A stretch of 64,000 nucleotides of DNA from the NCBI GenBank assembly GCA_019057385.1, contig JAHQJS010000007.1:779685-843684 (forward strand). The letters are read 5' to 3'. The position numbers and the translations under genes are program-made. Under the pieces are notes generated by a model that did no database searches, was not told the DNA's origin, and saw nothing but the letters and a program-made list of their open reading frames with translations. Below are positions 1 through 64,000 of the stretch, piece by piece. The stretch is from Candidatus Borrarchaeum weybense (GTDB taxonomy: Archaea; Asgardarchaeota; Sifarchaeia; Borrarchaeales; Borrarchaeaceae). How positions within the stretch are numbered: position 1 is the stretch's first letter; the number at the start of each line of letters is the position of its first letter.

Positions 1-1537
1 CGGCGAAATTCTGTTCGGCAAACCCACGAAATGTATTCACAACAAAGAAGCAAAGTACTAACGAATTGACAAATGATACCACATCATTAAAGTTTTTGAC
101 TATTTTTGCTTTACCTTCAGTGGCAAACCGACTGATACCCTTTATAACGCCTAATTCTGCAGCGGCATTATCTTTCTCTATTGAGGTGTCGTGTAAGCCT
201 TCTAAATGCGTGCATCCTCGATATGACGTGGCATAATCCAAACCCAAGCCCTTTTTGCCGCGTGGTTCATGCATTGGTGTCTCCAAGCCTTTTGTATGTA
301 GCGCAAATGATTCACCGTTTATCGAGTCCGCGAAACGTTTTACCCCTTCTGCAAGTTTATCTCCAATTCCTTCACGGACCGTAATTTTATCAAGTAATTT
401 GGAAATCCCTTCTTTCGAGCCCCAAGTTATTCCTTCTTGCCCCTTAACTAAGCCCCGCTCAGTAGCTTCCATCAGATACGCAATTACATTACCCGTGCTT
501 ATAGTATCCAGACCATAAGCATTACATTTTTGGTTTGCTAGTGCAATAAATGAGAGATCGTCATTTAAATGCAAAGATCCGAAAGCAGCAACAGTCTCAT
601 ACTCAGGTCCCCCATATTCTGGAACTACTTCTTCTCCAAGTGATGTTGTTCGAACTTCTCGTTTGCAACGGATAGGGCATGCTGTACAAGATGCTCTTCC
701 TACAAGGATCGTTTTGTTCATTGTGGTGCCAGTAATCTTCTCGACTCCTTCAAAACTTCCAAATTGATAATTTTTTGTTGGCAAAATACCCAAGAAACTT
801 AAAGCAGCAGCTCCCCCTGATGTTCCGTATTCACCCCACTCAATGGACTTGCTAAGCGTTTTTATGAAGCGGCGTCGTGCCTCATTGAAGCGTTTTTCAT
901 CAAATATAGGAATCTTAAGTTTAGGAGTCTCAAGCAATACGATGGCTTTAAGGTTTTTAGAACCCATTACCGCACCATGTCCACATCTACCCGCGGCACG
1001 ATTTCGGTCATTGATAATACATGCGATTCGAACGAGATTTTCTCCAGCGGGACCAATGCACGCAACTTTAGCATTTCGATATTTTTCCCGAAGTAGGTCT
1101 TGGGTTTCTCCCACTGTTTTGCCCCATAAAAAGCTTCCATCCTTTAACTCAGCAGTACCATCAATCACTGCAAGATATGTAGGGTGATCAGTCCTCCCAC
1201 GGATAATGATTCCATCGTAACCAGTTCTTTTAAGCTCATTGCCGAAATACCCACCTGCATAACTTTCACCTAGAAATCCTGTCAGTGGCGATTTTGACAT
1301 AACAGCATGACGCCCACTGCCTGCGACAGGTAAACCGTTCAGGGGCCCAGTCATAACGATCAGAAGATTATCACGAGAGAAAGCATCCCCCTCTTTAAAC
1401 TCTTCTAACATGATCTTGATTGCTATCCCTCGGCCTCCTAGATACTTTCTGAGGCTTTCATCTGAGACAGAATAGTCTTTGATTTTATCATTGCCTAAAT
1501 CAATATCCAAAAGTCTCCCAAACATCCCGCCAGGCAT
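1..1537 (-). CDS. aor: Aldehyde:ferredoxin oxidoreductase (tungsten AOR family), 3' end outside window
   Basis: Manual translation from ATG at 1537: MPGGMFGRLLDIDL...YLGGRG...MTGPLNG...KSPLTGFLGESYAGG...IGPAGENLVRIACIIND...AAGRCGHGAVMGSKNLKA, which are AOR family motifs. Not in the ORF track because it runs off the window. Confidence 0.92.
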   Translation of the reverse strand, partial: MPGGMFGRLLDIDLGNDKIKDYSVSDESLRKYLGGRGIAIKIMLEEFKEGDAFSRDNLLIVMTGPLNGLPVAGSGRHAVMSKSPLTGFLGESYAGGYFGNELKRTGYDGIIIRGRTDHPTYLAVIDGTAELKDGSFLWGKTVGETQDLLREKYRNAKVACIGPAGENLVRIACIINDRNRAAGRCGHGAVMGSKNLKAIVLLETPKLKIPIFDEKRFNEARRRFIKTLSKSIEWGEYGTSGGAAALSFLGILPTKNYQFGSFEGVEKITGTTMNKTILVGRASCTACPIRCKREVRTTSLGEEVVPEYGGPEYETVAAFGSLHLNDDLSFIALANQKCNAYGLDTISTGNVIAYLMEATERGLVKGQEGITWGSKEGISKLLDKITVREGIGDKLAEGVKRFADSINGESFALHTKGLETPMHEPRGKKGLGLDYATSYRGCTHLEGLHDTSIEKDNAAAELGVIKGISRFATEGKAKIVKNFNDVVSFVNSLVLCFFVVNTFRGFAEQNFA

Positions 1538-1706
1538 CTCAAACACCAGACTTTAATTATGTTAAGACAATTTTTTGCTGTTATCACAGTTATTGAATAT
1601 ATGCTACGACAGGTGAATTTTTAAATACAACTTCACTCTACATTCAGTTAAGAAAATTGTTTCACGAGTTACACCGCATCTTTATGCTTATGGAGGATAA
1701 TGAATA

Positions 1707-2468
1707 ATGTTTGCTCCACCTGAAACCGGCTACGACCGGGCAATTACAATCTTTTCTCCTGATGGGAGACTATTCCAAGTAGAATATGCTATAGAAGCCG
1801 TGAGGCGTGGAACCACTGCTATTGGACTTAGAGCTGCTAATGGTGTAGTGTTAGCAGTTGAAAAACGTATTCTTAGCAAACTTGTGGAAGAATTTACAAT
1901 TGAAAAAATCTTCAAAATAGATGAACATTCGGGCTGTGCGATAGCTGGATTAACGGCCGATGCTCGAATTCTTATTAACCAAGCTCGCGTGCAAGCTCAG
2001 ATTAATCGACTTACCTATGATGAAGATATCCCTATTGAGACTTTGACACGATATATAGGAGATTTAAAACAAAGATATACACAGACTGCTGGAGTAAGAC
2101 CCTTCGGTGTGAAACTATTGATCGCAGGAGTTGATGCAACCGGACCAAAATTGTATGTGACTGACCCAAGTGGGACCTACATAGGTTATCAGGCTGTCGC
2201 TATTGGTTCGGGCGAACAAACAGTTACAGAATTTTTGGAGAAGGAATTTAAGGAAAATGCTGATATCAACGATAATATTAAACTTGCTTTAAATGCATTG
2301 GCTCTAGTTGTTGAAAATGGACTAGAAGGAGGAGACGCGGCTCAAAAAGTCGAAGCAGCGATAATAGACACAGAAACAAGAACTTTCACCAAACTTTCTG
2401 ATGAAGAAATAAAAAAATTCGTTGATGCAGCTCAAAATGAGCGTCCAGATACTACTACTCCAATCTAA
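1707..2468 (+). CDS. psmA: Proteasome subunit alpha
   Basis: GYDRAITIFSPDGRLFQVEYA N-terminal signature; RPFG motif; GGAGG SD upstream. Confidence 0.97.
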   Translation: MFAPPETGYDRAITIFSPDGRLFQVEYAIEAVRRGTTAIGLRAANGVVLAVEKRILSKLVEEFTIEKIFKIDEHSGCAIAGLTADARILINQARVQAQINRLTYDEDIPIETLTRYIGDLKQRYTQTAGVRPFGVKLLIAGVDATGPKLYVTDPSGTYIGYQAVAIGSGEQTVTEFLEKEFKENADINDNIKLALNALALVVENGLEGGDAAQKVEAAIIDTETRTFTKLSDEEIKKFVDAAQNERPDTTTPI

Positions 2469-2539
2469 AATATTTTTCTTCTTTTGCAAGAGTTTTATCA
2501 TTTCATTTTTTGCTCAAAAACAATTTCTATTATTTTTGT

Positions 2540-3283
2540 TTAATTATGGCTTAGTTCTTCGATTATTTCTTTTAATCGCAACAGAATTTGTCCAAGCGGA
2601 TTCTTAGCTAGAAACGCAGTTGTAAGTGTTTCAGAAAGTTTACACACATACAATTTTATATCACTCTCTAAAGTCTTTCTAATGAAATCAGAAACATTGA
2701 AACTAGAGACGTGTTGCTGCACAAGGTCTAGTGCCATTTTTTCGTATTCTTTATCAACGTCAGCAAAGTTTCCAAAGACAAATTTATCTCCTTCAAAAAA
2801 TAGAATCTCAATTGTTCCTAGGTGTTTAATCTTTTCAAAAATTCTCTTCACAGTTTTGCATAAAACTTCATCTTGAATTTCATGTACATTAAAATCAATT
2901 GGTCGATCAGAATCGTTTCTAGGTGTCTTAGAATTTGGAAATGCTTTCTCAAGTTGTTTATGATACTTCTTAACGATCGTATTCAAATTCACTAAAACAG
3001 TTCCAATTGACTCATTTGTTATCAAGCTCACTACAACATCTTCAGCAATTTTGAAGACATAAAGTTGAGAATTAAGGTCAGTTAGTCCTCTTTGAATGAA
3101 GTCAGAGACATCCATGTTGGCAAAACTTCTCTTTACTATATCTACAGCAAGACTTTCATGTTCTTCATTGGTAAAAGATCCATGAAGAATCTCACCATTT
3201 GATGCTAAAAACATCACGCCAAAAGAGCTTAACGGCCCTAAATCTGATAAAATATTCACTAAAATATCCTTTGGAGATGACAT
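2540..3283 (-). CDS. Hypothetical protein with two tandem ~105-aa repeats (roadblock/longin/profilin-like fold suspected)
   Basis: Internal repeat: SLAVDIVKRSFANMDVSDFIQRGL..LYVFKIAE..IGTVLVNL vs KMALDLVQQHVSSFNVSDFIRKTL..LYVCKLSE..LGQILLRL; ATG at 3283 chosen as start. Confidence 0.6.
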   Translation of the reverse strand: MSSPKDILVNILSDLGPLSSFGVMFLASNGEILHGSFTNEEHESLAVDIVKRSFANMDVSDFIQRGLTDLNSQLYVFKIAEDVVVSLITNESIGTVLVNLNTIVKKYHKQLEKAFPNSKTPRNDSDRPIDFNVHEIQDEVLCKTVKRIFEKIKHLGTIEILFFEGDKFVFGNFADVDKEYEKMALDLVQQHVSSFNVSDFIRKTLESDIKLYVCKLSETLTTAFLAKNPLGQILLRLKEIIEELSHN

Positions 3284-3472
3284 GTGGCTCACTAAATAAG
3301 TAAACTCATTTAAAGGCAAGATTTCATCTTTGAAATATCATAAGTTAAAAGACAATATACTATATTAAGTATTTATACATGTCTTCAAAACACTTAATTC
3401 CTCTTCTATATATTCTATGGGCACAAACGAATCTAAAAATAAAAAAAAGAAAAGTAAAATTGAAAAAAGAGA

Positions 3473-3810
3473 TTACCAGAAACTGCGCGAATCTTTAAAC
3501 ATCTCTTCTAAATCTTTCGCAGTTACAGGTCTCGGCGAACAAGACAGAGTTCTTTGTTGTTCTAAAGTTCCTTGTACCAATTGAGGAATCTCTGATTCGT
3601 TATATCAGCTTTAATATCTTCATTCTCGATTATTGCCTTCACTTTCTCTGCAAGCCCAATTTCAACAATGTTTTTATCGGTAATAATTAGTGTATTCTTT
3701 ACGCCAAGTCTCTTTAATTCATAGCCCAGTTCATTTGTAGCGCCTATACCAAATTTAATAGAAGATGCAGATGTTGTAAAAATAATGTCTAATCCTGTAT
3801 CAATTGCCAT
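3473..3810 (-). pseudogene. Internally deleted Fe-dependent ADH / hydroxyacid-oxoacid transhydrogenase
   Basis: N-terminus MAIDTGLDIIFTTSASSIKFGIGATNELG... is joined out of frame to the C-terminus YNESEIPQLVQGTLEQQRTLSCSPRPVTAKDLEEMFKDSRSFW*; the central ~300 codons are missing compared with the paralogs at 11849-14558. Confidence 0.85.
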
Positions 3811-3998
3811 TTTTTTCCCTCTAAATCTTATAATTAGCAAATTACCCTTTGTGGTTTTATAATATTTCGTGTTAGAGCACTAGAATACGGTACAAGACTC
3901 TGAAAAACAATATTAGGAGTGAGTGCCTCAGTTATTTCACTTAAAAGAATTGAAAAATGAACGACTTTTAAGAAGGAACACATCTAAATGTCATTAAA

Positions 3999-4367
3999 TT
4001 ATGATTTGAGGAGCATATCAATTTCTTTAGGATCTAATTTTGGGCCTGCAGTTTCTCCAAACCAATATGGTTCCATTTGTGCTGATGGATCCTGTGAGGC
4101 TTCATACAAACGTTCAGATACCCATGTGTGATACGCTATATTCAACCATTCATTCGTATTCAATAGCTCATTTGTGAATTCGGTCATTTGAATCTTTAAC
4201 TTTATACCTACTTCTTCCCACTCTTCATAAACTGTTAATATCTTTTCATGGCTACCTTCACATGCTTCATAAGCTTTTTTGAGTTTATATTTCCATGCAA
4301 TGCCAACAATAATACCAAAAACCAGTCCTATGAGTCCTCCGTAAATTAATGACTCAATAGATACCAT
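3999..4367 (-). CDS. Hypothetical protein with N-terminal transmembrane helix
   Basis: Hydrophobic LIYGGLIGLVFGIIVGIAW followed by a basic KYKLKK stretch. Confidence 0.6.
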   Translation of the reverse strand: MVSIESLIYGGLIGLVFGIIVGIAWKYKLKKAYEACEGSHEKILTVYEEWEEVGIKLKIQMTEFTNELLNTNEWLNIAYHTWVSERLYEASQDPSAQMEPYWFGETAGPKLDPKEIDMLLKS

Positions 4368-4588
4368 TTTATCGCCTTTGTTTTACAAGAAAATTGAAGT
4401 TCTGCTTTTCCTAATTAATTTGCATTAAGAAAATTTGAGTGTATCGGTATGAAAATTCTAAAATATATTAAAATAAAATAGACTGATGCCTTTCTTTTTA
4501 GTTAGAATTAGGTAGTTTTGATTCAAAGTCAATCAATTTGATATATACAGGTATCTAAGATAATTATCAGTTCAATTTTGAAAAAAAC

Positions 4589-5824
4589 TTGGGCTGTGAT
4601 CATTTGAACAATAGTTTAAAGACAATACTTGAAGCAATTGAAGATAATAAAGAAGAATTAATTGAATTCTGTCGCGAAATCGTCAAAATTCCAAGTTATA
4701 GCGGCAAAGAAGAAACACTTGCTAAAGTAATCGCCAAATGGATGCATGAGTTCGAGTTTGATAATGTGATGACAGATGAACTTGGAAGTGTCATTGGATT
4801 TATTGAAGGAAAAGCAGGTAATGATCATCTACTTTTATTTGATGCCCATATGGATCATGTGAATGTTGGAAGGCGTGATGTTTGGGATTGTGAGCCTTTT
4901 GGAGCGATAATAAAAGATAATGCGATTTATGGACGTGGTGTAGTAGATATGAAGGGAGCACTTGCAAGCCAAATCTTTGCTCTCGGAATGATACGGAGAT
5001 ACGGAATTACACCACCAACTGATTTATGTATGGCTGCAGTGGTTTTTGAAGAATTAAACGAAGGACTGGCTGTAAAACATATTATAGAAAATATCGGAAT
5101 TACACCAAATTGTGTTATTCTTGGTGAGCCCTCAAATCTGAATCTATCGATAGGACAACGGGGTAGAGCAGAAATTGAAATAGTTACAAAAGGTAAAACG
5201 AGTCATGGTAGTATGCCTGAACTCGGAAAAAATGCGATTTATCCTATGACTTCTATTATCAATGAAATAAAAAAGTTAAATGAAAGACTTTCGTCACATC
5301 CGTTCCTAGGTAAAGGATCGGTAACCATAATTGATATTTCTAGTTCGCCAGGGGGAAATGTAGTACCTGATAAATGTCGAATTGTTGTCGATCGCCGTAT
5401 TATCCCTGGTGAAACAGAAGAAGTAGTAATCAACGAGATGCATGATGTAATAGAAAGTGTAAGAGAACAAATATCTGATGTGGAAGTTTCTGTTAGTATT
5501 ATTGATGAACCTGTGCAATTTTTTACGAAAAAAACACTCATTGATCATAAATATTTCCCTACATGGTATTTTGACCCTTCTACTCCTTTGATTCAAAAAG
5601 CAAAAGAGGTTCTTGAAAAATCAGTTGGTCAACATGTTAAAATCATAAAATGGCTTTTTTCAACTGATGGAGTCTACACAGCGGGCATAGCTAATATACC
5701 AACAATTGGATTTGGTCCAGGAGAAGAAGAACAGGCCCATACACCAAACGAGCATTTATCAATAGATGAATTAATTAAATCGGCTAAAGGCTACGCAGCA
5801 CTTGCATTGAGACTTCTACCTTAA
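4589..5824 (+). CDS. M20 family metallohydrolase (YgeY/DapE/ArgE-like)
   Basis: DAHMDHV, GRGVVDMKG, FEE, GEPS..GQRGR, HGSMPELG, GFGPG...AHTPNE. Confidence 0.9.
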   Translation: MGCDHLNNSLKTILEAIEDNKEELIEFCREIVKIPSYSGKEETLAKVIAKWMHEFEFDNVMTDELGSVIGFIEGKAGNDHLLLFDAHMDHVNVGRRDVWDCEPFGAIIKDNAIYGRGVVDMKGALASQIFALGMIRRYGITPPTDLCMAAVVFEELNEGLAVKHIIENIGITPNCVILGEPSNLNLSIGQRGRAEIEIVTKGKTSHGSMPELGKNAIYPMTSIINEIKKLNERLSSHPFLGKGSVTIIDISSSPGGNVVPDKCRIVVDRRIIPGETEEVVINEMHDVIESVREQISDVEVSVSIIDEPVQFFTKKTLIDHKYFPTWYFDPSTPLIQKAKEVLEKSVGQHVKIIKWLFSTDGVYTAGIANIPTIGFGPGEEEQAHTPNEHLSIDELIKSAKGYAALALRLLP

Positions 5825-5967
5825 AAAAATGATATCTGGTAATATTTGACCTTTTTAAACAAAGATATTTATTTCTCTTCCCTCATCGACAGATTATTTG
5901 ATTTATATAATACTTGAAAAGTAAGAAGAAAAAAAATTGTCATATCCTAAGAAGGATAGCATTTAGA

Positions 5968-6016
5968 ACGCAATTCCTCTCCCCCGTAAAAGGGGAGTTT
6001 CCTTGCGTTGATTCTT
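5968..6016 (-). mobile_element. Orphan IS200/IS605-type left-end hairpin remnant
   Basis: Minus strand CGCAAGGAAACTCCCCTTTTACGGGGGAGAGGAATTGCG resembles the left ends of the tnpB elements at ~42945-42996 and ~59440-59486. Confidence 0.65.
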
Positions 6017-6017
6017 T

Positions 6018-6301
6018 GAACATTTGGCTATAGATCAACTAATGAGCTACCTCATGTTTAAGTTATGAGGCTTCCTGCTTCAACCACAGACTCGATCCCC
6101 CATGTTGGGGTTACGGAGGTCTTATGTCCACAGGCGTGAATTCCCTACGCACCATAGGTACTTAATTACCCGCTTACCAAAAAATTATATAAACCCAACT
6201 TAATTTATCCCCATACTAAAGCGCTTGTACTTTCTTGCTTAGTTTTCGTAAAATCCGCTAAAGGTTATGCAGCTCTTGCTTTGGGATTATTATCATCTTG
6301 A
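6018..6301 (+). pseudogene. 3' remnant of a duplicate M20 hydrolase gene, split by a 206-bp insertion
   Basis: Joining 6018-6041 to 6248-6301 gives EHLAIDQL|VKSAKGYAALALGLLSS*, matching EHLSIDELIKSAKGYAALALRLLP* of the upstream gene. Confidence 0.88.
6042..6247 (-). mobile_element. Non-autonomous ORF-less IS200/IS605 derivative with left end, TATA-like motif, omegaRNA-like scaffold and right end
   Basis: Boundaries are fixed by restoring the M20 remnant. Inserted 3' of TTTAC. Contains GGGAATTCACGCCTGTGGA...TGAAGCAGGAAGCCTCATAACTTAAACATGAGGTAGCTCAT, typical of tnpB 3'/omegaRNA right ends. Confidence 0.82.
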
Positions 6302-6367
6302 ATGAATTTCTAAACCCCGATTAGATCGTGTGTAAACAGAATCTAAAGAGTAGAAAAAAGAGTAAAA

Positions 6368-6613
6368 TTAGTTTATCGTTCTGTAAATATTCTGTCTCAT
6401 ATCCTGCAAGTTTGGCAAACGCTGAATTAGATGTGCATCTAAAAGGATCTTTAAAGCGTAACGAACTGTTCTGGGAGCAAGTTTACATCCATTTTGAATA
6501 TCTTTTGCGGTAATTGGGCCCTGGTTCTTTATTAAATTATACACCGTTTTGGCACTTGGGGGGATACTCCTGGAAACATCTAATTCCTGTTTCACAACAG
6601 CCTCTGCAATCAT
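6368..6613 (-). CDS. Small archaeal winged-helix DNA-binding protein / transcription regulator
   Basis: PPSAKTVY..I...GPITAKDI...CKLAPRTVRYAL..L....LI.R..NLQDMRQ.IY pattern. Confidence 0.82.
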   Translation of the reverse strand: MIAEAVVKQELDVSRSIPPSAKTVYNLIKNQGPITAKDIQNGCKLAPRTVRYALKILLDAHLIQRLPNLQDMRQNIYRTIN

Positions 6614-6807
6614 TATCTTTCAACACCATAAAATTATTTTTTTATTAGGTTTTCATCGAATGTTCGCTTTTTTACGAACAATATTATTCGGTGACGACCG
6701 AATATATATAGTTTTTTGTTACGCGCGCGAAAAAGCGTAATAAGAGGGGGATGAAAACGTGATTATTTATAAAGAAATCAGACACTCGCAATACTAGCGC
6801 GCCATAT

Positions 6808-8373
6808 CTAGACCATCTTTTTACTTTTCCCTTGAAATCGTTGAAGTGCAATTAGTTTATTGATTCCTGTAAGCAGAGCTCTAATACTTGCCATGACAAT
6901 GTCATTATCCACACTTGTTGCACTTGCCTCTGTATCGTTAATTTCATCTCTTAGTTTCACCTGTACATCCACAGCTGATGATGTCCCCCCAGTAATTGCA
7001 TCAACATGATATTCTTCAAGTTTAATTCCTTCAAGAAGACCACCTTTTTCAATTGCTTTCATTGCTGCATCAACAGGTCCAACTCCTGAAGCAGTATGGA
7101 TTCTTTCTTCTCCGCGTACACTAAGAACCACAGATGATGTCGGAGTGATTTTGTTTCCAGTGAATGCAGTCAATGTCTTTAGCGTAAGGAAGTCCTCGCT
7201 TGGTAAATGAAGCACATCTTTTACAATGTCCCAGACATTTGAATCCGTGACTTTTTTTCCTTGATCACCATATTCTTTGATGCGTCGAAAGATGTGTTCT
7301 TCCTGCTCAGCAGTTACATGCAACCCTAACTCTGTTAAAATCGATTGGACAGCATGCCTTCCAGCATGTTTACCCAAGACAAATTGTCTTTTCCTGCCGA
7401 AAAATCCAGGATCCATTGGCTCGTAACATGCTTTATGGGCTAGTACGCCATGGACATGAATGCCAGATTCGTGAAGAAACGCATTTTTACCAACAATCGG
7501 CGCATTTAGTGGTAGATGGAATTTCATTAATCGTTCAATCTTCCGAGAGACTTCTGCAATAAGGTGTGGTTTGATATTACATGATATATTATGAAATCCA
7601 AGTAAACATGCTGCGACTTGCTCCAAACTAGCGTTTCCAGCACGTTCACCCATTCCATTGATACACACTTGTACAGTTTCTGCTCCCGCTTCCACAGCTG
7701 CTAGAGAATTGGCAGTTGCAAGTCCAAAGTCATTATGAGCATGGATGCTAAGGGGAACAAGAATAACCTTTTTTAGAGCATGAATATATGCATTGATTAC
7801 ACGTGGATTACACCTACCCGTTGTGTCAGGTAGCATAATTCGATCTGCGCCAGCGTCAACACCAGTCTTGTAAAACGTCTTTAAGAAATCAAGAGAGGTA
7901 CCGGTCGCATCTTCTGCACATAATTCAACCAATAAGCCATGATCCTTAGCATATTCGATGCATGTAACTATTTTATCCAGAACGGTTTCTTGAGTCATTT
8001 TGAGTTTATATTTGACATGCCACTCGCTAGTTGCAATGAAAGTAAGAACTGAATCAACATCACAACTAAGCACTGCATCAATATCCTTTTGAATTGCTCG
8101 AGCAAAGCCACAAATTTCTGCTTGTAGACCACAGTTAGCAATTGCTTTTACAGCTTCTATCTCGCCTTTTGACACAATAGGAAATCCAGCTTCTATTATA
8201 TCTACACCAAGCTGATCTAATTCTTGAGCTATTGCTACCTTCCGTTCAACATCGAGCGCAATTCCTGGTGTTTGTTCACCATCTCTTAAGGTTGTATCAA
8301 AAAAATTGACGTGTTTAGGAAGGGTAACAGCTGCAACTGATTCTTTAGATGCCACTTCATTTAATGGACTCAA
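6808..8373 (-). CDS. 2-isopropylmalate / (R)-citramalate synthase family (DRE-TIM plus LeuA regulatory domain)
   Basis: DTTLRDGEQTPG, HAHNDFGLA, GMGERAGNA, HESGIH, GKHAG, C-terminal GVGPVDA; leuA and cimA cannot be distinguished by eye. Confidence 0.9.
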   Translation of the reverse strand: MSPLNEVASKESVAAVTLPKHVNFFDTTLRDGEQTPGIALDVERKVAIAQELDQLGVDIIEAGFPIVSKGEIEAVKAIANCGLQAEICGFARAIQKDIDAVLSCDVDSVLTFIATSEWHVKYKLKMTQETVLDKIVTCIEYAKDHGLLVELCAEDATGTSLDFLKTFYKTGVDAGADRIMLPDTTGRCNPRVINAYIHALKKVILVPLSIHAHNDFGLATANSLAAVEAGAETVQVCINGMGERAGNASLEQVAACLLGFHNISCNIKPHLIAEVSRKIERLMKFHLPLNAPIVGKNAFLHESGIHVHGVLAHKACYEPMDPGFFGRKRQFVLGKHAGRHAVQSILTELGLHVTAEQEEHIFRRIKEYGDQGKKVTDSNVWDIVKDVLHLPSEDFLTLKTLTAFTGNKITPTSSVVLSVRGEERIHTASGVGPVDAAMKAIEKGGLLEGIKLEEYHVDAITGGTSSAVDVQVKLRDEINDTEASATSVDNDIVMASIRALLTGINKLIALQRFQGKSKKMV

Positions 8374-8659
8374 AAATAAAGTGATCCCTCATTTTTAGAC
8401 CTCTTTCGAGAAACTGGACTGAGTGTATAAAAAACTTTGGCTAAAAATTGTTGACCATGTTTACCTTTGACTACCTTTGTTTACGTAAATGGCAAGATTT
8501 TTAAGGAGACATATTATCTTTGATAAAAAAATATCATCAAAAAATACAGAAAAGAAGAGCATATTTTTACAAATGTCAAATTATTCTGAGTATTTTCATT
8601 CCTTCGTAAAGTGAGATCAGATTATTTCCAAAATTAAAAAGTTACAGATTAAGGAAAAG

Positions 8660-10387
8660 GTGAAAACGATTCAATTAGAAGCCATTGAGGAAACACAAAC
8701 AGATTCACCAGAATCGAAAGAGAGTATCATCCAAAATATGGAGGATATATGTAAAAGAATCGATCTAAATCGAGTTAGAAAAACAATTGAAGAATTATTT
8801 AATCAACCAAATGTTGCACATATTTCACCTGAACAAATCAAAGTAAAAGCAGAAGTATGTGGTAGAAAAACGAAATACCGTAATTACAATTTTATCTCTG
8901 CTGTAAAAAATCGGTCAGCCGGTCTTACGGTTTATCTTGGTAGTGCGGATGTGATTCAATCCGAATTAACTCCAAAACAGAGAGAAATATTAGCTCATGC
9001 TCCTGAAACGATTGATACTGTGTTAAAATATCTGCAGAAAGCACCGTTATTGTGTAACGTCAGAACTATGGGAAATAATCCAGAATTCACACCGACTTGT
9101 ACTCTTTATGTTTCTTTAGCTCGACCAGATTCCGTACGATTAGCTCACATGATGAACGGATCTTTGTTTGAAAATAGAGAAATGAAACCTCCGAGTCTGT
9201 ATATAATAGATCTTCCAGAATGGCATGAGAAAGATAGACAAGTAATTTGTCTACCTGAGATTGGCGTGACCTTCGTTTTAGGATCCGATTATTTTGGTGA
9301 AGTTAAGAAAGGGTTTTTGCGAATGGCTATGTGGTATGCCAAACAAAAGGGAATGCTAGGACTTCATGCAGGCGCGAAGTTAATAAAGGCGAGAGATCAC
9401 AAGACAGGAAGAATTAATAGATTTAATATGCTTATTTTTGGTTTAACCGCTACGGGCAAGACAACACATTCCTGCCATACACATGACTTGAATGAGCTTG
9501 GAGAAGGCATTGAGATAGCGCAGGATGATTTTGTCGCTGTAAAAAAAGATGGGTCAGTATTGGGAACTGAATGTGGCTTTTTCCTTAAAACAGAGGGGCT
9601 TACCTTACAGGATCAACCTTTGCTTTACAATGCGCTTATAAAGCCTCATACGACACTTGAAAATGTTTTAATTGATTATTTTGATGATGTTGATTTCTTA
9701 GACAACACTATCACAGGGAATGGACGCGCAGTAATCTTAAGGGAGGATTTAGATAAAGATTATATTAGTTCAGAAATCAACTTACCACCGCTTTCGAACG
9801 TTGATGGTGTGATCATACTGATGATCACTAGACGAAATACAGTAGTTCCAATCGTCTCAAAATTAAATGTAGAACAAACTGCTGCCGTTTTCATGCTTGG
9901 TGAATCAATAGAAACTTCTGGAAGTAATCCAGAAAGGGCTGGTGAATCTATTAGAGAAGTAGGGACAAACCCTTTCATAATCGGCAACAAGGCCGAAGAA
10001 GGCAATCGATTCTATGATATCCTCAAAAAATACCCAGGTAAAATCCATTGTTACTTAGCCAACACAGGTGGCGTAGGTGAAATAATGGAAAAAGATGCAA
10101 ACGGGAAGAAGATAATAAAACAAAAAGTATTGCGCGTCGAAATTTCAGAAATGGCAGCAATAATTCGAGGAATTGCAAGAAATTCCATTGAATGGGAAGA
10201 TGAACCATATTTCGGAGTTCAAGTACCCAAAAATGTACCAGACATTGATATTCGGAAATTTAATTTAGAACGATTTTACGCCAAAGAGCAGATTCTCACT
10301 TTAGTTCAAAATTTAAAACGAGAAAGGAAGAAATATATAGAGAAATTTCCAGAGCTTTACGAACAAATTAAAAACGCATTTATATAG
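8660..10387 (+). CDS. pckA: Phosphoenolpyruvate carboxykinase (ATP-type fold)
   Basis: YFGEVKKG, LHAG, GLTATGKTT P-loop, QDD, LENV, NGRA, GTNPF, NTG. Confidence 0.88.
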   Translation: MKTIQLEAIEETQTDSPESKESIIQNMEDICKRIDLNRVRKTIEELFNQPNVAHISPEQIKVKAEVCGRKTKYRNYNFISAVKNRSAGLTVYLGSADVIQSELTPKQREILAHAPETIDTVLKYLQKAPLLCNVRTMGNNPEFTPTCTLYVSLARPDSVRLAHMMNGSLFENREMKPPSLYIIDLPEWHEKDRQVICLPEIGVTFVLGSDYFGEVKKGFLRMAMWYAKQKGMLGLHAGAKLIKARDHKTGRINRFNMLIFGLTATGKTTHSCHTHDLNELGEGIEIAQDDFVAVKKDGSVLGTECGFFLKTEGLTLQDQPLLYNALIKPHTTLENVLIDYFDDVDFLDNTITGNGRAVILREDLDKDYISSEINLPPLSNVDGVIILMITRRNTVVPIVSKLNVEQTAAVFMLGESIETSGSNPERAGESIREVGTNPFIIGNKAEEGNRFYDILKKYPGKIHCYLANTGGVGEIMEKDANGKKIIKQKVLRVEISEMAAIIRGIARNSIEWEDEPYFGVQVPKNVPDIDIRKFNLERFYAKEQILTLVQNLKRERKKYIEKFPELYEQIKNAFI

Positions 10388-10543
10388 AAGGAAAATATTT
10401 TTCGCCCTTATTCAGGCGTCCATTTTTTTCTAATATTTGATACTTGTGCTGCTTTTCAATATTGTATCCATAAGTATACCGCAGTATACCGATTAATTCC
10501 CTTAAATTGGTATCTTATAGGATAGTTCCAATTTAGGATTAAC

Positions 10544-11398
10544 TCAGTCTTTTAAATGTTCAATGACATAATCTAGTATTAGTTCTGGAATTTCAACGAA
10601 AGTTGTTTCCATCAATCCTTTAAATTCTACTGTATGGTTGATCTCATTGACAACTAATCCTTCTTTATCTTCCAATAGATCAACGCCAAGAATTCCGCCT
10701 CCAACAACTTTCGCAGCCTTTAAACTCAATTCTTTAATCTCTGGAGTAATTTCGCAAATCTTTGCTGTGCCACCTCTCGCAATATTTGTCCGCCAGTCGC
10801 CACCATTTGCTTTTCTATACATAGCAGCAACCACATCATCTCCGATAACAAAAGCCCTGATATCTCTTTTTGAGGGAACCTTTTCCTGAATATAATGAAT
10901 TTTATGAAGTGGTCCTAACATTTCTTTATGCTCTATAACTGATGTTGCTACGATTTCATCGTTAATCAAAGAAACGAGACGCCCCCAAGAGCCTACTAAA
11001 GGCTTAATAACAGCAGGATAACCTACATCATTCAAGGATTCAAGAGCAGAATCTTCTGCGAATGACACCAAAGTTTTTGGAGTTGGGATATTTGCTTTTG
11101 TTAACGCTAAAGTTGTCAAGAGTTTATTACCACAGGTTTGTGCTGTTTCAAAGGAATTGATGACATGTAATCCTTTGTTTTCAAGGATTGCTGATAGATA
11201 TAACCCTCTAAAATAACTTACGCTTCTTTGGAGTAAAACATCATATTCCTGTAAATCCGAATTACAATCGGTTGCCGTTAGAGAGAGCCTTTTGGCATCA
11301 ATCAAGTTCAAATCTATTTTTTTCTTCGCTGCAGCCTTTACAAGTTGCTTTTCATTCCAGCTAATTCTATCATATATTAATCCAATTTTCAGTTTCAA
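10544..11398 (-). CDS. argX: LysX/ArgX-family ATP-grasp LysW ligase, ArgX-like
   Basis: KPLVGSWGRLV, RDIR, WRTNIARGG, NEINHTVEFKGL. EFKG and WR.N(I/V) resemble glutamate-specific ArgX more than the EFKN/WITNT of LysX (recalled signatures). Preceded by an Arg-rich leader. Confidence 0.78.
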   Translation of the reverse strand: MKLKIGLIYDRISWNEKQLVKAAAKKKIDLNLIDAKRLSLTATDCNSDLQEYDVLLQRSVSYFRGLYLSAILENKGLHVINSFETAQTCGNKLLTTLALTKANIPTPKTLVSFAEDSALESLNDVGYPAVIKPLVGSWGRLVSLINDEIVATSVIEHKEMLGPLHKIHYIQEKVPSKRDIRAFVIGDDVVAAMYRKANGGDWRTNIARGGTAKICEITPEIKELSLKAAKVVGGGILGVDLLEDKEGLVVNEINHTVEFKGLMETTFVEIPELILDYVIEHLKD

Positions 11399-11625
11399 AA
11401 CCCCCTTTAGAGGTATTAAATCAAAAAACTTCCAAGAGGGTCGTTAATAGGTGAAAGAACGAATTTTAGAACAACTACAGAGCCCACATGATTTGACTCT
11501 ATAAGATTTATCTAAAACAAGTCTTGGCTTACACGAGTTGAAACCAAGTTTTCAACTTTAGCCTATTAACGACGATTTTCCAATGCAAATTTTTTTCATC
11601 GTCGTCGTCGTCGTCGTCGGATCCC
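11399..11625 (-). promoter_or_regulatory. Putative attenuator RNA with alternative pairings between the leader ORF and argX
   Basis: mRNA GACGACGAU (last Arg codons) pairs with AUCGUCGUU (11568-11576). GUCGUUAAUAGG (11562-11573) pairs perfectly (12 bp) with CCUAUUAACGAC (11440-11451). GACCCUCUU (11434-11442) can pair with AAGGGGGUU before the argX start. Internal hairpin AGUUGAAA-ACUUGG-UUUCAACU; U6 tract near 11423-11428. Confidence 0.7.
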
Positions 11626-11691
11626 CACATCTAAAACAAGATATTCGTTTTCAAAAACAGAGTTTCCCATAAAAACTTCATCATAATCCAT
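11596..11691 (-). CDS. Putative arginine leader peptide MDYDEVFMGNSVFENEYLVLDVGIRRRRRRR
   Basis: ATG at 11691 with SD GAGGTG 7 nt upstream; seven consecutive CGA codons immediately before TGA; ~200 nt upstream of the argX-like gene on the same strand. Confidence 0.8.
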   Translation of the reverse strand: MDYDEVFMGNSVFENEYLVLDVGIRRRRRRR

Positions 11692-11848
11692 ATAATCCAC
11701 CTCTAGATCCGACTTTTTATTTTGTTGCACATTGCTCTTATGGTTTTTAAGATTTTTGTTTTTGTATATTTAGTGTGAAGTTCAATACAGCAAAAAAATG
11801 AAAAAAATCAAGATTTGGATTGAGTCATATCAAAAAGTGAAGAAAAAG

Positions 11849-13111
11849 TTAAGTTGGAGTCCAATTTTTCATTGCTCTTCGAAACATTTTATTTAGATCG
11901 TCTTCTTTAATAGGAACCGGATTTAAATAGAGTAATCGTTGTATTTTGAACGTATCTGCGGCTAAACGAGCAATATATTCTTCCTTTACGTTAAATGGTG
12001 GCGCTTCAAGGCCATATGGAATTCCAATATCCTTTGATAATTGAATAATTGCGTTTACGCTTTTTTGTGCAGCATCCATAAGCGAAAGATCTTTCACATT
12101 TTCACCTAGTAACTGGGCTATACGTGCAAAACGCTCTGGTGCACCTGGTATATTGAATTCCACAACTGCAGGAAGTATTACAGCGTTAGTAATGCCGTGT
12201 GGTGTATGCCATTGACCCCCCACGGGATAAGCCATGGCATGAACAGTACAAACTCCCGCGTTTGTGAACGCTGCACCAGCTAGGAACGACGCTAATAACA
12301 TGCCACTCCTTGCCTCTAGGTTGTTACCATTATTAACAGCTAGACGTAAGTACTTTCCAATTAGTTCGATAGACTTTTCGGCAAATATATCCGTTAGTTC
12401 AGTTGAGCCCGTAAAAACAGGTCTTTCTGGTGGAGTTGCTGGCTTGGGTCGTGTCGTATATGGTCTAACGAAATATGCTTCAATGGCGTGAACAAGGGCA
12501 TCCATGCCTGTTGCTGCTGTAATGGAGGGGGGCATCGTAATGGTCAACAGAGGATCTAAAATCCCAAGTGTGGGTCTGCCACAGAATAGTGCCCCCTTTA
12601 CTAATTTTTCTGGGAAAGTTATAACTGAAGAAGGAGAGGTCTCACTACCGGTTCCTGCAGTAGTAGGAACAGCTATCAGTGGTTTAAATGGTCCTGGAAT
12701 TTTTTTTCCTTCGCCAAAAGGTGCTGGCATGTAGTCGAGAATTTTGCCACCGTGTGTGAGCACTAAAGCAATTACTTTAGCTGAATCTATAGCACTTCCA
12801 CCACCCAAAGCTACAAATCCATCAAAATTACTATCTTTAAAGTTGTCAATACAGTCTTGCATAGATTTTAACGAAGGTTCTGGTTCCACTTTGTCCCAGA
12901 CCGTAAAAGTGATATTTTGCTCTTTAATAGGTTGCACAATTTTGTCAACAAGACCAATTTTAACCATTACAGAATCAGTCACGATAAGACAATTCTCTAT
13001 TCCTAATTTTTTTAGATCCCAACCAATTTCCGATGCAACATCTAGTCCAAATTTGATATTAGACATAGCAAATTGCCAGGCAGTATCTATTGGTAAGCTA
13101 TCTATCGGCAT
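11849..13111 (-). CDS. Iron-containing alcohol dehydrogenase / hydroxyacid-oxoacid transhydrogenase-like, paralog 1
   Basis: GGGSAIDSAK, PTTAGTGSET, GMDALVHAIEAY, HAMAY..HG. Confidence 0.9.
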   Translation of the reverse strand: MPIDSLPIDTAWQFAMSNIKFGLDVASEIGWDLKKLGIENCLIVTDSVMVKIGLVDKIVQPIKEQNITFTVWDKVEPEPSLKSMQDCIDNFKDSNFDGFVALGGGSAIDSAKVIALVLTHGGKILDYMPAPFGEGKKIPGPFKPLIAVPTTAGTGSETSPSSVITFPEKLVKGALFCGRPTLGILDPLLTITMPPSITAATGMDALVHAIEAYFVRPYTTRPKPATPPERPVFTGSTELTDIFAEKSIELIGKYLRLAVNNGNNLEARSGMLLASFLAGAAFTNAGVCTVHAMAYPVGGQWHTPHGITNAVILPAVVEFNIPGAPERFARIAQLLGENVKDLSLMDAAQKSVNAIIQLSKDIGIPYGLEAPPFNVKEEYIARLAADTFKIQRLLYLNPVPIKEDDLNKMFRRAMKNWTPT

Positions 13112-13301
13112 TTTATGCCTCCTTTAAGAATTTATTTCGGATTAAATGCTTGCTATATGTAAAAGACCTTAATAAAAGTGACGTAAAAATATAAGAGCAT
13201 TAGCCCGAAACGACTAACTTCACCCGTAATTAATAAGCTGCTATTTAAATCAATTTTTCAAGTAATCATATAGTTATTTGGAACAAGAAAGTAGAAAAAA
13301 T

Positions 13302-14558
13302 CTACTTAAGTGTCCAATTTCGCATGGCTTTTCGAAATAACTTTTTCAGATCATCCTCGATTATCGGAACTGGATTTGCACCCAAAAGCCGTTGTACTTT
13401 GAATGTATCTGCGGCTAAACGTGGAATGTCTTCTTCTTTTACACCAATCGCTTCGAGGCCGTATGGAATGCCAATATCTTTTGACAATTGGATAATTGCA
13501 TTTACGCTCTTTTGTGCAGCATCCATAGCCGAAAGATTTTCAATATTTTCACCTAGTAAATGGGCTATACGTTTAAAACGTTCTAGTGCACCGGGTATAT
13601 TGAATTCAACAGATGCAGGAAGTAAAACTGCATTTGTTACACCATGCGGAGTATGAAATTGTCCACCAACTATAAGAGCCATTGCATGAACTACGGAAAC
13701 ACCTGCATTACTAAAAGCGACACCAGCGAGGAAAGAGGCTAATAACATACTACTTCTAGCTTCTAGATCATTACCATTAAAAACAGCTCTACGTAGATGT
13801 TTCCCAATTAATTCGATGGCACGTTCAGCAAACAGATCCGTCAGTTCTGTAGCTCCTGTATACACCGGCCTCTCAAGAGGCGTCTTGGGTTTCGGTCGAG
13901 AAGTATACGGTCGCACCCAATATGCTTCGATTGCGTGAACTAGAGCGTCCATACCTGTGCTTGCTGTAACAGAAGGGGGCATTGTCACCGTCAATAGAGG
14001 ATCCAAAATACCAAGCGTTGGTATTCCGCAGAACAAAGCTCCTTTCACTTGTTTTTCCGGAAATGAGATAACTGACACAGGAGTAGTTTCACTACCAGTG
14101 CCTGCTGTAGTAGGAACAGCAATCAATGGTTTAGAAGGACCTGGAATTTTTTTTCCTTCTCCAAATGGAGGTGCCATGTAATCAAGAATTTTACCACCGT
14201 GCGTGAGCACCAAGTCAATTACTTTGGCGGAATCGATGCTCGAACCACCACCTACCGCTACAAAACCATCAAAATTACTATCTTTCAAGCTGCCAATACA
14301 GTCTTGCATAGAATTCAGGGAAGGTTCTGGCTCTACCTTATTCCAGATCATTACATCTATATCTTGTTCTTCAATAACGTGCTTAATTTTATCCACTGTA
14401 CCAATTTGAGCCAATACAGGGTCTGTAATGATAAGGCAATTCCTTATTTCTAAACGTTTTAGATCGTATCCAATTTCAGACGCAACTCCATATCCAAACT
14501 TTATTCGAGACATCTGTAAATCCCAAACGGTATCAGTAGGTAATTCTGATAGTGACAT
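13302..14558 (-). CDS. Iron-containing alcohol dehydrogenase / hydroxyacid-oxoacid transhydrogenase-like, paralog 2
   Basis: Same motifs as its neighbour; start placed at ATG 14558 (MSLSELP) behind GGAGG. Confidence 0.9.
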   Translation of the reverse strand: MSLSELPTDTVWDLQMSRIKFGYGVASEIGYDLKRLEIRNCLIITDPVLAQIGTVDKIKHVIEEQDIDVMIWNKVEPEPSLNSMQDCIGSLKDSNFDGFVAVGGGSSIDSAKVIDLVLTHGGKILDYMAPPFGEGKKIPGPSKPLIAVPTTAGTGSETTPVSVISFPEKQVKGALFCGIPTLGILDPLLTVTMPPSVTASTGMDALVHAIEAYWVRPYTSRPKPKTPLERPVYTGATELTDLFAERAIELIGKHLRRAVFNGNDLEARSSMLLASFLAGVAFSNAGVSVVHAMALIVGGQFHTPHGVTNAVLLPASVEFNIPGALERFKRIAHLLGENIENLSAMDAAQKSVNAIIQLSKDIGIPYGLEAIGVKEEDIPRLAADTFKVQRLLGANPVPIIEDDLKKLFRKAMRNWTLK

Positions 14559-14584
14559 ACTTACGCCTCCTCTAAAACGGCAGT

Positions 14585-14926
14585 TTACTTCGCTCTCCAA
14601 GAGTGAACTAATGATTTCAATTGTTGCAATATGTTTCCAAGATCTCTTCCTTTTTGAGTGAGAGAATACTCTACCCTTACGGGTGTGGTCGGGATGACGT
14701 CTCTAACGATTAACTCCATTTTTTCAAATTGCTTCAATCGTTTGGATAGAGTTTTAGGACTTAAACTATTCAGTACGTCTAAAAACTCATTGAATCGCAT
14801 TATTTCAGACTTCATAAGGTGCATTATAAGGAATATGCTCCATCTTTTTCCAAGAAGGGACAAGAGTTCACACCCACAACCAGGAAAACAATCCTCCATT
14901 CCACACTCGCAACTCAATTCTGTCAA
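14585..14926 (-). CDS. HxlR-family winged-helix transcriptional regulator
   Basis: LLGKRWS, RFNEF, SPKTLSKRLK, PVRVEYSLTQKG. Confidence 0.9.
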   Translation of the reverse strand: MTELSCECGMEDCFPGCGCELLSLLGKRWSIFLIMHLMKSEIMRFNEFLDVLNSLSPKTLSKRLKQFEKMELIVRDVIPTTPVRVEYSLTQKGRDLGNILQQLKSLVHSWRAK

Positions 14927-15025
14927 TGAGACTAACTCCGATTAGCTATATTAGGTTACATTTTGGGAACTACTAATTCTATATACTAAGTATAATAAGT
15001 AAATTAACTATAAAATGTTTTTCAA

Positions 15026-15901
15026 ATGGTAGGGAACGGAATGAATAAAAGAATACAAGGGTTAATTGCGGCTGTCATCGTTGTAATCTGTTTGGTTGGT
15101 GCATATAGTTATATCAGTCCACAAATAACGGAAACTAGCGAAGGAAAAATAGGCGTTGTTGTCACCATTGTTCCGCAGACCGAATTTGTTGAGAGTGTGG
15201 CGGGTGATAGAGTAACAGTAACAGTAATGGTTCCTTCTGGAGCAAGTCCACATACTTATGAACCTACACCGAGTCAACTAGAAGCGGTTAGTAAGGCACA
15301 GATATACTTTAAGGTGGGATCTGGGGTAGAATTTGAGACTGCTTGGTGGGATAAGATTATCGCTGCAAATCCGAACATATATGTTATTGACAGTTCAGAG
15401 GGCATAGAACTAATAGGGACTGATCCACATATTTGGAATTCTCCAATTAATGCAAAGAAAATGGTAGAAAACTTTTACAACGGTCTTACACAGGTAGACC
15501 CAGATCATAAAGATGAATACAAAGCAAACAAAGATATTTATCTACAACAGCTTGACGAACTTGACAATTACATTCGAGAGCTCTTTGTCGACTTTACAAA
15601 CAGGGTTTTTCTAATATATCATCCATCATTTGGATATTTTGCTGAGGAATATGGTCTGACACAAATTGCAATAGAGCACGGAGGTAAAGAACCGACTCCA
15701 CAAGTCATTCAAGAAAGTATAGATGCTGCGAACACCTACAATTTATCATACGTCTATGTGGCACCACAATTTTCAACGATACATGCAAAAACAATTGCCA
15801 ACGAAATTGGTGGGAAAATTCTATACATTGATCCTCTCGCTGAAAACTATATTGATAACATGAGTAATGTAGCTGACGCGCTTGCTTTGGAGTTTGAATG
15901 A
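15026..15901 (+). CDS. znuA: Zn/Mn ABC transporter substrate-binding protein
   Basis: SPHTYEP, DPHIW, YHPSFGYF, DPL; N-terminal membrane anchor. Confidence 0.9.
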   Translation: MVGNGMNKRIQGLIAAVIVVICLVGAYSYISPQITETSEGKIGVVVTIVPQTEFVESVAGDRVTVTVMVPSGASPHTYEPTPSQLEAVSKAQIYFKVGSGVEFETAWWDKIIAANPNIYVIDSSEGIELIGTDPHIWNSPINAKKMVENFYNGLTQVDPDHKDEYKANKDIYLQQLDELDNYIRELFVDFTNRVFLIYHPSFGYFAEEYGLTQIAIEHGGKEPTPQVIQESIDAANTYNLSYVYVAPQFSTIHAKTIANEIGGKILYIDPLAENYIDNMSNVADALALEFE

Positions 15902-15940
15902 TACGTATACAGATACATACGATGGATGGATGGATGAAAA

Positions 15941-16687
15941 ATGAATGCAGAAATTGTTAGCCTCAAGAATGTATCAGTTTATTTCAATGATGTTTCCGTT
16001 CTTGAGGACATCACTTTTTCTATAAAGCAAAACGATTTTCTTGCTATAATAGGCCCCAATGGGGGTGGAAAAACTACACTATTAAAAGTAATCCTTGGCT
16101 TGATTAAACCAAATAGAGGCGAAGTTGCAGTTTTTGGAAAAACCCCAGAAGAAGGGCGAAAATTAATTGGATATCTGCCGCAATACACATCCTTTGATTT
16201 GAAATTTCCCATAAACGTGTTCAACGTAGTTCTTATGGGGCGATATAATGGAATTTTCAAAAGATATTCGAAAGAAGATAAAGAAGCTGTCATTAACGCC
16301 CTGAAAATTGTCGAAATGCTCGAATTCAGGGATAGACAGATCGGAAAATTATCGGGAGGGCAGTTACAGAGGGTTCTTTTGGCCAGAGCACTTGCAAGAG
16401 AACGTAAATTGCTTGTGCTTGATGAACCAATGACAAACATCGATCCAGAGATGCAACAGTCATTTTATGAGTTACTCGTAGAACTCAAAAAAGAGATGAC
16501 AATAGTTTTAGTAACTCATGATATTGGCGTTGTTTCTGTGTATGTCGATGAAATTGCGTGCTTAAATCGCAAGTTGGTGTATCATGGTTCAAAAGAAACG
16601 GCATTGAAAAAACTTGAAGACCTATATAAATGCCCGGTAGAACTAATAGCGCATGGAATTCCCCATAGAGTATTAAAGAGGCACTAA
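15941..16687 (+). CDS. znuC: Zn/Mn ABC transporter ATP-binding protein
   Basis: [27 protein letters not shown]. Confidence 0.92.
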
Positions 16688-16689
16688 GA

Positions 16690-17496
16690 ATGATAGAAAT
16701 TCTTCAGTACACATTTATGAGAAATGCGCTGATGGCAGCCGTTTTGGTAAGCATAGTTTGTGGAATCATCGGCACCTATGTAGTTATAAAAAGAATTGTC
16801 TTTATTAGTGGTGGCATTTCTCATGCCGCATTTGGGGGAATTGGGTTAGGCTTTCTGCTTGGAATAAATCCAGTTCTGGCTGCTATCCCTTTTAGCATAT
16901 TAGCTGCACTTAGTATTGGAACTATTAGTAAAAAAGTAAAAGTGAGTGAAGATACCGCTATTGGAATAATATGGACAGTAGGTATGGCATTAGGTATCCT
17001 ATTTATTCAGTTAAGTCCAGGCTATGCACCAGATCTGTTTAGCTATCTGTTTGGAAGTATCCTTACAGTTCCTTCTTCTGACTTGATTATGATGCTAATT
17101 TTAGATATAATAATTATTCTGACCACACTAGTACTCTACAAGGAATTTTCAGCAATATCATTCGACGAAGAATATTCAACGGTTATTGGTGTTCCAACGA
17201 AATTATCATATTTGCTGCTCATGTGTTTGGTCGGACTGAGTGTTGTTGTCCTAATAAGAGTCGTCGGAGTGATATTGGTTATCGCTTTGTTAACAATTCC
17301 AGCAGCGATAAGTAGACAATTTGTCTATAACGTTAAAAACTTAATGCTCCTTTCAATCATTATTGGACTTGTTCTAACTGTAACTGGTTTATGGCTCTCT
17401 TACGTACTCGATTTAGCTTCAGGAGCAGTCATTGTTTTAGTTTTAGGTGCATCTTTTCTTATATCTTCGTTTTTAAAACATTCTGTGCAAAGTTAA
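16690..17496 (+). CDS. znuB: Zn/Mn ABC transporter permease
   Basis: [27 protein letters not shown]; multi-TM. Confidence 0.92.
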
Positions 17497-17663
17497 GAGA
17501 CGCCTGATGAAGCAATTTCTCCAAGTGAGGTATCTCACCTTACCTCTTCAAGGAAGAGGTATAATTTACTCTCCTCTATGAATTAACCTTGCCAAGTCAT
17601 AAAAGAAGTTCTATAAAATAAAATTAATCATATAAACGATTTTGTACTTTGTTTTCTATTTGA

Positions 17664-18233
17664 CTATATAAAGAGGAAATATCGAGGAACACGTTGTTTA
17701 TATCGCAAGAAAGATTCCCCGTATTTCTTCTCCAGGAATGATTCTTCAAGTAGAACAGCTTTGTGACTAAGTATTATCCACCAAATTAGTATAACAAGAA
17801 GCAAAATACCTGATACTGATAGCGTCCAACCCATCAAACAAAGTGCTAAATAAAACAATGATGCGCCTAAATACATTGGATTCCTCGAATATCGATAAAT
17901 TCCCGTGGTATTTACCCCTTTAGTGAATTGCGCAAATGAGTACATAGCAATTACATTCAAGACAATTCCTATGATATAAACCGGTAATCCAAGCCAAAAT
18001 AGTGGTCCAATGTTAATTGGCGTTAAAATACTGATAATTAAAATTACTAAGAGAAATATCCTACTAATTAATCCGCATTTCTTGCCACTAGGGGATTCAT
18101 AAAAGTCAGGATCTTCAATAGGGCTTCCTCGCTTTCGATCAGTAAGTATCATTAAAGCCCATATTAGACCGTATCCCACAACAAGGAAGATCCACAAGTT
18201 GTAAAGACCTAATTTTAGATTCAATTCTATCAT
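17664..18233 (-). CDS. Isoprenylcysteine carboxyl methyltransferase / PEMT family membrane protein
   Basis: TTGIYRYSRNPMYLG ... EESFLEKKYGESFLRYKQRVPRY. Confidence 0.88.
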   Translation of the reverse strand: MIELNLKLGLYNLWIFLVVGYGLIWALMILTDRKRGSPIEDPDFYESPSGKKCGLISRIFLLVILIISILTPINIGPLFWLGLPVYIIGIVLNVIAMYSFAQFTKGVNTTGIYRYSRNPMYLGASLFYLALCLMGWTLSVSGILLLVILIWWIILSHKAVLLEESFLEKKYGESFLRYKQRVPRYFLFI

Positions 18234-18333
18234 AGAATCTCCTCAATTTATATTTAGGGGAATTCTCAAACCAATGGACATCAATGAGGAGTTAACCAAT
18301 TCTGTTATAAAAAATTTTGGAATGTGGAGTTTT

Positions 18334-18978
18334 CTAACGCTCAGTTCGATTACGATATAAAATCATTAACGTTCCAGCTACACCAACTACTACTTCACCA
18401 ATGTCTGCCCAGACGTGGAAAGTCGTCACAGCATAAATCCCCGTCAGTGACCAAATAAGGGGAATCACTAAAACAAATAGAGAGATCCTTTTATTTGTCC
18501 CTAACAGCAGTCCGAAGGTGAAAATACAAATCGGACAAGGAGCACCGAAAATTGGTCCAGAAGGATAGCTATGCCCAGTAAAATATCCTATAAGTGGATA
18601 AATGACTAATGCGTATATTATGAAAATCGTCCCGACAAGGGAATATTTGTTTCCCTCGATTTTGAAAGATAAGGATGGTTTATATATACCGAAAACCAAG
18701 AATATCAAGCCTTGCAGGATGAATAGTGCGCCAAATAGAGAATATAAAGGAAAAATTGGGCTAAAGAATATTATGAAAAAGACGATTCCTGCCCACAACC
18801 AAAGAAAAGCTAGCATACCAGAAATGGTTTTATCAGAATAACTGGTTTTCTTTATAGCTAGGATCACTACGGCTACTCCTATCAAATAAATGATGATTAC
18901 CATCGGCCAAGTGGCCTCATGATACGTTTTAAACCCTTCAAAAAATGCTTCAGGACTAACAGAAGGGAATTCAGCCAT
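18334..18978 (-). CDS. Conserved membrane protein (DUF6064-like)
   Basis: YHEATWP, LWLWAGIVF, PIFGAPCPICIFTFG, IPLIWS..G...D pattern. Confidence 0.7.
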   Translation of the reverse strand: MAEFPSVSPEAFFEGFKTYHEATWPMVIIIYLIGVAVVILAIKKTSYSDKTISGMLAFLWLWAGIVFFIIFFSPIFPLYSLFGALFILQGLIFLVFGIYKPSLSFKIEGNKYSLVGTIFIIYALVIYPLIGYFTGHSYPSGPIFGAPCPICIFTFGLLLGTNKRISLFVLVIPLIWSLTGIYAVTTFHVWADIGEVVVGVAGTLMILYRNRTER

Positions 18979-19006
18979 TTACTAATCCTCCTATTGAACT
19001 GGGAAA

Positions 19007-19021
19007 TTTAGGTTGCCTAAA
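19007..19021. promoter_or_regulatory. Palindromic operator TTTAGG-TTG-CCTAAA (DtxR/SirR-like box)
   Basis: Inverted repeat just downstream of a minus-strand TATA-like TTAAATA (~19036-19042). Confidence 0.45.
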
Positions 19022-19068
19022 GTTTAGGATCCTCATATTTAACATTTTGAAAACTTTACTCCTACTCT

Positions 19069-19701
19069 TTAGGGTGAGGTCGTTGACGTTTGTCTTGTGA
19101 GCTTCGGAAAGAATTTTCCTACTCTCTGTTTATAGTTTTCATATTTTTCTTTATGCACTTTTAATAAATATTGCTCCTCAAAATTAGCCTTTGAATTGTA
19201 TACAAGGACATTGCACACCAAGTTAACCAATGACAATAGATTCGGTACAATGAAAAAAAGTCCAATTACGAACAAGATCACTGATAAACCTATTGGATGC
19301 CGAATATGGGCATATATTCCATGAGTAACTAAATTAGTTCTCTCTTTGGGAAGCATCATCCTAAAATTAACACCTAAAGTCAGGATGCCAACTGTTTCGA
19401 GCACAAATCCAAAGCCAATTATAGCCATCCCCATAATTTGAAAAAATTCATTGAATATTAAAGGAATTTTCAAAAACCAATTGGCACTATCCTCATTGAT
19501 CACATAAAGAATTATTATACCTATAAACAGCAAACTACTTAAACTCGCAAATATCCTTTTTCCGCTAGGATATCCACCAGCTACGCCTTTTGAATCTTTT
19601 CCAGCACGTTTTGGTATGATTAAAGATATTAAAAATAAAACTAGATATAAGACTAAGTACCCCAGAAGAAATATTTGAATATAACTTAAATTCATCTTCA
19701 T
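19069..19701 (-). CDS. Isoprenylcysteine carboxyl methyltransferase family membrane protein
   Basis: LVTHGIYAHIRHP ... EEQYL...Y.NYKQRVGKFFP. Confidence 0.85.
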   Translation of the reverse strand: MKMNLSYIQIFLLGYLVLYLVLFLISLIIPKRAGKDSKGVAGGYPSGKRIFASLSSLLFIGIIILYVINEDSANWFLKIPLIFNEFFQIMGMAIIGFGFVLETVGILTLGVNFRMMLPKERTNLVTHGIYAHIRHPIGLSVILFVIGLFFIVPNLLSLVNLVCNVLVYNSKANFEEQYLLKVHKEKYENYKQRVGKFFPKLTRQTSTTSP

Positions 19702-19797
19702 TGCCGCGTCCTTTTGTAAAAATTCTTCAAAATAACACTGTAGTGCTCCTAAAAGCTGATTTAATCGTAGTCTCTTCTTTTTTCCAACTAAGAAGAA

Positions 19798-19811
19798 TTA
19801 GGTTTACCTAA
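19798..19811. promoter_or_regulatory. Palindromic operator TTAGG-TTTA-CCTAA (DtxR/SirR-like box)
   Basis: Inverted repeat ~25 nt downstream of minus-strand AAAAATTTATATAC (BRE/TATA), so it overlaps the expected TSS. Confidence 0.5.
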
Positions 19812-19994
19812 AATTTAAAATGACGTGTATATAAATTTTTGGTATGCTTAAAATATATCTTAGCCTCGCAAGAAGACTCCATCCGCCTAATGATCTTTAT
19901 TACACTATATCAAATGATTTCTTATTATACTTCAATAAAAATAAGAAAAAGAGACTAAACGCTTATTTTATTTCCCAATTTTTTCTTAAAGGGA

Positions 19995-20189
19995 TTATTT
20001 ATAGCAACTGATGAATCTTTCGATTGTCCTGTCATATGTTTTTTCGACTTCTGGGGGAAATAAACAACCTGGCAATTCTCCACGGGCTTTGTGATAACTT
20101 ATGCATTCACAACAAAGACCTTTTTTCGAGCAAGGATAAGTACATCCACAATGTTCAATATTCTTGGATATGTTACAATCACGTTTCAT
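19995..20189 (-). CDS. Small Cys-rich protein (DUF6485-like)
   Basis: [20 protein letters not shown]...LPGCLFP..EKTYDR. Confidence 0.75.
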
Positions 20190-21066
20190 TTAGTTTAACC
20201 TCTGAAAAATAATTTTGTGAGAACTCGTAAAGGATCCGTTTTAAAAACTTATCTTAGTTACAGTTACAGATTTGAACTATATCACAGCTTCAAGTCTTAG
20301 TTAGCTACAATGTCCTTATTGACAACGCGTTCTGTCAATTACATTAAAATGGAACTGGAAAAAAATCTTCTTGTTGGAAAGGATATCTATTTTTATTTTC
20401 TTTTTTATTTGTTCTTTTTCTATTTTCATCCGTTTTCACGTAAACTCAAACTCCTAAAGGTGCTACTTACATCTGTTAACAGAAACTAAGGAAACGATGG
20501 TAGAGTTCCAGAAAGAAGTTCTTGAGCGAGTTTTACAAGTTTCGATCTAAAATGAGGAGAGTCGAACTTATTTCGTCTTGCCCTTCTCAAAAGAAAGTAA
20601 CAAATAGATTCTACACGATCTTTTTTCGAATTAACATTCACTTTCAAAGCACCTCATAGATAAATACAGCAAAAGGTGTAATATAGAGAGGCAGAGGGTA
20701 AGATGAAACTGAATTCTTCATAAAAAGCGCGATTTAATTGCTATCTTAAATTATTAGAACTATCTGCCAATGATATTCTTAGAGGTTGCAAAGTAGTCAA
20801 AAAAATAGTGAGAACACTAAGAAAATACAAAAGAGAAGTCCATTACGATGAAGTCGTCCAATAAACGACGTTATTCGTTGTCCAAAAGGACGAAACATTA
20901 CTATCTGCTTGATAGCAATAACACGTACTAATAAATTCTTAGATTGCGGATAAAAACCTCAGAATCTATAAAAATATGATATACAACATCAAAGATAGAT
21001 ACAGTAGTAGATCGAATTCTTATTATCTGTATGTAGACATTATCGCCAGTGAGGAGCCTTTTTTGT

Positions 21067-21519
21067 ATGAGAGAGGAACCAAATAAAGGGGACTTATGTA
21101 AACCGCAATGCTATATGCCATGTCCGTGTCTTAAGCATGAAAGTGACCAAGAAACGCTCTGTATCAATGGAGAAGAAGTTAAAGATGTCCAATTTGTGGA
21201 TCTCGGTTTCATACCAACCTGTATGTTTACTGATAAGGTTCCAGATAACTCACTTTGTTTAAACATAGTTTACTCAGACGAAAATGGCTTTATTAGATGT
21301 GGAACAAGTAAAAGACGCATCAAAGTTAGAAATAATCACATATCCACTGAAGACTATTTAAATGCACTAACACAAGTAAAAGAACTTTATAATGGAAATT
21401 CAATCAAGATTAATTCGTGTCCAGAATGTCTCTACAAAATCATTGTTAGTCAACTCGAACTGCAAGAAGAACAAAGAACCGAGGAGAAAGAGTATGTTAA
21501 CGCGTCTAGCAATTGTTGA
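21067..21519 (+). CDS. Hypothetical Cys-rich protein
   Basis: ORF behind GAGGAG SD; CKPQCYMPCPC and CPEC; overlaps the next gene. Confidence 0.6.
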   Translation: MREEPNKGDLCKPQCYMPCPCLKHESDQETLCINGEEVKDVQFVDLGFIPTCMFTDKVPDNSLCLNIVYSDENGFIRCGTSKRRIKVRNNHISTEDYLNALTQVKELYNGNSIKINSCPECLYKIIVSQLELQEEQRTEEKEYVNASSNC

Positions 21520-21904
21520 TCTCACAAATAATGATATTTTGCTCCCAGTTTCATTTTTAGAAGATTTTAGGAAAAATAATTCACAAAAAGTAGCTATGGT
21601 TTATTCAAATCAGTCAAAAACAATACACTTTTTTTCTTTGAGGAATGGGACTGATTGGATCCTAAAAATCCAGATTGAGTTCTTTCCACCTATTCGATCC
21701 TCTAACGTTACAAAACTTCTAGAAATCTTAAAAGAACGTTTTGATCGAATTGTGTTTTCTACTGGGATCTGTAATTACGAAGATGATTGTTTATGGGAAG
21801 GTTATGCAACAAATCACTTATTACCAGATCTAGAAGTAGTTAAACAGGAACTTTCAGAAGTCCCAGAATTGAAAAAAATTGAATTAAATATACAAGAAGC
21901 ATAG
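21494..21904 (+). CDS. Hypothetical protein, possible AbrB-like N-domain plus ACT domain regulator
   Basis: Start MLTRLAIVD behind GAGGAG; ILLPVSFLEDF..KVAMVY (AbrB-like) followed by a beta-alpha-beta-beta-alpha-beta-like segment with STGIC....CLWEGY. Confidence 0.5.
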   Translation: MLTRLAIVDLTNNDILLPVSFLEDFRKNNSQKVAMVYSNQSKTIHFFSLRNGTDWILKIQIEFFPPIRSSNVTKLLEILKERFDRIVFSTGICNYEDDCLWEGYATNHLLPDLEVVKQELSEVPELKKIELNIQEA

Positions 21905-22407
21905 CTCTGATTATTCTTAGACCTATATGAAAAACCATTTTTTAGTGATTTTAGATTTCGTTATTAGATTTTTTTGTATAATATCTTTTTTGTCGGGTTA
22001 TTTCTCGTAAACCGAAATACGCGATGAGTGCGCGCAGATATAAATATATTGTTTTTCAAAATAAAGGTAAAATATGAATTTTTTTAAAATTTTAATTTTT
22101 TAATCGGATTCTTTTTCGAAATAAAGTTTTCAATAATAAAACATTTGTATTTTAAACTATCTTTTTATACAAATAAAAGTATTCTTAGTGACATCATTTT
22201 CATTATATTAAGTTTTTAACTGATATACATTAAATAAATGGCTATTTTTGTCTCTTATACCCTAGAAATAGTAATATAACTGATTTAAGAAAACTTTACT
22301 TTGTAATTAAGTGGGTTTGCATAAACAATAGTAATTTACTGGTAACTCAAGACATTGAAGTCAATTAAGTTTTTCTTGTTTGCGCGCTCAAAATAGATCT
22401 CAAACTG

Positions 22408-22449
22408 TTCGAACTATTTTTTATCTTCGAAGTATTCGAAGCATTCGAA
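22408..22449. repeat. Four phased TTCGAA palindromic repeats (spacing 18, 9, 9 bp)
   Basis: TTCGAA at 22408, 22426, 22435 and 22444, directly before the TATA-like TTTATGAA of the AAA+ gene pair. Confidence 0.6.
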
Positions 22450-22536
22450 ATATTTATGAATAGGAACAGAATAATTGTATAATTAGAACAACAGCTTATC
22501 TGAAATCCTATTTAATTATCTTGAAGGTATAAAAAA

Positions 22537-23694
22537 TTGCCCCCTATTAACAATAAAACTATATTGGAAGGGTTCAAAAAGGGGCAAGCTTTAGGTCGAA
22601 AAGCACTTTCGTCTTATGTAAGGTGGGGCTTTTCAGATCAACCGTTTCAAAAAGATCTCGTTTACTCATTTGATGAGTTCTATGTTGATTTTCAGACTCA
22701 AGATTTTTCTGTATGGCTTGGGGCAATTAGCAAACTCTCCAAAGAAGTAAATAAAAAAGCAGCGCTTATGATAGGTCCCATGTATATTGGAAAAACTACG
22801 CTCATTAGAAAAGTAGCGAACGTATTAAATAGAGAATATATCCCTACAAAATGCATTTCTGTTCCTAAAACAATAAATGGCTTTATCCTCCAATTAAGAC
22901 GTGAGGATCTAATTGACACACAACTGATTTTTTTGGATGATTCAGATATACTATTTAATGACATCTCAATGATTATAGATGAGATTTCTCAGAATATTGA
23001 GGCAGAATACACAATAATACTTGCCATTTCGCCATCTACATACTTATGGCTTTGGAAAAATGAACCTGCCATGCTGGATCAACATATTCTTGACTCTTAC
23101 AAATTAAGGACTTTTGATCAGGATACGACTATAGATCTTCTTCAAAGAAGAATTGACCATTTTAAAGAAGGAACTAGCCCACAGGCATTTTCTAACGATG
23201 CTTTAGCAAAAATAGCTTATTATGCAATGGGATTACCGGGCTTGGCACTAGAACTAGCAGAGAGTTGTCTTGATTTTGAAATTGAAACCATCACAACAGA
23301 TTATGTTGATGGAAGGGCAAAAGAACTCAATTATGAAATCGCAAAAAGAATTGCAGAAGGAGATCATGAGTATTGGAAAGGATCACGTGGCGAGATATTA
23401 AGAGAACTAGCAATTTCACTTAGCCCAGTTGAACAACAACAATTGAAAGAGTTACGGGGTGCTCGTAAAAAAGAGAATTTAATTGAATTAGAAGGAACGA
23501 GTAGTGCTGAATTAGTTGAGCGAATTAGTCTATCGAGTCAAGGAACAACTTCATATCATCTCAAAAAATTGATTGAAGGAGGAATTGTAAAACAAACCAA
23601 AGTAGGACGTAATCAAATATACACGATTCACTCTACAATAAGCAACGCTGTTGAGTTAGCCTTAATGTCATCAGCAATGATCAATTCATCTTAA
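22537..23694 (+). CDS. AAA+ ATPase (ExeA/Orc1-Cdc6-like clade) with C-terminal winged HTH, paralog 1
   Basis: WGFSDQPF, Walker A GPMYIGKTT, Walker B LIFLDD, GLPGLALEL lid, SSAELVERISLSSQGTTSYHLKKL..GIV wHTH. Confidence 0.75.
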   Translation: MPPINNKTILEGFKKGQALGRKALSSYVRWGFSDQPFQKDLVYSFDEFYVDFQTQDFSVWLGAISKLSKEVNKKAALMIGPMYIGKTTLIRKVANVLNREYIPTKCISVPKTINGFILQLRREDLIDTQLIFLDDSDILFNDISMIIDEISQNIEAEYTIILAISPSTYLWLWKNEPAMLDQHILDSYKLRTFDQDTTIDLLQRRIDHFKEGTSPQAFSNDALAKIAYYAMGLPGLALELAESCLDFEIETITTDYVDGRAKELNYEIAKRIAEGDHEYWKGSRGEILRELAISLSPVEQQQLKELRGARKKENLIELEGTSSAELVERISLSSQGTTSYHLKKLIEGGIVKQTKVGRNQIYTIHSTISNAVELALMSSAMINSS

Positions 23695-23754
23695 TAAAGA
23701 AATATGATGTTCCATTGTTATGAAATTTTGGGAGAGAAAAGAAGAGGTTTATAA

Positions 23755-25023
23755 ATGGCAATTATTGATCAAAAAAAGTTCCTCGCTTCAATAAAGAAAG
23801 GATTAACTCTTGGAACAAAAGCTCTCTCCCTGTATCAATTATTTGGTTTTCGTGAACGACCTTTTAAGGAAGATTTGATTGAAAGAAATAGTTACTTATT
23901 TGTCCCTCCGCAATTATTTTACGAACATAGCCAAAGTCTAGCATCATGGATCACAGCCTGTCATTCCGCTGGCAAGAATGGACTGATAATAGGACCGCCC
24001 GATGTTGGAAAATCAACCTTAGCAAAATTTTTTGTTGAGGAATTGGTCAAACTTGCAGAAGAAATAAGGATTAAATGTCACTATATTCAATTAAAGGGTT
24101 TGACGGAAGCTTCTGAAACAAATCAAAACCCAGAAGAAGTTGTTATAGGTAGTCCACATTCAATTGGGTTAATAGCTGAACTAGAGAATAGAAATTTAAC
24201 TGAAACTGATATTCTCTTAATTGATGATATTGAAACAGGTTTACAAAAAGAAAACTTCATAGACGAACTCTTACGATATATGCGATCCAAAAACCAAACC
24301 ATTATTGGTATTACAACTCCTTCAGTGCCTTCAGAACTTATTGATATTTTTGATGATGTTTACAAGATAAAGTCTATTGAATTCGATACCATTGTAAAAA
24401 TATTGAAGACAAGAATATTGTATTACAAGGAAAATGATGATAAAAGAAATAACACCTCGGATTTGACTCCTTTTACTGATGCGGCAATTAATAAGATTGC
24501 AGAGTATTCAATGGGGTTGCCAGGTCTCGCTCTAGATTTGGCAGATTCATGTTTACGAGGAATCTCTAATGCGAAAGAAATTACCCCAGAAAGTGTTGAT
24601 CTCATAGCTGAAGAATTACAATACCCAATTGCTAAAGATATAGAAATGGGGCAAGGTATAGGCTATTTTGAAGTGGAAGGTGGAGAAAAGAAAAGAAAAG
24701 AATTGAATTTGAGTCTAACTGATAGTAAGGCAAGTATTTTGAAAGAAATTCTTTTTCAATCACGAATACATCCTGAAAAACCAGGAATTACAAATACTAA
24801 ACTCTCAAAGAGCACCAGGATTTCTATTCAAGCTCACACAATTTCTTATCATACAAACATCTTGGAAAAATGTAAGATCTTAGAAGTTCAAGAGGGGCTG
24901 CGGGAAAAGAAAAGAGGAAATTTCAGATATTTTACAGTAAAAAAGCCGATAATGAATGCTATCGAATTAAAAATTCTATCTCAAAAACCACCGACATCTT
25001 CAGAGGTGATAGTAAAGCGTTAA
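23755..25023 (+). CDS. AAA+ ATPase (ExeA/Orc1-Cdc6-like clade) with C-terminal winged HTH, paralog 2
   Basis: LYQLFGFRERPF, GPPDVGKST, LLIDD, GLPGLALDL, ITNTKLSK...TISYHTNILEK wHTH. Confidence 0.75.
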   Translation: MAIIDQKKFLASIKKGLTLGTKALSLYQLFGFRERPFKEDLIERNSYLFVPPQLFYEHSQSLASWITACHSAGKNGLIIGPPDVGKSTLAKFFVEELVKLAEEIRIKCHYIQLKGLTEASETNQNPEEVVIGSPHSIGLIAELENRNLTETDILLIDDIETGLQKENFIDELLRYMRSKNQTIIGITTPSVPSELIDIFDDVYKIKSIEFDTIVKILKTRILYYKENDDKRNNTSDLTPFTDAAINKIAEYSMGLPGLALDLADSCLRGISNAKEITPESVDLIAEELQYPIAKDIEMGQGIGYFEVEGGEKKRKELNLSLTDSKASILKEILFQSRIHPEKPGITNTKLSKSTRISIQAHTISYHTNILEKCKILEVQEGLREKKRGNFRYFTVKKPIMNAIELKILSQKPPTSSEVIVKR

Positions 25024-25075
25024 TTTGTATCATTGGAAAGTCAAATTGAAAAATCGTAGGTTTGAATGATAAAGA

Positions 25076-25182
25076 GGGCCAACTGGGTGAGTTAGCCAAC
25101 CCCAATGGCTAACCCAGTTTCCCCAATAAAAATGTATCGATTAGAAACAATCTATGGTTAACACTGTCCTACCAGTTAGCCC
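25076..25182. other. GC-rich nested inverted repeats (structured RNA or DNA hairpin)
   Basis: AACTGG-GTGA-GTTAGCCA-ACCCCAA-TGGCTAAC-CCAGTT hairpin; GGGCCAACTGG can alternatively pair with CCAGTTAGCCC at ~25172-25182. Confidence 0.55.
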
Positions 25183-25366
25183 ATTTTATATTTAGTATAC
25201 TTCTATGCATAAATATCTTATCGTTCTGGTTAACTACGGGCGCGCTGAAGAGGGGTAACGGGGGACCGTTTAAACCACTTAAACATTAATAAATTAAATA
25301 TTAAAATTAGAAAAGAAAATTAAGTTTGTCTTGAAGTGTTTAAAAACCGATAAAAAAGTGGTACAT

Positions 25367-26068
25367 ATGGAAAAAAAGAAAAAAAGCAATTTCTATAAGA
25401 AAAGCAAAGAGAAATTGGATTTAAACAAGTTCAAATTACGTTTGAGGGAAATAAGAACACGTACTCAAGTAGAAGTAGAAATCGCTGACTTATGGGAAAT
25501 TGCAATGTGGACCGGACAAAAATAATTAACTGCCCCTAAATTAAGAACTGCCTCCTCTCGGTGTTTTAACGTGAAAATAACCGATAAGAGATTTGAAGAG
25601 ACGATCGAAAGAAGAGTAATAGTAGAAGAAACGATCGAAAGAAAGATTATCGAAAACTCAATCGAAGAAAGAGTTGCGATGTTAGAAAACAAATTTGAGG
25701 AATATATATTTCTTTCAGATGAACAAATTAAGGAAATTAGAGATTTAATTCAGTTATATTATGATATCTATGGTAATAAAAGAATCTGGAGCATACTAAG
25801 ACATGAATGTAAGTTCAGTAAATTAGAAAGAGCCCCAAGATATAAGTTTCCAATAATAACAAAAATTCTATATGATTTTGTAGGCTATCATGAACCTAAA
25901 CAAGAAGATCATCCCAATAATAAACAGAATTACTACGTGGGCGATAATGGGAAATTCATGGAAGATAAAAACTCGTTTTTGGCAAATAAAAAGAAAAAGC
26001 ACCATAAAAAGAGAGTTGTAGACACTTCAGGATGCCCAAGCATTTTAAGTTTTACTTTTCAAGAATAA
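25367..26068 (+). pseudogene. ORF6C-like (phage antirepressor C-domain) protein interrupted by one in-frame TAA at 25523-25525
   Basis: The ORFs 25331-25525 and 25571-26068 share a frame with only one stop between them. LSDEQIKEIRDLI...IWSILRHECKFSKLERAPRYKF resembles ORF6C; preceded by an EETIER repeat coiled coil. Confidence 0.5.
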
Positions 26069-26156
26069 GAATTCTGTCTAAACAATAGACTTTTATCTCT
26101 ATCTAGTTTTGTTTGAAACTAAGGATTTAGACTTTAGTAATCAGGGAGGAAATTAC

Positions 26157-26987
26157 TTGCATAAAGTTTCAGTAGAATTGATATTTACTGGAAATGAGCT
26201 CCTCATTGGGAAAACTCTGAATACAAACAGCCAGTGGTTAGCAAAACGAATTTATTCATTGGGAGCTCAAATCACCCGGATGATGAGTATTGGAGATACA
26301 CTAGATGATATTTCAACAGCTCTCTTAGAAGTAATAGGGAGAAAACCTGATATTGTAATTACGTCCGGAGGTTTAGGACCTACCTTTGATGATTTAACAT
26401 TGGATGCCGTAGCAAGAGCCACTAAGAGACCGCTAGAGCTGTCGCAAGAGGTATTAACTCTCCTTTACCAAATATACGAAGAAAAATACAAAAAAGGAAT
26501 TTCAAAAGAAAAAAAACTTTCAAAATATAAACGAAAAATGGCATATCTTCCCAAAGGAAGCATACCTCTGCCAAATAATGTAGGAACTGCACCTGGCGTT
26601 TTATTAGAGCTGGGAGAGGATAAGGGTATCAAATTGTTTTGTCTGCCAGGAGTCCCTGCTGAATTAAAAGCCATTTTTAACCAGAGCATTGCGGAAATAA
26701 TAGTGAAAATGACTGGAGATATTGAAATGGCTGAAGCACGATTTAAGACAGAGCAATTTATAGAATCAGAAATGGCAGCTTTGGTAGACAAAGTGACAAC
26801 AGCTTATCCTACCGTGTATATCAAAAGTCACCCACTCGGTTGGGAAGATACTGCTCGTGTAGAATTTCATCTTACATCAAAAGGGGAAAAGATTGAACAT
26901 ATTACAGAGAATGTAGAAAAGGCTACAGCTATGTTGAAGAAACTTGTTGTGAATGGTGGCGGAAAAATAATCGAAGAAACTGAGTAA
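26157..26987 (+). CDS. CinA N-terminal (molybdopterin-binding, COG1058) protein, paralog 1
   Basis: TGNELLIGKTLNTN, SGGLGPTFDDLT, GTAPG, LPGVPAELK; TTG start behind GGAGG. Confidence 0.9.
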   Translation: MHKVSVELIFTGNELLIGKTLNTNSQWLAKRIYSLGAQITRMMSIGDTLDDISTALLEVIGRKPDIVITSGGLGPTFDDLTLDAVARATKRPLELSQEVLTLLYQIYEEKYKKGISKEKKLSKYKRKMAYLPKGSIPLPNNVGTAPGVLLELGEDKGIKLFCLPGVPAELKAIFNQSIAEIIVKMTGDIEMAEARFKTEQFIESEMAALVDKVTTAYPTVYIKSHPLGWEDTARVEFHLTSKGEKIEHITENVEKATAMLKKLVVNGGGKIIEETE

Positions 26988-27039
26988 GAAAAATTAATTT
27001 CAAGATATTAGTGAAGAAATAATTGAATGAGGAACTAAG

Positions 27040-27879
27040 ATGACTGTCAATATTGAATTATTATTTACTGGAAATGAACTCCTTATCGGAAAAACGCTTA
27101 ACACCAATGCTCAGTGGTTAGCAAAACGTATCTATTCACTTGGAGCACAAGTAACCCGTATGGCTAATGTAATGGACGATCTACAAGAGATCTCTGATGA
27201 GCTACTATATATGATCAAAAGACAACCAGATATCATTATTACCTCAGGAGGTCTTGGTGCATCTTTTGATGACATGACATTAGAAGCTGTAGCTAAAGCA
27301 ACGAATAGACCACTTATTCTCGTCCAAGAGATCCTAAACGAAATTAAACGAGTTCATAAACTATTTTACGAGCGTGGCGACATCAAAGAAAACAAGGTAT
27401 CTGAATATGCAAGAAAAATGGCTTATCAGCCAAAAGATAGCAAAATGCTTGAAAATCCGGAAGGTGGAATACCAGGAGTTTTGTTAGAACTGGAAAAAAA
27501 CGTGAATATAATCTGTTTACCAGGAGTACCCGCAGAATTAAAAGCCATGTTTGATCAGATCGTCGCTGATATCATTTCTAAAATGGTTGGAGGAGATATC
27601 GCCACAGCTGGTGTTAAATTTCTAGTAGACCTAATAGAATCTGAAATTGCGATTTTAATTGAAAAGGTGATGAAGGCATATCCAAGTGTGTACATTAAGA
27701 GCAATCCATTAAGTTGGCAAGATGCTGTACGTGTTGAAATTCATCTTACATCCAGAGGGGAAGTAAATCAAGTGAATGAAAATGTAAATAATGCTGCTGA
27801 GATGCTGAAGAATCTGATTTTAAACTATGGAGGAAAAATAGAAGAAAATTCTATTATTTCTGCAAACAAGAAACAATAA
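27040..27879 (+). CDS. CinA N-terminal (COG1058) protein, paralog 2
   Basis: TGNELLIGKTLNTN, SGGLGASFDDMT, LPGVPAELK. Confidence 0.88.
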   Translation: MTVNIELLFTGNELLIGKTLNTNAQWLAKRIYSLGAQVTRMANVMDDLQEISDELLYMIKRQPDIIITSGGLGASFDDMTLEAVAKATNRPLILVQEILNEIKRVHKLFYERGDIKENKVSEYARKMAYQPKDSKMLENPEGGIPGVLLELEKNVNIICLPGVPAELKAMFDQIVADIISKMVGGDIATAGVKFLVDLIESEIAILIEKVMKAYPSVYIKSNPLSWQDAVRVEIHLTSRGEVNQVNENVNNAAEMLKNLILNYGGKIEENSIISANKKQ

Positions 27880-27949
27880 ATAATTTAAGAAGAATAAATC
27901 TACACTAAAATGTAAATGAAAATAATAAAAGCCACATGGAGGGGAAAAA

Positions 27950-29644
27950 ATGGAAGAAGAACCTACAGAACCTTCAATACCAGAAGAAACCGAGACGACA
28001 GGGGAAGTAGAAATATTTCCGTATTTGCTTGATGATCCTTCATCATCTCTTGATGTAGAACTTGCAGTTGCGTTTATGGTGGCTGAAGTAAATCGTGAGA
28101 AAGGCGGCGGCCTAATTAGGAAAACACCAGAAGAAGTTATTATGCTTTTTTCAAAAATTGGATGGCCTTATTGGTTTATGAAAACTAAAGAAGGATCGGT
28201 GATCGCTGATGGACAAGGATTATCTGAACAGAAACTCACATTTAGTCAAGTACCTAAACCAGAAGAAATTGATAATATCCTATCTAGTAGTGAGATTGCG
28301 ACAGACTATGTAAATTCCCTAAAAAGAACTATTGAACTTCTGACAAGTCTTCCAACACAAAGCGTGCCCATTACTGCATTAGTGGAACCCGAGTTAGCAC
28401 AAAATATTGCAACACACAAGAAAAGTATAGAAAAGAAACGCCCTTTAGAGATAAAAGTAGCGATACTAGAACCTGAGATAACTAAAAATGATGCAAGAAC
28501 AATTGCGACAAATTTTGATGAACTAATGGCGGATAGAGATAATGAACTGAAGAAATTTGATGAAATAAAGAAGACTATTGAAAAAAATACGAGTACCCAC
28601 TTCAAAAAATTAGACGATAAAACGAGAGAAACACTAACAACTTATTCTGATACTGTAACAAAACTGAAAGAGGATGTCGATCAAGAAATAGTCCGTTTGA
28701 AGAGGAAAAAAGATGAAGAGCTAAAAAACACAGATATAATAAAAGAAGAGGAAGGTAAACGTATCGTAAAAAAACTCCGGACTACATTTGACCCCGTCCA
28801 AACATCCTTTTCAAATGCACAAAAGGCTGTCGAAGATTATGTTGAAAGTAAAATTCCTCCTGGTAAAGAGCCAGAGTTAGCCTTTGATTTAGCTGGTGGT
28901 GCTATTAATTACATTAAAAGTCAAATCGATTCGATTGGGGAATCACTTAAAGCGACGGAAAAAGACATCAATAATTTAAAAGAGGATTGGAAAAAGTTAA
29001 TAGCAGATGTTGAAGCGAAGAAAAAAGCAATTGTAAATAAAACTGAAGAAGAAATTGCTAATCAAAATAAGAGAATCAAAGATAAAGAAGTTGAACGCGA
29101 TAAAAAAATAAATGAGCTAAAAGAGTTTCAAAAGACAATTGAGAATTTAATCAAAGAACTATTCACTAAAATCGATGAACAAAAAAAGAGACTTCTTGAA
29201 GAAAATTCCATGCCTAAGAAATTTTTAATCCCGGAAACAGTTGCACCGATGTATCAAGAGATTAATGCAACATATTTGCCACTTTATATCACTAAATATT
29301 CTAATGAGAAACAAGAAACACGCTTTATTGTCCTTCCTGCCATTGCTTCACTGAAGGAGAAGAAAGAAATCGGTATTGACATTGGTGACAAAAAGTTACA
29401 TTCAATGATTTATACATCATTTAATGAATATGTCAAGAAGAGAATTGAGGACGCATTAAGTAAAAACAAGAATTTAAGAGATAATATCGAGCGAATCATG
29501 AATGCTAATAACTTCATTAAGGAAAAGACGATAGAATCAACGATTCAAGACGGAATAAAAACTTTAGAGGCGAAAAAAGTAATCAAAGACAAAGATGCTG
29601 AAGAATTTGCACTGGCTACCATAGAAGCATTTAGAGGTGCATAG
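27950..29644 (+). CDS. Large coiled-coil hypothetical protein
   Basis: ~250-aa K/E-rich heptad core between globular N-terminal (SKIGWPYWF) and C-terminal (YLPLYITKY..RFIVLP) segments. Confidence 0.75.
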   Translation: MEEEPTEPSIPEETETTGEVEIFPYLLDDPSSSLDVELAVAFMVAEVNREKGGGLIRKTPEEVIMLFSKIGWPYWFMKTKEGSVIADGQGLSEQKLTFSQVPKPEEIDNILSSSEIATDYVNSLKRTIELLTSLPTQSVPITALVEPELAQNIATHKKSIEKKRPLEIKVAILEPEITKNDARTIATNFDELMADRDNELKKFDEIKKTIEKNTSTHFKKLDDKTRETLTTYSDTVTKLKEDVDQEIVRLKRKKDEELKNTDIIKEEEGKRIVKKLRTTFDPVQTSFSNAQKAVEDYVESKIPPGKEPELAFDLAGGAINYIKSQIDSIGESLKATEKDINNLKEDWKKLIADVEAKKKAIVNKTEEEIANQNKRIKDKEVERDKKINELKEFQKTIENLIKELFTKIDEQKKRLLEENSMPKKFLIPETVAPMYQEINATYLPLYITKYSNEKQETRFIVLPAIASLKEKKEIGIDIGDKKLHSMIYTSFNEYVKKRIEDALSKNKNLRDNIERIMNANNFIKEKTIESTIQDGIKTLEAKKVIKDKDAEEFALATIEAFRGA

Positions 29645-29685
29645 CCGGTTTTATAATTTGCTATATATCCTTGCAACGACATATA

Positions 29686-29780
29686 GTCGACTATCCCACT
29701 CTAAAGTAACAGGCTTCTAGAAGCGGGAGTTTTGACTATTTTATTTCATTTTTTTTTGTCGATGAACTACCTCGCCCCCC
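29686..29780 (-). mobile_element. Two degenerate IS200/IS605 right-end remnants
   Basis: Minus strand GAAGCCTGTTACTTTAGAGTGGGATAGTCGAC and GGCGAGGTAGTTCAT resemble the ...GGTAGTTCAC right ends. Confidence 0.45.
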
Positions 29781-29821
29781 AAGAGAATCGCATTTTAGTA
29801 TAAGAGCAGTGGAACTAGAAA

Positions 29822-31735
29822 CTACATAGAAACGAAAGTAGGTCTCCTAGAAAGTCGTTTTAATGATGGAGATAATGGGACAAAGACTCTTTCCTTTATT
29901 AGAGATGTGATTTCCTTGATAAGGTCATCGAAACGGATATTATTTCGTGATTCTCCGTCAGCCCTTGTTCGGACAGAAACTGTATTATTTTCTATTTCTT
30001 TATCACCAATAACAATTATATAGGGAATCCATTCTCGCTCTGCTTGTCGAATCTTTTTACTTAAAGTTTCATCTCGATCATCTAAGTCAACTCTAATTTT
30101 AGCACTTTCCACTTTTTGCATTAGTGTTTCACAATAGGAAACGTGACGATCTGTAATAGGAATAACTCTCACTTGAGTTGGTGACAACCATAGAGGAAAC
30201 ATGGGAGTTTTGCCTTTTTTCTGATCGATTGCTGCCCCCTCTAATAATGCATATACAATTCGTTCAACTGCACCAGACGGTGAACTGTGAGTAATGATTG
30301 GAAAAACCTTCTCGCCCTTCTCATTTATATAAGTGATATCATATCGTTTTGCTGACTCCACATCAATTTGAACAGTGGAGAGTGCTGCTACCTTTTTGAC
30401 AAAGTCAACGAAATTAAATTCAAATTTAAGAATCCAATAAAAGTATCTGGCAGGAAATAATTCAATTAATGCAGGTTTTTTTAGTGCCTTAGCAATCAGA
30501 GTTACCAACCAATCGCGATGCTCTTCGAAAAATTCTTGACTCATACGAAATGCTGCTTCATATTCAAAGTTAAAATCAGCCATTAATGATGCTGCAAGAA
30601 AATATTGCTCTTCAAATTCTTGGAGAACTGAAGTGATATCCGCCGCACATGCATGTAAATCAGGCATTGTAAAAGCTCTCAGTCTCCTTAAAGCGACTAC
30701 CTCTCCACGTTTTTCTCTTCTAAAACTCGGAGCTAGTTCATAGATTCTTAAAGGCAAGTTTTTGTAGCTAAGATTAGTATCTGCCAAAAGAAAGAACTGA
30801 CCGAAATCAGAAGCGTATCGAAGGAAAAGTTCTTTATCCCCTGAATGGACACGATATTGACGTGCAGGGAACCTAGAAACTTGTTCTCTAAGTACTGGAT
30901 TTTCAAGGTCATACATGAGCGGTGTATCCAAGGGCAGTGCACCGAACTCATTCACAACCTTATTATAAACATGTTCTTCAACTATATGGCGTAATGTCGT
31001 GCCCTTAGCATACCACCGCATGTTACCAGGATCAGCTCCAGGTTCATAATCAGCAAATTCATGTCGTCTCATAAGATCAATGTGTGGTGGTTTACCTTTT
31101 TCCTCTCTTTCTTTGGCAAGTTCATAAAGTAAGAAGTCCCTTAGATTCTCATGTTCCCTAAAATTAAAAGGGATTTCTGTTCTTAGTTTTCTTGATTCTC
31201 CTTCGTCTTTTATTTCGACTTTTATAAGTTGATTATTCGGAGTTAATACGTAAAAGTCGGAGGGTGGATGTTCTTCAACAATAATTTCTTCTTTTTCCTT
31301 CTGAGTGATATCTACAACTCGTAGAGTTTCTGCTCGTGGATGACCAATACAATTCACATTGAAAGCCTTATACCATCCAAATGGTGATCTTATTACATTA
31401 TAGCCTTTTTCAGAGAGTAATTCACTTAAACGTTTCAAAATTTGCTTAGCTGCTGCCGGTGATGATAGTTGTGAGCTTAAGTGAGCATAAGGATAAATTA
31501 CGATATTTGACTCCCCTAGTTCTTCAGCTAATTCTCGAATTTTCTCTGAAGCTTGCTCTATTGCCATTTCAGTATTTTCTTCATCAGATTTTTCTACAGA
31601 AATGAAAATAACCAGTACGCGTTCAGAAGTCTCATATTGTCCATATTCAATTTCTTCTGCATCTTTAGTCGCTTTTTGCTTCACCTCATAGCTGAAACCA
31701 TTCGAATGGATTGACAATAGTTTCAAGAGATTCAC
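29822..31735 (-). CDS. thrS: Threonine--tRNA ligase (archaeal type with N-terminal editing domain)
   Basis: YPYAHLSS, PFGWYKAF...GHP, FRREKRGE..LRRLRAFTMPDLH, SPSGAVER, WLSPTQVR. Confidence 0.96.
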   Translation of the reverse strand: MNLLKLLSIHSNGFSYEVKQKATKDAEEIEYGQYETSERVLVIFISVEKSDEENTEMAIEQASEKIRELAEELGESNIVIYPYAHLSSQLSSPAAAKQILKRLSELLSEKGYNVIRSPFGWYKAFNVNCIGHPRAETLRVVDITQKEKEEIIVEEHPPSDFYVLTPNNQLIKVEIKDEGESRKLRTEIPFNFREHENLRDFLLYELAKEREEKGKPPHIDLMRRHEFADYEPGADPGNMRWYAKGTTLRHIVEEHVYNKVVNEFGALPLDTPLMYDLENPVLREQVSRFPARQYRVHSGDKELFLRYASDFGQFFLLADTNLSYKNLPLRIYELAPSFRREKRGEVVALRRLRAFTMPDLHACAADITSVLQEFEEQYFLAASLMADFNFEYEAAFRMSQEFFEEHRDWLVTLIAKALKKPALIELFPARYFYWILKFEFNFVDFVKKVAALSTVQIDVESAKRYDITYINEKGEKVFPIITHSSPSGAVERIVYALLEGAAIDQKKGKTPMFPLWLSPTQVRVIPITDRHVSYCETLMQKVESAKIRVDLDDRDETLSKKIRQAEREWIPYIIVIGDKEIENNTVSVRTRADGESRNNIRFDDLIKEITSLIKERVFVPLSPSLKRLSRRPTFVSM

Positions 31736-31860
31736 CTATCTATTTTGGATAGTCGTTTTCATTAGCCTATTTAACTTTGTCGGCGGAAAGTCTTAATTAT
31801 TAAATCTAAGTTGTACTCTAGTGAATCATAGGAAGAGTGTCTGAACCGTAAGATTTTTAA

Positions 31861-33251
31861 CTTGTGCGACGAGAAGTCCCCTTGCGACAGCTGGAAGATG
31901 AAAGCCGCTAGCTTTATATTGTTTTTTGAGGTAGAAGTATTGGTAAAAGAGTCTGCGTGAAGCCCATGAAACTGACACAGAAAATTCGGATCTTTCCGAC
32001 TCCTGAACAGGAAGAAGTGCTCTGGAAACTATCGGAGAAATGCAGACTCATCTATAATTTTGCCCTTGCCGAACGAAGGCACGCCTATCGACACGGCATT
32101 AAGGGCGTGAATTATCGCAAACAGCAAAACGACCTGCCAAGGATCAAAAAGCAATACCCTGAATATACTTGGGTGTATTCGAAGGTGTTACAGTATGTGT
32201 TGAGGTCATTAGCCGCCGATTATGAGTCGTTCTTTGCCCTTCGAAAAAATGGGTACGCCGAGGCCCGCTCCCCGCGATATAAAGGCAAACAGTACTTCAC
32301 CACCATAGTCTATAACCAGTCAGGATTCAAGCTAGAACAAGGAACAATTTCCTTTTCCCATAACTACAATGATATCCCTTTGGGGTTCGCCCTGCCAGAA
32401 AAATTCTCTTTTGACAACACGCAGGTCAAACAGGTCGCCATCTCCGCACAACGAAATCGCTATTTTGTGACCATCACCCACCAGGTGGAAGAACCGGCCT
32501 ATGTGGATAACGAGCAGTACCAGGCCATTGACTTGGGTGTTACTCACATCGTGACTGCGGTAAACTCCCAGGGAAAGTTCTTGGTAGTAAATAATCAGCG
32601 TCCAGACAAATACTGGAATCCCAAAATCGCCAGGATTCAAGCGCGGCGGGACAGGTGTAAGAAATTCAGCAACAGGTGGAAGCTCTTCAACCGTATCAAA
32701 CGCAAGTACGAGCGGAAACGTGATGCACAGCTAAAAAATTTCCAGCACAAACTCAGTACGAAGTTAGTGAACAACACGAAGGCGAATACCCTTATTGTGG
32801 GCGATCTTGAGATCAAAGCGATGGCACAGTCAAAGAATGTGCCGAACTTTATAAGATCGGGATTAAACCGCGCCACACAGAACACGGGTACGCTGGGGCG
32901 GTTCGTGCATTTTCTAACCTACAAATCGAAACGAGTAGGTAAAAGATTAATAGAATTTGACGAATGCAATACCTCCCGAGAGTGTTATGTGTGTGGAAAA
33001 CTTCATTATATGCCAATATGGCAGCGAGTTATGAATTGTGAGTGTGGTAACGTGATTACTAGAGACAAAAATAGTTGCGTGGTGCTCATGAAACGTTACC
33101 TATCACAGAATGCTAAGTGGACAGGCTATCAAGCATTCCTTGATAATCTGCGACAAACAGCCAAAGGTAAAACGAAAGTACCCAGTCCCAGTGATGGATA
33201 TGGTTTGGAGGACTCGCAGGAAGCCCCCTCTGTCAAGGTGGGGTAGTTCAC
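31861..33251 (+). mobile_element. IS200/IS605-family (IS1341-like, tnpB only) element 1
   Basis: GC shift; right end GCAGGAAGCCCCCTCTGTCAAGGTGGGGTAGTTCAC ending 33251; left boundary approximate (after TTTAA); no tnpA. Confidence 0.85.
31957..33246 (+). CDS. tnpB: RNA-guided endonuclease TnpB, intact ORF
   Basis: HTH_OrfB N-terminus (IRIFPTPEQE), RuvC-I AIDLG, Zn ribbon CYVCG/CECG, RuvC-III RDKNS. Confidence 0.93.
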   Translation: MKPMKLTQKIRIFPTPEQEEVLWKLSEKCRLIYNFALAERRHAYRHGIKGVNYRKQQNDLPRIKKQYPEYTWVYSKVLQYVLRSLAADYESFFALRKNGYAEARSPRYKGKQYFTTIVYNQSGFKLEQGTISFSHNYNDIPLGFALPEKFSFDNTQVKQVAISAQRNRYFVTITHQVEEPAYVDNEQYQAIDLGVTHIVTAVNSQGKFLVVNNQRPDKYWNPKIARIQARRDRCKKFSNRWKLFNRIKRKYERKRDAQLKNFQHKLSTKLVNNTKANTLIVGDLEIKAMAQSKNVPNFIRSGLNRATQNTGTLGRFVHFLTYKSKRVGKRLIEFDECNTSRECYVCGKLHYMPIWQRVMNCECGNVITRDKNSCVVLMKRYLSQNAKWTGYQAFLDNLRQTAKGKTKVPSPSDGYGLEDSQEAPSVKVG

Positions 33252-33311
33252 GAATCTATCTGATTTCATGTTAACCAAGTCATAGCCTATTGAAGATTTT
33301 GATTTTCGACG

Positions 33312-34436
33312 GTGAGAACACTGCTAAACGATAAAGAAATAACTAGAGAACGAATACGATTACAATGCTTAGGCATAAAGAGCGAAGGAATTCATAAAGG
33401 TAGAAAAGGAGGAGCTGGTCCAACTGGTGGCAGATCTATGATTTTTCCCAATGGGACACTAGGAAATGTGCCACTCAGAGGAAATTTCGTACGTAGTTCT
33501 CCTTATACGTTAAGGGAAGTTGATACAGAGGTATATGAAATCTGGCACGACTTACGTGAAGAGTCAATAATGAAAGTAGGCTTCGTTCCTAGACCAAAGT
33601 TTTATGATAAACTCACTACAGACGATATTCCGATGTGGAAGCTTTCCGCACTTCACGGCGCCGATTGCGTTGCAACAACGTTAAACAGGTATTGTTTCCT
33701 CTGGCGGAAAGGAAAACAGTGTAGGTTCTGCTCGATTGAAATGGCAATAAAATCACATAACGGGATAAGTTTAGCAATCAAGAAACCTCGGTGGTTTCGT
33801 GAAGTTGTCGTCGAAGCATACAAAGAGGGAGTCTGTAACCACATTACCTTAACTTCTGGGACACCAGGCACTCCAGACAAAGGCTGCAAATTAACAGCAG
33901 ATGTTGTCAGTGAGGTAAAACGCTATGTAAATGTTCCAATTCATGGTCAGGTTGCCCCATTAGACGAAGATAAATTTCATTATTATGATATGCTCAGGGA
34001 TTCAGGCCTTGATACCCTTGGAATACATGCAGATGTTATCGATCCAGAGGTCATAAAGGTCATGTGCCCTGGAAAAGAAGATTTTGGATGGGAAAAATAT
34101 ATCAAAGCATGGAAATATGTTGTAGAACTCTTTGGTGAAAATCAGGTTACATCATTTGTATTAGCAGGTCTCGGAGAAAGAGATGATGTTCTTATTGAAG
34201 GCATGAAAAGAATGGCCAGCATCGGTGTCATTCCATATTTGATACCATTTAGGCCCTTACCAGAAACACCTCTTGCCGATGCACGACCTCCAGATCCTGA
34301 AAGAATGATTCGACTTTTTGGAGAGTTGCAACAAATTGTTTTAGATGCAGGTCTCGATGTATTTAAGAATAAAGGTGGCTGTATGAGATGTGGGGCCTGT
34401 AGTTCCAACAGAGAAGCAATTAAGTATGGAGTTTAA
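33312..34436 (+). CDS. Radical SAM protein, MSMEG_0568-like family
   Basis: GRKGGAGP, LHGADCVATT, CFLW....QCRFCSI, PFRPL, C-terminal GCMRCGACS. Confidence 0.85.
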   Translation: MRTLLNDKEITRERIRLQCLGIKSEGIHKGRKGGAGPTGGRSMIFPNGTLGNVPLRGNFVRSSPYTLREVDTEVYEIWHDLREESIMKVGFVPRPKFYDKLTTDDIPMWKLSALHGADCVATTLNRYCFLWRKGKQCRFCSIEMAIKSHNGISLAIKKPRWFREVVVEAYKEGVCNHITLTSGTPGTPDKGCKLTADVVSEVKRYVNVPIHGQVAPLDEDKFHYYDMLRDSGLDTLGIHADVIDPEVIKVMCPGKEDFGWEKYIKAWKYVVELFGENQVTSFVLAGLGERDDVLIEGMKRMASIGVIPYLIPFRPLPETPLADARPPDPERMIRLFGELQQIVLDAGLDVFKNKGGCMRCGACSSNREAIKYGV

Positions 34437-34467
34437 TTTACAAAATTTGTTTTTTTTTGAAATTTAC

Positions 34468-34515
34468 TAGTAGCTAAGCAAGAAAGCACCACAGCTTTAG
34501 CTTGAGGTAGTTCAC
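34468..34515 (+). mobile_element. 48-bp IS200/IS605 mini-element, copy A
   Basis: TAGTAGCTAAGCAAGAAAGCACCACAGCTTTAGCTTGAGGTAGTTCAC, 3' of TTTAC; 46/48 identical to 63357-63404. Confidence 0.85.
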
Positions 34516-34635
34516 ATTAAGACATTCAATTGGTTAAAAGATGTTATTTTGATTTTTAGTTATAGCCTTTTTTTGAAAGCGATTGAAGTAACAAATAAAT
34601 AGCACGAAAATAAATCAGGAATTGGAGAGAAATTA

Positions 34636-35085
34636 ATGACAACACACGAGAAAAGTAAGTTTCAATCACTTTCCGAACTGTTAGAAAAATTAAATGAAAA
34701 GGGAAATTTTGATGCGAGCGCTATTGCCAGTGAAGATGGTCTTGTCATGGCAGAACACATCCGTAATAACCTCAGCAGAGAAGCTTTAGCAGCAGTTTCT
34801 GCCCTTGTTTATGCTATGGGACAAAGAACCCAAGATTATCTAAAATTAAAGAAGATTTATGGTATTGGTTTTGATTCACCTTTGGGTCGTATTTATTTTC
34901 GTCCAATTGCTATCCGTGAAGATAAGAGAAAAACGAATTTGATATTAACAGTAATTGGAAACAATTCGACCCCTAGTTTTAAAGAAAGGCTTAATATCTT
35001 ATTATTTAAACGTTCTTTGGTTGAAACGCTTTTAGATTGGGCAAAACAATCCATAATTCAAATATTCAATGAATCTACTATCTAA
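34636..35085 (+). CDS. Roadblock/LC7 domain protein
   Basis: LSELLEKLNEKGNFDASAIASEDGLVMAE...ALAAVSA. Confidence 0.82.
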   Translation: MTTHEKSKFQSLSELLEKLNEKGNFDASAIASEDGLVMAEHIRNNLSREALAAVSALVYAMGQRTQDYLKLKKIYGIGFDSPLGRIYFRPIAIREDKRKTNLILTVIGNNSTPSFKERLNILLFKRSLVETLLDWAKQSIIQIFNESTI

Positions 35086-35316
35086 AATACTTTAAGTTTG
35101 CCTAACTTAGCTTTGAATGAACTTATAGTCAATTGAAATTTCGGATTTGGATTATTTGTAGTCATTCTTTCAAGCAATTTCTTTTGCGTTTAGCACTTTC
35201 TTCTGATATTATAACATACCTCACCTAAGATTCAATAAAATCTTATTCGAAACAACAAAAATGTTTAACAACTGACTTTAATTACATCGTGATAATCAAT
35301 AATTCAGAGAAGGGAA

Positions 35317-36714
35317 ATGTTTATGGAAATTCAAAGTTTCCTTGAAGAAATCGTCGGAGAGCAATATGTACTTGCTGAAGACTTCGAAAAGATTGTTTAT
35401 TCGAGAGATGCAAGTATTGAGCCACCAATATTGCCAGATTATGTCGTAAGACCGAGAACTATTGAAGAAATTCAAAAAATCGTAAAATTGATTAATTCGG
35501 CATCCCATAGACACCCAATTCATATCAGATGCTCTTCAACAGCTTATTGGGGAGGTGGTGTACCTACTAAGGGAGGCATTATCCTTGATTTAAGCAGAAT
35601 GAATAAAATCATAGAAATAAACGAGGATACACAATGCGTCACGGTAGAGCCAGGTATCACGTTTGGTGAATTATTTGCAGCCTTGGAACAGAAAGGATAC
35701 AGAATAGGCGAACGACCAGAATCTGCATACTCTGCTTGTGTAGGAGGGCATGTTGCATCAATGGGTGCTGGTTTGGGACAATATATCTTTGGAAATCAAG
35801 GAGATCAGGTAACAGGATTAAATGTTGTGTTACCTGATGGTACACTCTTAACTACAGGGTCTGGTGCCCTTGAAAATACTCCAAAATTTACCAAATGGAT
35901 ATTCGGCCCTGATCTTTCAGGCTTATTTATTGGTTCAGAGGGAGTCCTAGGAGTTATTGTTGAGGTCACATTGAAACTTTATCCACTTCCAAGAGCTATG
36001 ACATTTGCTACTTTTGCCTTCGAGAATATTGAAGACGCCATAGAAGCTGTGTATCAAATTCAAAGAGGACCATTTTCGATCCAATATTTATCCTGTTTTG
36101 AAGGCGCCAGTTTTGTTAAAACATATCCGCAACTTGATTGGGGAAGCAAAGCTAAGCATGGCATTGTATTAACAATAGTGATTGAAGGTAGGAGTAAAGA
36201 AGATGCAGCCATTCAAAAAGAAGAGATAACACAAGAAGCGTTTAGACACCGCGGGGAAGATTTGGGGGAGGCATTTGCACGTGATATTTTCTGGAAAAAT
36301 CGATATAACTGGGCAGTAACGCGAACACTTCGAAAAGGTCTGAGAACAATTATTTTATTTCGCGTTCCAACGAAAAAAATACCCCTATTCTGGGAAGAAA
36401 CCCGTACTATCGGTGATCAGTTTGATCTCAAAATTGGACGGAGCTGCCAAGCAAGAAGTCGCCATTTTATTAGTTATCATCCCTCAATTCGCTATTCAGA
36501 AAAGACTCCTGAAATATGGGAAAAGGTCAAAGAATGTAAAAATGCGCTATACCTACGATTTATCGAACTAGGTGGAATGCCATGTCGATTACCTGGACAA
36601 TTGCCTGAATCTATTACACATAAATTCAAACACTACCTATTATTTCTTAGAAGACTAAAAACATGTATCGACCCCAATAATATTTTTTCATCAAGCAAAA
36701 TAGTTGGGTTGTAG
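35317..36714 (+). CDS. FAD-binding oxidoreductase (GlcD / D-lactate dehydrogenase-like)
   Basis: PDYVVRP, LDLSRMNKI, VEPG, GSEGVLGVI, DPNNI. Confidence 0.9.
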   Translation: MFMEIQSFLEEIVGEQYVLAEDFEKIVYSRDASIEPPILPDYVVRPRTIEEIQKIVKLINSASHRHPIHIRCSSTAYWGGGVPTKGGIILDLSRMNKIIEINEDTQCVTVEPGITFGELFAALEQKGYRIGERPESAYSACVGGHVASMGAGLGQYIFGNQGDQVTGLNVVLPDGTLLTTGSGALENTPKFTKWIFGPDLSGLFIGSEGVLGVIVEVTLKLYPLPRAMTFATFAFENIEDAIEAVYQIQRGPFSIQYLSCFEGASFVKTYPQLDWGSKAKHGIVLTIVIEGRSKEDAAIQKEEITQEAFRHRGEDLGEAFARDIFWKNRYNWAVTRTLRKGLRTIILFRVPTKKIPLFWEETRTIGDQFDLKIGRSCQARSRHFISYHPSIRYSEKTPEIWEKVKECKNALYLRFIELGGMPCRLPGQLPESITHKFKHYLLFLRRLKTCIDPNNIFSSSKIVGL

Positions 36715-37879
36715 AAAATTGCTTATATCGAAACCAGAAGTTCTTACTGATGCACTATATAAGTGCGGACGATGCTCTTATTGTAGAGGATGTAATGCAG
36801 AAACACCAATCATCTGTCCAGCCTATGAACTTACAGATAAACTTGAAACAGTTTCTCCTAAAGGACGATTACAGATTGCAAGACGTCTTTTTGAAGGATC
36901 TATACAGCCCAGTAAAGAACTCTCAGAAGCTTTCTTTTTATGTCCTCTATGTGGAGATTGTCGAGATAAGTGTATTGAGGGGATAGATACTACGGAAGTA
37001 TTTGAAGTTATACGAGAAGTATTAGTTAAAGAAAATGCCGGAATAGATACTCATTCAAAGTTTATGGGGTCAATAGTCGAAAACAATAATCCCTATTTCG
37101 AACCGCATGAAAAGCGATTAGCATGGTTGCCAAAACAGCTCTCACCAAGTAATCCAATGACACCAGAATATGCTTATTTTGTTGGATGTACCTCTGCTTA
37201 CCGAAGGCAACCAATAGCAGTAGCTACCACGGAAATCCTCCAGACAGCGAAAGTGAAATTCACTTTTATGGACGAAGTTTGTTGTGGGTCACCTTTACTA
37301 AGAACTGGTCATAAAGAGGTTGCCAAGAAACTTGCGAAAAAAAACATTGAGACGATCAAAAAAACTGGCGTTAAAAAGGTCATCACCAGTTGTGCTGGAT
37401 GTTATAGGACGCTTAAAAAGGATTATCCAATACTTCTTGAGCAAGAACTTCCATTCGAAGTGATTCATTCAGCAGAGCTACTCGCAGAATTAATTAAAGA
37501 CGATCAATTAGAACTTTCAGAAGGCACGCCGATGAAGGTGACATATCACGATCCTTGTCACCTAGGTAGACACGTAGGGGTATACGAGCCTCCAAGGGAC
37601 GTTTTAAAACACATTCCAAATCTCAAATTTATTGAGATGACTGAAAATAGAAATAACGCACTTTGTTGTGGTGCGGGAGGAGGGTTTAGAGCGGGATATA
37701 AAGACCTGTCAATTGATTTAGCGGCTTTACGTGTGTCTCAAGTTAAAAATATAGATGCAGAAATTCTCTCCTCATCATGCCCATTCTGTCATTACAATCT
37801 CGAACTAGGACGAGATAAAATAGATAAAAACATAAAAATCGCAGATATTACGGAACTAATAGCAAGGCGACTTCTTTAG
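36704..37879 (+). CDS. Fe-S oxidoreductase with CCG domains (GlcF/HdrD-like)
   Basis: CGRCSYC..CP, CPLCGDC..C, CCG, YHDPCHLGR, CCGAGGG, CPFC. Confidence 0.9.
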   Translation: MGCRKLLISKPEVLTDALYKCGRCSYCRGCNAETPIICPAYELTDKLETVSPKGRLQIARRLFEGSIQPSKELSEAFFLCPLCGDCRDKCIEGIDTTEVFEVIREVLVKENAGIDTHSKFMGSIVENNNPYFEPHEKRLAWLPKQLSPSNPMTPEYAYFVGCTSAYRRQPIAVATTEILQTAKVKFTFMDEVCCGSPLLRTGHKEVAKKLAKKNIETIKKTGVKKVITSCAGCYRTLKKDYPILLEQELPFEVIHSAELLAELIKDDQLELSEGTPMKVTYHDPCHLGRHVGVYEPPRDVLKHIPNLKFIEMTENRNNALCCGAGGGFRAGYKDLSIDLAALRVSQVKNIDAEILSSSCPFCHYNLELGRDKIDKNIKIADITELIARRLL

Positions 37880-37884
37880 CAAGG

Positions 37885-39186
37885 ATGACGTTAATTATGA
37901 CCGAAACGGATTTGTGGCTTCAAAAACTACAAGATGAGGATTCAAAGGTAAAAGAAGGTGCAGTATATGCTCTGGGTGAACTCGGTGACACAAGTGCTGT
38001 AGAGCCACTAATTATTATGCTCGAAGATCCTTCGTCTGATGTTCGAAAAAGTGCTGCGGTAGCATTAGGTTGGTTGAAAGACATACGAGCCGTAGATCCT
38101 CTTTTAAATTACCTCAAGAAGGCTCAAACAAGCGAGTTCAGTTCAATAACTTATGCACTCAGCGAATTAAAAGATAAGAAGGCAGTTGAACCGCTAATTC
38201 AAATAGCGCTTGGATCGGATTCTCAACAGATACGCAAACCGTGTATTCGTGCACTAGGTAAATTGAATGATAAGAGAGCGATAATCCCATTTTTAGAAAT
38301 TCTTTCAAACAAAGAAGCAAGAGATTTCCATATTTTCACTAATGAAACGCTTGACAGAATGTTAGATGACGAAGGAATTAAAACGCTTATCCAAGCGTTT
38401 GATTGTTCAAATGATGCTGTAAAATGGATTGCATCAAGAAAAATAAGGGAATTAAGCGAAAAAAGTTATGAGCCGCTGATCCAGGCTATAAAGGAAGGAA
38501 GTGGAGATATCAGAAAACATTCTATCATAACAATTGCAGAAATGAAAGAAATAAAGGATATTGCGTTCCTTAATCAATTTATTGAAGATGAAACCCTGAA
38601 ATATTATATAGCAATCGCCTTTGGAAAGCGTGGTAATACAAGAGCATTAGAGATCTTAATTGCGGGGCTTACACATCTTTCAGCATGGGTAAGAGAACAT
38701 TCGGCTTTGGCTTTAGGCATAATAAAGGAAAGAAAAGCCTTTGATGCGCTAATTATAGCATTGAAGGATACAGAACGAGAAGTTCGTGCGGCTGCTGCGT
38801 TTGCTCTTGGTGAACTAAAAGATGAAAAGGCTATCGATCCATTAATTCAAGCTATGATTTCTGAAAAGGGTGAGGATTGGTATACAAAAGGAGCTTTTGT
38901 TCGGGAAACTATTGCTAAAGCGCTTGGAGAAATAGGTGGCCACGCTTCAAAACCGCTTTTAGCAATCTTTGAAGAAAGTAAAGATTGGAACCTTCGTTTT
39001 ATTGCTGCTGTGGCTTTAGCATCAATGAAAAACCATGTCGGAATAAATTACTTAGTTCGAGGGTTGCTGCAGGGTACCTTATTTTTGCAATATGCGTGTC
39101 GTAGGATAATCAAAGAATTGGTCAAGGAAAATAAGATTTCGCCAGAAATACTCAAAAAACACCAATGGAGTTTCAGATGGGAATAA
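37885..39186 (+). CDS. HEAT (PBS lyase-like) repeat protein, paralog 1
   Basis: Repeated VR..AA.ALG.L.D..AV.PLI units. Confidence 0.9.
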   Translation: MTLIMTETDLWLQKLQDEDSKVKEGAVYALGELGDTSAVEPLIIMLEDPSSDVRKSAAVALGWLKDIRAVDPLLNYLKKAQTSEFSSITYALSELKDKKAVEPLIQIALGSDSQQIRKPCIRALGKLNDKRAIIPFLEILSNKEARDFHIFTNETLDRMLDDEGIKTLIQAFDCSNDAVKWIASRKIRELSEKSYEPLIQAIKEGSGDIRKHSIITIAEMKEIKDIAFLNQFIEDETLKYYIAIAFGKRGNTRALEILIAGLTHLSAWVREHSALALGIIKERKAFDALIIALKDTEREVRAAAAFALGELKDEKAIDPLIQAMISEKGEDWYTKGAFVRETIAKALGEIGGHASKPLLAIFEESKDWNLRFIAAVALASMKNHVGINYLVRGLLQGTLFLQYACRRIIKELVKENKISPEILKKHQWSFRWE

Positions 39187-39400
39187 CAGCACTTAATTAT
39201 CTGATGGTTTTCTCTGCATCTTATGAATACCTTCTAATTAATTATCTCCAAAAACCTTAAAAGAATGGGGTTCAATTCATACCACCGCTGATTCAGTATG
39301 GTATTCTTAAGCCTTTATGTAAGTTCATCTCTTACATCATGCTGCTTTGTGCGAAGAAAAATGGTTCCTCTCTGAAAAAATCGCTATAAAGTGATTTTTT

Positions 39401-40702
39401 ATGACTGACTTAGAAAAATTGCTACAGAGATTAAACGATAAGGACTCTAGGGGAAGGGAAGAGGCACTGTACGCCTTGGGTGAACTTGGTGATATACGTG
39501 CTGTAAAGCCACTGATTGATATACTCAAAGATCCTTCGATCCGATTGCGAAAAGGTGCTGCTGTGGCGTTAGGTTGGCTGAAAGATAAAAGGGCTGTTGA
39601 TCCTCTTTTAAAGTATCTTAAAACGGCTCAGGCGAGTGAGTTTAGTTCAATAACTTATGCACTCAGCGAATTAAAAGATAAGAAGGCAGTTGAACCGCTA
39701 ATTCAAATAGCGCTTGGATCGGATTCTCAACAGATACGCAAACCGTGTATTCGTGCGCTAGGCAAAATGGATGATAAGAGAGCAATAATTCCATTAATAG
39801 AAATTATTACAAATGAAAAAGAAGCTCTGGATTTTCAAAATTTCACTAAGGAAATTCTTGACAGAATGTTAGATGACGAAGGAATTAATGAGCTTATCAA
39901 AGCGTTTGATTATCCATATGAGGGGGTAAAATGGTTTGCATCAAGAAAATTAAGGGACTTAAGCGATAAAAGTTTTGAACCGCTTGTCCATGCTATAAAA
40001 GAAGGAAGTGGAGATCTAAGGAAATATTCTATTATAACAGTTGCAGAAATAGAGAATTCAAAAAATATTGATTTCCTTAATCAATTCATTAACGATGACC
40101 AATTGAAATACTATGCTGCAGTAGCATTAAGCCGAGGCGATACACAGGTTGTAAATATTTTAATTGAAGGACTTAAACACCCTTCAACATGGGTAAGAGA
40201 ACATTCTGCTTTAGCGTTAGGCAGGACAAAAGATAAGAAAGGCTTTGGTGTTTTAATTGCGGCACTTAAAGATCCAAGACGAGAAGTTCGCGCTGCTGCA
40301 GCAACAGCTTTAGGTGAACTGAGAGATGAAAACGCTATAGAGCCATTAATTCAAGCGATAGTTGATGAAACAAATGAGAACTACTATACGAAAGGTGCTT
40401 TTGTTCGGGAAGCTATCGCTAATGCCCTCGGGAAAATAGGTGGGGCTTCTGAACGTCTTTTAGAGCTTGCTAAAAATGAGAATATTAGATGGAATATTCG
40501 ATTTTTTTTCATAGTCGCTTTAGTTGAAATGGGAAACGAACAGGGAATAGATCTCATAATAGAAGGAATGAATCACTCTTTATGGTATATGCGTTATAAC
40601 TGTTCTAGGATACTCAAACGATTTGTCAAGGAAAAAAAGATTCCACTTGAGAAAATTAGAAAACCAATTGCATATTTCTTTGATCCTAGAGTTATTCGCT
40701 GA
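39401..40702 (+). CDS. HEAT (PBS lyase-like) repeat protein, paralog 2
   Basis: Colinear paralog of 37885-39186. Confidence 0.9.
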   Translation: MTDLEKLLQRLNDKDSRGREEALYALGELGDIRAVKPLIDILKDPSIRLRKGAAVALGWLKDKRAVDPLLKYLKTAQASEFSSITYALSELKDKKAVEPLIQIALGSDSQQIRKPCIRALGKMDDKRAIIPLIEIITNEKEALDFQNFTKEILDRMLDDEGINELIKAFDYPYEGVKWFASRKLRDLSDKSFEPLVHAIKEGSGDLRKYSIITVAEIENSKNIDFLNQFINDDQLKYYAAVALSRGDTQVVNILIEGLKHPSTWVREHSALALGRTKDKKGFGVLIAALKDPRREVRAAAATALGELRDENAIEPLIQAIVDETNENYYTKGAFVREAIANALGKIGGASERLLELAKNENIRWNIRFFFIVALVEMGNEQGIDLIIEGMNHSLWYMRYNCSRILKRFVKEKKIPLEKIRKPIAYFFDPRVIR

Positions 40703-40839
40703 ACACTCCAGTTTACACATCGGAGTTGTGAGTTCGATGTGATATAATAAAGATTTATATAATGCTCAGTATATATGGTCATATGTCGATATACAAAAGA
40801 AATCAGTATTTTGTATTTTAAAGAGTTTTAGGCGTGTTT

Positions 40840-41145
40840 ATGATGGCTCCAGCAAACATGATTCGTGCAAAGGTATTTAAAGCAATCGCAGATCCTACTA
40901 GACTCGAAATAATCGAATTCTTGAAAGATAGCGAGAAATGCCAATGCGAAATCCACCCAGAATTGGAAAAAAGCCAGTCTACGGTCTCGCAACACCTAAA
41001 GATTTTGTTAGACTGTGGGATTTTGGCTTTCAGACGCGATGGCCAAAAAAAGATGTACAAAATAAAAGACCCAGATGTACTGCAAATTATTGAGTTAATT
41101 GATGACATAATAACAAAACACTATTCACAATTTATTTTAACTTAA
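40840..41145 (+). CDS. ArsR/SmtB family transcriptional regulator
   Basis: FKAIADPTRLEII, CQCEI, SQSTVSQHLKIL. Confidence 0.92.
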   Translation: MMAPANMIRAKVFKAIADPTRLEIIEFLKDSEKCQCEIHPELEKSQSTVSQHLKILLDCGILAFRRDGQKKMYKIKDPDVLQIIELIDDIITKHYSQFILT

Positions 41146-41265
41146 ACAAACCAAATTGCCTATGACGAATCTAAGACGTAAGATATTCGAGTTTAATCTT
41201 TAAATTGAATTGTTCAAGAATTTCTTATGCTATAAAATACTTAAATCCTTAGATGGAGGCTTTGC

Positions 41266-41724
41266 ATGTCCCTTGAAGTAGAGGAAGATGAGGACGAATT
41301 CAGAGTGAATTACAATAACAATGTGATGCATTTTCCCAAGCATATATATTATACAGAACAAGATTTGTGGATGAGAGTAGGGGAGGTTAGCGGAATTGCA
41401 ACAGTTGGGCTAACTGACTATTCTTTATTATTACTTAGTGAAATTACTTCTTTAGAAATTAAAACAGATCCTGATACTGTTGTTTCGCCCATGGAAGAGA
41501 TCGGTTTTATAAAATCAAATAAAACTGAATTGAAAATATTTCCACCTGTTTCAGGAAAAATAATTGCCATAAATAGCAGGCTTAAAGATCAACCAAATGT
41601 AGGACGAGACAATTATGAGAGAGGATGGCTGTTCAAAATAAGTCCAAGTGAACTAGATTCGGAACTTCGTGATTTGTGCATTAATGCGAAATACTATGTT
41701 AAAGTCTTGCAAGAACGTTTGTAA
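41266..41724 (+). CDS. Glycine cleavage H-like lipoyl-carrier protein (divergent)
   Basis: YYTEQDLW, TVGLTDY, IKSNK (lipoyl-Lys position), PVSGKI..IN, YERGWLFKI; the stop codon comes from the IS right end. Confidence 0.8.
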   Translation: MSLEVEEDEDEFRVNYNNNVMHFPKHIYYTEQDLWMRVGEVSGIATVGLTDYSLLLLSEITSLEIKTDPDTVVSPMEEIGFIKSNKTELKIFPPVSGKIIAINSRLKDQPNVGRDNYERGWLFKISPSELDSELRDLCINAKYYVKVLQERL

Positions 41725-42996
41725 ACTACCTCACGTTAAAGCTGTGAGGCTTTTAGCTGTACTTAGTTTCAGTCCCCTTCTGTGCAGAAGAGTTTCAACC
41801 TCATCGCACGCTAACACATGGGCGTGTTTACCACAGCCCAGCCCAGTAATCCGCATGTAGCGTCGGGCTATATTTCGTGCACCGTTTAAATCGGAATTCA
41901 GGGTATGACAACAGGTACGACATACAAAGAAGCCACGATGGCGGGAGGTGTTCCGGCTATGACAACGATTGCATTCCTTACTGGTATAGTGGGGGCGAAC
42001 ATAGACTACCCTGACGCCTTTCAGGGTCGCTTTGTACTCCAAAAAGCGTTGCAGTTCCCGGAAGGCCCATTTATGTACCCACCTGTTATATTTAGCTGTC
42101 TTCCTGATGTAGGTCAGTTCCTCCATCACCAGCACGTCGCCTTCGGACAGTTTCTCCACAATTCGCTTGGAGATGTTGTGGTTGACCCAGGTCATAAACC
42201 GTTTCCACGCGCCACTCACGCGTTGTAGTTTGCGTTTCGCGGCACGTGTGCCTTTAGACTGGAGTTCCGCCACCAAGCGCTCCCAGCGGATCCGTTGCTG
42301 TTTGACACTACCGAAGAACTCGGCGTCACTGGTTACTGCCAGCGTATTGACTCCTAAATCGACACCCAGTATTTTGCAGTGGTTGGTAGCTGTTGGCTGG
42401 AGGGTGGTCTCTTTGGAAAAGGTAAAGCAGAAGAAAAACCGCCCTTTGTAGTCCTTGATCAGGGTGCTCTCGCCCAGTTTCCAGGCCAGATAGGGCTCAA
42501 ATACTTCCGGAATCACTACTTGGAATCTGACACGCCCCTTAAGAGTTGACAATGAGAGACACGTCCAGTCTTTGGATACAGAGGCACAGCGCGGGAAATT
42601 ATACCTGATCGCCAGTTCTGGGGAGACTTCTGGTTTGGATCGCGCCCGTTTGACCATTTCAACCGCCTGAGTAATGGCATTGATCACCAGTTGCGCCTGT
42701 AGACCGAAACGCGCTTTCACCTCATATTAACAGCGTGGTTGCAATGCTGCCTTAGAGGTAATCTGATGTTGCCAGGCGACTTCAATGCAAAATTGGACCG
42801 CCTGCGCATAGACCCGCATGGTGTCATTCAGGACTTCAGAACCCTCAGCCAGTTTAACTTTGGCGGTCACCACCACTTTCATGAGAGAATATTATGAGCG
42901 TAACATTATTTAAAGGCAGAGAGACCCTGCTATAACTGAAACAGTGCCTCAATTCCTCCCCACCCTGAAGGATTGGTGCTTCCTTGAGGCGGAACC
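41721..42996 (-). mobile_element. IS200/IS605-family (tnpB only) element 2
   Basis: Left-end hairpin 3' of TTCAC; right end AAGCCTCACAGCTTTAACGTGAGGTAGTTTAC; higher GC than the host. Confidence 0.88.
41731..42882 (-). pseudogene. tnpB: tnpB with an in-frame TAA at codon 52 (42727-42729)
   Basis: MKVVVTAKVKL...LQPRC*YEVKARFG...; GVDLG, VMEEL, PHYTSKECNRC, SDLNGA otherwise intact. Confidence 0.9.
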
Positions 42997-43062
42997 GTGA
43001 AAAGAATTGAAAAATAAGTACATATACAGAGCTATTAGGGAAGATAAGTGCATCGTCTCTTG

Positions 43063-43608
43063 TTAGAATGAAAGTCCAAATTCATATGCCTTTTTCATTG
43101 CTTCTTGATTCTCTTTAATTTCTCCTTTTTCATACGCTTTTGCTAAGAGTGTTCCAATAAATCTCATTTTCAAATAATCGAATGACATGTTAAACATATC
43201 AACTATAGGTCTACAGGCATCCGCACCTTCTTCCGAGGGAGTTACAAGAACGAATTTCTTACCTTCTAGTTTTCTGTTTGCAACAAAAGGTCTCATTCTA
43301 TCAATTAGAAGTTTCATCTTTCCAGTTGGTCCATACCAGTAGAGTGGAGTCCCAAATATGATTAAATCTGCCTCTTCCATTTTTGGATAAATCTCTTGCA
43401 TTCCATCATATAGGGGGCAGACGTAATCAGCTTTTTTACAAGCACGGCAATCAATACAAGGCGCTATATCATATTCGTACAGATACAATTTTTCGTTCTT
43501 ATGACCTTTTTTTTCACTGCCCTTCAAAATCTCTTCAACTAGTATGTCTGTATTACCCTCTTTTCTGGGACTGCCAATTAATGCCAAGATCTTCATAATA
43601 TCCCTCAT
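43063..43608 (-). CDS. Flavodoxin-like iron-sulfur flavoprotein / NADPH-dependent FMN reductase
   Basis: GSPRKEGNT, CIDCRAC...C, GTPLYW, K.LIDR. Confidence 0.9.
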   Translation of the reverse strand: MRDIMKILALIGSPRKEGNTDILVEEILKGSEKKGHKNEKLYLYEYDIAPCIDCRACKKADYVCPLYDGMQEIYPKMEEADLIIFGTPLYWYGPTGKMKLLIDRMRPFVANRKLEGKKFVLVTPSEEGADACRPIVDMFNMSFDYLKMRFIGTLLAKAYEKGEIKENQEAMKKAYEFGLSF

Positions 43609-43647
43609 TAGGTCTTAGTTGTTCAGCGACATTTTCTCGTTCTTGAG

Positions 43648-44172
43648 TCAAATATCCGAAAGAGTTTTTATGATTTCTTTACAGAAGGCAGGGAGGTCAT
43701 CTGGTGTGCGAGAAGTGATTATGTTTCCATCTCTAACAACTTCTTGATCAAGATAAGTCGCTCCAGCATTTACCAGATCATCCTTTATTGCATAAAAACA
43801 TGTCGCCTTACGATCTTCTAAAAGATTTGCTGATATCAACAACCAAGGACCATGGCAAATTGCTGCGACAGGTCCTTTTTTATAAACCTCTTGAACTAGT
43901 TTAATCATCTTAGGATAGCGTCTAAAGCGATCTGGAGCGTAACCTCCAGGAATAACCAATGCATCAAGCTCATCAGAAGAAATCTTGTTGATATCAGTGT
44001 CAACTTTAACTGGAAGTCCATGTTTCCCGACATAATTTTCTTTCAATCCAGTTCCTATAAGTATAATCTTTGCACCTTCTTCTCTTAATCTATGTACAGG
44101 ATACCATAATTCAAGATCTTCGTATAAATCCTCTGCTAAAATTCCAATAGTCTTTCCTTCTAACTGTCCCAT
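43648..44172 (-). CDS. pfpI: PfpI/DJ-1 family protein (type 1 glutamine amidotransferase-like)
   Basis: EDLEL, PGG, AICHGP, TSRTPDDL. Confidence 0.92.
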   Translation of the reverse strand: MGQLEGKTIGILAEDLYEDLELWYPVHRLREEGAKIILIGTGLKENYVGKHGLPVKVDTDINKISSDELDALVIPGGYAPDRFRRYPKMIKLVQEVYKKGPVAAICHGPWLLISANLLEDRKATCFYAIKDDLVNAGATYLDQEVVRDGNIITSRTPDDLPAFCKEIIKTLSDI

Positions 44173-44309
44173 CCAAATTCCTCCTTCAACGACAATTTGA
44201 AACCTGTATATTCAACACCGCATAAAAATGATATCCATTTATGCAATAATGCATAAAAACACACTTTTTTATATGAACTACTCCTTTAATAGATTTCTTG
44301 GGTGTAAAA

Positions 44310-45842
44310 ATGGTGCAAGCTATGATCAATACAAAATTGATGCAGGCAGTTCAAGATATGATTGGTGAACTTTCAACTAGCCTAGGAGAAGATAAATTAT
44401 CAATTGATAAGCCTACAAGACTTGTTTATAGAATTACTCACGGTCCTGAGGCGCTTCTACACGAAAGTTTAGATGATTTCACACCAGCAGCAATAGTGAG
44501 ACCAACATCCACGGAAGACGTTCAAACGATCGTTAAACTTGCAGATAAGTATGAGGTTCCGATCGTACCTCAAGGTGGACGAACATGCACATATGGGGCA
44601 GAAGCGATACGTGATTGCATTGTGATCGATACTGCTACAATGGATAAAATCCTTGAAATCGACGAAGGGAGTTATCGAATTACTGCTGAAGCAGGAGTGC
44701 GTGTTGTTGACTTTCACAGATACCTAGAAGAAAGAGGCTTCATGTGTGTAGACTTTCCAACAATGAATAAAGCAGCCACTTTAGGGGCTCGTGCCGCTCT
44801 TAATGGCTATAATAAGTTCGAAAATCGATGGGGAAGCTCAGGATATCATATTAAGGGATTAGAAGTCGTTTTACCCAATGGGGAGGCTGTCTGGCTTGGT
44901 AGAGGAACTAGTGCACCTACAAAATCAGTTGTAGGGCTTAATATGATGGACCTCTTCATTGGATCAAGAGGAACTCTGGGGGTTGTTACAAAAGTAACTG
45001 AACGCTTTATTGATATGCCTCCTAGCTATCACTATGGAATTAGAGCGTTTAAGGACTACGAAGACGGGCTTAAGACATATATAGATCTTAGAAAACCTTT
45101 GAATGCTGGTCTATTATGGAGATCAAAGGTATATCATAAATGGTTTTTGAGTCAAGCTGTAAAGGGTATGCTTGAGATTGATTTCCCAGATGATGTTGAA
45201 ATGTTGGTGGATTACCATATTCTAGGCGAGCCTGATGTTGTTGAACAAATGGAAAAACATGCAATAAGAATAATGGAAGACCACAATGGGTTTTGGAGAG
45301 ATGATATGCCCCCAACAGACATTATAGGAAGAATGCATGAGACAATAGAGAAATACATGGGAATGGGAGGATTATGGAGCGACCGGATTATAAATGGAGG
45401 AATGGCTAATCGAATAATTCCTCTAGACCCGATGATTCCTGATTCCAAGCTTTTAGAATATTATAAAGAATACTTGAAACTACTCCGCGAGATAGAAGAC
45501 GGTGAAAGTTATCCCGCGCTGACAGATAGTATGAAAGTCCTTAATCCAGCAGGACCAGTCCCTGGAGATGTAGGTTATAGCAAGATATGGATACTACTAC
45601 TTGCAAATTGGAATAAATGGGACAATGAAACGCGTAAAGAATTCAAAGACTGGTTCAGACGTCATGCTGAACTAGCATTGCGTTTTGATGGATCAATAAC
45701 AGGTACTCATGGCTTTATACCAAGAGAAATGGAAGTTGAACTTGTAAGAAAAGAAGTCGGTGAGAAAACCTACGAGTTCATGAAGATGATCAAAAAAACT
45801 ATTGACCCAAAGAACATTATGAATCCTAAGGTACGATTTTAG
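44310..45842 (+). CDS. FAD-binding oxidoreductase (GlcD-like)
   Basis: PAAIVRP, PQGGRT, AEAGV, GSRGTLGV, GTHG, DPKNIMNP. Confidence 0.88.
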   Translation: MVQAMINTKLMQAVQDMIGELSTSLGEDKLSIDKPTRLVYRITHGPEALLHESLDDFTPAAIVRPTSTEDVQTIVKLADKYEVPIVPQGGRTCTYGAEAIRDCIVIDTATMDKILEIDEGSYRITAEAGVRVVDFHRYLEERGFMCVDFPTMNKAATLGARAALNGYNKFENRWGSSGYHIKGLEVVLPNGEAVWLGRGTSAPTKSVVGLNMMDLFIGSRGTLGVVTKVTERFIDMPPSYHYGIRAFKDYEDGLKTYIDLRKPLNAGLLWRSKVYHKWFLSQAVKGMLEIDFPDDVEMLVDYHILGEPDVVEQMEKHAIRIMEDHNGFWRDDMPPTDIIGRMHETIEKYMGMGGLWSDRIINGGMANRIIPLDPMIPDSKLLEYYKEYLKLLREIEDGESYPALTDSMKVLNPAGPVPGDVGYSKIWILLLANWNKWDNETRKEFKDWFRRHAELALRFDGSITGTHGFIPREMEVELVRKEVGEKTYEFMKMIKKTIDPKNIMNPKVRF

Positions 45843-45849
45843 ATGATAG

Positions 45850-47049
45850 ATGGTGATCTTAATGAGCGAAGAAATGGATGAACCCTTAACTTTACAGGAC
45901 CAAGAGCCACAACTATGGACTTGTATTTGTTGCTATTGTGGATTATGCATTGAAAGTTGTCCAGCCTATAGAGAATTGAAAAATGAGGCTGTTTCGGCAA
46001 GAGGAATCTCTCAAGTTGCGTTGGGTATTGCTTGGGATGAAATTGACCTCTCTGAGTTGTCGGATGATATCGTCTATGCTTGTACTGGGTGTAGATGGTG
46101 TGACTGGATTTGTTCACAAAATACTCCAATTAAAATAGTCCGTGACGGTTCAAGAAAAACAAGAGTAAGTGGTGCAACTGTATCAGAAATTCTGAGATCC
46201 ATGAAAGCAGAAGAAGGAACGATTCCTCCCGAGATTCGAGATGCTCTCAATAATATTGTAAAGCATGGAAACCCTTATGGTGGTCCAAAGGCGCAAAAAG
46301 ACAAATGGGTAGATGACCTTGGCATGAAAATAGATGGTTCAGAGACTATACTCTATGTAGGATCAACGGTTCCATACGACGATAGAGCTGCCAGAGCTGC
46401 AGAAGCATTAGTTAGCGTTTTCAAAAAAGCAAACCTAAATTTCGGTATACTAGGTAGCGAAGAAATAGATAGCGGTGCTTTTTCAAGAATGATGGGTGAA
46501 GAAGGCCTATTTTTTGAAATGTATGATTCGCTAATAGAGACTTTCGAGAAATATGGAATTAAAAAAATAATTTGTCTCTCTCCACATGATTACGATACTT
46601 TCAGAGAATATTACTATGATATTGATGGCATCGAAGTCAAGCATTATACAGAAGTACTCTGGGAAATGATTGATAGTGGCAAAATAGAATTTAATAACGA
46701 ATTTGATCAAAGAGTCACATACCACGATCCTTGTTATTTGGGGCGACGAAGTGAAATATATGATGCTCCACGAAAAATATTGCAGAGCATACCAAAACTA
46801 GATTTCGTTGAAATGTATTTTACAAGAGAGAATGCGCATTGTTGTGGTGGTGGAGGCACTGGACTCTGGCTAGATCTCCCTAAAATCAACATGGATATGA
46901 CGCGTTCTGATGAAGCTAAAGAAAAAGACGTGGATTATTTAGCTGTTGCATGTCCTATTTGCCTGCAAATGCTTGACAGTGCTATGAAGAGCAAGGATTA
47001 TGAAATAGAGGTTAGAGACATTGCTGAAATTGTAGAAAAAGCAATGTAG
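45850..47049 (+). CDS. Fe-S oxidoreductase with CCG domains
   Basis: CCYCGLC..CP, CTGCRWC..C, YHDPCYLGR, CCGGGG, CPIC; first CCG domain degenerate. Confidence 0.88.
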   Translation: MVILMSEEMDEPLTLQDQEPQLWTCICCYCGLCIESCPAYRELKNEAVSARGISQVALGIAWDEIDLSELSDDIVYACTGCRWCDWICSQNTPIKIVRDGSRKTRVSGATVSEILRSMKAEEGTIPPEIRDALNNIVKHGNPYGGPKAQKDKWVDDLGMKIDGSETILYVGSTVPYDDRAARAAEALVSVFKKANLNFGILGSEEIDSGAFSRMMGEEGLFFEMYDSLIETFEKYGIKKIICLSPHDYDTFREYYYDIDGIEVKHYTEVLWEMIDSGKIEFNNEFDQRVTYHDPCYLGRRSEIYDAPRKILQSIPKLDFVEMYFTRENAHCCGGGGTGLWLDLPKINMDMTRSDEAKEKDVDYLAVACPICLQMLDSAMKSKDYEIEVRDIAEIVEKAM

Positions 47050-47111
47050 CCAATTATTTCTCTCACCATTTTTTTTAAATTTCTTTAAGAAAAAGAAAGG
47101 TGATCTGCAGT

Positions 47112-48077
47112 CTACATTTCTGAGTGTTTGCATAGTTCGAGGAGTCTGTTCCATTCTTTATCGACGTATTCTTGAATGACATTAATGATTACTTCATTTT
47201 TTTCTGGCTTGAATAGGTGTCTGAGTCGTCCTTGATACTTAAGATATTCTTCAATAGGGATTTTAGATGCTTTTTTGTCTGGATGATTTATAGTAAATTT
47301 GTGTCCCCACTCAATTTCATACAAAGGAAAGAATCGTGATTCGACTGCCAGGCGAGCCACTTGAATGCTCATGCTAGTATCAAATCTCCAGCCTCTGGTG
47401 CAGGGTTGAATACAATGCACAAAGGCAGGACCCTTGATATCTACTGCTCGTTTTACTTTTCGTACAAAATCTAAAGGATATGCAACACTGGCAGTTGCAG
47501 CGTATTCTAATCCGTGTGCAGCAATAATACGAATTAAAGGCTTCTTAGATCTTTTCTTACCTTGCTGGACTTTTCCAACTGGTGAAGTTGTCGTCCATGC
47601 TGCGTGCATGGTTGCCCCACTTCTTTGAATACCTGTGTTCATATATGCCTCATTGTCATAACAAATGTAAGCAAAGTCTTCACCGCGATCTATAGCTCCA
47701 CTTATTGATTGTAAACCAATATCATAAGTCCCGCCATCACCGCCTATAGTAACAACTTCAATATCGCGTTTTAGTATCTCACCCTTTCTCATTAATACGT
47801 CAAGACCTGCACGTACGCCTGAAGCTGTAGCTGCTGCATTTTCAAATGCATTGTGTATCCACGGGACACTCCACGCATTATGTGGGAAAATTGTGCCGGA
47901 TACTTCAAGGCATCCTGTAGCATTCACTACGATTAAGGGTTTATCAACTGCCTTTGTCATAAGTCGTGCAATTGTTCCTGCACCACAACCTGTACAAAGC
48001 CTATGTCCAGAATTAAATCGTTCTTCTTTTGGTAAATCTGAAAGTTTTGTTGGATAATCTGATGTCATTTTACTCAC
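47112..48077 (-). CDS. porB: Pyruvate/2-oxoacid:ferredoxin oxidoreductase beta subunit
   Basis: GHRLCTGCG, ATGCLEV, FENAAA, GGDGG..DIG, YDNEAYMNTGIQRS. Confidence 0.93.
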   Translation of the reverse strand: MSKMTSDYPTKLSDLPKEERFNSGHRLCTGCGAGTIARLMTKAVDKPLIVVNATGCLEVSGTIFPHNAWSVPWIHNAFENAAATASGVRAGLDVLMRKGEILKRDIEVVTIGGDGGTYDIGLQSISGAIDRGEDFAYICYDNEAYMNTGIQRSGATMHAAWTTTSPVGKVQQGKKRSKKPLIRIIAAHGLEYAATASVAYPLDFVRKVKRAVDIKGPAFVHCIQPCTRGWRFDTSMSIQVARLAVESRFFPLYEIEWGHKFTINHPDKKASKIPIEEYLKYQGRLRHLFKPEKNEVIINVIQEYVDKEWNRLLELCKHSEM

Positions 48078-49264
48078 ACCTCTTTCCTAATACCATACCA
48101 CGTAATTGGCTGTTCAACTACTCCTTTCTTCAAGTCATCATACAGTATCTCATACATTTTCTTGAAATCAGCAATTGTGACATCTCTACCACCAAGACCT
48201 GCTATGAAATTCCTGAAAAGAGGACCTTCTCTTCCGGTATTCATTGTACTTGAAGTTTCGCTAAATGCGGGCCCATAGCTCCCGAAAGAGACCGCCCTAT
48301 CTACAACACCACACGCCTGAACTTCTCTTAGTGCAATACGCATTTCTTCAATAGGAAATGGTCTAAAACAACGTAATTTTACAAGTCCTACCCTCTCTCC
48401 TTCTTCTCGCATTTCATCTACAGTTGCTTTAGCAGTCCCGGTAAGTGAGCCCATCGTCACAAGAGCTACTTCAGCGTCATCCATGTGATAAGATTCAACA
48501 ATTGGATAATAACGTCCCCATCTATCACCAAATTCTTCTACTACATCTTTCATAACGTTTTTTGCATTGCGCATTGCTTCGTTTTGAGCTTTTTTAATAT
48601 CCATATAGTACTCAGGAAACGCACACGTGCCGACTGCGATCGGAGCATCAACATCAAGCCTGTAAAGTGGATCACGTCTTGGTAGAAATCCATCGATCGT
48701 TTTTTTGTCAGTAGGCTCAATGATTGCTACAGGCTCAATAGAATGGCTTAAAATGAACCCATCCAAGCATACCATTACTGGCAGAGAAACTCGTCTATCC
48801 TCCCCGACTTTAAACGCTTGAATTGTGCTATCGTAAGCCTCTTGACAATCTTCAACAAACCATTGAATCCATCCAGAGTCCCGCGCTAACATTGCATCAT
48901 TATGGTCACACCAGATGCTAATTGGTCCAGAAAGTGCACGATTTACGACTGTCATTACGACTGGAAATCTGGCTGATGCTACCAAGTACAAAATTTCACA
49001 CATTAGCGCTACTCCTTGAGATGCTGTAGCAGTATATACTCTTGCACCCGTTGAAGAGGCTCCATAACATGCAGACATAGCAGAATGTTCTGATTCAACG
49101 GTTATATATTCACAGTCGAGTTCTCCGTCTGCAACAAACTCTGATAGACGCTCGACAATAATTGTTTGAGGTGTAATAGGAAAAGCCGCAACTACGTCAG
49201 GATTACATAATTTTGCTGCTTCTGCAACCGCAAAATCACCCATCATCCCTAAGACTTTTGTCAT
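48074..49264 (-). CDS. porA: Pyruvate/2-oxoacid:ferredoxin oxidoreductase alpha subunit
   Basis: AFPITPQT, VESEHSAMS, TATASQG, DGFILSH, GLGGRD. Confidence 0.93.
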   Translation of the reverse strand: MTKVLGMMGDFAVAEAAKLCNPDVVAAFPITPQTIIVERLSEFVADGELDCEYITVESEHSAMSACYGASSTGARVYTATASQGVALMCEILYLVASARFPVVMTVVNRALSGPISIWCDHNDAMLARDSGWIQWFVEDCQEAYDSTIQAFKVGEDRRVSLPVMVCLDGFILSHSIEPVAIIEPTDKKTIDGFLPRRDPLYRLDVDAPIAVGTCAFPEYYMDIKKAQNEAMRNAKNVMKDVVEEFGDRWGRYYPIVESYHMDDAEVALVTMGSLTGTAKATVDEMREEGERVGLVKLRCFRPFPIEEMRIALREVQACGVVDRAVSFGSYGPAFSETSSTMNTGREGPLFRNFIAGLGGRDVTIADFKKMYEILYDDLKKGVVEQPITWYGIRKEV

Positions 49265-49540
49265 TTACAAATTTCACATCCCTAGTAGGATAATAATTCC
49301 ATTTAAATTTCCGCAAACTTCCTTTTAGTTCAATTTATCTGATATATATTTCTTACTTTTTTGAAAACTTTATTCAGAGATTTCGGATGTTTAATTATTT
49401 TTAAACCAAAAAGTTAAAAGATTTGATTATGTTATGCCTCAAAATAACAACTCTAATAATATGGCTCAAAACAATTAAGAGCCAATTTCATACCTTTTGA
49501 CGTCTGTTGTTAGAACCATTTAGTGAATACTTGGTGAATA

Positions 49541-51964
49541 ATGTTGGATGCCTCCTCCGAAAGTGTAGATACTGCTGAACACAGAATTGGAATTTTCGTC
49601 TGTCAATGTGGAGGAAATATTTCGAATGTTGTTGATGTAGAAGAAGTAAGTAAAGTCGCCAGCACTTGGAAATATGTTTTAGCTTCACAAACTAATCCAT
49701 TTACCTGTTCAAAACCTTCTCAAGAGTTGATAACTGACACTATAAAAGAAATGAAACTAAACAAAGTAATTATTGCGTCTTGCAGTCCACGATTGCACTT
49801 GATAACTTTTCAAAGTATGCTAGAACGCGCTGGATTAAATCCTTATTTGTTGGAATTTGTAAATATCAGAGAACAATGTTCATGGGTTCATGGGCCACAA
49901 ATGAGTAAGAAAGCAACACAAAAAGCTATAAGCTTACTAAGAGGGGGCTACGAAAGAAGTCTAGAACTTGAACCCTTGGAAGTTATAACAGAACCAACAT
50001 CAAATAATGTCCTAGTTATCGGTGGTGGAATCGCTGGCATGATGGCAGCATTAGAACTAGGGAATATAGGCTTCAAAGTCTATTTAGTAGAGAGACAACC
50101 CAGCATTGGCGGCAACATGGCAAAGCTGACTAAGGTTTTTCCAACCCTTGATTGTGCTCAATGTATTCTTACCCCACGAATGGCCGAAGTCGAACGAAAC
50201 GAAAATGTCACGCTTTTGACTTATTCGGAAGTTCAAGAAATTGGAGGGCGACCAGGCAATTACGATGCTAAAATTTTTGTTAAGCCTCGTGGTGTAGATC
50301 TAGAAAAATGTACCAGTTGTGGTGATTGTGCCGTTGGCTGCCCTGTAAAATGCATCAATGAATTTGAAGAAGAATTATTATCTAAACGAAGTGCTGCCTA
50401 TATCCCCTTTCTTCAGGCAGTACCACAGGTATATACAATAGACGAAAGTCATTGTCTTTATCATAAATATGGGATCTGTCGAATCTGTGAAAAAATATGC
50501 CCTGCAAACGCCATAAACTTAGATGATAAAGGGCAACTCTTAGAGCTTAGAGTAGGTAGTATAGTTGTTGCTACGGGATACGAAACATATGATGCACGGA
50601 AAATCGAAGAATATGGATATGGAACCTATCCCGATGTAATAACAATGCTACAACTAGAGCGCCTTACATCACTCTTTGGGCCTACAAAAGGTCATGTGAA
50701 GCGACTTAGTGATGGAAAAACAGCAAAAAAGATTGCTATTCTTTTATGTGCAGGCTCAAGAGATAAAAATCGTTACATTCCATACTGTAGTCGTATATGT
50801 TGTATGTATTCCATCAAACAAGCAACCCTCTTGAAAGAATATTATGAAGGAATTGATGTATGGGTTTTTTATACCGACATTCGAGCCACTGGGCGAGGGT
50901 ATGAAGAACTTTATTGGAGATCAGAAGAAGAAGGTGTCAGATTTATTAGAGGTAAAGTTTCTGAAGTCTGGCAGAGAAAAAATGGCAAGGTTATGATCAG
51001 AGCAGAAGATACGCTTACTCAAAACGTAATTGAAGAACCGTTTGATTTAGTAGCTTTGGCAACACCAATGGTTCCATCTAAAGGACTCGACAAGTTATCA
51101 GACATGATGAAAATACCATTAGGCGGAGATGAATTTATTCAAGAGAGGCACGTCAAACTCAATCCCGTTGATTCACTTCAAACTGGCATATTCACATGCG
51201 GTTGTGCGATAGGTCCAAAAGATGTTAGAGATACGGTATCTGATGCTTTGGGTTCAGCGGCACGCGTCTCCTCATTTTTATCTAAAGGATATATTATAAC
51301 GTCGCCCGAAAAAGCTGTCGTCGATATTACTAAGTGTACTGGATGCGAAATCTGTTTAGAAATCTGCCCTTCCAGCGCAATAAAAATGATTGAAGAGAAG
51401 GCAAAAGTTGACCCTCTTTTGTGTATAGAATGCGGTGCTTGTGTTCCAGAGTGCCCAGAGGCTGCAATCGATTTTAAGAATTTCACCGAAAAGCAGATTA
51501 TCTCCCAACTTCGAGGATTACTTCAAGATAAAGAACTTGACGAAATAAGGATAATCGCTTTTGTCGACAAGACCATTGGTTACACAGGGCTGGATTTTGT
51601 AGGACAGGATAGACAGAATTACCCCTTTGAAATTAGGGCTATTCGTGTCCCCTCGACTGCACTTCTCAGTAAACAACACATTAGTTATGCTTTTAGACTT
51701 GGGGCGGATGGAATCGTTGTTATCGAAGGAGATGCCACTAGAGAGAAGTTCACAAAGAAGAGGATTGAAGAAATCATTGATCTGATGGAAGATCTGGATA
51801 TCGAAGGTTCAAGGATATATTATAGCACTGTGGAACTCCCTGCATACAAGAAAATAGCTAATATCTTTGAAATTCAGGCAAAAATGATCAGTGAACTTGG
51901 TCCGATTCCAGAAGAAATCCGTGTACAACTCTTAGATGGTATTAAAATCGAAAAAGTGGTTTGA
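49541..51964 (+). CDS. hdrA: Heterodisulfide reductase subunit A-like protein fused to a degenerate MvhD domain
   Basis: GIFVCQCGGNI, SCSP, NIREQCSW, GGGIAG, KVFPTLDC, CSRICCMY, ferredoxin motifs; C-terminal IAFV..GY.G.D..G..R.NYP...GADG. Confidence 0.92.
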   Translation: MLDASSESVDTAEHRIGIFVCQCGGNISNVVDVEEVSKVASTWKYVLASQTNPFTCSKPSQELITDTIKEMKLNKVIIASCSPRLHLITFQSMLERAGLNPYLLEFVNIREQCSWVHGPQMSKKATQKAISLLRGGYERSLELEPLEVITEPTSNNVLVIGGGIAGMMAALELGNIGFKVYLVERQPSIGGNMAKLTKVFPTLDCAQCILTPRMAEVERNENVTLLTYSEVQEIGGRPGNYDAKIFVKPRGVDLEKCTSCGDCAVGCPVKCINEFEEELLSKRSAAYIPFLQAVPQVYTIDESHCLYHKYGICRICEKICPANAINLDDKGQLLELRVGSIVVATGYETYDARKIEEYGYGTYPDVITMLQLERLTSLFGPTKGHVKRLSDGKTAKKIAILLCAGSRDKNRYIPYCSRICCMYSIKQATLLKEYYEGIDVWVFYTDIRATGRGYEELYWRSEEEGVRFIRGKVSEVWQRKNGKVMIRAEDTLTQNVIEEPFDLVALATPMVPSKGLDKLSDMMKIPLGGDEFIQERHVKLNPVDSLQTGIFTCGCAIGPKDVRDTVSDALGSAARVSSFLSKGYIITSPEKAVVDITKCTGCEICLEICPSSAIKMIEEKAKVDPLLCIECGACVPECPEAAIDFKNFTEKQIISQLRGLLQDKELDEIRIIAFVDKTIGYTGLDFVGQDRQNYPFEIRAIRVPSTALLSKQHISYAFRLGADGIVVIEGDATREKFTKKRIEEIIDLMEDLDIEGSRIYYSTVELPAYKKIANIFEIQAKMISELGPIPEEIRVQLLDGIKIEKVV

Positions 51965-52084
51965 CTATTTGATTGATTATTATTTTCTCTGTTTTTTTTT
52001 AAGATCTAAAACATTTTTAAATTGTCAACTTTCTCTTACTCACTGCAAATTTTATTTTGATCACTTCATTTTGGAGGTTAACAG

Positions 52085-52861
52085 TTGGACATAATTGTTT
52101 GTGTAAAACATGTTCCCGATGTAGCGGGTGCTGAAATCTTAATCGATGAAAGCGGTAAAAAAATAAAAACCGGAGATTTACCATTCGAAATTAACGAATG
52201 GGACGAATACGCAATTGAAGAGGCAATACTGATAAAAGAAAGACTTGGAACTGGATCCGTCACCGCGATAACAATTGGTGATGATAATGCAGAAGCCACT
52301 TTACGGAGATGTCTAGCTAAAGGCGCCGATAAAGCAATCAGAGTTCATGATGATGCATTTGAAGGTTCCGATGCCTATGCTATCGCAAAAATTCTTTACA
52401 ATGCAATTAAGGATTTGCCATTCGATTTGGTATTTACTGGCTTACAAACTAATGATGAAGGATATGGCCAGGTGGGAGGAATTCTCTCAGAATTTTTGGA
52501 AATTCCACATGCGAGCCTAGTTAAGAAGATAGAAATAAAGGATAAACTAATAGAGGTTAATCGAGAACTTGAGGGTGGTTTAGAAGAGGTTCTAGAACTT
52601 CAATTACCTGCATTACTTACTATTCAAACTGGAATCAATGAACCAAGATATGTTTCTATTATGGGCATACGCAAAGCTAAAAAGAAAGAATTGCAAGTCA
52701 TCAGCTTAAATGAATTAGAATTAACTCCTGAAGAAGTCGGGATTTCTGGATCTTGGCTTCAAATCGAGGAGTTATCCATTCCAAAACCTACGAAGCAAGT
52801 TGTCATTCTAGATGATGCTACAAAAATTGCTGAGGTCTTACGTGCAAGGGGGTTAATATAG
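52085..52861 (+). CDS. etfB: Electron transfer flavoprotein beta subunit
   Basis: IIVCVKHVPD, INEWDEYAIEEA, GADKA, NEPRY. Confidence 0.95.
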   Translation: MDIIVCVKHVPDVAGAEILIDESGKKIKTGDLPFEINEWDEYAIEEAILIKERLGTGSVTAITIGDDNAEATLRRCLAKGADKAIRVHDDAFEGSDAYAIAKILYNAIKDLPFDLVFTGLQTNDEGYGQVGGILSEFLEIPHASLVKKIEIKDKLIEVNRELEGGLEEVLELQLPALLTIQTGINEPRYVSIMGIRKAKKKELQVISLNELELTPEEVGISGSWLQIEELSIPKPTKQVVILDDATKIAEVLRARGLI

Positions 52862-53839
52862 ATGAGCATCTTTGTATTAGTGGAACACAGGCAAGGCGAG
52901 ATTAGGGACATCACCTTCGAGATGTTAAGCAAGTGTAAAGAAATCTCCAAAGATATAAATGTTAAAACAACTGCTGTGCTTTTGGGAAATGACGTTGAAC
53001 AATTTTTAGACCCCCTTAAGGGTTATGCTGATACGATCGTATGCTGCCGTGATGAGAAACTTGAATATTTCAATTCAAGAACATATCAAATGGTATTATC
53101 TCATCTAATCAATGAGAACAAACCTCTTTTAACCCTGATTGGACACACATCATATGGTATTGACTTAGCCCCAGGTTTAGCTATTAAACTGCAAATACCA
53201 TTAGCTACTGATTGTGCAGATTTTTCCGTTGAAGATGATCAATTAAGGATAGTTCGTCAGATGTATGGTGGTAAAGTGAATGCTAGGGCTACTCTCAAAA
53301 AAGCTGAAAGCTATCTTATAACTATTCGTCCTGCATCCTTTGAAGCAAAAGAACCAGAAACAAAGGATAGCGAAGTTATCAATTTAGAATCGTCGTTAAA
53401 AGAAGAGCCAATTGATAAGCGATTTATCAAATATGTCGAACCAGAAGTAAGCGACGTAGACATAACTGCAAGCGACATCCTTGTTTCTATTGGACGCGGA
53501 ATCAAAGAGGATAAGAATATTCCGATAATCGAAGAACTTACTACTGCGCTGGGAGGCGTTATCTCTTGTTCTCGACCAATTGTTGATAAAGGTTGGCTCG
53601 ATAAAGGTCGTCAAGTTGGTACTTCAGGAAAGACAGTAAAACCTAAGTTGTATCTTGCACTTGGTATTAGTGGAGCATTTCAACACATTGCAGGTATGAA
53701 AGACTCCGATCTAGTTATCGCAATCAATAAAGACGCAAATGCCCCTATCTTCGGCGTTGCTGATTTTGGTATTGTAGATGATTTATTTAAAGTAGTTCCT
53801 GAATTATCACAAAAAATAAAGGAAATGAAAGGTGCATAG
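52862..53839 (+). CDS. etfA: Electron transfer flavoprotein alpha subunit
   Basis: SRPIVD, QVGTSGKTV, GISGAFQH, AINKDANAPIF. Confidence 0.95.
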   Translation: MSIFVLVEHRQGEIRDITFEMLSKCKEISKDINVKTTAVLLGNDVEQFLDPLKGYADTIVCCRDEKLEYFNSRTYQMVLSHLINENKPLLTLIGHTSYGIDLAPGLAIKLQIPLATDCADFSVEDDQLRIVRQMYGGKVNARATLKKAESYLITIRPASFEAKEPETKDSEVINLESSLKEEPIDKRFIKYVEPEVSDVDITASDILVSIGRGIKEDKNIPIIEELTTALGGVISCSRPIVDKGWLDKGRQVGTSGKTVKPKLYLALGISGAFQHIAGMKDSDLVIAINKDANAPIFGVADFGIVDDLFKVVPELSQKIKEMKGA

Positions 53840-53845
53840 TTCAGG

Positions 53846-55021
53846 ATGGTGATTTTTATGGACTTCAGACTAACAACTGATCAACTGGATATCAAAAAAG
53901 CGATCAGTGAATTTGCCGAGAAGGAATTTACTAAGGAAATTGCACTAGAATGCGATAAAAACGAACAATTCCCGCATGAATTACATAAAATGGCAGCTGA
54001 ACTGGGCTTTATAGGAATACATTTTCCCGAGCAGTACGGAGGAGGAGAATTCGGAACTTTTGAGAACTGTCTTTACGTGGAAGAGATCTGCCGAGTCGAT
54101 TCATGTCTTGGTGGTGCACTTTTACTCCCAGACTTTGCGAGTGAATTGATTATGGACCGAGGCACAGAAGAACAAAAGCAGAAATATCTCCCTAAAGTTG
54201 CTTCGGGAGAATTTATTTCAGCGGGTGCATTTACAGAACCTGAACACGGGAGCGACATTACTAAAATGGATACAACTGCTATAAAAAGTGGAAACGAATG
54301 GGAAATCAATGGTAATAAGACACTTATTTCTAACGCAACAATTGCTGATTTTTATATCGTTTTATGCCAAACTGACATGGAAGTTAGTCCATCATATCGT
54401 GGACAATCCCTTATCATTGTAGAGAAAGATGCTGATGGTTTAGATGTAACTAAATTCAAAGATAAATTAGGATGCCGATCGGCACCCACTGGAGATCTAT
54501 CGTTCGCTAATGTGATTGTCCCAGAATCTAATCTTGTTGGCGAGTTAAATAAAGGGTTCTATCATAGTCTAGAATTTTTCAACAAATCGAGAATAGAGAT
54601 CGCCGCACAAGGAGTTGGTACAGCTCAAGGTGCGTTTGAACGTGCCTTCAACTATGCAAAGGAACGGAAAGCCTTTGGTGAACCAATTATTACCGGATTT
54701 CAAGCAATCAGCCATAAGTTAGCTGACATGAGCATCAAAATTGAAGCTGCTCGCTTACTCACCTATAAAGCTGCGTGGTTAGCTGATCAAGGACAAATCG
54801 ATCCCGCTATTTCATCGATGGCTAAGGCATATGCTGGCAGAATAGCTGTTGAGGTAGCTGATGAGGCAATACAGATTCTTGGAGGCGCCGGTTATATCGC
54901 AGAAAACGAAGTAGAGAGGTTTTATAGAGATGCGAAACTCATAGAGATCTATGAAGGCACTAGAGAGATCCAAAAAAACACTATTGTCAGGTCACTAATC
55001 AAAAAGGGCGTTAAGAGTTAA
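53846..55021 (+). CDS. Acyl-CoA dehydrogenase, paralog 1
   Basis: FTEPEHGSD, INGNK..ISN, RKAFG, QILGGAG, IYEGTREIQ. Confidence 0.95.
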   Translation: MVIFMDFRLTTDQLDIKKAISEFAEKEFTKEIALECDKNEQFPHELHKMAAELGFIGIHFPEQYGGGEFGTFENCLYVEEICRVDSCLGGALLLPDFASELIMDRGTEEQKQKYLPKVASGEFISAGAFTEPEHGSDITKMDTTAIKSGNEWEINGNKTLISNATIADFYIVLCQTDMEVSPSYRGQSLIIVEKDADGLDVTKFKDKLGCRSAPTGDLSFANVIVPESNLVGELNKGFYHSLEFFNKSRIEIAAQGVGTAQGAFERAFNYAKERKAFGEPIITGFQAISHKLADMSIKIEAARLLTYKAAWLADQGQIDPAISSMAKAYAGRIAVEVADEAIQILGGAGYIAENEVERFYRDAKLIEIYEGTREIQKNTIVRSLIKKGVKS

Positions 55022-55068
55022 AAGAGAGATTCTAAAGTACAAAGCCGAAAAAAGGAGGAGGAGGCTTT

Positions 55069-56238
55069 TTGCGTTTTACACCTACAACTGATCAATTAGA
55101 TATTCGCAAAGCAGTCAAGGAATTTGCTGAGAAGGAATTTACTAAGGAAATTGCACTAGAATGCGATAAAACTGAACTGTTTCCCTATAAACTTCATAAG
55201 ATGGCAGCTGAACTAGGCTTTATAGGGATACACTTTCCCGAGCAGTACGGAGGAGGAGGATTCGGAACTCTTGAGAACTGTCTATATGTAGAGGAGATTT
55301 GTCGAGTTGACTCGGGTCTTGGCATCGCACTTTCTCTATCAGATCTTGCTTCTGAGTTGATTATAAATCACGGATCCGAAGAACAAAAACAAAAATACCT
55401 TCCTAAAGTAGCGAGTGGAGATTTCATTTCTGCAGTCGCACTTACAGAGCCTGAGCATGGAAGTGACATCACTGAAATGGATACAACTGCTATTGCTGTA
55501 AAAAGTGGCGATGAATGGGAAATCAATGGCTGTAAGACACTCATTTCTAATGTATCAATTGCTGGTTTTTATATCGTGCTCTGCCAAACTATTAAAGAAG
55601 TTTCTCCAACTTATAGAGGGCAATCCCTTATTATTGTAGACGCAGATACAGAAGGTCTGGAATATTCGCTATTCAAAGACAAGTTAGGATGTAGAGCTTC
55701 TCCTACTGGAGAGCTTAGTTTTTGCAATGTACACGTTCCAGAGGAAAATCTTCTTGGAATACTTAACAAAGGATTTTACCATACATTGAATTTCTTCAAT
55801 CAAAGCAGGGTTGAAATTGCGGCACAAGGAGTTGGCATCGCTCAAGGTGCATTTGAACGTGCCTTTAATTACGCAAAGGAACGGAAAGCTTTTGGAAAAC
55901 CAATTATTACTGGATTTCAAGCAATTTCGCATAAACTTGCCGATATGAGCATCAAAATTGAGGCTGCTCGACTTTTAACGCACAAAGCAGCATGGCTAGT
56001 AGATCAAGGACAACCGGATCCAGCAATATCTTCTATGGCAAAAACTAACGCAGGTAGAGTAGCAGTTGAAGTGGCTGATGAAGCAATACAAGTACTTGGT
56101 GGAGCGGGATATCTTGCGGAAAATGAAGTCGAGCGTTTTTACAGGGACGCTAAAATTATTGAAATCTATGAAGGCACTAGAGAGATTCAGAAAAACACTA
56201 TAGTCAGATTTCTACTCAAAAGAGGAATTAAAAACTAA
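55069..56238 (+). CDS. Acyl-CoA dehydrogenase, paralog 2
   Basis: LTEPEHGSD, RKAFG, QVLGGAG, IYEGTREIQ. Confidence 0.95.
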   Translation: MRFTPTTDQLDIRKAVKEFAEKEFTKEIALECDKTELFPYKLHKMAAELGFIGIHFPEQYGGGGFGTLENCLYVEEICRVDSGLGIALSLSDLASELIINHGSEEQKQKYLPKVASGDFISAVALTEPEHGSDITEMDTTAIAVKSGDEWEINGCKTLISNVSIAGFYIVLCQTIKEVSPTYRGQSLIIVDADTEGLEYSLFKDKLGCRASPTGELSFCNVHVPEENLLGILNKGFYHTLNFFNQSRVEIAAQGVGIAQGAFERAFNYAKERKAFGKPIITGFQAISHKLADMSIKIEAARLLTHKAAWLVDQGQPDPAISSMAKTNAGRVAVEVADEAIQVLGGAGYLAENEVERFYRDAKIIEIYEGTREIQKNTIVRFLLKRGIKN

Positions 56239-56278
56239 TTTTATTGTGATTTTATAGCTTTCTCCCCATTTCGTGGGC

Positions 56279-56941
56279 TTATATGAAAATCTTTAACTGT
56301 TCTAACAATGACAACATTTTCTTTTGCATTATGGGATCATATTCATCAAACATATTGACCAATTCTACTTCTGACAAAATTCGCCCTCTCTCAATAACTT
56401 CTTCAAGCCATGTTTGGATAAATAAGGGATGCTGATGTGTATTAAACACATCTACAGAATGATCCTTAGTTACACGCAGCCAGCCTTTTGGAAGAGTTAA
56501 TAGGAGAGGATTTAATGAATATTCACTAGGACTGTCAACAAAATCTGCAAGTCGATGCCACTCTATTATAGTTGTTAATTGACGGATTTTATCTGTTGGA
56601 ATACAGAATGGATTGAACGCCTCAAATGTTGTGGGAGTGCTTTTCCAATTGAGTGTGTGTTCTAAAAGTCTCCCTTGTGTTACGGAAAGGGATTGTGGAG
56701 AAAGTTTAAACACAAAAGCTGCACGTGGAGGTCGTGAATATTCACTTGAATAAAGTGATTTTAATGCATAAGGTAGTTTGCTTGAATATTCAGCACAATA
56801 GTCCTGAGACGAAAGTCGTGCTTTAGATGCAGGAATTTCTTGATATGGTACACCATATTTTCTAAGACCAATTATAACTGCGTTGAGAGAGCTTGGATCT
56901 TCTTGTAATTGCCCAAAATAAAATCCCTTAAGTTGAGCCAT
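56279..56941 (-). CDS. Hypothetical protein, unknown ~220-aa family, copy 1
   Basis: GGAGGTGA SD; colinear with three neighbours (FGQL.EDP, SKARLS, EYSRP, F.PFCIP.DK, GW.R.T, DVFN.H, EEVIERGRILSEVEL). Confidence 0.8.
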   Translation of the reverse strand: MAQLKGFYFGQLQEDPSSLNAVIIGLRKYGVPYQEIPASKARLSSQDYCAEYSSKLPYALKSLYSSEYSRPPRAAFVFKLSPQSLSVTQGRLLEHTLNWKSTPTTFEAFNPFCIPTDKIRQLTTIIEWHRLADFVDSPSEYSLNPLLLTLPKGWLRVTKDHSVDVFNTHQHPLFIQTWLEEVIERGRILSEVELVNMFDEYDPIMQKKMLSLLEQLKIFI

Positions 56942-57117
56942 TGCTCACCTCCCCATAGTTGGTACATGGTTAAAACATAGTTGAAATAAAGATAATTTGA
57001 TAATTACCAAATAATGTAAGCTTTTCGTTTAAATAAGGACTAGATAGCTACCTTCAATTAAAGTAACTTCACCGTGAATATTTGTCTTTATACAGTACGT
57101 TTCCAAAGTTTTGGGTC

Positions 57118-57777
57118 TCATTTAAAAATTTTAAACTTCTCCAATAGCTTTATGAGATTCTTCTTCATATAAGGATCATATTCGTCCAACATATTAACTA
57201 ATTCTACTTCTGATAAAACTCGCTCTCTCTCAATTACTTCTTCAATCCACACTTGAAGGAAAAGCGGGTTTTGGTGAGTATTAAAAACATCGATCTGTTC
57301 TCTAGTTACGCGGAGCCAACCTTTTGGAAGAGTGAGTAAGATTGGATTTAATGAGTAATCACTTGGATGTTCAACATAATCTGCAAGTCGATGCCACTCT
57401 ATTAATGTGGTTAATTGACGGATTTTATCTGTTGGAATACAAAATGGATTGAACGCTTCAAATGTTGTGTTGGTGTGTTTCCAGTTTAGCGTGTATTCTA
57501 AGAGTATACCTTTAATTGTAGAAAGCGATTTTCTAGACATTTTAAATAGAAAACAAGCTCTCGGCGGTCGTGAATACTCACCCGAATAGAGTTCTGTCAA
57601 CGCCTCAGTTAGTGTGCTTGTATATTCAGCACAATAGTCCTGAGATGAAAGTCGTGCTTTAGATGCAGGAATTTCTTGATATGGTACACCATATTTTCTA
57701 AGAGATGCCATAACTGCGTTCACAGAGTTTGGGTCTTCTTCCAATTGACCAAAATGGAATTCTTCAAGTTGTGCTAT
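57118..57777 (-). CDS. Unknown ~220-aa family, copy 2 (ATA at the homologous start position)
   Basis: The frame extends upstream of 57744 to ATA-GCA-CAA-CTT (IAQL, compared with MAQL/MAQI in the paralogs). Confidence 0.72.
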   Translation of the reverse strand: MAQLEEFHFGQLEEDPNSVNAVMASLRKYGVPYQEIPASKARLSSQDYCAEYTSTLTEALTELYSGEYSRPPRACFLFKMSRKSLSTIKGILLEYTLNWKHTNTTFEAFNPFCIPTDKIRQLTTLIEWHRLADYVEHPSDYSLNPILLTLPKGWLRVTREQIDVFNTHQNPLFLQVWIEEVIERERVLSEVELVNMLDEYDPYMKKNLIKLLEKFKIFK

Positions 57778-57862
57778 CGGGATCCCCTCTCTGTCGGAAG
57801 AGACTTCCTGCTGATTATGTTAAAATTTTCAACTTCTCCAATAATATAGTACTTTCTTCTTC

Positions 57863-59486
57863 GTGAACTACCGCCCAACAAGTTGGGTGGCTTCTGCCTT
57901 CACGGATTTTTGAGCTGTCTCTACGAGAGAAAGCAAGAACCCGCTCATCGACAGTTCGGGGTGGTCCACAGCACCCCCCGTTCCTTCGCAGAGGAACACT
58001 TTGGGTTTCGCCTTACGATTTTTACGACCGTTCTGTTTTTTTAGCCCGGTAAGGCACATTAGAGCGTCTATCAGGATGTTGAACGCAGCATTTACGTCTC
58101 TATCGGCAGTAAATCCGCATTTCAGGCACCTGAACGCCCTGTCTTTAACTTCTACCTTCCTTGAACCACACCACGAACAGCGACGGGTGGTCCACCACTC
58201 ATTGGTCACCAAGGGTACTCCGTCATGCATCAGTACCGCTATCGCGATACGCTCGGCGCAGTCCTTGAAGGCCCAATGGTTGACGCGTTTTCGATTCCTG
58301 CGATGCCCTGAACCCTTTTAGTGACAATTACGCACTTTGTCGGGATAGCCTATGACCACCAACGAACCTGTAAGGTGCTTGGCAATATCAATCGCCAACT
58401 TTCTCCTGAAATCCTTGGCAAAATTTACCCGCTTACAGTAGAGTTTCTTCACTACCGCGTACTTCCCTAAGCGTTGTAATTTGGCGATCCTATTGTTTAG
58501 TTGACGCATATGGATGAAGAACTTTTTGTAGTCCTCTTTTTTAAACAGCATGACGTTGCCGTCGCCCGATAACTCGCACGTTACGGTCGTCGCCAGCCGC
58601 TTCAAACCCAGGTCGATGCCGGTCAGCGACTTCAACACCGGCATAACGTCCTTTTCTACAACGACATGGGCTTCGTAGCGTTTCAATCGGTGATTTTTAA
58701 CGATCTGAAAAGACTTAACACGCCATTCTTTGTCGTAGAGGTGCTTCGCGGCATACGGATACATATATAACGGTAGGTGTAATTTTTCGCCTTTTTTGAG
58801 GGTGGAAATTCGTGCCCAGAGAGGAAACTCCTTCGCAATGCGGGGAAGCGATATGTCGCCTACACGGTAGTCGAACATGACGGCTAGCTTCCCCCTGATA
58901 GTCGGTGGTGAGGGTTGCCTCTGCTTCCAGCGGTAGAGTTTGTGCTGGAGCTTTCGCAACCGTTTCCTGTCTTTAGCGGTGCTCTTCCTGGCAAGGCGTT
59001 TTTTACAGGTGGTGATGGACTTTTCCAGACGCGTAATCTCCCGCTGCCACTCACGATACAGTTCCCGATAGGATTTGAACATCCAGAGGGCTTTATCGCG
59101 GCAGGCTTGCACGAACCCTGATGACAACCCAGTCAGGGTCTGTATGTGCTGTCGGTATTGCTCCGCCTCTTTAACACCCGTTATGTTTTCAGCGATGATT
59201 TTCTCAAGAAACAGTTGTACACCATAGGTAAGCCAGGCGGTAAGTTTGTCGAGGAACTTTATTTTCGTTGTGGTGATCCTGTCATCAACGGGAAGCACTA
59301 GTGTCTTGCACATAGTTAATGGTTTGGCAAGTTGCAGTTCCAGTCCCATCCTCCACCACACCCTAAGAACTTATGGAACACGAGACTTAAAAAACTTTCG
59401 CCAACCAGCATATCGTGAAAAAAAGTACCACCATAGCTACGCAATTCATCCCACCAACTAGTTGGGGGGTCTTCTTGCGAAATTAT
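57863..59486 (-). mobile_element. IS200/IS605-family (tnpB only) element 3
   Basis: Inserted 3' of TTTAT; left end CGCAAGAAGACCCCCCAACTAGTTGGTGGGATGAATTGCG; right end GAAGCCACCCAACTTGTTGGGCGGTAGTTCAC; removing it restores DPF-M-KKK. Confidence 0.9.
57868..59349 (-). pseudogene. tnpB: tnpB (long variant) with an in-frame TAA at 58318-58320
   Basis: GIDLG ... VRNCH*KGSGHRRNRKRVNHWAF ... NEWWTTRRCSWCG ... CLKCG..DRDVNAA; both halves are in the same frame. Confidence 0.88.
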
Positions 59487-59697
59487 ATAAAAGGATCATA
59501 TTTTTCAAATAAGTTGACCAATTCTACTTCTGATAATATTCGCCCCTTTTCAATCACTTCTTCAAGCCACGCTTCAAGGAAAAATGGATTATGGTGGGTA
59601 TTAAAAATATCAACAGTATGATCTTTAGTGACGCGAAAACATCCTTGTTTGAGTGTGAGAAATATTGGGTCTAATGAACTTTCATTTACGCAGTGAG

Positions 59698-59757
59698 AGA
59701 GAGATTCAAAAGAATACAATAGTACGCTTCCTACTTAAGCGGGGCATCAAAAGCTAA
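59698..59757 (+). pseudogene. 3' fragment of a third acyl-CoA dehydrogenase copy
   Basis: Encodes REIQKNTIVRFLLKRGIKS*, matching the end of 55069-56238 (REIQKNTIVRFLLKRGIKN*). Confidence 0.85.
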
Positions 59758-59794
59758 TTTCTCTGTGAATAACCTTTTTCAAAGTCTTTTGGCT

Positions 59795-60457
59795 TCATCC
59801 TATAATCTTTAAGTTTTCCAATAGCCTCAAAGCTTTCTTCCCCATAAAGGGATCATATTTATCGAGCATTGCGAGCAATTCCACTTCTGATAGAATTCGT
59901 CCTCTTTCGATCACTTCTTCAAGCCACGCTTCAAGGAAAAACGGATGCTGGTGGGCATTAAAAACATCAACGATATGATCTTTAGTGGCACGAAACCATC
60001 CTTTTGAAATAGTAAGTGATATGGGATCTAATGAATAATCACCTAACTCTTCACCATAATGCGCAAGTCGATACACGTCCCTTATTTTTGTCAATTCAAG
60101 CACTTTATCTACAGGAATACAAAATGGATCGAATGCTACGAATGTTGAGGGCGTTCTTTCCCAGTTTATGGTATGCTCTAGAAGCTTCCCTCGGATTAAA
60201 GAAAGTGGTTGCGGAGAAATTTTAAACACAAAAACTGCACGAAGAGGTCTTGAGTATTCACTGGAATAGATTTCACTTAGCGCTTCTGGCAACTTGTTGG
60301 TAAATCCAGCATAACAATCACGGGTTGAGAGTCGAGCTTTTGATTCATAAATCTCTCTAAAAGGCACTCTATATTTTCTTAGAGAAATAACAACTTGATT
60401 ATATGAACTTGGGTCTTCTTCCAGTTGACCAAAGTGAAAGCCTTCAATTTGTGCCAT
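59795..60457 (-). CDS. Unknown ~220-aa family, copy 4
   Basis: Full-length colinear paralog of 56279-56941. Confidence 0.8.
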   Translation of the reverse strand: MAQIEGFHFGQLEEDPSSYNQVVISLRKYRVPFREIYESKARLSTRDCYAGFTNKLPEALSEIYSSEYSRPLRAVFVFKISPQPLSLIRGKLLEHTINWERTPSTFVAFDPFCIPVDKVLELTKIRDVYRLAHYGEELGDYSLDPISLTISKGWFRATKDHIVDVFNAHQHPFFLEAWLEEVIERGRILSEVELLAMLDKYDPFMGKKALRLLENLKIIG

Positions 60458-60595
60458 AGGAGGCCATCTCTAATTTTACATATAATATATTGCTCACTAT
60501 AATAAGATTATCTAACTCGAAGTAATCAAGATAACTATCACTTCGAAAGAGATCTAGAAAAAGAACTTAAGAAAATTTATTTATGCTATACAATC

Positions 60596-61081
60596 TTAAT
60601 TTAAGATAAATATTGCATAATTCAAGGCCATCGCAAGACTTACCCAAGCAATATAAGGAATAAGCAATAGTCCTGGCGTCAGAGAAATCCTGAAGAAACT
60701 TATAATTGTCAGCAATATAGTTATCCAAAGTATTATGATTATGATGAGCGCAGCAAAGAGCTCCTTAAGTCCGAAGAATACTGGTGTCCATAATCCATTG
60801 AGAAACAACTGAAGCGCAAAGAAGATAAGTCCTACTTTTATTTTTTGTTCATCCAAACCCCTGCGCCACACAAGGAATGCTGATATCCCCATTAACGTAT
60901 AGAGAATCGTCCAAACTGGCCCAAACAGCCAATTGGGTGGTGTGAAAAAAGGCTTATTCAGAGTTGTATACCAGGTTGGAATTGCATCCATCGTAAAAAT
61001 CGTACCAATAAGACCTGATGCCTGACAAATGAAAATGCTTATTATTAAATTGCGAACATCAACTAAAGTGATTTTTTCCAT
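60596..61081 (-). CDS. tspO: TspO/MBR family membrane protein
   Basis: WYTTLNKPFFTPPNWLFGPVWTILY, LNGLWTPVFF, PYIAWVS. Confidence 0.93.
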   Translation of the reverse strand: MEKITLVDVRNLIISIFICQASGLIGTIFTMDAIPTWYTTLNKPFFTPPNWLFGPVWTILYTLMGISAFLVWRRGLDEQKIKVGLIFFALQLFLNGLWTPVFFGLKELFAALIIIIILWITILLTIISFFRISLTPGLLLIPYIAWVSLAMALNYAIFILN

Positions 61082-61248
61082 ATCAATCAACCCTAATGGC
61101 AAATATCCAATAGCAGACAAAAATCTTGGTTATCTTATAATCTTAAAATACTTCATTAATTAATTTGACGAATAGAGCAAATTTTAATTAAAGTGCTCCG
61201 GAGAGTGCCGTAAAAGCGGATATAGAAACATCAATGGAAGTCTAACAA

Positions 61249-61905
61249 TTGAATGTCTTTGTTTCTTGGAGCGGTGGTAAAGAAAGTAGCCTAGCCTTGT
61301 ATAAGGCGTTAAAAGAAGGTCTCAAGGTTGGATATCTATTCACTATGCTCAACGAAGACGGTTTACGATCTAGAGGACATGGCTTAAGAAAAGAAGTTAT
61401 TGAAGCACAAGCTAAGGCTATCCAAATTCCAATAATCTATGGAAAGGCTACCTGGGACTCGTATGAAGATGAATTTAAGAGGGTAATTAGGGATCTGAAG
61501 AACAGAGGAATCGAAGGTGGAGTATTTGGAGACCTAGACTTTCAAGAAAACAGAGACTGGGTTGAGAAGGTTTGTAGCGAAGTTGGGCTCCAAGTATATG
61601 AACCATTATGGAAGCAAAAATACGAAATAGTGCTTGCTGAGTTCATGGATAGGGGGTTTGAAGCTATAATTGTCAGCGCTAAATCCGATCTCATAGATTC
61701 CAACTGGATAGGACATCCCCTTAATTGGGATTTTATAGAGTTCCTCAGAAGGCGAAAAATCGATCTGTGTGGCGAAAATGGGGAATATCACACACTCGTA
61801 ACTAACGGTCCAATATTTAAGCGACATTTGAAGATACTTGAAAGCCGAGAATTGGAAAAAACTGATCGATGGCTTCTTGATATATTGAAAAGTGACATAA
61901 TTTAG
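61249..61905 (+). CDS. Diphthine--ammonia ligase-like ATP pyrophosphatase (DUF71)
   Basis: SWSGGKES, VFGD, EPLW, CGENGEYHT.V..GP.F. Confidence 0.88.
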   Translation: MNVFVSWSGGKESSLALYKALKEGLKVGYLFTMLNEDGLRSRGHGLRKEVIEAQAKAIQIPIIYGKATWDSYEDEFKRVIRDLKNRGIEGGVFGDLDFQENRDWVEKVCSEVGLQVYEPLWKQKYEIVLAEFMDRGFEAIIVSAKSDLIDSNWIGHPLNWDFIEFLRRRKIDLCGENGEYHTLVTNGPIFKRHLKILESRELEKTDRWLLDILKSDII

Positions 61906-61906
61906 A

Positions 61907-63022
61907 TTATTTGACTGATTCTAATATTAATTCGGCGATATCCATGACCTTAATTTCATCTTCCTTATCCAATGTTTTAACGGCAGCATCGAGAGTAACA
62001 ACGCAAAACGGACATGAGGTCACTAACAGTTCTGCTCCTACGTCAATGGCATTCTCAACTCTCTTTTCGGCATTATTTGGTCCTGAAACATCGAACCACA
62101 TTCTACCACCGCCTCCCTCACAGCATAAACTCTGATTTTTGATTCTATCTAACTCAATAAATTCTATTCCTGGAATATTTTCAATTATTTGCCTTGGTTC
62201 ATCAAAAATTCCGTTATGTTTACCAAGAAAGCAAGGATCATGATATGTGGCTGTTTTTTCGATTCTTTTTGAAAAAGTTAGTTTTCCATTATTGATTAAC
62301 TCTGCAAGTAGTTGTGAATGATGTTGGACCTTCAAATCTAACTCATATTTGTTCTTAAACACATTATATCCATGTGGACAGGAAACCAGTATGCTCTTTA
62401 CGTCATATTTTTCAAATAACTCGGTATTATCCTCAATAAGTAGTTCGAATAATCCCTGTTCACCCAAACCGAGAATTTCATTACCACAACAATTCTCGTC
62501 TTTATCCAAAACTCCAAAATCAACTTCTGTTGTATTTAAACACATTATTAACGCCTTAGCGATGTCTTGTGCGCGTGTATCATAAGCTGTAGTACATCCA
62601 ATAAAATAGAGTATATCGGCGCCTTCTGAAATGTGTTTTAAATTGAAAGCAGTCGCCCATTCCATTCTGCTTGCTCTACTTTGATTCCATGGGTTGCCAT
62701 GCTTAAAAACACTTTCCAAGGCATCTTTAAGTGTTGCTGGGACTATACCTTCCTCAACCAAGGTGCTGCGTATATCGATTATCATATCAAGCGGACTTAA
62801 CTGCTTAGGACACCGAAGTTCACATGTCGAACATGTAGTACAACTCCATATTTGATCTTCAGGCGGTATTTTAAGTCTTTTAAAGACGGCAATTTCTCGT
62901 AGGATATTTCGCACGTTCAAATAAGATCTTGTGGCTACTGGGCATGAACCTGTGCATACCCCACACTGAATGCATTCGTTCAGCAGTAGTTTTTTATTGA
63001 ATTCTTGGGCGATATTTTCCAT
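61907..63022 (-). CDS. Fe-S oxidoreductase with CCG domains (HdrD-like)
   Basis: CIQCGVCTGSCP, CTTCSTC..CP, CCG, YHDPCFLG, CCEGGGG, CPFC. Confidence 0.9.
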   Translation of the reverse strand: MENIAQEFNKKLLLNECIQCGVCTGSCPVATRSYLNVRNILREIAVFKRLKIPPEDQIWSCTTCSTCELRCPKQLSPLDMIIDIRSTLVEEGIVPATLKDALESVFKHGNPWNQSRASRMEWATAFNLKHISEGADILYFIGCTTAYDTRAQDIAKALIMCLNTTEVDFGVLDKDENCCGNEILGLGEQGLFELLIEDNTELFEKYDVKSILVSCPHGYNVFKNKYELDLKVQHHSQLLAELINNGKLTFSKRIEKTATYHDPCFLGKHNGIFDEPRQIIENIPGIEFIELDRIKNQSLCCEGGGGRMWFDVSGPNNAEKRVENAIDVGAELLVTSCPFCVVTLDAAVKTLDKEDEIKVMDIAELILESVK

Positions 63023-63037
63023 GTACTCATCACTGTT

Positions 63038-63217
63038 CTACGACATTGTTATTACTTCAAGATACAATATAATGGTCTCTTTTATTCGTTCAATAAGCAT
63101 ACTCAACATTTTTGCTTGTGTATGACAGCCTGAGAGTTCCATAACACATGCAACATAATATTCGTCTTCATCTTTTTCAATTTTCAGTGCATATTGCTTC
63201 TGCTTAGAATACCACAT
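63038..63217 (-). CDS. HicB-like antitoxin, probably degenerate and without a partner toxin
   Basis: YALKIEKDEDEYYVACVMELSGCHTQA...IERIKETIILYLE; conserved P/G positions altered; no hicA seen. Confidence 0.6.
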   Translation of the reverse strand: MWYSKQKQYALKIEKDEDEYYVACVMELSGCHTQAKMLSMLIERIKETIILYLEVITMS

Positions 63218-63356
63218 GGATATCTCCAAGTTATTCACAATAAAAAGATATGTTTTAGAGATCGATTGCTCTTTTGAAGATAACATAATTTAAATTCTTT
63301 TCTAATCGGCTCCTAAGCAGTGTGAATGCACCTTCATCTGCATTTTCGATATTATT

Positions 63357-63404
63357 GTGAACTACCTCATACTAAAGCTGTGGTGCTTTCTTGCTTAGCT
63401 ACTA
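63357..63404 (-). mobile_element. 48-bp IS200/IS605 mini-element, copy B
   Basis: Reverse complement matches 34468-34515 at 46/48; also 3' of TTTAC. Confidence 0.85.
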
Positions 63405-63500
63405 GTAAAAGAGTAGTATTTTTTGTGTTTGAGTACGAAAAAAGCATGTAACACAAGGTTTATTAAGAACAAACAGGCAATTCAACGTTTGGTGAAATTT

Positions 63501-63668
63501 ATGCCCTTAATTGAAATTTCAGGTTACGGGTTCTCTGCAGAACAAAAAAGAAATATTTCACGGGAAGTTGTTGACGTTATTTCCAAAATATCAGGCAAAG
63601 ATAAGAAGCTTTTCGTTGTTGTATTTAGAGATATTAAAAGTGAAGACTGGGCGATGGCAGGAGAATAG
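63501..63668 (+). CDS. 4-oxalocrotonate tautomerase family protein
   Basis: M-P start (catalytic Pro1), SAEQKR.I...V, W..AG. Confidence 0.85.
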   Translation: MPLIEISGYGFSAEQKRNISREVVDVISKISGKDKKLFVVVFRDIKSEDWAMAGE

Positions 63669-63684
63669 TCCGTCAAATAGTTAT

Positions 63685-63729
63685 AATTTCTCCGCAGGAA
63701 GCTCCAACCGTAAGGGTGGGGTAGTTCAC
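63685..63729 (+). mobile_element. IS200/IS605 mini-element / right-end remnant
   Basis: CGCAGGAAGCTCCAACCGTAAGGGTGGGGTAGTTCAC closely matches the right end of element 1. Confidence 0.7.
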
Positions 63730-63775
63730 GTATGAGTTTTAAAAGTCTAAATTCGTAAAAAATGGAAGTGTGAAT

Positions 63776-64000
63776 ATGGATCTGACAGTTACATATTTTG
63801 AACAAACAGGAAAGTTAAACACTGAAAATGTACTGAATATCGCCAAAAAGCACGCGAAAAAATTCAACATAAAAAATATCATAATTGCCTCAACAACTGG
63901 TTACACTGGGCTTAAAGCAACCGAATTCTTTGATTCAGCAGATTATAATCTTGTAGTAGTCTCACATTCTGCAGGATTTAAAGAACGTGGTTTCCAAGAA
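63776..64000 (+). CDS. Pyruvate kinase C-terminal-like domain protein (COG1751), runs off window
   Basis: MDLTVTYFEQTGKLNTENVL...IIIASTTGYTG...VVVSHSAGF. Confidence 0.82.
   Translation, partial: MDLTVTYFEQTGKLNTENVLNIAKKHAKKFNIKNIIIASTTGYTGLKATEFFDSADYNLVVVSHSAGFKERGFQE

Follow-up and report, generated by a model that had tools for sequence, protein, structure and literature searches.

Organization of the locus

The locus lies on the minus strand of a 64,000-nucleotide stretch of DNA (hereafter, the window) from the 4.18-Mb genome of an uncultured, Borrarchaeum-like Asgard archaeon. A promoter-like block (11741–11760) is followed by a short upstream ORF (the leader ORF, or uORF; 11596–11691), a structured RNA domain of 143 nt (11434–11576), a U6 tract (11423–11428), and an argX-like gene for an ATP-grasp ligase of the LysX family (10544–11398). 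The leader ORF has 31 codons plus TGA: From the ATG at 11691 it runs through 24 Arg-free sense codons into an arginine-codon run, (CGA)7 at 11599–11619, and ends at once in the stop codon (11598–11596). Its Shine-Dalgarno (SD) sequence, GAGGTG (11698–11703), stands 5–6 nt ahead of the ATG and is complementary over 6–7 nt to the genome's own 16S 3′ end, GGATCACCTCCT. The stop of the leader ORF is separated from the argX-like gene by 197 nt if the gene starts at TTG (11398) or by 203 nt if it starts at a conserved CTG (11392). The CTG is the likely start: an earlier one is excluded because an in-frame TAG lies just upstream in two relatives (L052 and L069), and the SD-to-CTG spacing of 8 nt equals the SD-to-start spacing at argG. 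The original prediction had described an SD-led ORF of 31 codons ending in (CGA)7 and TGA, with a LysX/ArgX ligase on the same strand about 200 nt downstream, and all of these features lie on the minus strand where it had placed them. It had also pointed to GTCGGATC, 5′ of the leader SD (11713–11706), and this does match the complement GATCCGAC (11623–11616).

The promoter-like block consists of an A-rich, BRE-like stretch and a TATA-like box, CTTAAAAA. It is nearly invariant in all relatives, and the sequence further upstream differs. Block, uORF, leader, and gene stay linked while the upstream gene changes (Fe-ADH vs. DUF2461). From its position only, we infer that the block acts as a promoter, with transcription starting near 11718–11722, ∼30 nt upstream of the leader ATG. 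The 10 nt after the T run vary among relatives; the TATA-like sequence that the window has there, ATTTAATA (11414–11421), was rejected as the main promoter since it is not conserved, with GAATGAGTA and GATTGAATA in relatives.

Perfect trinucleotide repeats of at least five units number 16 in the 4.18-Mb genome, and only two belong to the CGA/GAC class. Scanning the genome for SD-led, intergenic ORFs of at most 60 codons with a run of at least four identical residues gave 17 matches, among which the Arg run occurs in this ORF only. The leader-ORF feature exceeds chance expectation. CGA is neither a special nor a rare codon here, being the second most used Arg codon in the genome (18%). ARAGORN at default settings lists 32–33 tRNA genes, with Arg-CCT as the sole tRNA-Arg among them; relaxed settings yield false positives by the hundreds. 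Stalling on CGA of the eukaryotic kind (I:A wobble) is not supported.

Conservation of the leader ORF and leader RNA

The comparison set comprises ten related loci from one narrow clade, with LysX proteins 87–99% identical and argX third codon positions 64–99% identical pair by pair. The original prediction depended on the ORF and its Arg frame being conserved in relatives, and the SD, ATG, open frame, pure CGA run, and immediate stop are kept in all 10. The run has five, six, or seven units, uninterrupted and in the Arg frame, with TGA or TAA directly after it (two lineages have TAA instead of TGA). The length of the ORF ranges from 28 to 31 codons, and one relative has an in-frame deletion of 6 nt. 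The SD is invariant across the 10 aligned relatives, and both SD and ORF are retained at locus L076 as well. In nine variants tested, the leader frame has no internal stop, and nearly all other sense frames have stops. None of the 10 relatives combines an interrupted run, or a lost frame or start, with an intact leader and gene. In one lineage (G004), a mobile element of 310 nt splits the two arms GUCGGAUC and GAUCCGAC described below, and the leader SD has been preserved through the target-site duplication of the insertion. The locus of this lineage, L002, begins downstream from the 5′ arm; the arm pair was read on contig L050.

Contigs of four metagenomes break at the repeat, and no piece covers the whole stretch. 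One metagenome contig has a 3-base deletion within the CGA run. The piece from the run to segment 2 (see below) is also present on two short contigs (runs X5 and X10), where its unlike flanks hint at more distant copies.

These data bear on whether the run is a neutral trinucleotide microsatellite, set in a chance open frame of an AT-rich spacer that is conserved as promoter or operator DNA of argX. The repeat number does vary between close strains, the metagenome contigs break at it, and a triplet repeat is unable to shift the frame; that a stop follows the run directly is in part a given, because one CGA-to-TGA change suffices to make it, and an open frame of 30 codons is expected by chance about once in 10 at this DNA composition. 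We nevertheless regard a neutral origin as very unlikely. The run is unbroken in 10 lineages whose synonymous sites in the gene have diverged by 26% on average, neither the SD nor the ATG varies, and the stop is TAA in two of the lineages. Only 16 such repeats occur in the genome, and this one lies ahead of a matching pathway gene. Finally, 200 nt of near-invariant sequence with a folding z-score of −6.7 are atypical of operator DNA.

Codon changes in the leader ORF comprise 32 nonsynonymous and eight synonymous ones, so the sequence of the leader peptide is not conserved; variable columns in the 24 N-terminal codons number 8, 12, and 10 by codon position. The N-terminal peptide would be free to drift in this way if nothing but translation through the Arg codons counted. 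We therefore give hardly any credence to a functional micro-protein acting in trans, for instance with a poly-Arg tail that binds nucleic acid or the acidic LysW carrier (whose tail ends EDWGE). The ORF does have good translation signals and adjoins a LysW-dependent enzyme, but its N-terminal 24 residues are without constraint at the amino-acid level, its net charge and length vary, and no family or homolog was found outside this locus. The uORF product was also rejected as a LysW-like carrier or ATP-grasp substrate, having neither zinc-ribbon cysteines nor an acidic C terminus. Two further candidates were discarded. A poly-Asp frame (33-amino-acid ORF, 11630–11529) lacks its ATG in L052 and is not kept, since the length after the run differs by 2–4 nt between relatives. 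For a C/D-box sRNA, the leader has UGAUGA but no suitably spaced D box, and the box is broken in L052.

The 203-nt spacer between the leader stop and the gene is 92% identical among relatives, compared with 74% at third and 95% at first and second codon positions of argX. The leader RNA is evidently under strong selection.

Predicted RNA structure of the leader

The 5′ arm, GUCGGAUC (11706–11713), is the complement of GAUCCGAC at the start of the run (11616–11623), and the two regions form a 9-bp helix in both the MFE and the centroid folds (−9.8 kcal/mol). The pairing of 8 bp between them that had been put forward earlier is present in every relative; because it never varies, covariation is silent and neither supports nor rejects it.

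The end of the run belongs to a second set of complementary segments. Segment 1, GACGACGAU (11598–11606), comprises the end of the run and the first base of the stop codon, and is complementary over 9 bp (Watson-Crick plus GU; −10.9 kcal/mol) to the 5′ part of segment 2, AUCGUCGUUAAUAGG (11562–11576). Nine base pairs were reached in 70 of 2000 dinucleotide shuffles (3.5%), and it is only modestly unlikely that the complementarity is due to chance. Segment 2 is invariant in all relatives, and the 21–24 nt from the stop codon to it vary. The stretch with which the run end can pair, AUCGUCGUU, overlaps a predicted 12-bp helix, P1 (2:3; −13.2 kcal/mol), whose 5′ strand is GUCGUUAAUAGG in segment 2 and whose 3′ strand is CCUAUUAACGAC in the equally invariant segment 3 (11434–11451); a 12-bp Watson-Crick helix appeared in 10 of 2000 shuffles. 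Overlapping CCUAUUAACGAC is GACCCUCUU, which is predicted to be capable of pairing with segment 4, AAAGGGGGUU, in the SD region of argX (ACCUCU-AAA-GGGGGUU, 11399–11414, with the SD GGGGG at 11401–11405). This 3:4 helix has 9 or more bp (−10.8 kcal/mol). Helices 1:2, 2:3, and 3:4 thus overlap in attenuator order, invariant and flanked by variable loops. Since nearly every pair is invariant, it is thermodynamics and the pattern of conservation only that point to these specific helices.

The 143-nt domain is closed by P1 and is predicted to hold an 8-bp hairpin (11535–11556) and a long imperfect hairpin. Its MFE is −44.8 kcal/mol, compared with −23.1 ± 3.25 kcal/mol for shuffled sequences (z = −6.68). 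Of the 42 pairs in the consensus fold, one shows a compensatory change; mean column identity is 95%, unpaired stretches included. Neither the locus nor the corresponding G004 sequence matches an Rfam family at E up to 1. A covariance model of the domain, whose reach is short because it was built from near-identical sequences, matches only this locus in the genome itself (G000) and in G004 among 151 Asgard genomes, and it found no further copies in G000 or the 150 other genomes.

A domain of this kind might by itself bind a ligand, protein, or tRNA and so control masking of the argX SD. The CGA run would then be a mere pairing partner of AUCGUCGUU and the 5′ arm, its frame tolerated and not used. 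The exceptional stability of the domain fits such an RNA-only leader, as do the conservation of its unpaired stretches, which goes far beyond the need of a plain spacer, the location of both run ends in predicted helices, and the unconstrained leader peptide. We consider it unlikely all the same, given that all 10 variants have an SD at the right spacing, an ATG, an open frame (with an in-frame indel), and an immediate stop, and that G004 keeps these signals even across a mobile-element insertion. The helices need only about 12 of the 15–21 nt of the run; Rfam has no family for the domain, and the genomes searched yielded no copy away from this locus.

The argX SD faces a local anti-SD-like partner and comes out as paired in every predicted state (probability of being unpaired, 0.01–0.05). 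At L076, this local hairpin is weakened by ACAUCU, which leaves the distal 3:4 pairing unaffected. The free RNA folds at −86.0 kcal/mol with the long SD-masking helix present, and a near-isoenergetic alternative (−85.9 kcal/mol) contains the full 12-bp helix. When the CGA run is blocked in constrained folding, as by a stalled ribosome, the MFE flips to the fold with the 12-bp helix. The "on" state given by folding does not open the argX SD but only weakens its mask. Because the 1:2 helix is less stable than the 12-bp helix, the "off" state has to be explained kinetically, by cotranscriptional folding.

Termination in the leader as a possible alternative output

A terminator hairpin of the bacterial type, a stem with a U run directly after it, is absent from the leader; instead, the 3:4 helix is predicted to cover the argX SD. 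The arrangement is therefore attenuator-like but outside the classical transcription-termination type. The U6 tract (T6–T7 in all relatives) lies within the loop of the 3:4 hairpin and is possibly an archaeal oligo-U termination signal. No hairpin is needed for archaeal RNA polymerase to terminate at an oligo-T tract.

The same Arg-run sensor could have a transcriptional output, in which the position of the leader ribosome decides on termination at the tract, either because the RNA folds differently upstream or because naked RNA is exposed to, or shielded from, the archaeal termination factor aCPSF1/FttA. We hold this possible, though doubtful. All relatives keep the T run, with a 3′ neighborhood that varies; oligo-T suffices for termination by the archaeal polymerase; and a purely translational switch looks weak, given that every predicted fold masks the argX SD. 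On the other hand, the tract sits 11 nt past the 12-bp helix and within the 3:4 loop, not right behind a stem, and structure-dependent termination is, to our knowledge, not established for archaea. Such an output would resemble Rho-dependent polarity at tnaC or at speF orf34; in Salmonella, translation of orf34 counteracts Rho termination (PMC6386406), a further point in its favor.

Specificity of the ligase

ArgX is the glutamate-loading ligase at the entry step of LysW-carrier-mediated ornithine and arginine synthesis. The window ligase scores 322.5 bits against NCBIfam LysX_arch (TIGR02144; cut-off 275.6) and has the Pfam domains RimK (PF08443) and LysX_preATP_grasp (PF22626). Its best PDB matches are TtLysX (222 bits) and StArgX (197 bits). 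A paralog in the same genome lies on contig C8 in a lysM-lysW-lysW-XYZJK cluster and reaches only 155 bits against StArgX. The specificity signatures are I-Y-V-G-F for ArgX, F-I-T-N-S for LysX, and Y-I-T-N-A for bifunctional enzymes (PMC12998189). The cluster paralog, with F-I-T-N-T, is near the LysX type. The window ligase has F-M-I-G-L: positions 3–5 resemble the ArgX type and position 1 the LysX type, and the Met at position 2 fits neither. With three of five motif positions ArgX-like, the window ligase is likely an ArgX. A lysine-specific ligase would have told against the original prediction; at positions 3–5 the residues are ArgX-like and not LysX-like.

The genome also has argF, argG, and a homocitrate synthase. 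A search of the genome for ArgJ found none. In a quick tree, the window ligase groups near the cluster LysX of its own genome, on a long branch, which suggests that it arose independently within this lineage. In Sulfolobus, an ArgX/LysX paralog pair feeds one LysW pathway (PMC12998189; PDB 3VPB/3VPC, 3VPD, 1UC8). As there, the genome has two LysX-family ligases, the one with the LysX signature beside lysW and the shared enzymes, the other solitary and with a signature of a smaller hydrophobic pocket; unlike the Sulfolobus ArgX, with I-Y-V-G-F, the second ligase has F-M-I-G-L.

Search for comparable leaders

No comparable leader was found ahead of argG, argF, lysW, lysM, or homocitrate synthase in the genome itself, nor ahead of LysX-family genes in 40 related genomes. 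The sole matches in the 40-genome search were out-of-frame readings, probably in lysW, judging from their position. Full-text literature searches yielded no account of an archaeal leader-peptide attenuator, in agreement with the earlier view that the mechanism is essentially undocumented there; the uORF4u paper states, in general terms only, that uORFs act in archaea.

A proposed ribosome-mediated arginine sensor

We lean, though not strongly, toward a ribosome-mediated arginine sensor, that is, a leader-peptide attenuator, controlling argX. This reading starts from the anatomy of the uORF, with end-product codons directly ahead of the stop in 10 out of 10 variants, the selection on the leader RNA, the overlapping complementary segments, and the ArgX-type residues of the ligase. 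The transcript starting ∼30 nt upstream of the leader ATG would be translated from the strong SD. With an ample supply of charged tRNA-Arg, the ribosome would pass the 5–7 CGA codons and exit at the adjoining stop. The run end, GACGACGAU, would then pair with AUCGUCGUU, leaving GACCCUCUU free to pair with AAAGGGGGUU, so that the argX SD is masked and the gene is off. With tRNA-Arg in short supply, the ribosome would stall on the run and cover it, and AUCGUCGUU would complete the 12-bp helix GUCGUUAAUAGG:CCUAUUAACGAC. The masking helix would thereby lose three pairs, only a weaker hairpin would still cover the SD, and argX would be on. In this scheme it is inferred that the uORF is translated, that its ribosome stalls on the run, that the structures form in this order, and that the output is translational. 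The earlier proposal that Arg-limited stalling on CGA switches argX on came through the comparisons of ORF conservation and ligase specificity.

A variant of this scheme, which strikes us as improbable, is a two-input leader in which the three-way 143-nt domain also senses a second signal and sets SD masking jointly with the ribosome. The second signal might be arginine, ornithine, another metabolite, uncharged tRNA-Arg, or a regulatory protein, and would stabilize or open the 12-bp helix. If true, this Asgard archaeon would have a natural riboswitch-like RNA of the arginine pathway or a tRNA sensor of the T-box kind.

Relation to known systems and significance

Ribosome-mediated attenuation is a textbook bacterial mechanism and needs coupled transcription, translation, and RNA folding. 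Bacterial leader-peptide attenuators include hisL of Escherichia coli and Salmonella (seven His codons), trpL, thrL, leuL, pheL, and the leader of the Thermus thermophilus lysine cluster. The argX leader resembles them in having a short SD-led ORF with a 3′ run of end-product codons upstream of a biosynthetic gene, overlapping 1:2, 2:3, and 3:4 segments after the ORF, and a leader peptide that is otherwise unconstrained. It differs in its Asgard archaeal host, in serving a single gene and not an operon, in a predicted 3:4 helix that would mask an SD in place of a stem with a U run directly after it, and in a folded insert of 110 nt within the 2:3 helix. It differs also in its amino acid: In bacteria, arginine is mostly under repressor-protein control, usually by ArgR.

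In the translational attenuation leaders of ermC, cat, and cmlA, a stalled leader ribosome remodels an SD-sequestering hairpin, as is predicted here for a ribosome stalled in the short leader ORF. The stall in those leaders depends on an antibiotic and a specific nascent peptide, whereas for the argX leader we propose a shortage of charged tRNA. The fungal arginine attenuator peptide (arg-2/CPA1 uORF) is a conserved peptide that stalls the ribosome at the stop codon at high arginine. Like it, the argX uORF is proposed to give arginine-specific control of an arginine-pathway gene. However, the fungal peptide has no Arg-codon run, the argX leader peptide is not conserved, and the predicted logic is opposite, with argX turned on by a stall at low arginine.

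Sensing through Arg codons in a leader ORF is documented for orf34 of the Salmonella speF leader, where pausing at consecutive Arg codons under low arginine selects alternative mRNA structures and a sequestered ribosome-binding site is unmasked (PMC6386406). Both features have counterparts in the scheme proposed for the argX leader. In contrast to the argX leader, orf34 carries no terminal run but two Arg codons within a conserved domain of the peptide, acts through RNase G sensitivity and Rho termination, and serves an ornithine decarboxylase in a bacterial host (PMC6386406).

The ligase pair supports an independent ArgX/LysX split in Borrarchaeia, which is relevant to the divergence of lysine and arginine synthesis from a single pathway with a carrier protein. 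If the arginine sensor is real, ribosome-mediated attenuation would extend to arginine, at the ligase that commits the pathway, and to Asgard archaea, the lineage closest to eukaryotes. The cassette of ∼330 nt would then offer a compact and directly testable system for the crosstalk of archaeal ribosomes, mRNA structure, and possibly termination factors.

The leader ORF and its arginine codons

The leader ORF (11691-11596, minus strand; 31 codons) is preceded by a strong Shine-Dalgarno (SD) sequence, GAGGTG, at 11703-11698. From its ATG at 11691, 24 Arg-free codons lead into a (CGA)7 run at 11619-11599, with TGA directly after. The octamer GTCGGATC (11713-11706) is exactly complementary to GATCCGAC (11623-11616), and with the LysX-family ligase gene at 11398-10544 on the same strand, every element described in the original prediction is in place. 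Since the 16S rRNA terminates in GGATCACCTCCT, the leader SD is a 6-7-nt match to its 3′ end; the GGGGGU ahead of the ligase gene matches the same end with wobble pairing. An A-rich block and the TATA-like CTTAAAAA (11741-11760, minus strand) form the upstream start of the conserved unit.

Across the 4.18-Mb source genome (eight contigs, the window lying on contig C7), there are 16 perfect trinucleotide repeats of at least five units. Two are of the CGA/GAC class, the second coding for poly-Asp within a small acidic protein. Scanning the whole genome for intergenic ORFs of at most 60 codons that follow an SD and contain four or more identical residues in a row yielded 17 matches, and the leader holds the sole Arg run among them. 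CGA accounts for 18% of Arg codons, second after AGA, and is not rare; codon usage thus gives no support to the link originally drawn with eukaryotic stalling at CGA-CGA.

Outside the window, at 1118204-1128697 of contig C4, lies a group of small SD-led ORFs with a short basic N terminus followed by W/D/E-rich acidic repeats, ending for example in EDW; one holds (GAC)12, the only other CGA/GAC-class microsatellite. Contig C1, of higher GC content, has six tRNA genes packed closely together without introns, in bacterial-looking style (19435-19896). As the contamination of the genome is rated at 7%, C1 may come from outside the archaeon.

Conservation among relatives

Ligase searches of genomes and metagenomes returned ten further loci with an ortholog at 87-99% protein identity. 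The next-best homologues drop to ∼55%, so this ligase paralog is restricted to a narrow clade. The leader ORF and its Arg frame persist in these relatives: All 10 distinct variants, from one clade, keep GAGGTG, an ATG 5-6 nt further on, an open frame of 28-31 codons, and an uninterrupted run of five, six, or seven CGA codons with an immediate stop (TGA in most, TAA in two). In locus L053 an in-frame deletion has removed two codons from the ORF. No internal stop interrupts the leader frame in any of nine variants tested, and nearly all other sense frames have stops. We give smaller weight to a neutral repeat, which would share the variation in run length seen here, set beside the conserved SD, frame, and stop.

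Within the N-terminal 24 codons, the variable columns number 8, 12, and 10 at codon positions 1, 2, and 3, and differences from the consensus comprise 32 nonsynonymous and eight synonymous changes. Judged by these substitutions, this part is unconstrained at the amino-acid level, and the sequence pattern typifies a leader peptide for which translation, and not the product, is what counts. A trans-acting micro-protein encoded by the conserved ORF likewise receives smaller weight. The conserved unit remains joined to the ligase gene even though the upstream neighbor changes, being Fe-ADH in some loci and DUF2461 in others.

Two metagenome contigs differ at 12 of 72 positions in the N-terminal part of the ORF (L052:1951-2022 vs. 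L069:2123-2194), the leaders being otherwise identical and the ligase genes 99.6% identical; this local hypervariability could have arisen by recombination or diversifying change, or the contig could be chimeric. Short contigs from metagenome runs X5 and X10, covering window positions 11556-11621, carry the piece from the CGA run to AUCGUCGUUAAUAGG. The sequence on either side differs from the window but recalls a leader end and a hairpin that have both diverged, and the element probably has more distant copies.

In the lineage of the near-identical MAG "Candidatus Borrarchaeum yapensis," an Asgard archaeon, a repeated, MITE-like mobile element of ∼310 nt without a long ORF sits exactly at the leader SD (L050:1919-2237; L002, about 880-1200). 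Because its apparent target duplication, ATGAGGT, regenerated the SD, the leader ORF survives the insertion, here with five CGA codons. The element brings its own TATA-like ATATTTAAAAG, ∼75 nt upstream of the leader ATG. Eight matches at 80%-89% identity occur on four contigs of the source genome (C4, C8, C7, and C6), three covering the greater part of the element and five being fragments of 45-155 nt; one copy is within the window (41721-41872).

A structured spacer with predicted alternative folds

The RNA of the 203-nt spacer, which separates the leader stop from the ligase start, is structured and under selection. Over 36 pairs its identity is 92%, compared with 74% at third positions of the ligase codons and 95% at positions 1 and 2. 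The central 143 nt (11576-11434) fold at -44.8 kcal/mol, against -23.1 ± 3.25 for shuffles (z = -6.68). The consensus fold of this domain is three-way: a perfect 12-bp helix (GUCGUUAAUAGG with CCUAUUAACGAC) closes an 8-bp hairpin with a variable loop and a long imperfect hairpin. A compensatory change occurs in one consensus pair only and nearly all other pairs never vary, so covariation speaks neither for nor against the predicted fold. The spacer region has no match in Rfam, and searching 151 Asgard genomes with a covariance model built on the domain recovers only this locus, in the source genome and Ca. B. yapensis. An RNA-only switch, which would draw on this structure and not on the conserved leader frame, is also accorded smaller weight.

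Four invariant segments overlap as in classical attenuators, their helices resting on energy and conservation pattern. Segment 1, the run end plus the first stop-codon base (GACGACGAU), is predicted to pair over 9 bp with the 5′ portion of segment 2 (AUCGUCGUU; -10.9 kcal/mol), and segment 2 itself extends into the 12-bp helix as its 5′ strand (predicted, -13.2 kcal/mol). On its 3′ side the helix has GAC in common with GACCCUCUU, which pairs with AAAGGGGGUU in the ligase SD region (-10.8 kcal/mol; the consensus fold extends this to ∼12 pairs). Both the 21-24 nt that separate segments 1 and 2 and the nucleotides following the U6 tract are variable, as fits loops. When the spacer was shuffled 2000 times with dinucleotides preserved, 10 of the sequences could form a Watson-Crick helix of 12 bp and 70 contained 9 bp complementary to the run.

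Folded without constraints (-86.0 kcal/mol), the RNA forms the long helix that masks the SD, and the closing helix is shortened; imposing all 12 bp of the closing helix raises the energy by just 0.1 kcal/mol. When the CGA run is made inaccessible, mimicking a stalled ribosome, the minimum-energy fold switches to the full 12-bp helix, and the SD is covered just by a weak local hairpin (ACCUCU with GGGGGU). ACAUCU in one relative weakens this hairpin and leaves the distal mask unaffected. Every state is predicted to keep the ligase SD paired (P unpaired, 0.01-0.05), and the modeled "off" fold needs a co-transcriptional argument.

We consider it somewhat probable, at a little above an even chance, that the leader is an Arg-run sensor with translational output on argX. 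Low arginine would leave less charged tRNA-Arg, and the leader ribosome would stall on the CGA run and cover segment 1; segment 2 would then complete the 12-bp helix, leaving the long SD mask incomplete and argX translated. With ample arginine, the ribosome would terminate at the adjacent stop, segment 1 would capture segment 2, and the SD mask would form. The same sensor might instead act by termination at the U tract or by factor-dependent polarity, which we regard as rather unlikely: A U6 tract is present (11428-11423, minus strand), but it is not directly behind a stem, and a bacterial-type terminator is absent.

In the contig showing the Ca. B. yapensis lineage, L050:2440-2510 (SMTZ1_10024035) is without 38 nt comprising the U6 tract, the anti-SD-like ACCUCU, the GGGGG SD, and TTG, and joins CCCTCTT straight to AACTGAAAATTGG. 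Either the variant is genuine and has no expression platform, or the contig was misassembled.

The leader is closest in anatomy to hisL-type leader peptides, in proposed output to erm/cat-type translational attenuation, and in Arg-codon use to Salmonella speF orf34 (PMC6386406). As it lacks the terminator of a classical transcription attenuator, we regard it as operating like one without counting it among that type. Full-text literature searches returned no description of an archaeal leader-peptide attenuator.

The ligase and its likely substrate

The ligase scores 322.5 bits against the NCBIfam equivalog LysX_arch (cut-off, 275.6) and has Pfam RimK and LysX pre-ATP-grasp domains. Its start is probably a conserved, noncanonical CTG, as seen at window positions 11390-11398 and the matching place in L052, L069, L053, and L066. 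The TTG two codons upstream is absent in several relatives, two relatives have an in-frame TAG immediately before the CTG, and the SD-to-CTG spacing, 8 nt, equals that at argG. Gene-caller products for the orthologs range from 253 to 313 residues.

A second LysX-family gene on contig C8, 56% identical to the window enzyme, lies in a canonical cluster of lysM, two lysW, lysX, lysY (argC-like), lysZ, lysJ, and lysK. A five-residue signature reads F-I-T-N-S in LysX, I-Y-V-G-F in ArgX, and Y-I-T-N-A in bifunctional enzymes (PMC12998189); with positions transferred via alignment to Thermus LysX, the window enzyme has F-M-I-G-L and the cluster paralog F-I-T-N-T. Against Sulfurisphaera tokodaii ArgX (PDB 3VPB), they score 197 and 155 bits, respectively. 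A quick tree places the window clade on a long branch beside the genome's own LysX type, which suggests lineage-specific duplication.

The two lysW-like genes stand in tandem 3′ of lysM (L072:6300-6915, on C8); the first has the canonical EDWGE end, yet scored below 1e-5 against NCBIfam LysW models over the coordinates submitted. The two LysW carriers might pair with the two ligases.

ArgJ was not found in the genome; argF and argG are present, as is homocitrate synthase, above cut-off. Read from gene content and sequence, the simplest interpretation is that one LysW pathway would lead to both lysine and ornithine, with the cluster LysX loading aminoadipate and the solitary window enzyme glutamate, an arrangement likened to that of Sulfolobus, in which one LysW pathway serves both products.

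Follow-up and report, generated by a model that had tools for sequence, protein, structure and literature searches.

An arginine-codon leader with competing mRNA pairings, a candidate translational attenuator of a putative argX gene in the Asgard archaeon Candidatus Borrarchaeum weybense

In the Asgard archaeon Candidatus Borrarchaeum weybense, a short predicted open reading frame (ORF) ending in a run of Arg codons precedes a stand-alone gene for a LysX-family ligase (putative argX), and the transcript between them can fold into competing structures that engage either the codon run or the Shine-Dalgarno (SD) motif of argX. We favour, with moderate confidence, the reading that this region is an Arg-tRNA-sensing translational attenuator of the ermC kind that controls the ligase gene. 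The locus lies in a 64,000-nucleotide stretch of contig JAHQJS010000007.1 (the window); coordinates are window positions, and the whole leader-argX unit is on the minus strand. In all 11 sequences compared, some 200 nt separate argX from the predicted leader ORF upstream of it, which is on the same strand and has its own SD.

Cross-species conservation starts near a putative archaeal TATA-like box (TCTTAAAAACC, 11742-11752), which may serve as the promoter. In the 5' UTR, a stretch termed segment 0 (GUCGGAUC, 11706-11713) is complementary to GAUCCGAC (11616-11623) at the entry to the Arg run; the two form a 9-bp helix in the minimum free energy fold, and both sides are kept in the homologs. 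The leader SD, GAGGTG (11698-11703), matches the 16S 3' end GAUCACCUCCU and stands 7 nt from the leader ATG, the genome preference being 6-8 nt; SD and ATG are both invariant across the 11 leaders. The leader ORF (11596-11691) consists of 31 codons, MDYDEVFMGNSVFENEYLVLDVGIRRRRRRR, followed by TGA, and is open in 11/11 sequences at 28-31 codons. By itself, this openness is weakly significant (P 0.48-0.77 for single sequences; at best about 0.03 on the assumption of independent lineages). The ORF closes with seven CGA (Arg) codons (11599-11619), whose last 8 nt together with the U of the stop codon constitute segment 1 (11598-11606). CGA makes up 18.5% of the Arg codons of the genome, which rules out its being a rare codon, and a genome-wide scan of the 4.18 Mb finds no other CGA run in an Arg frame. 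Aragorn finds 32 tRNAs, with Arg represented only by Arg(CCU), and does not locate the CGA decoder tRNA-Arg(UCG), probably because of tRNA introns. Since all of these Arg codons are CGA, RNA pairing or slippage rather than coding meaning could maintain the run.

The homolog set comprises the window leader and ten further versions (n = 11) from a same-genus genome, MAGs and metagenome contigs, and all recovered leaders lie upstream of one narrow LysX/ArgX clade (at least 86% amino acid identity). The run contains five to seven CGA codons in these homologs, always in the Arg frame and directly followed by TGA or TAA, a variation that keeps the stop; the only indel inside the leader ORF is an in-frame 6-nt deletion. 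Identity of the ORF at codon positions 1/2/3 is 0.86/0.82/0.86, so the leader peptide is not under amino acid selection; codon differences number 331 nonsynonymous against 50 synonymous. Such a lack of amino-acid-level selection is typical of a regulatory leader. About 190 nt of RNA are near-invariant: identity from segment 2 to segment 3 is 0.92, in loops and junctions and not just in stems, as against 0.71 at the third codon positions of argX and 0.74 in the spacer between the leader stop and segment 2. The start of the conserved block is constant although the upstream gene differs between lineages (Fe-ADH or DUF2461). In G004-type relatives the 5' UTR contains a mobile insertion of 303 nt, and contig L058 lacks the SD region entirely. 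A BLAST search of 400 phylum genomes finds the leader in G000 and G004 only and in none of the other 398; the element is limited to one genus-level clade.

Several other candidate features in and around the locus are rejected. An Asp-frame ORF (MWGSDDDDDDDE...) and the Thr frame differ downstream among homologs and lose their ATG in several, a 23-amino acid spacer ORF (GTG...TAA) is broken by 1-nt indels, and a 44-amino acid version of the leader starting at a GTG at 11730 runs into a stop in L059-type sequences. The leader is unique in the genome, which speaks against an origin from a repeat family or MITE, and shows no similarity to the two LysW proteins of the genome that would mark it as a decayed lysW (shuffle p 0.5-0.9). 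The other genomic (CGA)n run (C4:1118326) and other Asgard CGA runs encode poly-Asp in acidic proteins and are not leaders. When the genome was scanned, crudely, for other small ORFs that follow an SD and contain four or more identical residues in a row, 16 matches emerged, none convincing; one of them, an LLLL ORF, precedes a TnpB gene. No Leu/Ile leader is seen before the neighbouring leuA-like gene (window 8374-8660), and in a scan for Arg or Lys runs before lysX genes that are more distant, just one match recurs, RRRLG, which is the LysW EEDWGE tail read out of frame.

The RNA pairings and U6 tract noted in a preliminary description of the window are confirmed. Segment 1 (GACGACGAU) pairs with AUCGUCGUU (11568-11576) over 9 bp, one of them G-U. 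The overlapping GUCGUUAAUAGG (11562-11573) instead forms a perfect 12-bp helix with CCUAUUAACGAC (11440-11451), with 110 nt between the arms, and this helix encloses an 8-bp hairpin, AGUUGAAA/UUUCAACU (11536-11557). Segment 2 as a whole (AUCGUCGUUAAUAGG, 11562-11576) is invariant in the 11 sequences and has either segment 1 (9 bp) or segment 3 (12 bp) as its partner. Segment 3 (UCACCUAUUAACGACCCUCUU, 11434-11454), equally invariant in the 11, holds an anti-SD-like UCACCU, the 3' arm of helix 2:3 (11440-11451) and, at its 3' end, the distal anti-SD GACCCUCUU (11434-11442), which pairs with AAGGGGGUU just before argX (11399-11407). These pairings had been called mutually exclusive: 1:2 and 2:3, with 6 nt in common, truly exclude each other, whereas 2:3 and 3:4 share just 3 nt (GAC). 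The window leader is more stable than 200/200 dinucleotide shuffles (z = -2.8), and a perfect 12-bp Watson-Crick stem occurs by chance in 2/300 shuffles. RNAalifold predicts a further, 8-bp long-range helix between the leader SD and the UCACCU of segment 3. No Rfam family matches either strand of window positions 10500-12500 at E up to 1.

Helices 1:2, 2:3 and 3:4 are kept in the 11 leaders, with 97-100% of cells paired. Covariation, which had been proposed as a check alongside conservation, has no power here because the switch helices never vary: 34/35 of their pairs never change on both sides, and 161-167 of 500 shuffles do equally well. In the hairpin enclosed by the 12-bp helix (P2, 11536-11557), the stem is constant and the 6-nt loop variable (ACUUGG, AAUAGA, AAUUGA and others). 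The same helix also contains a long irregular hairpin that the preliminary description does not mention (P3, GUUUUAGA...UAUAGAGUC / GGCUCUGUA...UCUAAAAU, 11463-11518). P3 is present in every predicted fold. It also holds the sole compensatory change observed: a G-C pair is replaced by A-U in L074, and L075 shows the G-U intermediate. Conservation of the central 110 nt goes well beyond the demands of a simple spacer, a hint that a further ligand or factor may be involved.

Segment 4, the SD-like AAGGGGGUU, is invariant and could form 7 bp (one G-U) with the 16S tail. Its G-run has a second partner besides the distal anti-SD, namely a proximal anti-SD, ACCUCU (11409-11414), which pairs with GGGGGU in a 6-bp hairpin capped by a triloop. 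The modelled energies are -4.8 kcal/mol for this proximal hairpin and -13.2 kcal/mol for the 3:4 hairpin in isolation. The U6 tract (11423-11428) is followed by GAUUUA, is T6-T7 in 11/11 sequences and may be an archaeal oligo-U termination signal. It is situated in the loop of helix 3:4 and not 3' of the stem, and helix 3:4 does not have the layout of an intrinsic terminator, with just 3-4 U after the stem (GGGGGUUUUG, or GGGGGUUUAG in some versions).

The behaviour of these elements was modelled in the 11 sequences by partition-function folding with the Arg run masked or free, with masking of the upstream ORF or of the spacer as controls. In ten of the free leaders the probability of 1:2 is 0.72-0.99 and that of the SD pairing with the distal anti-SD 0.68-0.99; the corresponding values for the window leader are 0.35 and 0.42, and its unmasked equilibrium is already on the 2:3 side (0.77). 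As the preliminary description had predicted, masking segment 1 shifts the fold to 2:3, the median probability of which rises from 0.05 to 0.95 and reaches at least 0.90 in each of the 11 modelled leaders. Distal 3:4 pairing of the SD falls from a median of 0.98 to 0.11, and in 10/11 sequences the SD then pairs with the proximal anti-SD (probability 0.43-0.95). The expected freeing of the ribosome-binding site is not reproduced as such: the SD passes to a weaker hairpin and its unpaired probability increases about ten-fold, but this probability reaches just 0.05-0.25. Equilibrium folding of the whole transcript, done for the window sequence, leaves the SD paired in both states (unpaired 0.01 to 0.04). 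No change follows when the upstream ORF or the spacer is masked instead; thus the switch effect is specific to the Arg run.

The gene downstream (10544-11398) encodes an ATP-grasp ligase of the LysX/ArgX family with RimK and LysX_preATP_grasp domains (PF08443 and PF22626). It is monocistronic and convergent with the PEPCK gene. Its product scores 322.5 bits against TIGR02144 (cut-off 275.6), the best PDB matches are 3VPD, 1UC8 and 3VPB, and codon-position identities of 0.88/0.92/0.71 indicate purifying selection. The preliminary description remarked that the SD is unusually close to the annotated TTG start (11396-11398). The one to two nt that separate them are real, but the TTG is not conserved, being lost in 7/11 homologs (TAG in five, TTT in one and TTA in one). 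Two codons further downstream is an invariant CTG (11390-11392) that stands 7 nt from the SD, the same spacing as that of the leader ATG, and in alignments with solved LysX/ArgX chains their residue 2 falls on query residue 4-5. The closeness of SD and TTG probably reflects a mis-called start codon, with the CTG the likelier true start of argX.

For arginine, the genome seems to rely on the LysW route. Genes argF, argG and argH are present, while ArgJ and LysA are not found in the assembly, which is 100% complete; the genome contains one lysW-lysW-lysX-lysY-lysZ-lysJ-lysK cluster, accompanied by an Lrp/AsnC regulator. In Sulfolobus, two LysX-family ligases reportedly (Ouchi et al., from 2013) share LysW, LysY, LysZ, LysJ and LysK. 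By analogy, a genome with this single lys cluster should have a further X-type ligase for arginine. The window ligase is such a second paralog, encoded outside the lysWXYZJK cluster. Against 3VPB, which we take to be an ArgX chain, the window copy scores 197 bits and the cluster copy 155 bits. The window ligase is probably ArgX and would then act on glutamate and not on alpha-aminoadipate, an assignment that has indirect support and partly rests on the leader itself. ArgX attaches glutamate to the LysW carrier in the first committed step of arginine synthesis. That neither ArgJ nor LysA is found in the Borrarchaeum genome also recalls the dual LysX/ArgX pathway of Sulfolobus, the known regulation of which is by a protein, the Lrp-type LysM; to our knowledge, a leader ORF or RNA switch on argX has not been described for a pathway of this type.

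If the leader functions as an attenuator, transcription would be driven by a promoter situated some 40 nt before the leader ATG, and the 28-31 codon ORF would be the first cistron of the mRNA, with its translation mattering and its peptide not. With ample Arg-tRNA, ribosomes would pass the five to seven CGA codons and leave at the adjacent stop; the run (segment 1) would then pair with segment 2, and segment 3 would stay free to lock the argX SD through its CCCUCUU in helix 3:4, the OFF state. With scarce Arg-tRNA, a ribosome held on the run would allow segment 2 to join the 12-bp helix 2:3. The SD would be left in the weak local hairpin alone, which an initiating ribosome could open, and ArgX would be made from the CUG, the ON state. 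The U6 tract may contribute a termination component. We infer leader translation, stalling, the direction of regulation and the translational output from the arrangement of the elements, from their conservation and from the folding models. A more specific proposal receives a little less than even confidence, namely that this is an Asgard four-segment stalling attenuator in which Arg-tRNA charging gates ArgX synthesis from the non-canonical CUG, and in which the 110-nt insert may be a factor- or ligand-binding domain providing a second input.

The arrangement is close to that of the bacterial ermC and cat-type leaders, in which a short leader ORF precedes an OFF state made of 1:2 and 3:4, with the downstream SD within 3:4, and stalling on segment 1 allows 2:3 to form and relieves the SD; the folding models reproduce this architecture. 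The differences are that the stall depends there on a drug and an arrest peptide and would depend here on Arg-tRNA supply at the codon run, that segments 2 and 3 are here 110 nt apart and enclose two conserved hairpins, that 2:3 and 3:4 overlap by only 3 nt, with a second, weak anti-SD taking over, and that the host is an archaeon. With trpL, hisL, pheL, thrL and leuL the leader shares a short, SD-preceded ORF with a run of end-product codons right before its stop, 1:2 and 2:3 helices that overlap, and a position before the biosynthetic gene of the first committed step. Unlike in trpL-type leaders, helix 3:4 is not an intrinsic terminator, the U6 lies in its loop and Rfam gives no match; the classical set has no arginine version, and archaeal polymerase terminates differently.

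Arg-codon pausing of the kind proposed here has a bacterial counterpart. In the speF leader of Salmonella, low-arginine pausing at consecutive Arg codons of orf34 selects an alternative mRNA structure, and orf34 translation also affects a structure that sequesters the ribosome-binding site (Ben-Zvi et al. 2019, PMC6386406). The argX leader is like orf34 in being an upstream ORF in which pausing at Arg codons would decide between structures; it is unlike orf34 in that the latter has two Arg codons inside a conserved peptide domain, targets ornithine decarboxylase, has RNase G decay and Rho termination as outputs, is bacterial and has no sequence in common with it (PMC6386406). The polycysteine small ORFs of mycobacteria are non-enterobacterial attenuators in which an amino acid run likewise senses the supply for downstream biosynthetic genes; unlike the argX leader, they are leaderless, sense cysteine and have another RNA architecture (bioRxiv 10.1101/834739).

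The conserved U6 tract could indicate that the same sensor acts on transcription, through premature termination or 3'-end formation at U6-GAUUUA (11418-11428), with free or sequestered segment 3 setting the efficiency of termination or the access of a termination factor (for example, aCPSF1/FttA). We regard this as unlikely. Hairpin-free termination at oligo-U is established for archaeal RNA polymerase, the U6-7 tract occurs in 11/11 sequences and a T7 tract follows the neighbouring PEPCK gene; moreover, helix 2:3 has its 3' end 11 nt before the tract, so the choice between 1:2 and 2:3 would be settled before polymerase arrives. However, T6 runs are common at 37.6% GC, conservation of the tract is not specific evidence because the whole region is conserved, and no known mechanism ties an upstream helix to archaeal oligo-U termination in the needed direction. 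A purely transcriptional output would also leave the double anti-SD around the argX SD unexplained. It is likewise improbable that the RNA of about 190 nt is its own sensor (a metabolite riboswitch, or an element binding a protein or tRNA) that controls argX. The CGA repeat would then be a tolerated microsatellite or serve for pairing alone, and the ORF would be incidental. Such a sensor would not explain an ATG that never varies and is optimally spaced from its SD, a 6-nt deletion that keeps the frame, the constant Arg frame, the stop directly after the run with its stop-preserving TGA/TAA variation, or codons that correspond to the pathway in which the downstream gene acts; the Rfam search also gives it no family. 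It would account for the 0.92 identity over loops and junctions, which exceeds what simple alternative hairpins need, and for the CGA-only run, which fits an RNA-level constraint; the leader SD might then be kept for its pairing with UCACCU, and the openness of the ORF is of weak significance.

An effect of the nascent chain or peptide that does not pass through tRNA charging is very unlikely. The poly-Arg C-terminus, being polybasic, might of itself arrest in the exit tunnel, and free arginine might modulate this arrest as with the fungal arginine attenuator peptide; alternatively, the product might be a functional basic micropeptide. Polybasic tracts do slow ribosomes in other systems, and the Arg tail beside the stop is the sole conserved coding feature. 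The remainder of the peptide, however, has no amino acid constraint, in contrast to arrest peptides, in which the sequence is critical; the run varies in length from five to seven, and no homolog or family is found for the leader peptide. The absence of any regulatory function, with chance or recently inherited intergenic sequence whose conservation reflects only the closeness of the genomes, is already disfavoured and is the most remote of these alternatives. The restriction of the homologs to one narrow clade and the lack of the element in the other phylum genomes searched would fit it, but argX third positions and the spacer have diverged more than the RNA core (0.71 and 0.74 against 0.92), the unit is retained behind different upstream genes, and chance seldom yields the 12-bp stem.

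Attenuation by leader peptides is a textbook mechanism of bacteria, and in the literature searched we found no published description of it for Archaea, including Asgard archaea, which are the closest prokaryotic relatives of eukaryotes. If the attenuator reading of the argX leader is true, this would be the first documented archaeal case of leader-peptide attenuation, and also the first for arginine synthesis by the LysW-dependent pathway. The leader would also functionally mark which of the two LysX-family ligases serves arginine, and would offer a concrete construct that can be mutated to study how archaeal gene regulation depends on translation, CUG initiation and SD/anti-SD masking included. 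Archaeal ribosomes and mRNA folding would then be coupled for metabolic sensing in the manner of bacteria.

Upstream of argX, a putative ArgX gene of the LysX/ArgX ligase family on the minus strand of the window, lies a real, conserved and well-defined RNA feature, which appears to be an Arg-tRNA-sensing leader with mainly translational output, a reading we consider fairly probable. Every element listed in the preliminary description is present, all on the minus strand. Segment 1 (GACGACGAU, 11606-11598), formed by the end of a CGA run and the U of the stop codon, can pair with segment 2 (AUCGUCGUU, 11576-11568); a perfect 12-bp helix, 2:3, joins GUCGUUAAUAGG (11573-11562) to CCUAUUAACGAC (11451-11440) around an 8-bp hairpin (AGUUGAAA / UUUCAACU, 11557-11536); and helix 3:4 joins GACCCUCUU (11442-11434) to the SD-like G-run of argX, segment 4 (AAGGGGGUU, 11407-11399), across a U6 tract (UUUUUU, 11428-11423). 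The leader fold is more stable than 200/200 shuffles (z = -2.8), and a perfect 12-bp stem occurs in 2 of 300 dinucleotide shuffles. The leader region has one copy in the genome, and no Rfam family matched it (window 10500-12500, both strands, E up to 1). Also conserved on this strand are a 5'UTR octamer (GUCGGAUC, 11713-11706) and its complement at the entry of the Arg run (GAUCCGAC, 11616-11623), as well as UCACCU in segment 3 (11454-11449), one of three anti-SD-like motifs inside 60 nt, which is complementary to the leader SD AGGUGA; RNAalifold predicts a long-range helix between this SD (11698-11704) and segment 3 (11449-11456).

The case for a putative leader ORF lies in four features taken jointly: SD spacing, the ATG, an in-frame Arg run beside the stop, and agreement with the pathway to which the downstream gene belongs. 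Openness alone is weak evidence, the chance of no in-frame stop being 0.48-0.77 per sequence. GAGGTG, complementary to the 16S tail GAUCACCUCCU, stands 7 nt ahead of the ATG, both invariant across all versions; genome-wide, strong SD motifs lie 6-8 nt ahead of start codons. The ORF is 28-31 codons long; its last 5-7 codons are all CGA, and TGA or TAA comes immediately after them. Its sole internal indel is an in-frame 6-nt deletion, and the post-stop spacer has 1-, 2- and 4-nt indels. Because identity is flat across codon positions 1, 2 and 3 (0.86, 0.82 and 0.86) and nonsynonymous changes make up 331 of the 381 codon differences, the peptide is not selected, as is expected of a regulatory leader. 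Asp and Thr frames were rejected as not conserved in homologs, a 23-aa spacer ORF and a longer version from a GTG start as not conserved, and descent of the peptide from a decayed LysW after comparison. In other settings, RRRLG recurs upstream of many lysX genes (loci L003-L016, L066 and L068); it arises from reading the EEDWGE tail at the LysW C terminus in the +2 frame, and this out-of-frame peptide can look like an Arg-run leader in naive scans. Three neighbouring tiny ORFs also occur in the source genome (G000) at C4:1118204-1118891 (minus strand): two, strongly acidic and rich in Trp, show (D/E)nW repeats, one having (GAC)12 and the end ...EDW, and the third is a Lys-rich 17-mer.

CGA is not rare in this genome, accounting for 18.5% of Arg codons. 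Aragorn, intron mode included, reported only 32 tRNAs in the 100%-complete assembly, with CCU as the sole tRNA-Arg, and did not locate tRNA-Arg(UCG); most tRNA genes probably have non-canonical introns or are split. The 16S rRNA gene (C5:332567-335232, locus L106) spans 2,666 nt against a 1,478-position model and must therefore contain an extra 1.2 kb or so, in all likelihood one rRNA intron or several.

Ten further distinct leaders came from protein-guided searches through collections of genomes and metagenomes, together with look-ups of the encoding contigs; they are aligned with the window as A1. All lie upstream of one tight clade of ArgX (identity of 86% or more), whose nearest LysX relatives are only 55% identical; the ortholog in a MAG of the Asgard archaeon Candidatus Borrarchaeum yapensis has 98% protein identity to the window ligase, and one homologous protein carries the label Promethearchaeota. 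Leader BLAST against 400 genomes of the phylum matched only G000 and its congener G004. G004-type genomes contain an approximately 303-nt non-coding, MITE-like repeat between the 5'UTR and the leader SD (L002:894-1200 in the homologous locus), with ATGAGGT at both ends; G000 has copies, several 80-88% identical, at C4:1213883-1214190, C8:29203-29513, C7:356143-356370 and window positions ~41721-41872. In one metagenome contig (L058:2490-2500), 39 nt are deleted, taking out the U6 tract, proximal anti-SD, SD and TTG, the junction reading ...GACCCUCUU followed by AACUGAAAAUUGG; this could be an assembly artefact or a variant that has naturally lost regulation.

From segment 2 through segment 3, identity is 0.92, equal to that of argX second codon positions, against 0.71 at argX third positions and 0.74 in the stop-to-segment-2 spacer. 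Thus, the non-coding core is under strong purifying selection. The RNAalifold structure contains 1:2, 3:4 and, between segments 2 and 3, the P2 hairpin, with a kept stem and variable loop, and the long P3 hairpin, where the only compensatory change occurs (A-U in place of G-C, through a G-U intermediate). Because the three switch helices are invariant across homologs, covariation counts do not exceed controls in a test that is without power, and this result neither supports nor refutes the switch model; a segment that has to pair with either of two partners would be expected not to change.

Partition functions were calculated for all 11 sequences, covering the Arg run through position +30 in argX, with a stalled ribosome represented by constraining the run as single-stranded. 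In free RNA, ten sequences have a P(1:2) of 0.72-0.99 (window, 0.35) and a P(2:3) no higher than 0.39 (window, 0.77); pairing between the G-run and the distal anti-SD in segment 3 has a P of 0.68-0.99 in ten (window, 0.42). Under the constraint, the median for distal anti-SD pairing drops to about 0.1 and the G-run shifts into a proximal ACCUCU-AAA-GGGGGU hairpin (isolated energy -4.8 kcal/mol, against -13.2 for 3:4). Median P(2:3) is 0.95 when the run is masked, 0.06 for a mask on 30 nt of the upstream ORF and 0.03 for one on the spacer. The earlier proposal that blocking segment 1 favors 2:3 is borne out in these models (P(2:3) at least 0.90 in 11/11), but one of the outputs proposed with it, a freed SD, only in part: the unpaired probability of the argX SD rises about ten-fold, yet only to 0.05-0.25, and the whole-transcript equilibrium fold of the window sequence changes from 1:2 to 2:3 with the SD not opened. 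Predicted SD relief is partial. The modelled flip, with the shift of the G-run to a weaker hairpin, suggests that the leader would operate like the ermC/cat translational attenuators.

The SD had also been described as unusually close to the annotated TTG. The spacing is indeed 1-2 nt, but the TTG is replaced at 7 of 11 loci (five homologs have TAG there, another TTT and another TTA), and an invariant CTG two codons downstream (11392-11390, minus strand) lies 7 nt from the SD, like the leader ATG. This spacing is typical of the genome, and the closeness is most simply explained by a mis-called start. No TTG start in the genome has an SD spacing of 0-1, solved LysX/ArgX chains have their residue 2 aligned to query residue 4-5, and gene callers place the start 31 codons downstream or 29 codons upstream on contigs lacking the TTG. 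A CUG start, unusual in itself, is therefore probable from the sequence comparison.

The 284-aa ATP-grasp product (10544-11398, minus strand) has RimK and LysX pre-ATP-grasp domains and scores 322.5 bits with the LysX equivalog model (cut-off 275.6). The gene is monocistronic and faces a convergent PEPCK gene; the same-strand gene upstream encodes an Fe-alcohol dehydrogenase or DUF2461, depending on lineage. The 4.18-Mb, 8-contig G000 assembly, in which the window (G+C 37.6%) occupies C7:779685-843684, has a second LysX-family copy, 56% identical, within a complete canonical lys cluster (C8:49600-56200; L105:5644-12128) comprising an Lrp/AsnC regulator, two tandem LysW carriers, lysX, lysY, lysZ, lysJ and lysK. 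argF, argG and argH each exceed their cut-offs, and neither ArgJ nor LysA was found in the assembly; thus, lysine and arginine are probably both made via the LysW route. In Sulfolobus, both amino acids pass through LysW and two ligases, LysX and ArgX, are needed, a situation that the G000 gene content resembles. Against chain 3VPB, which we take to be S. tokodaii ArgX, the window copy scores 197 bits and the cluster copy 155. This contrast and the two-ligase setting make the name argX reasonable but unproven.

Comparison and modelling give good support to the proposed sensor logic. The same sensor could instead act by oligo-U termination at the U6 tract, which is conserved and sits just past helix 2:3; however, no known mechanism would produce the polarity needed, and the double anti-SD arrangement would be left unaccounted for. 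We regard this output as improbable. A self-sufficient RNA sensor whose ORF is incidental, to which we give a similarly small chance, would account for the extreme conservation and the CGA-only run but not for the ATG, reading frame, adjacent stop and pathway match. An effect of the peptide itself, whose sequence is not selected, is very unlikely, and absence of any function whatever, in so conserved a region, still more so.

The favored Arg-tRNA-sensing leader shares its codon-run logic with the trp, his and phe leaders but lacks the terminator that defines that class. Among arginine-sensing uORFs, Salmonella orf34-speF (PMC6386406) comes closest; the two differ in outputs and in sequence. 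No archaeal or Asgard leader-peptide attenuator was found in the literature searched. What is new here is leader-peptide attenuation, a known mechanism, as a candidate in an Asgard archaeon, for arginine, before ArgX.
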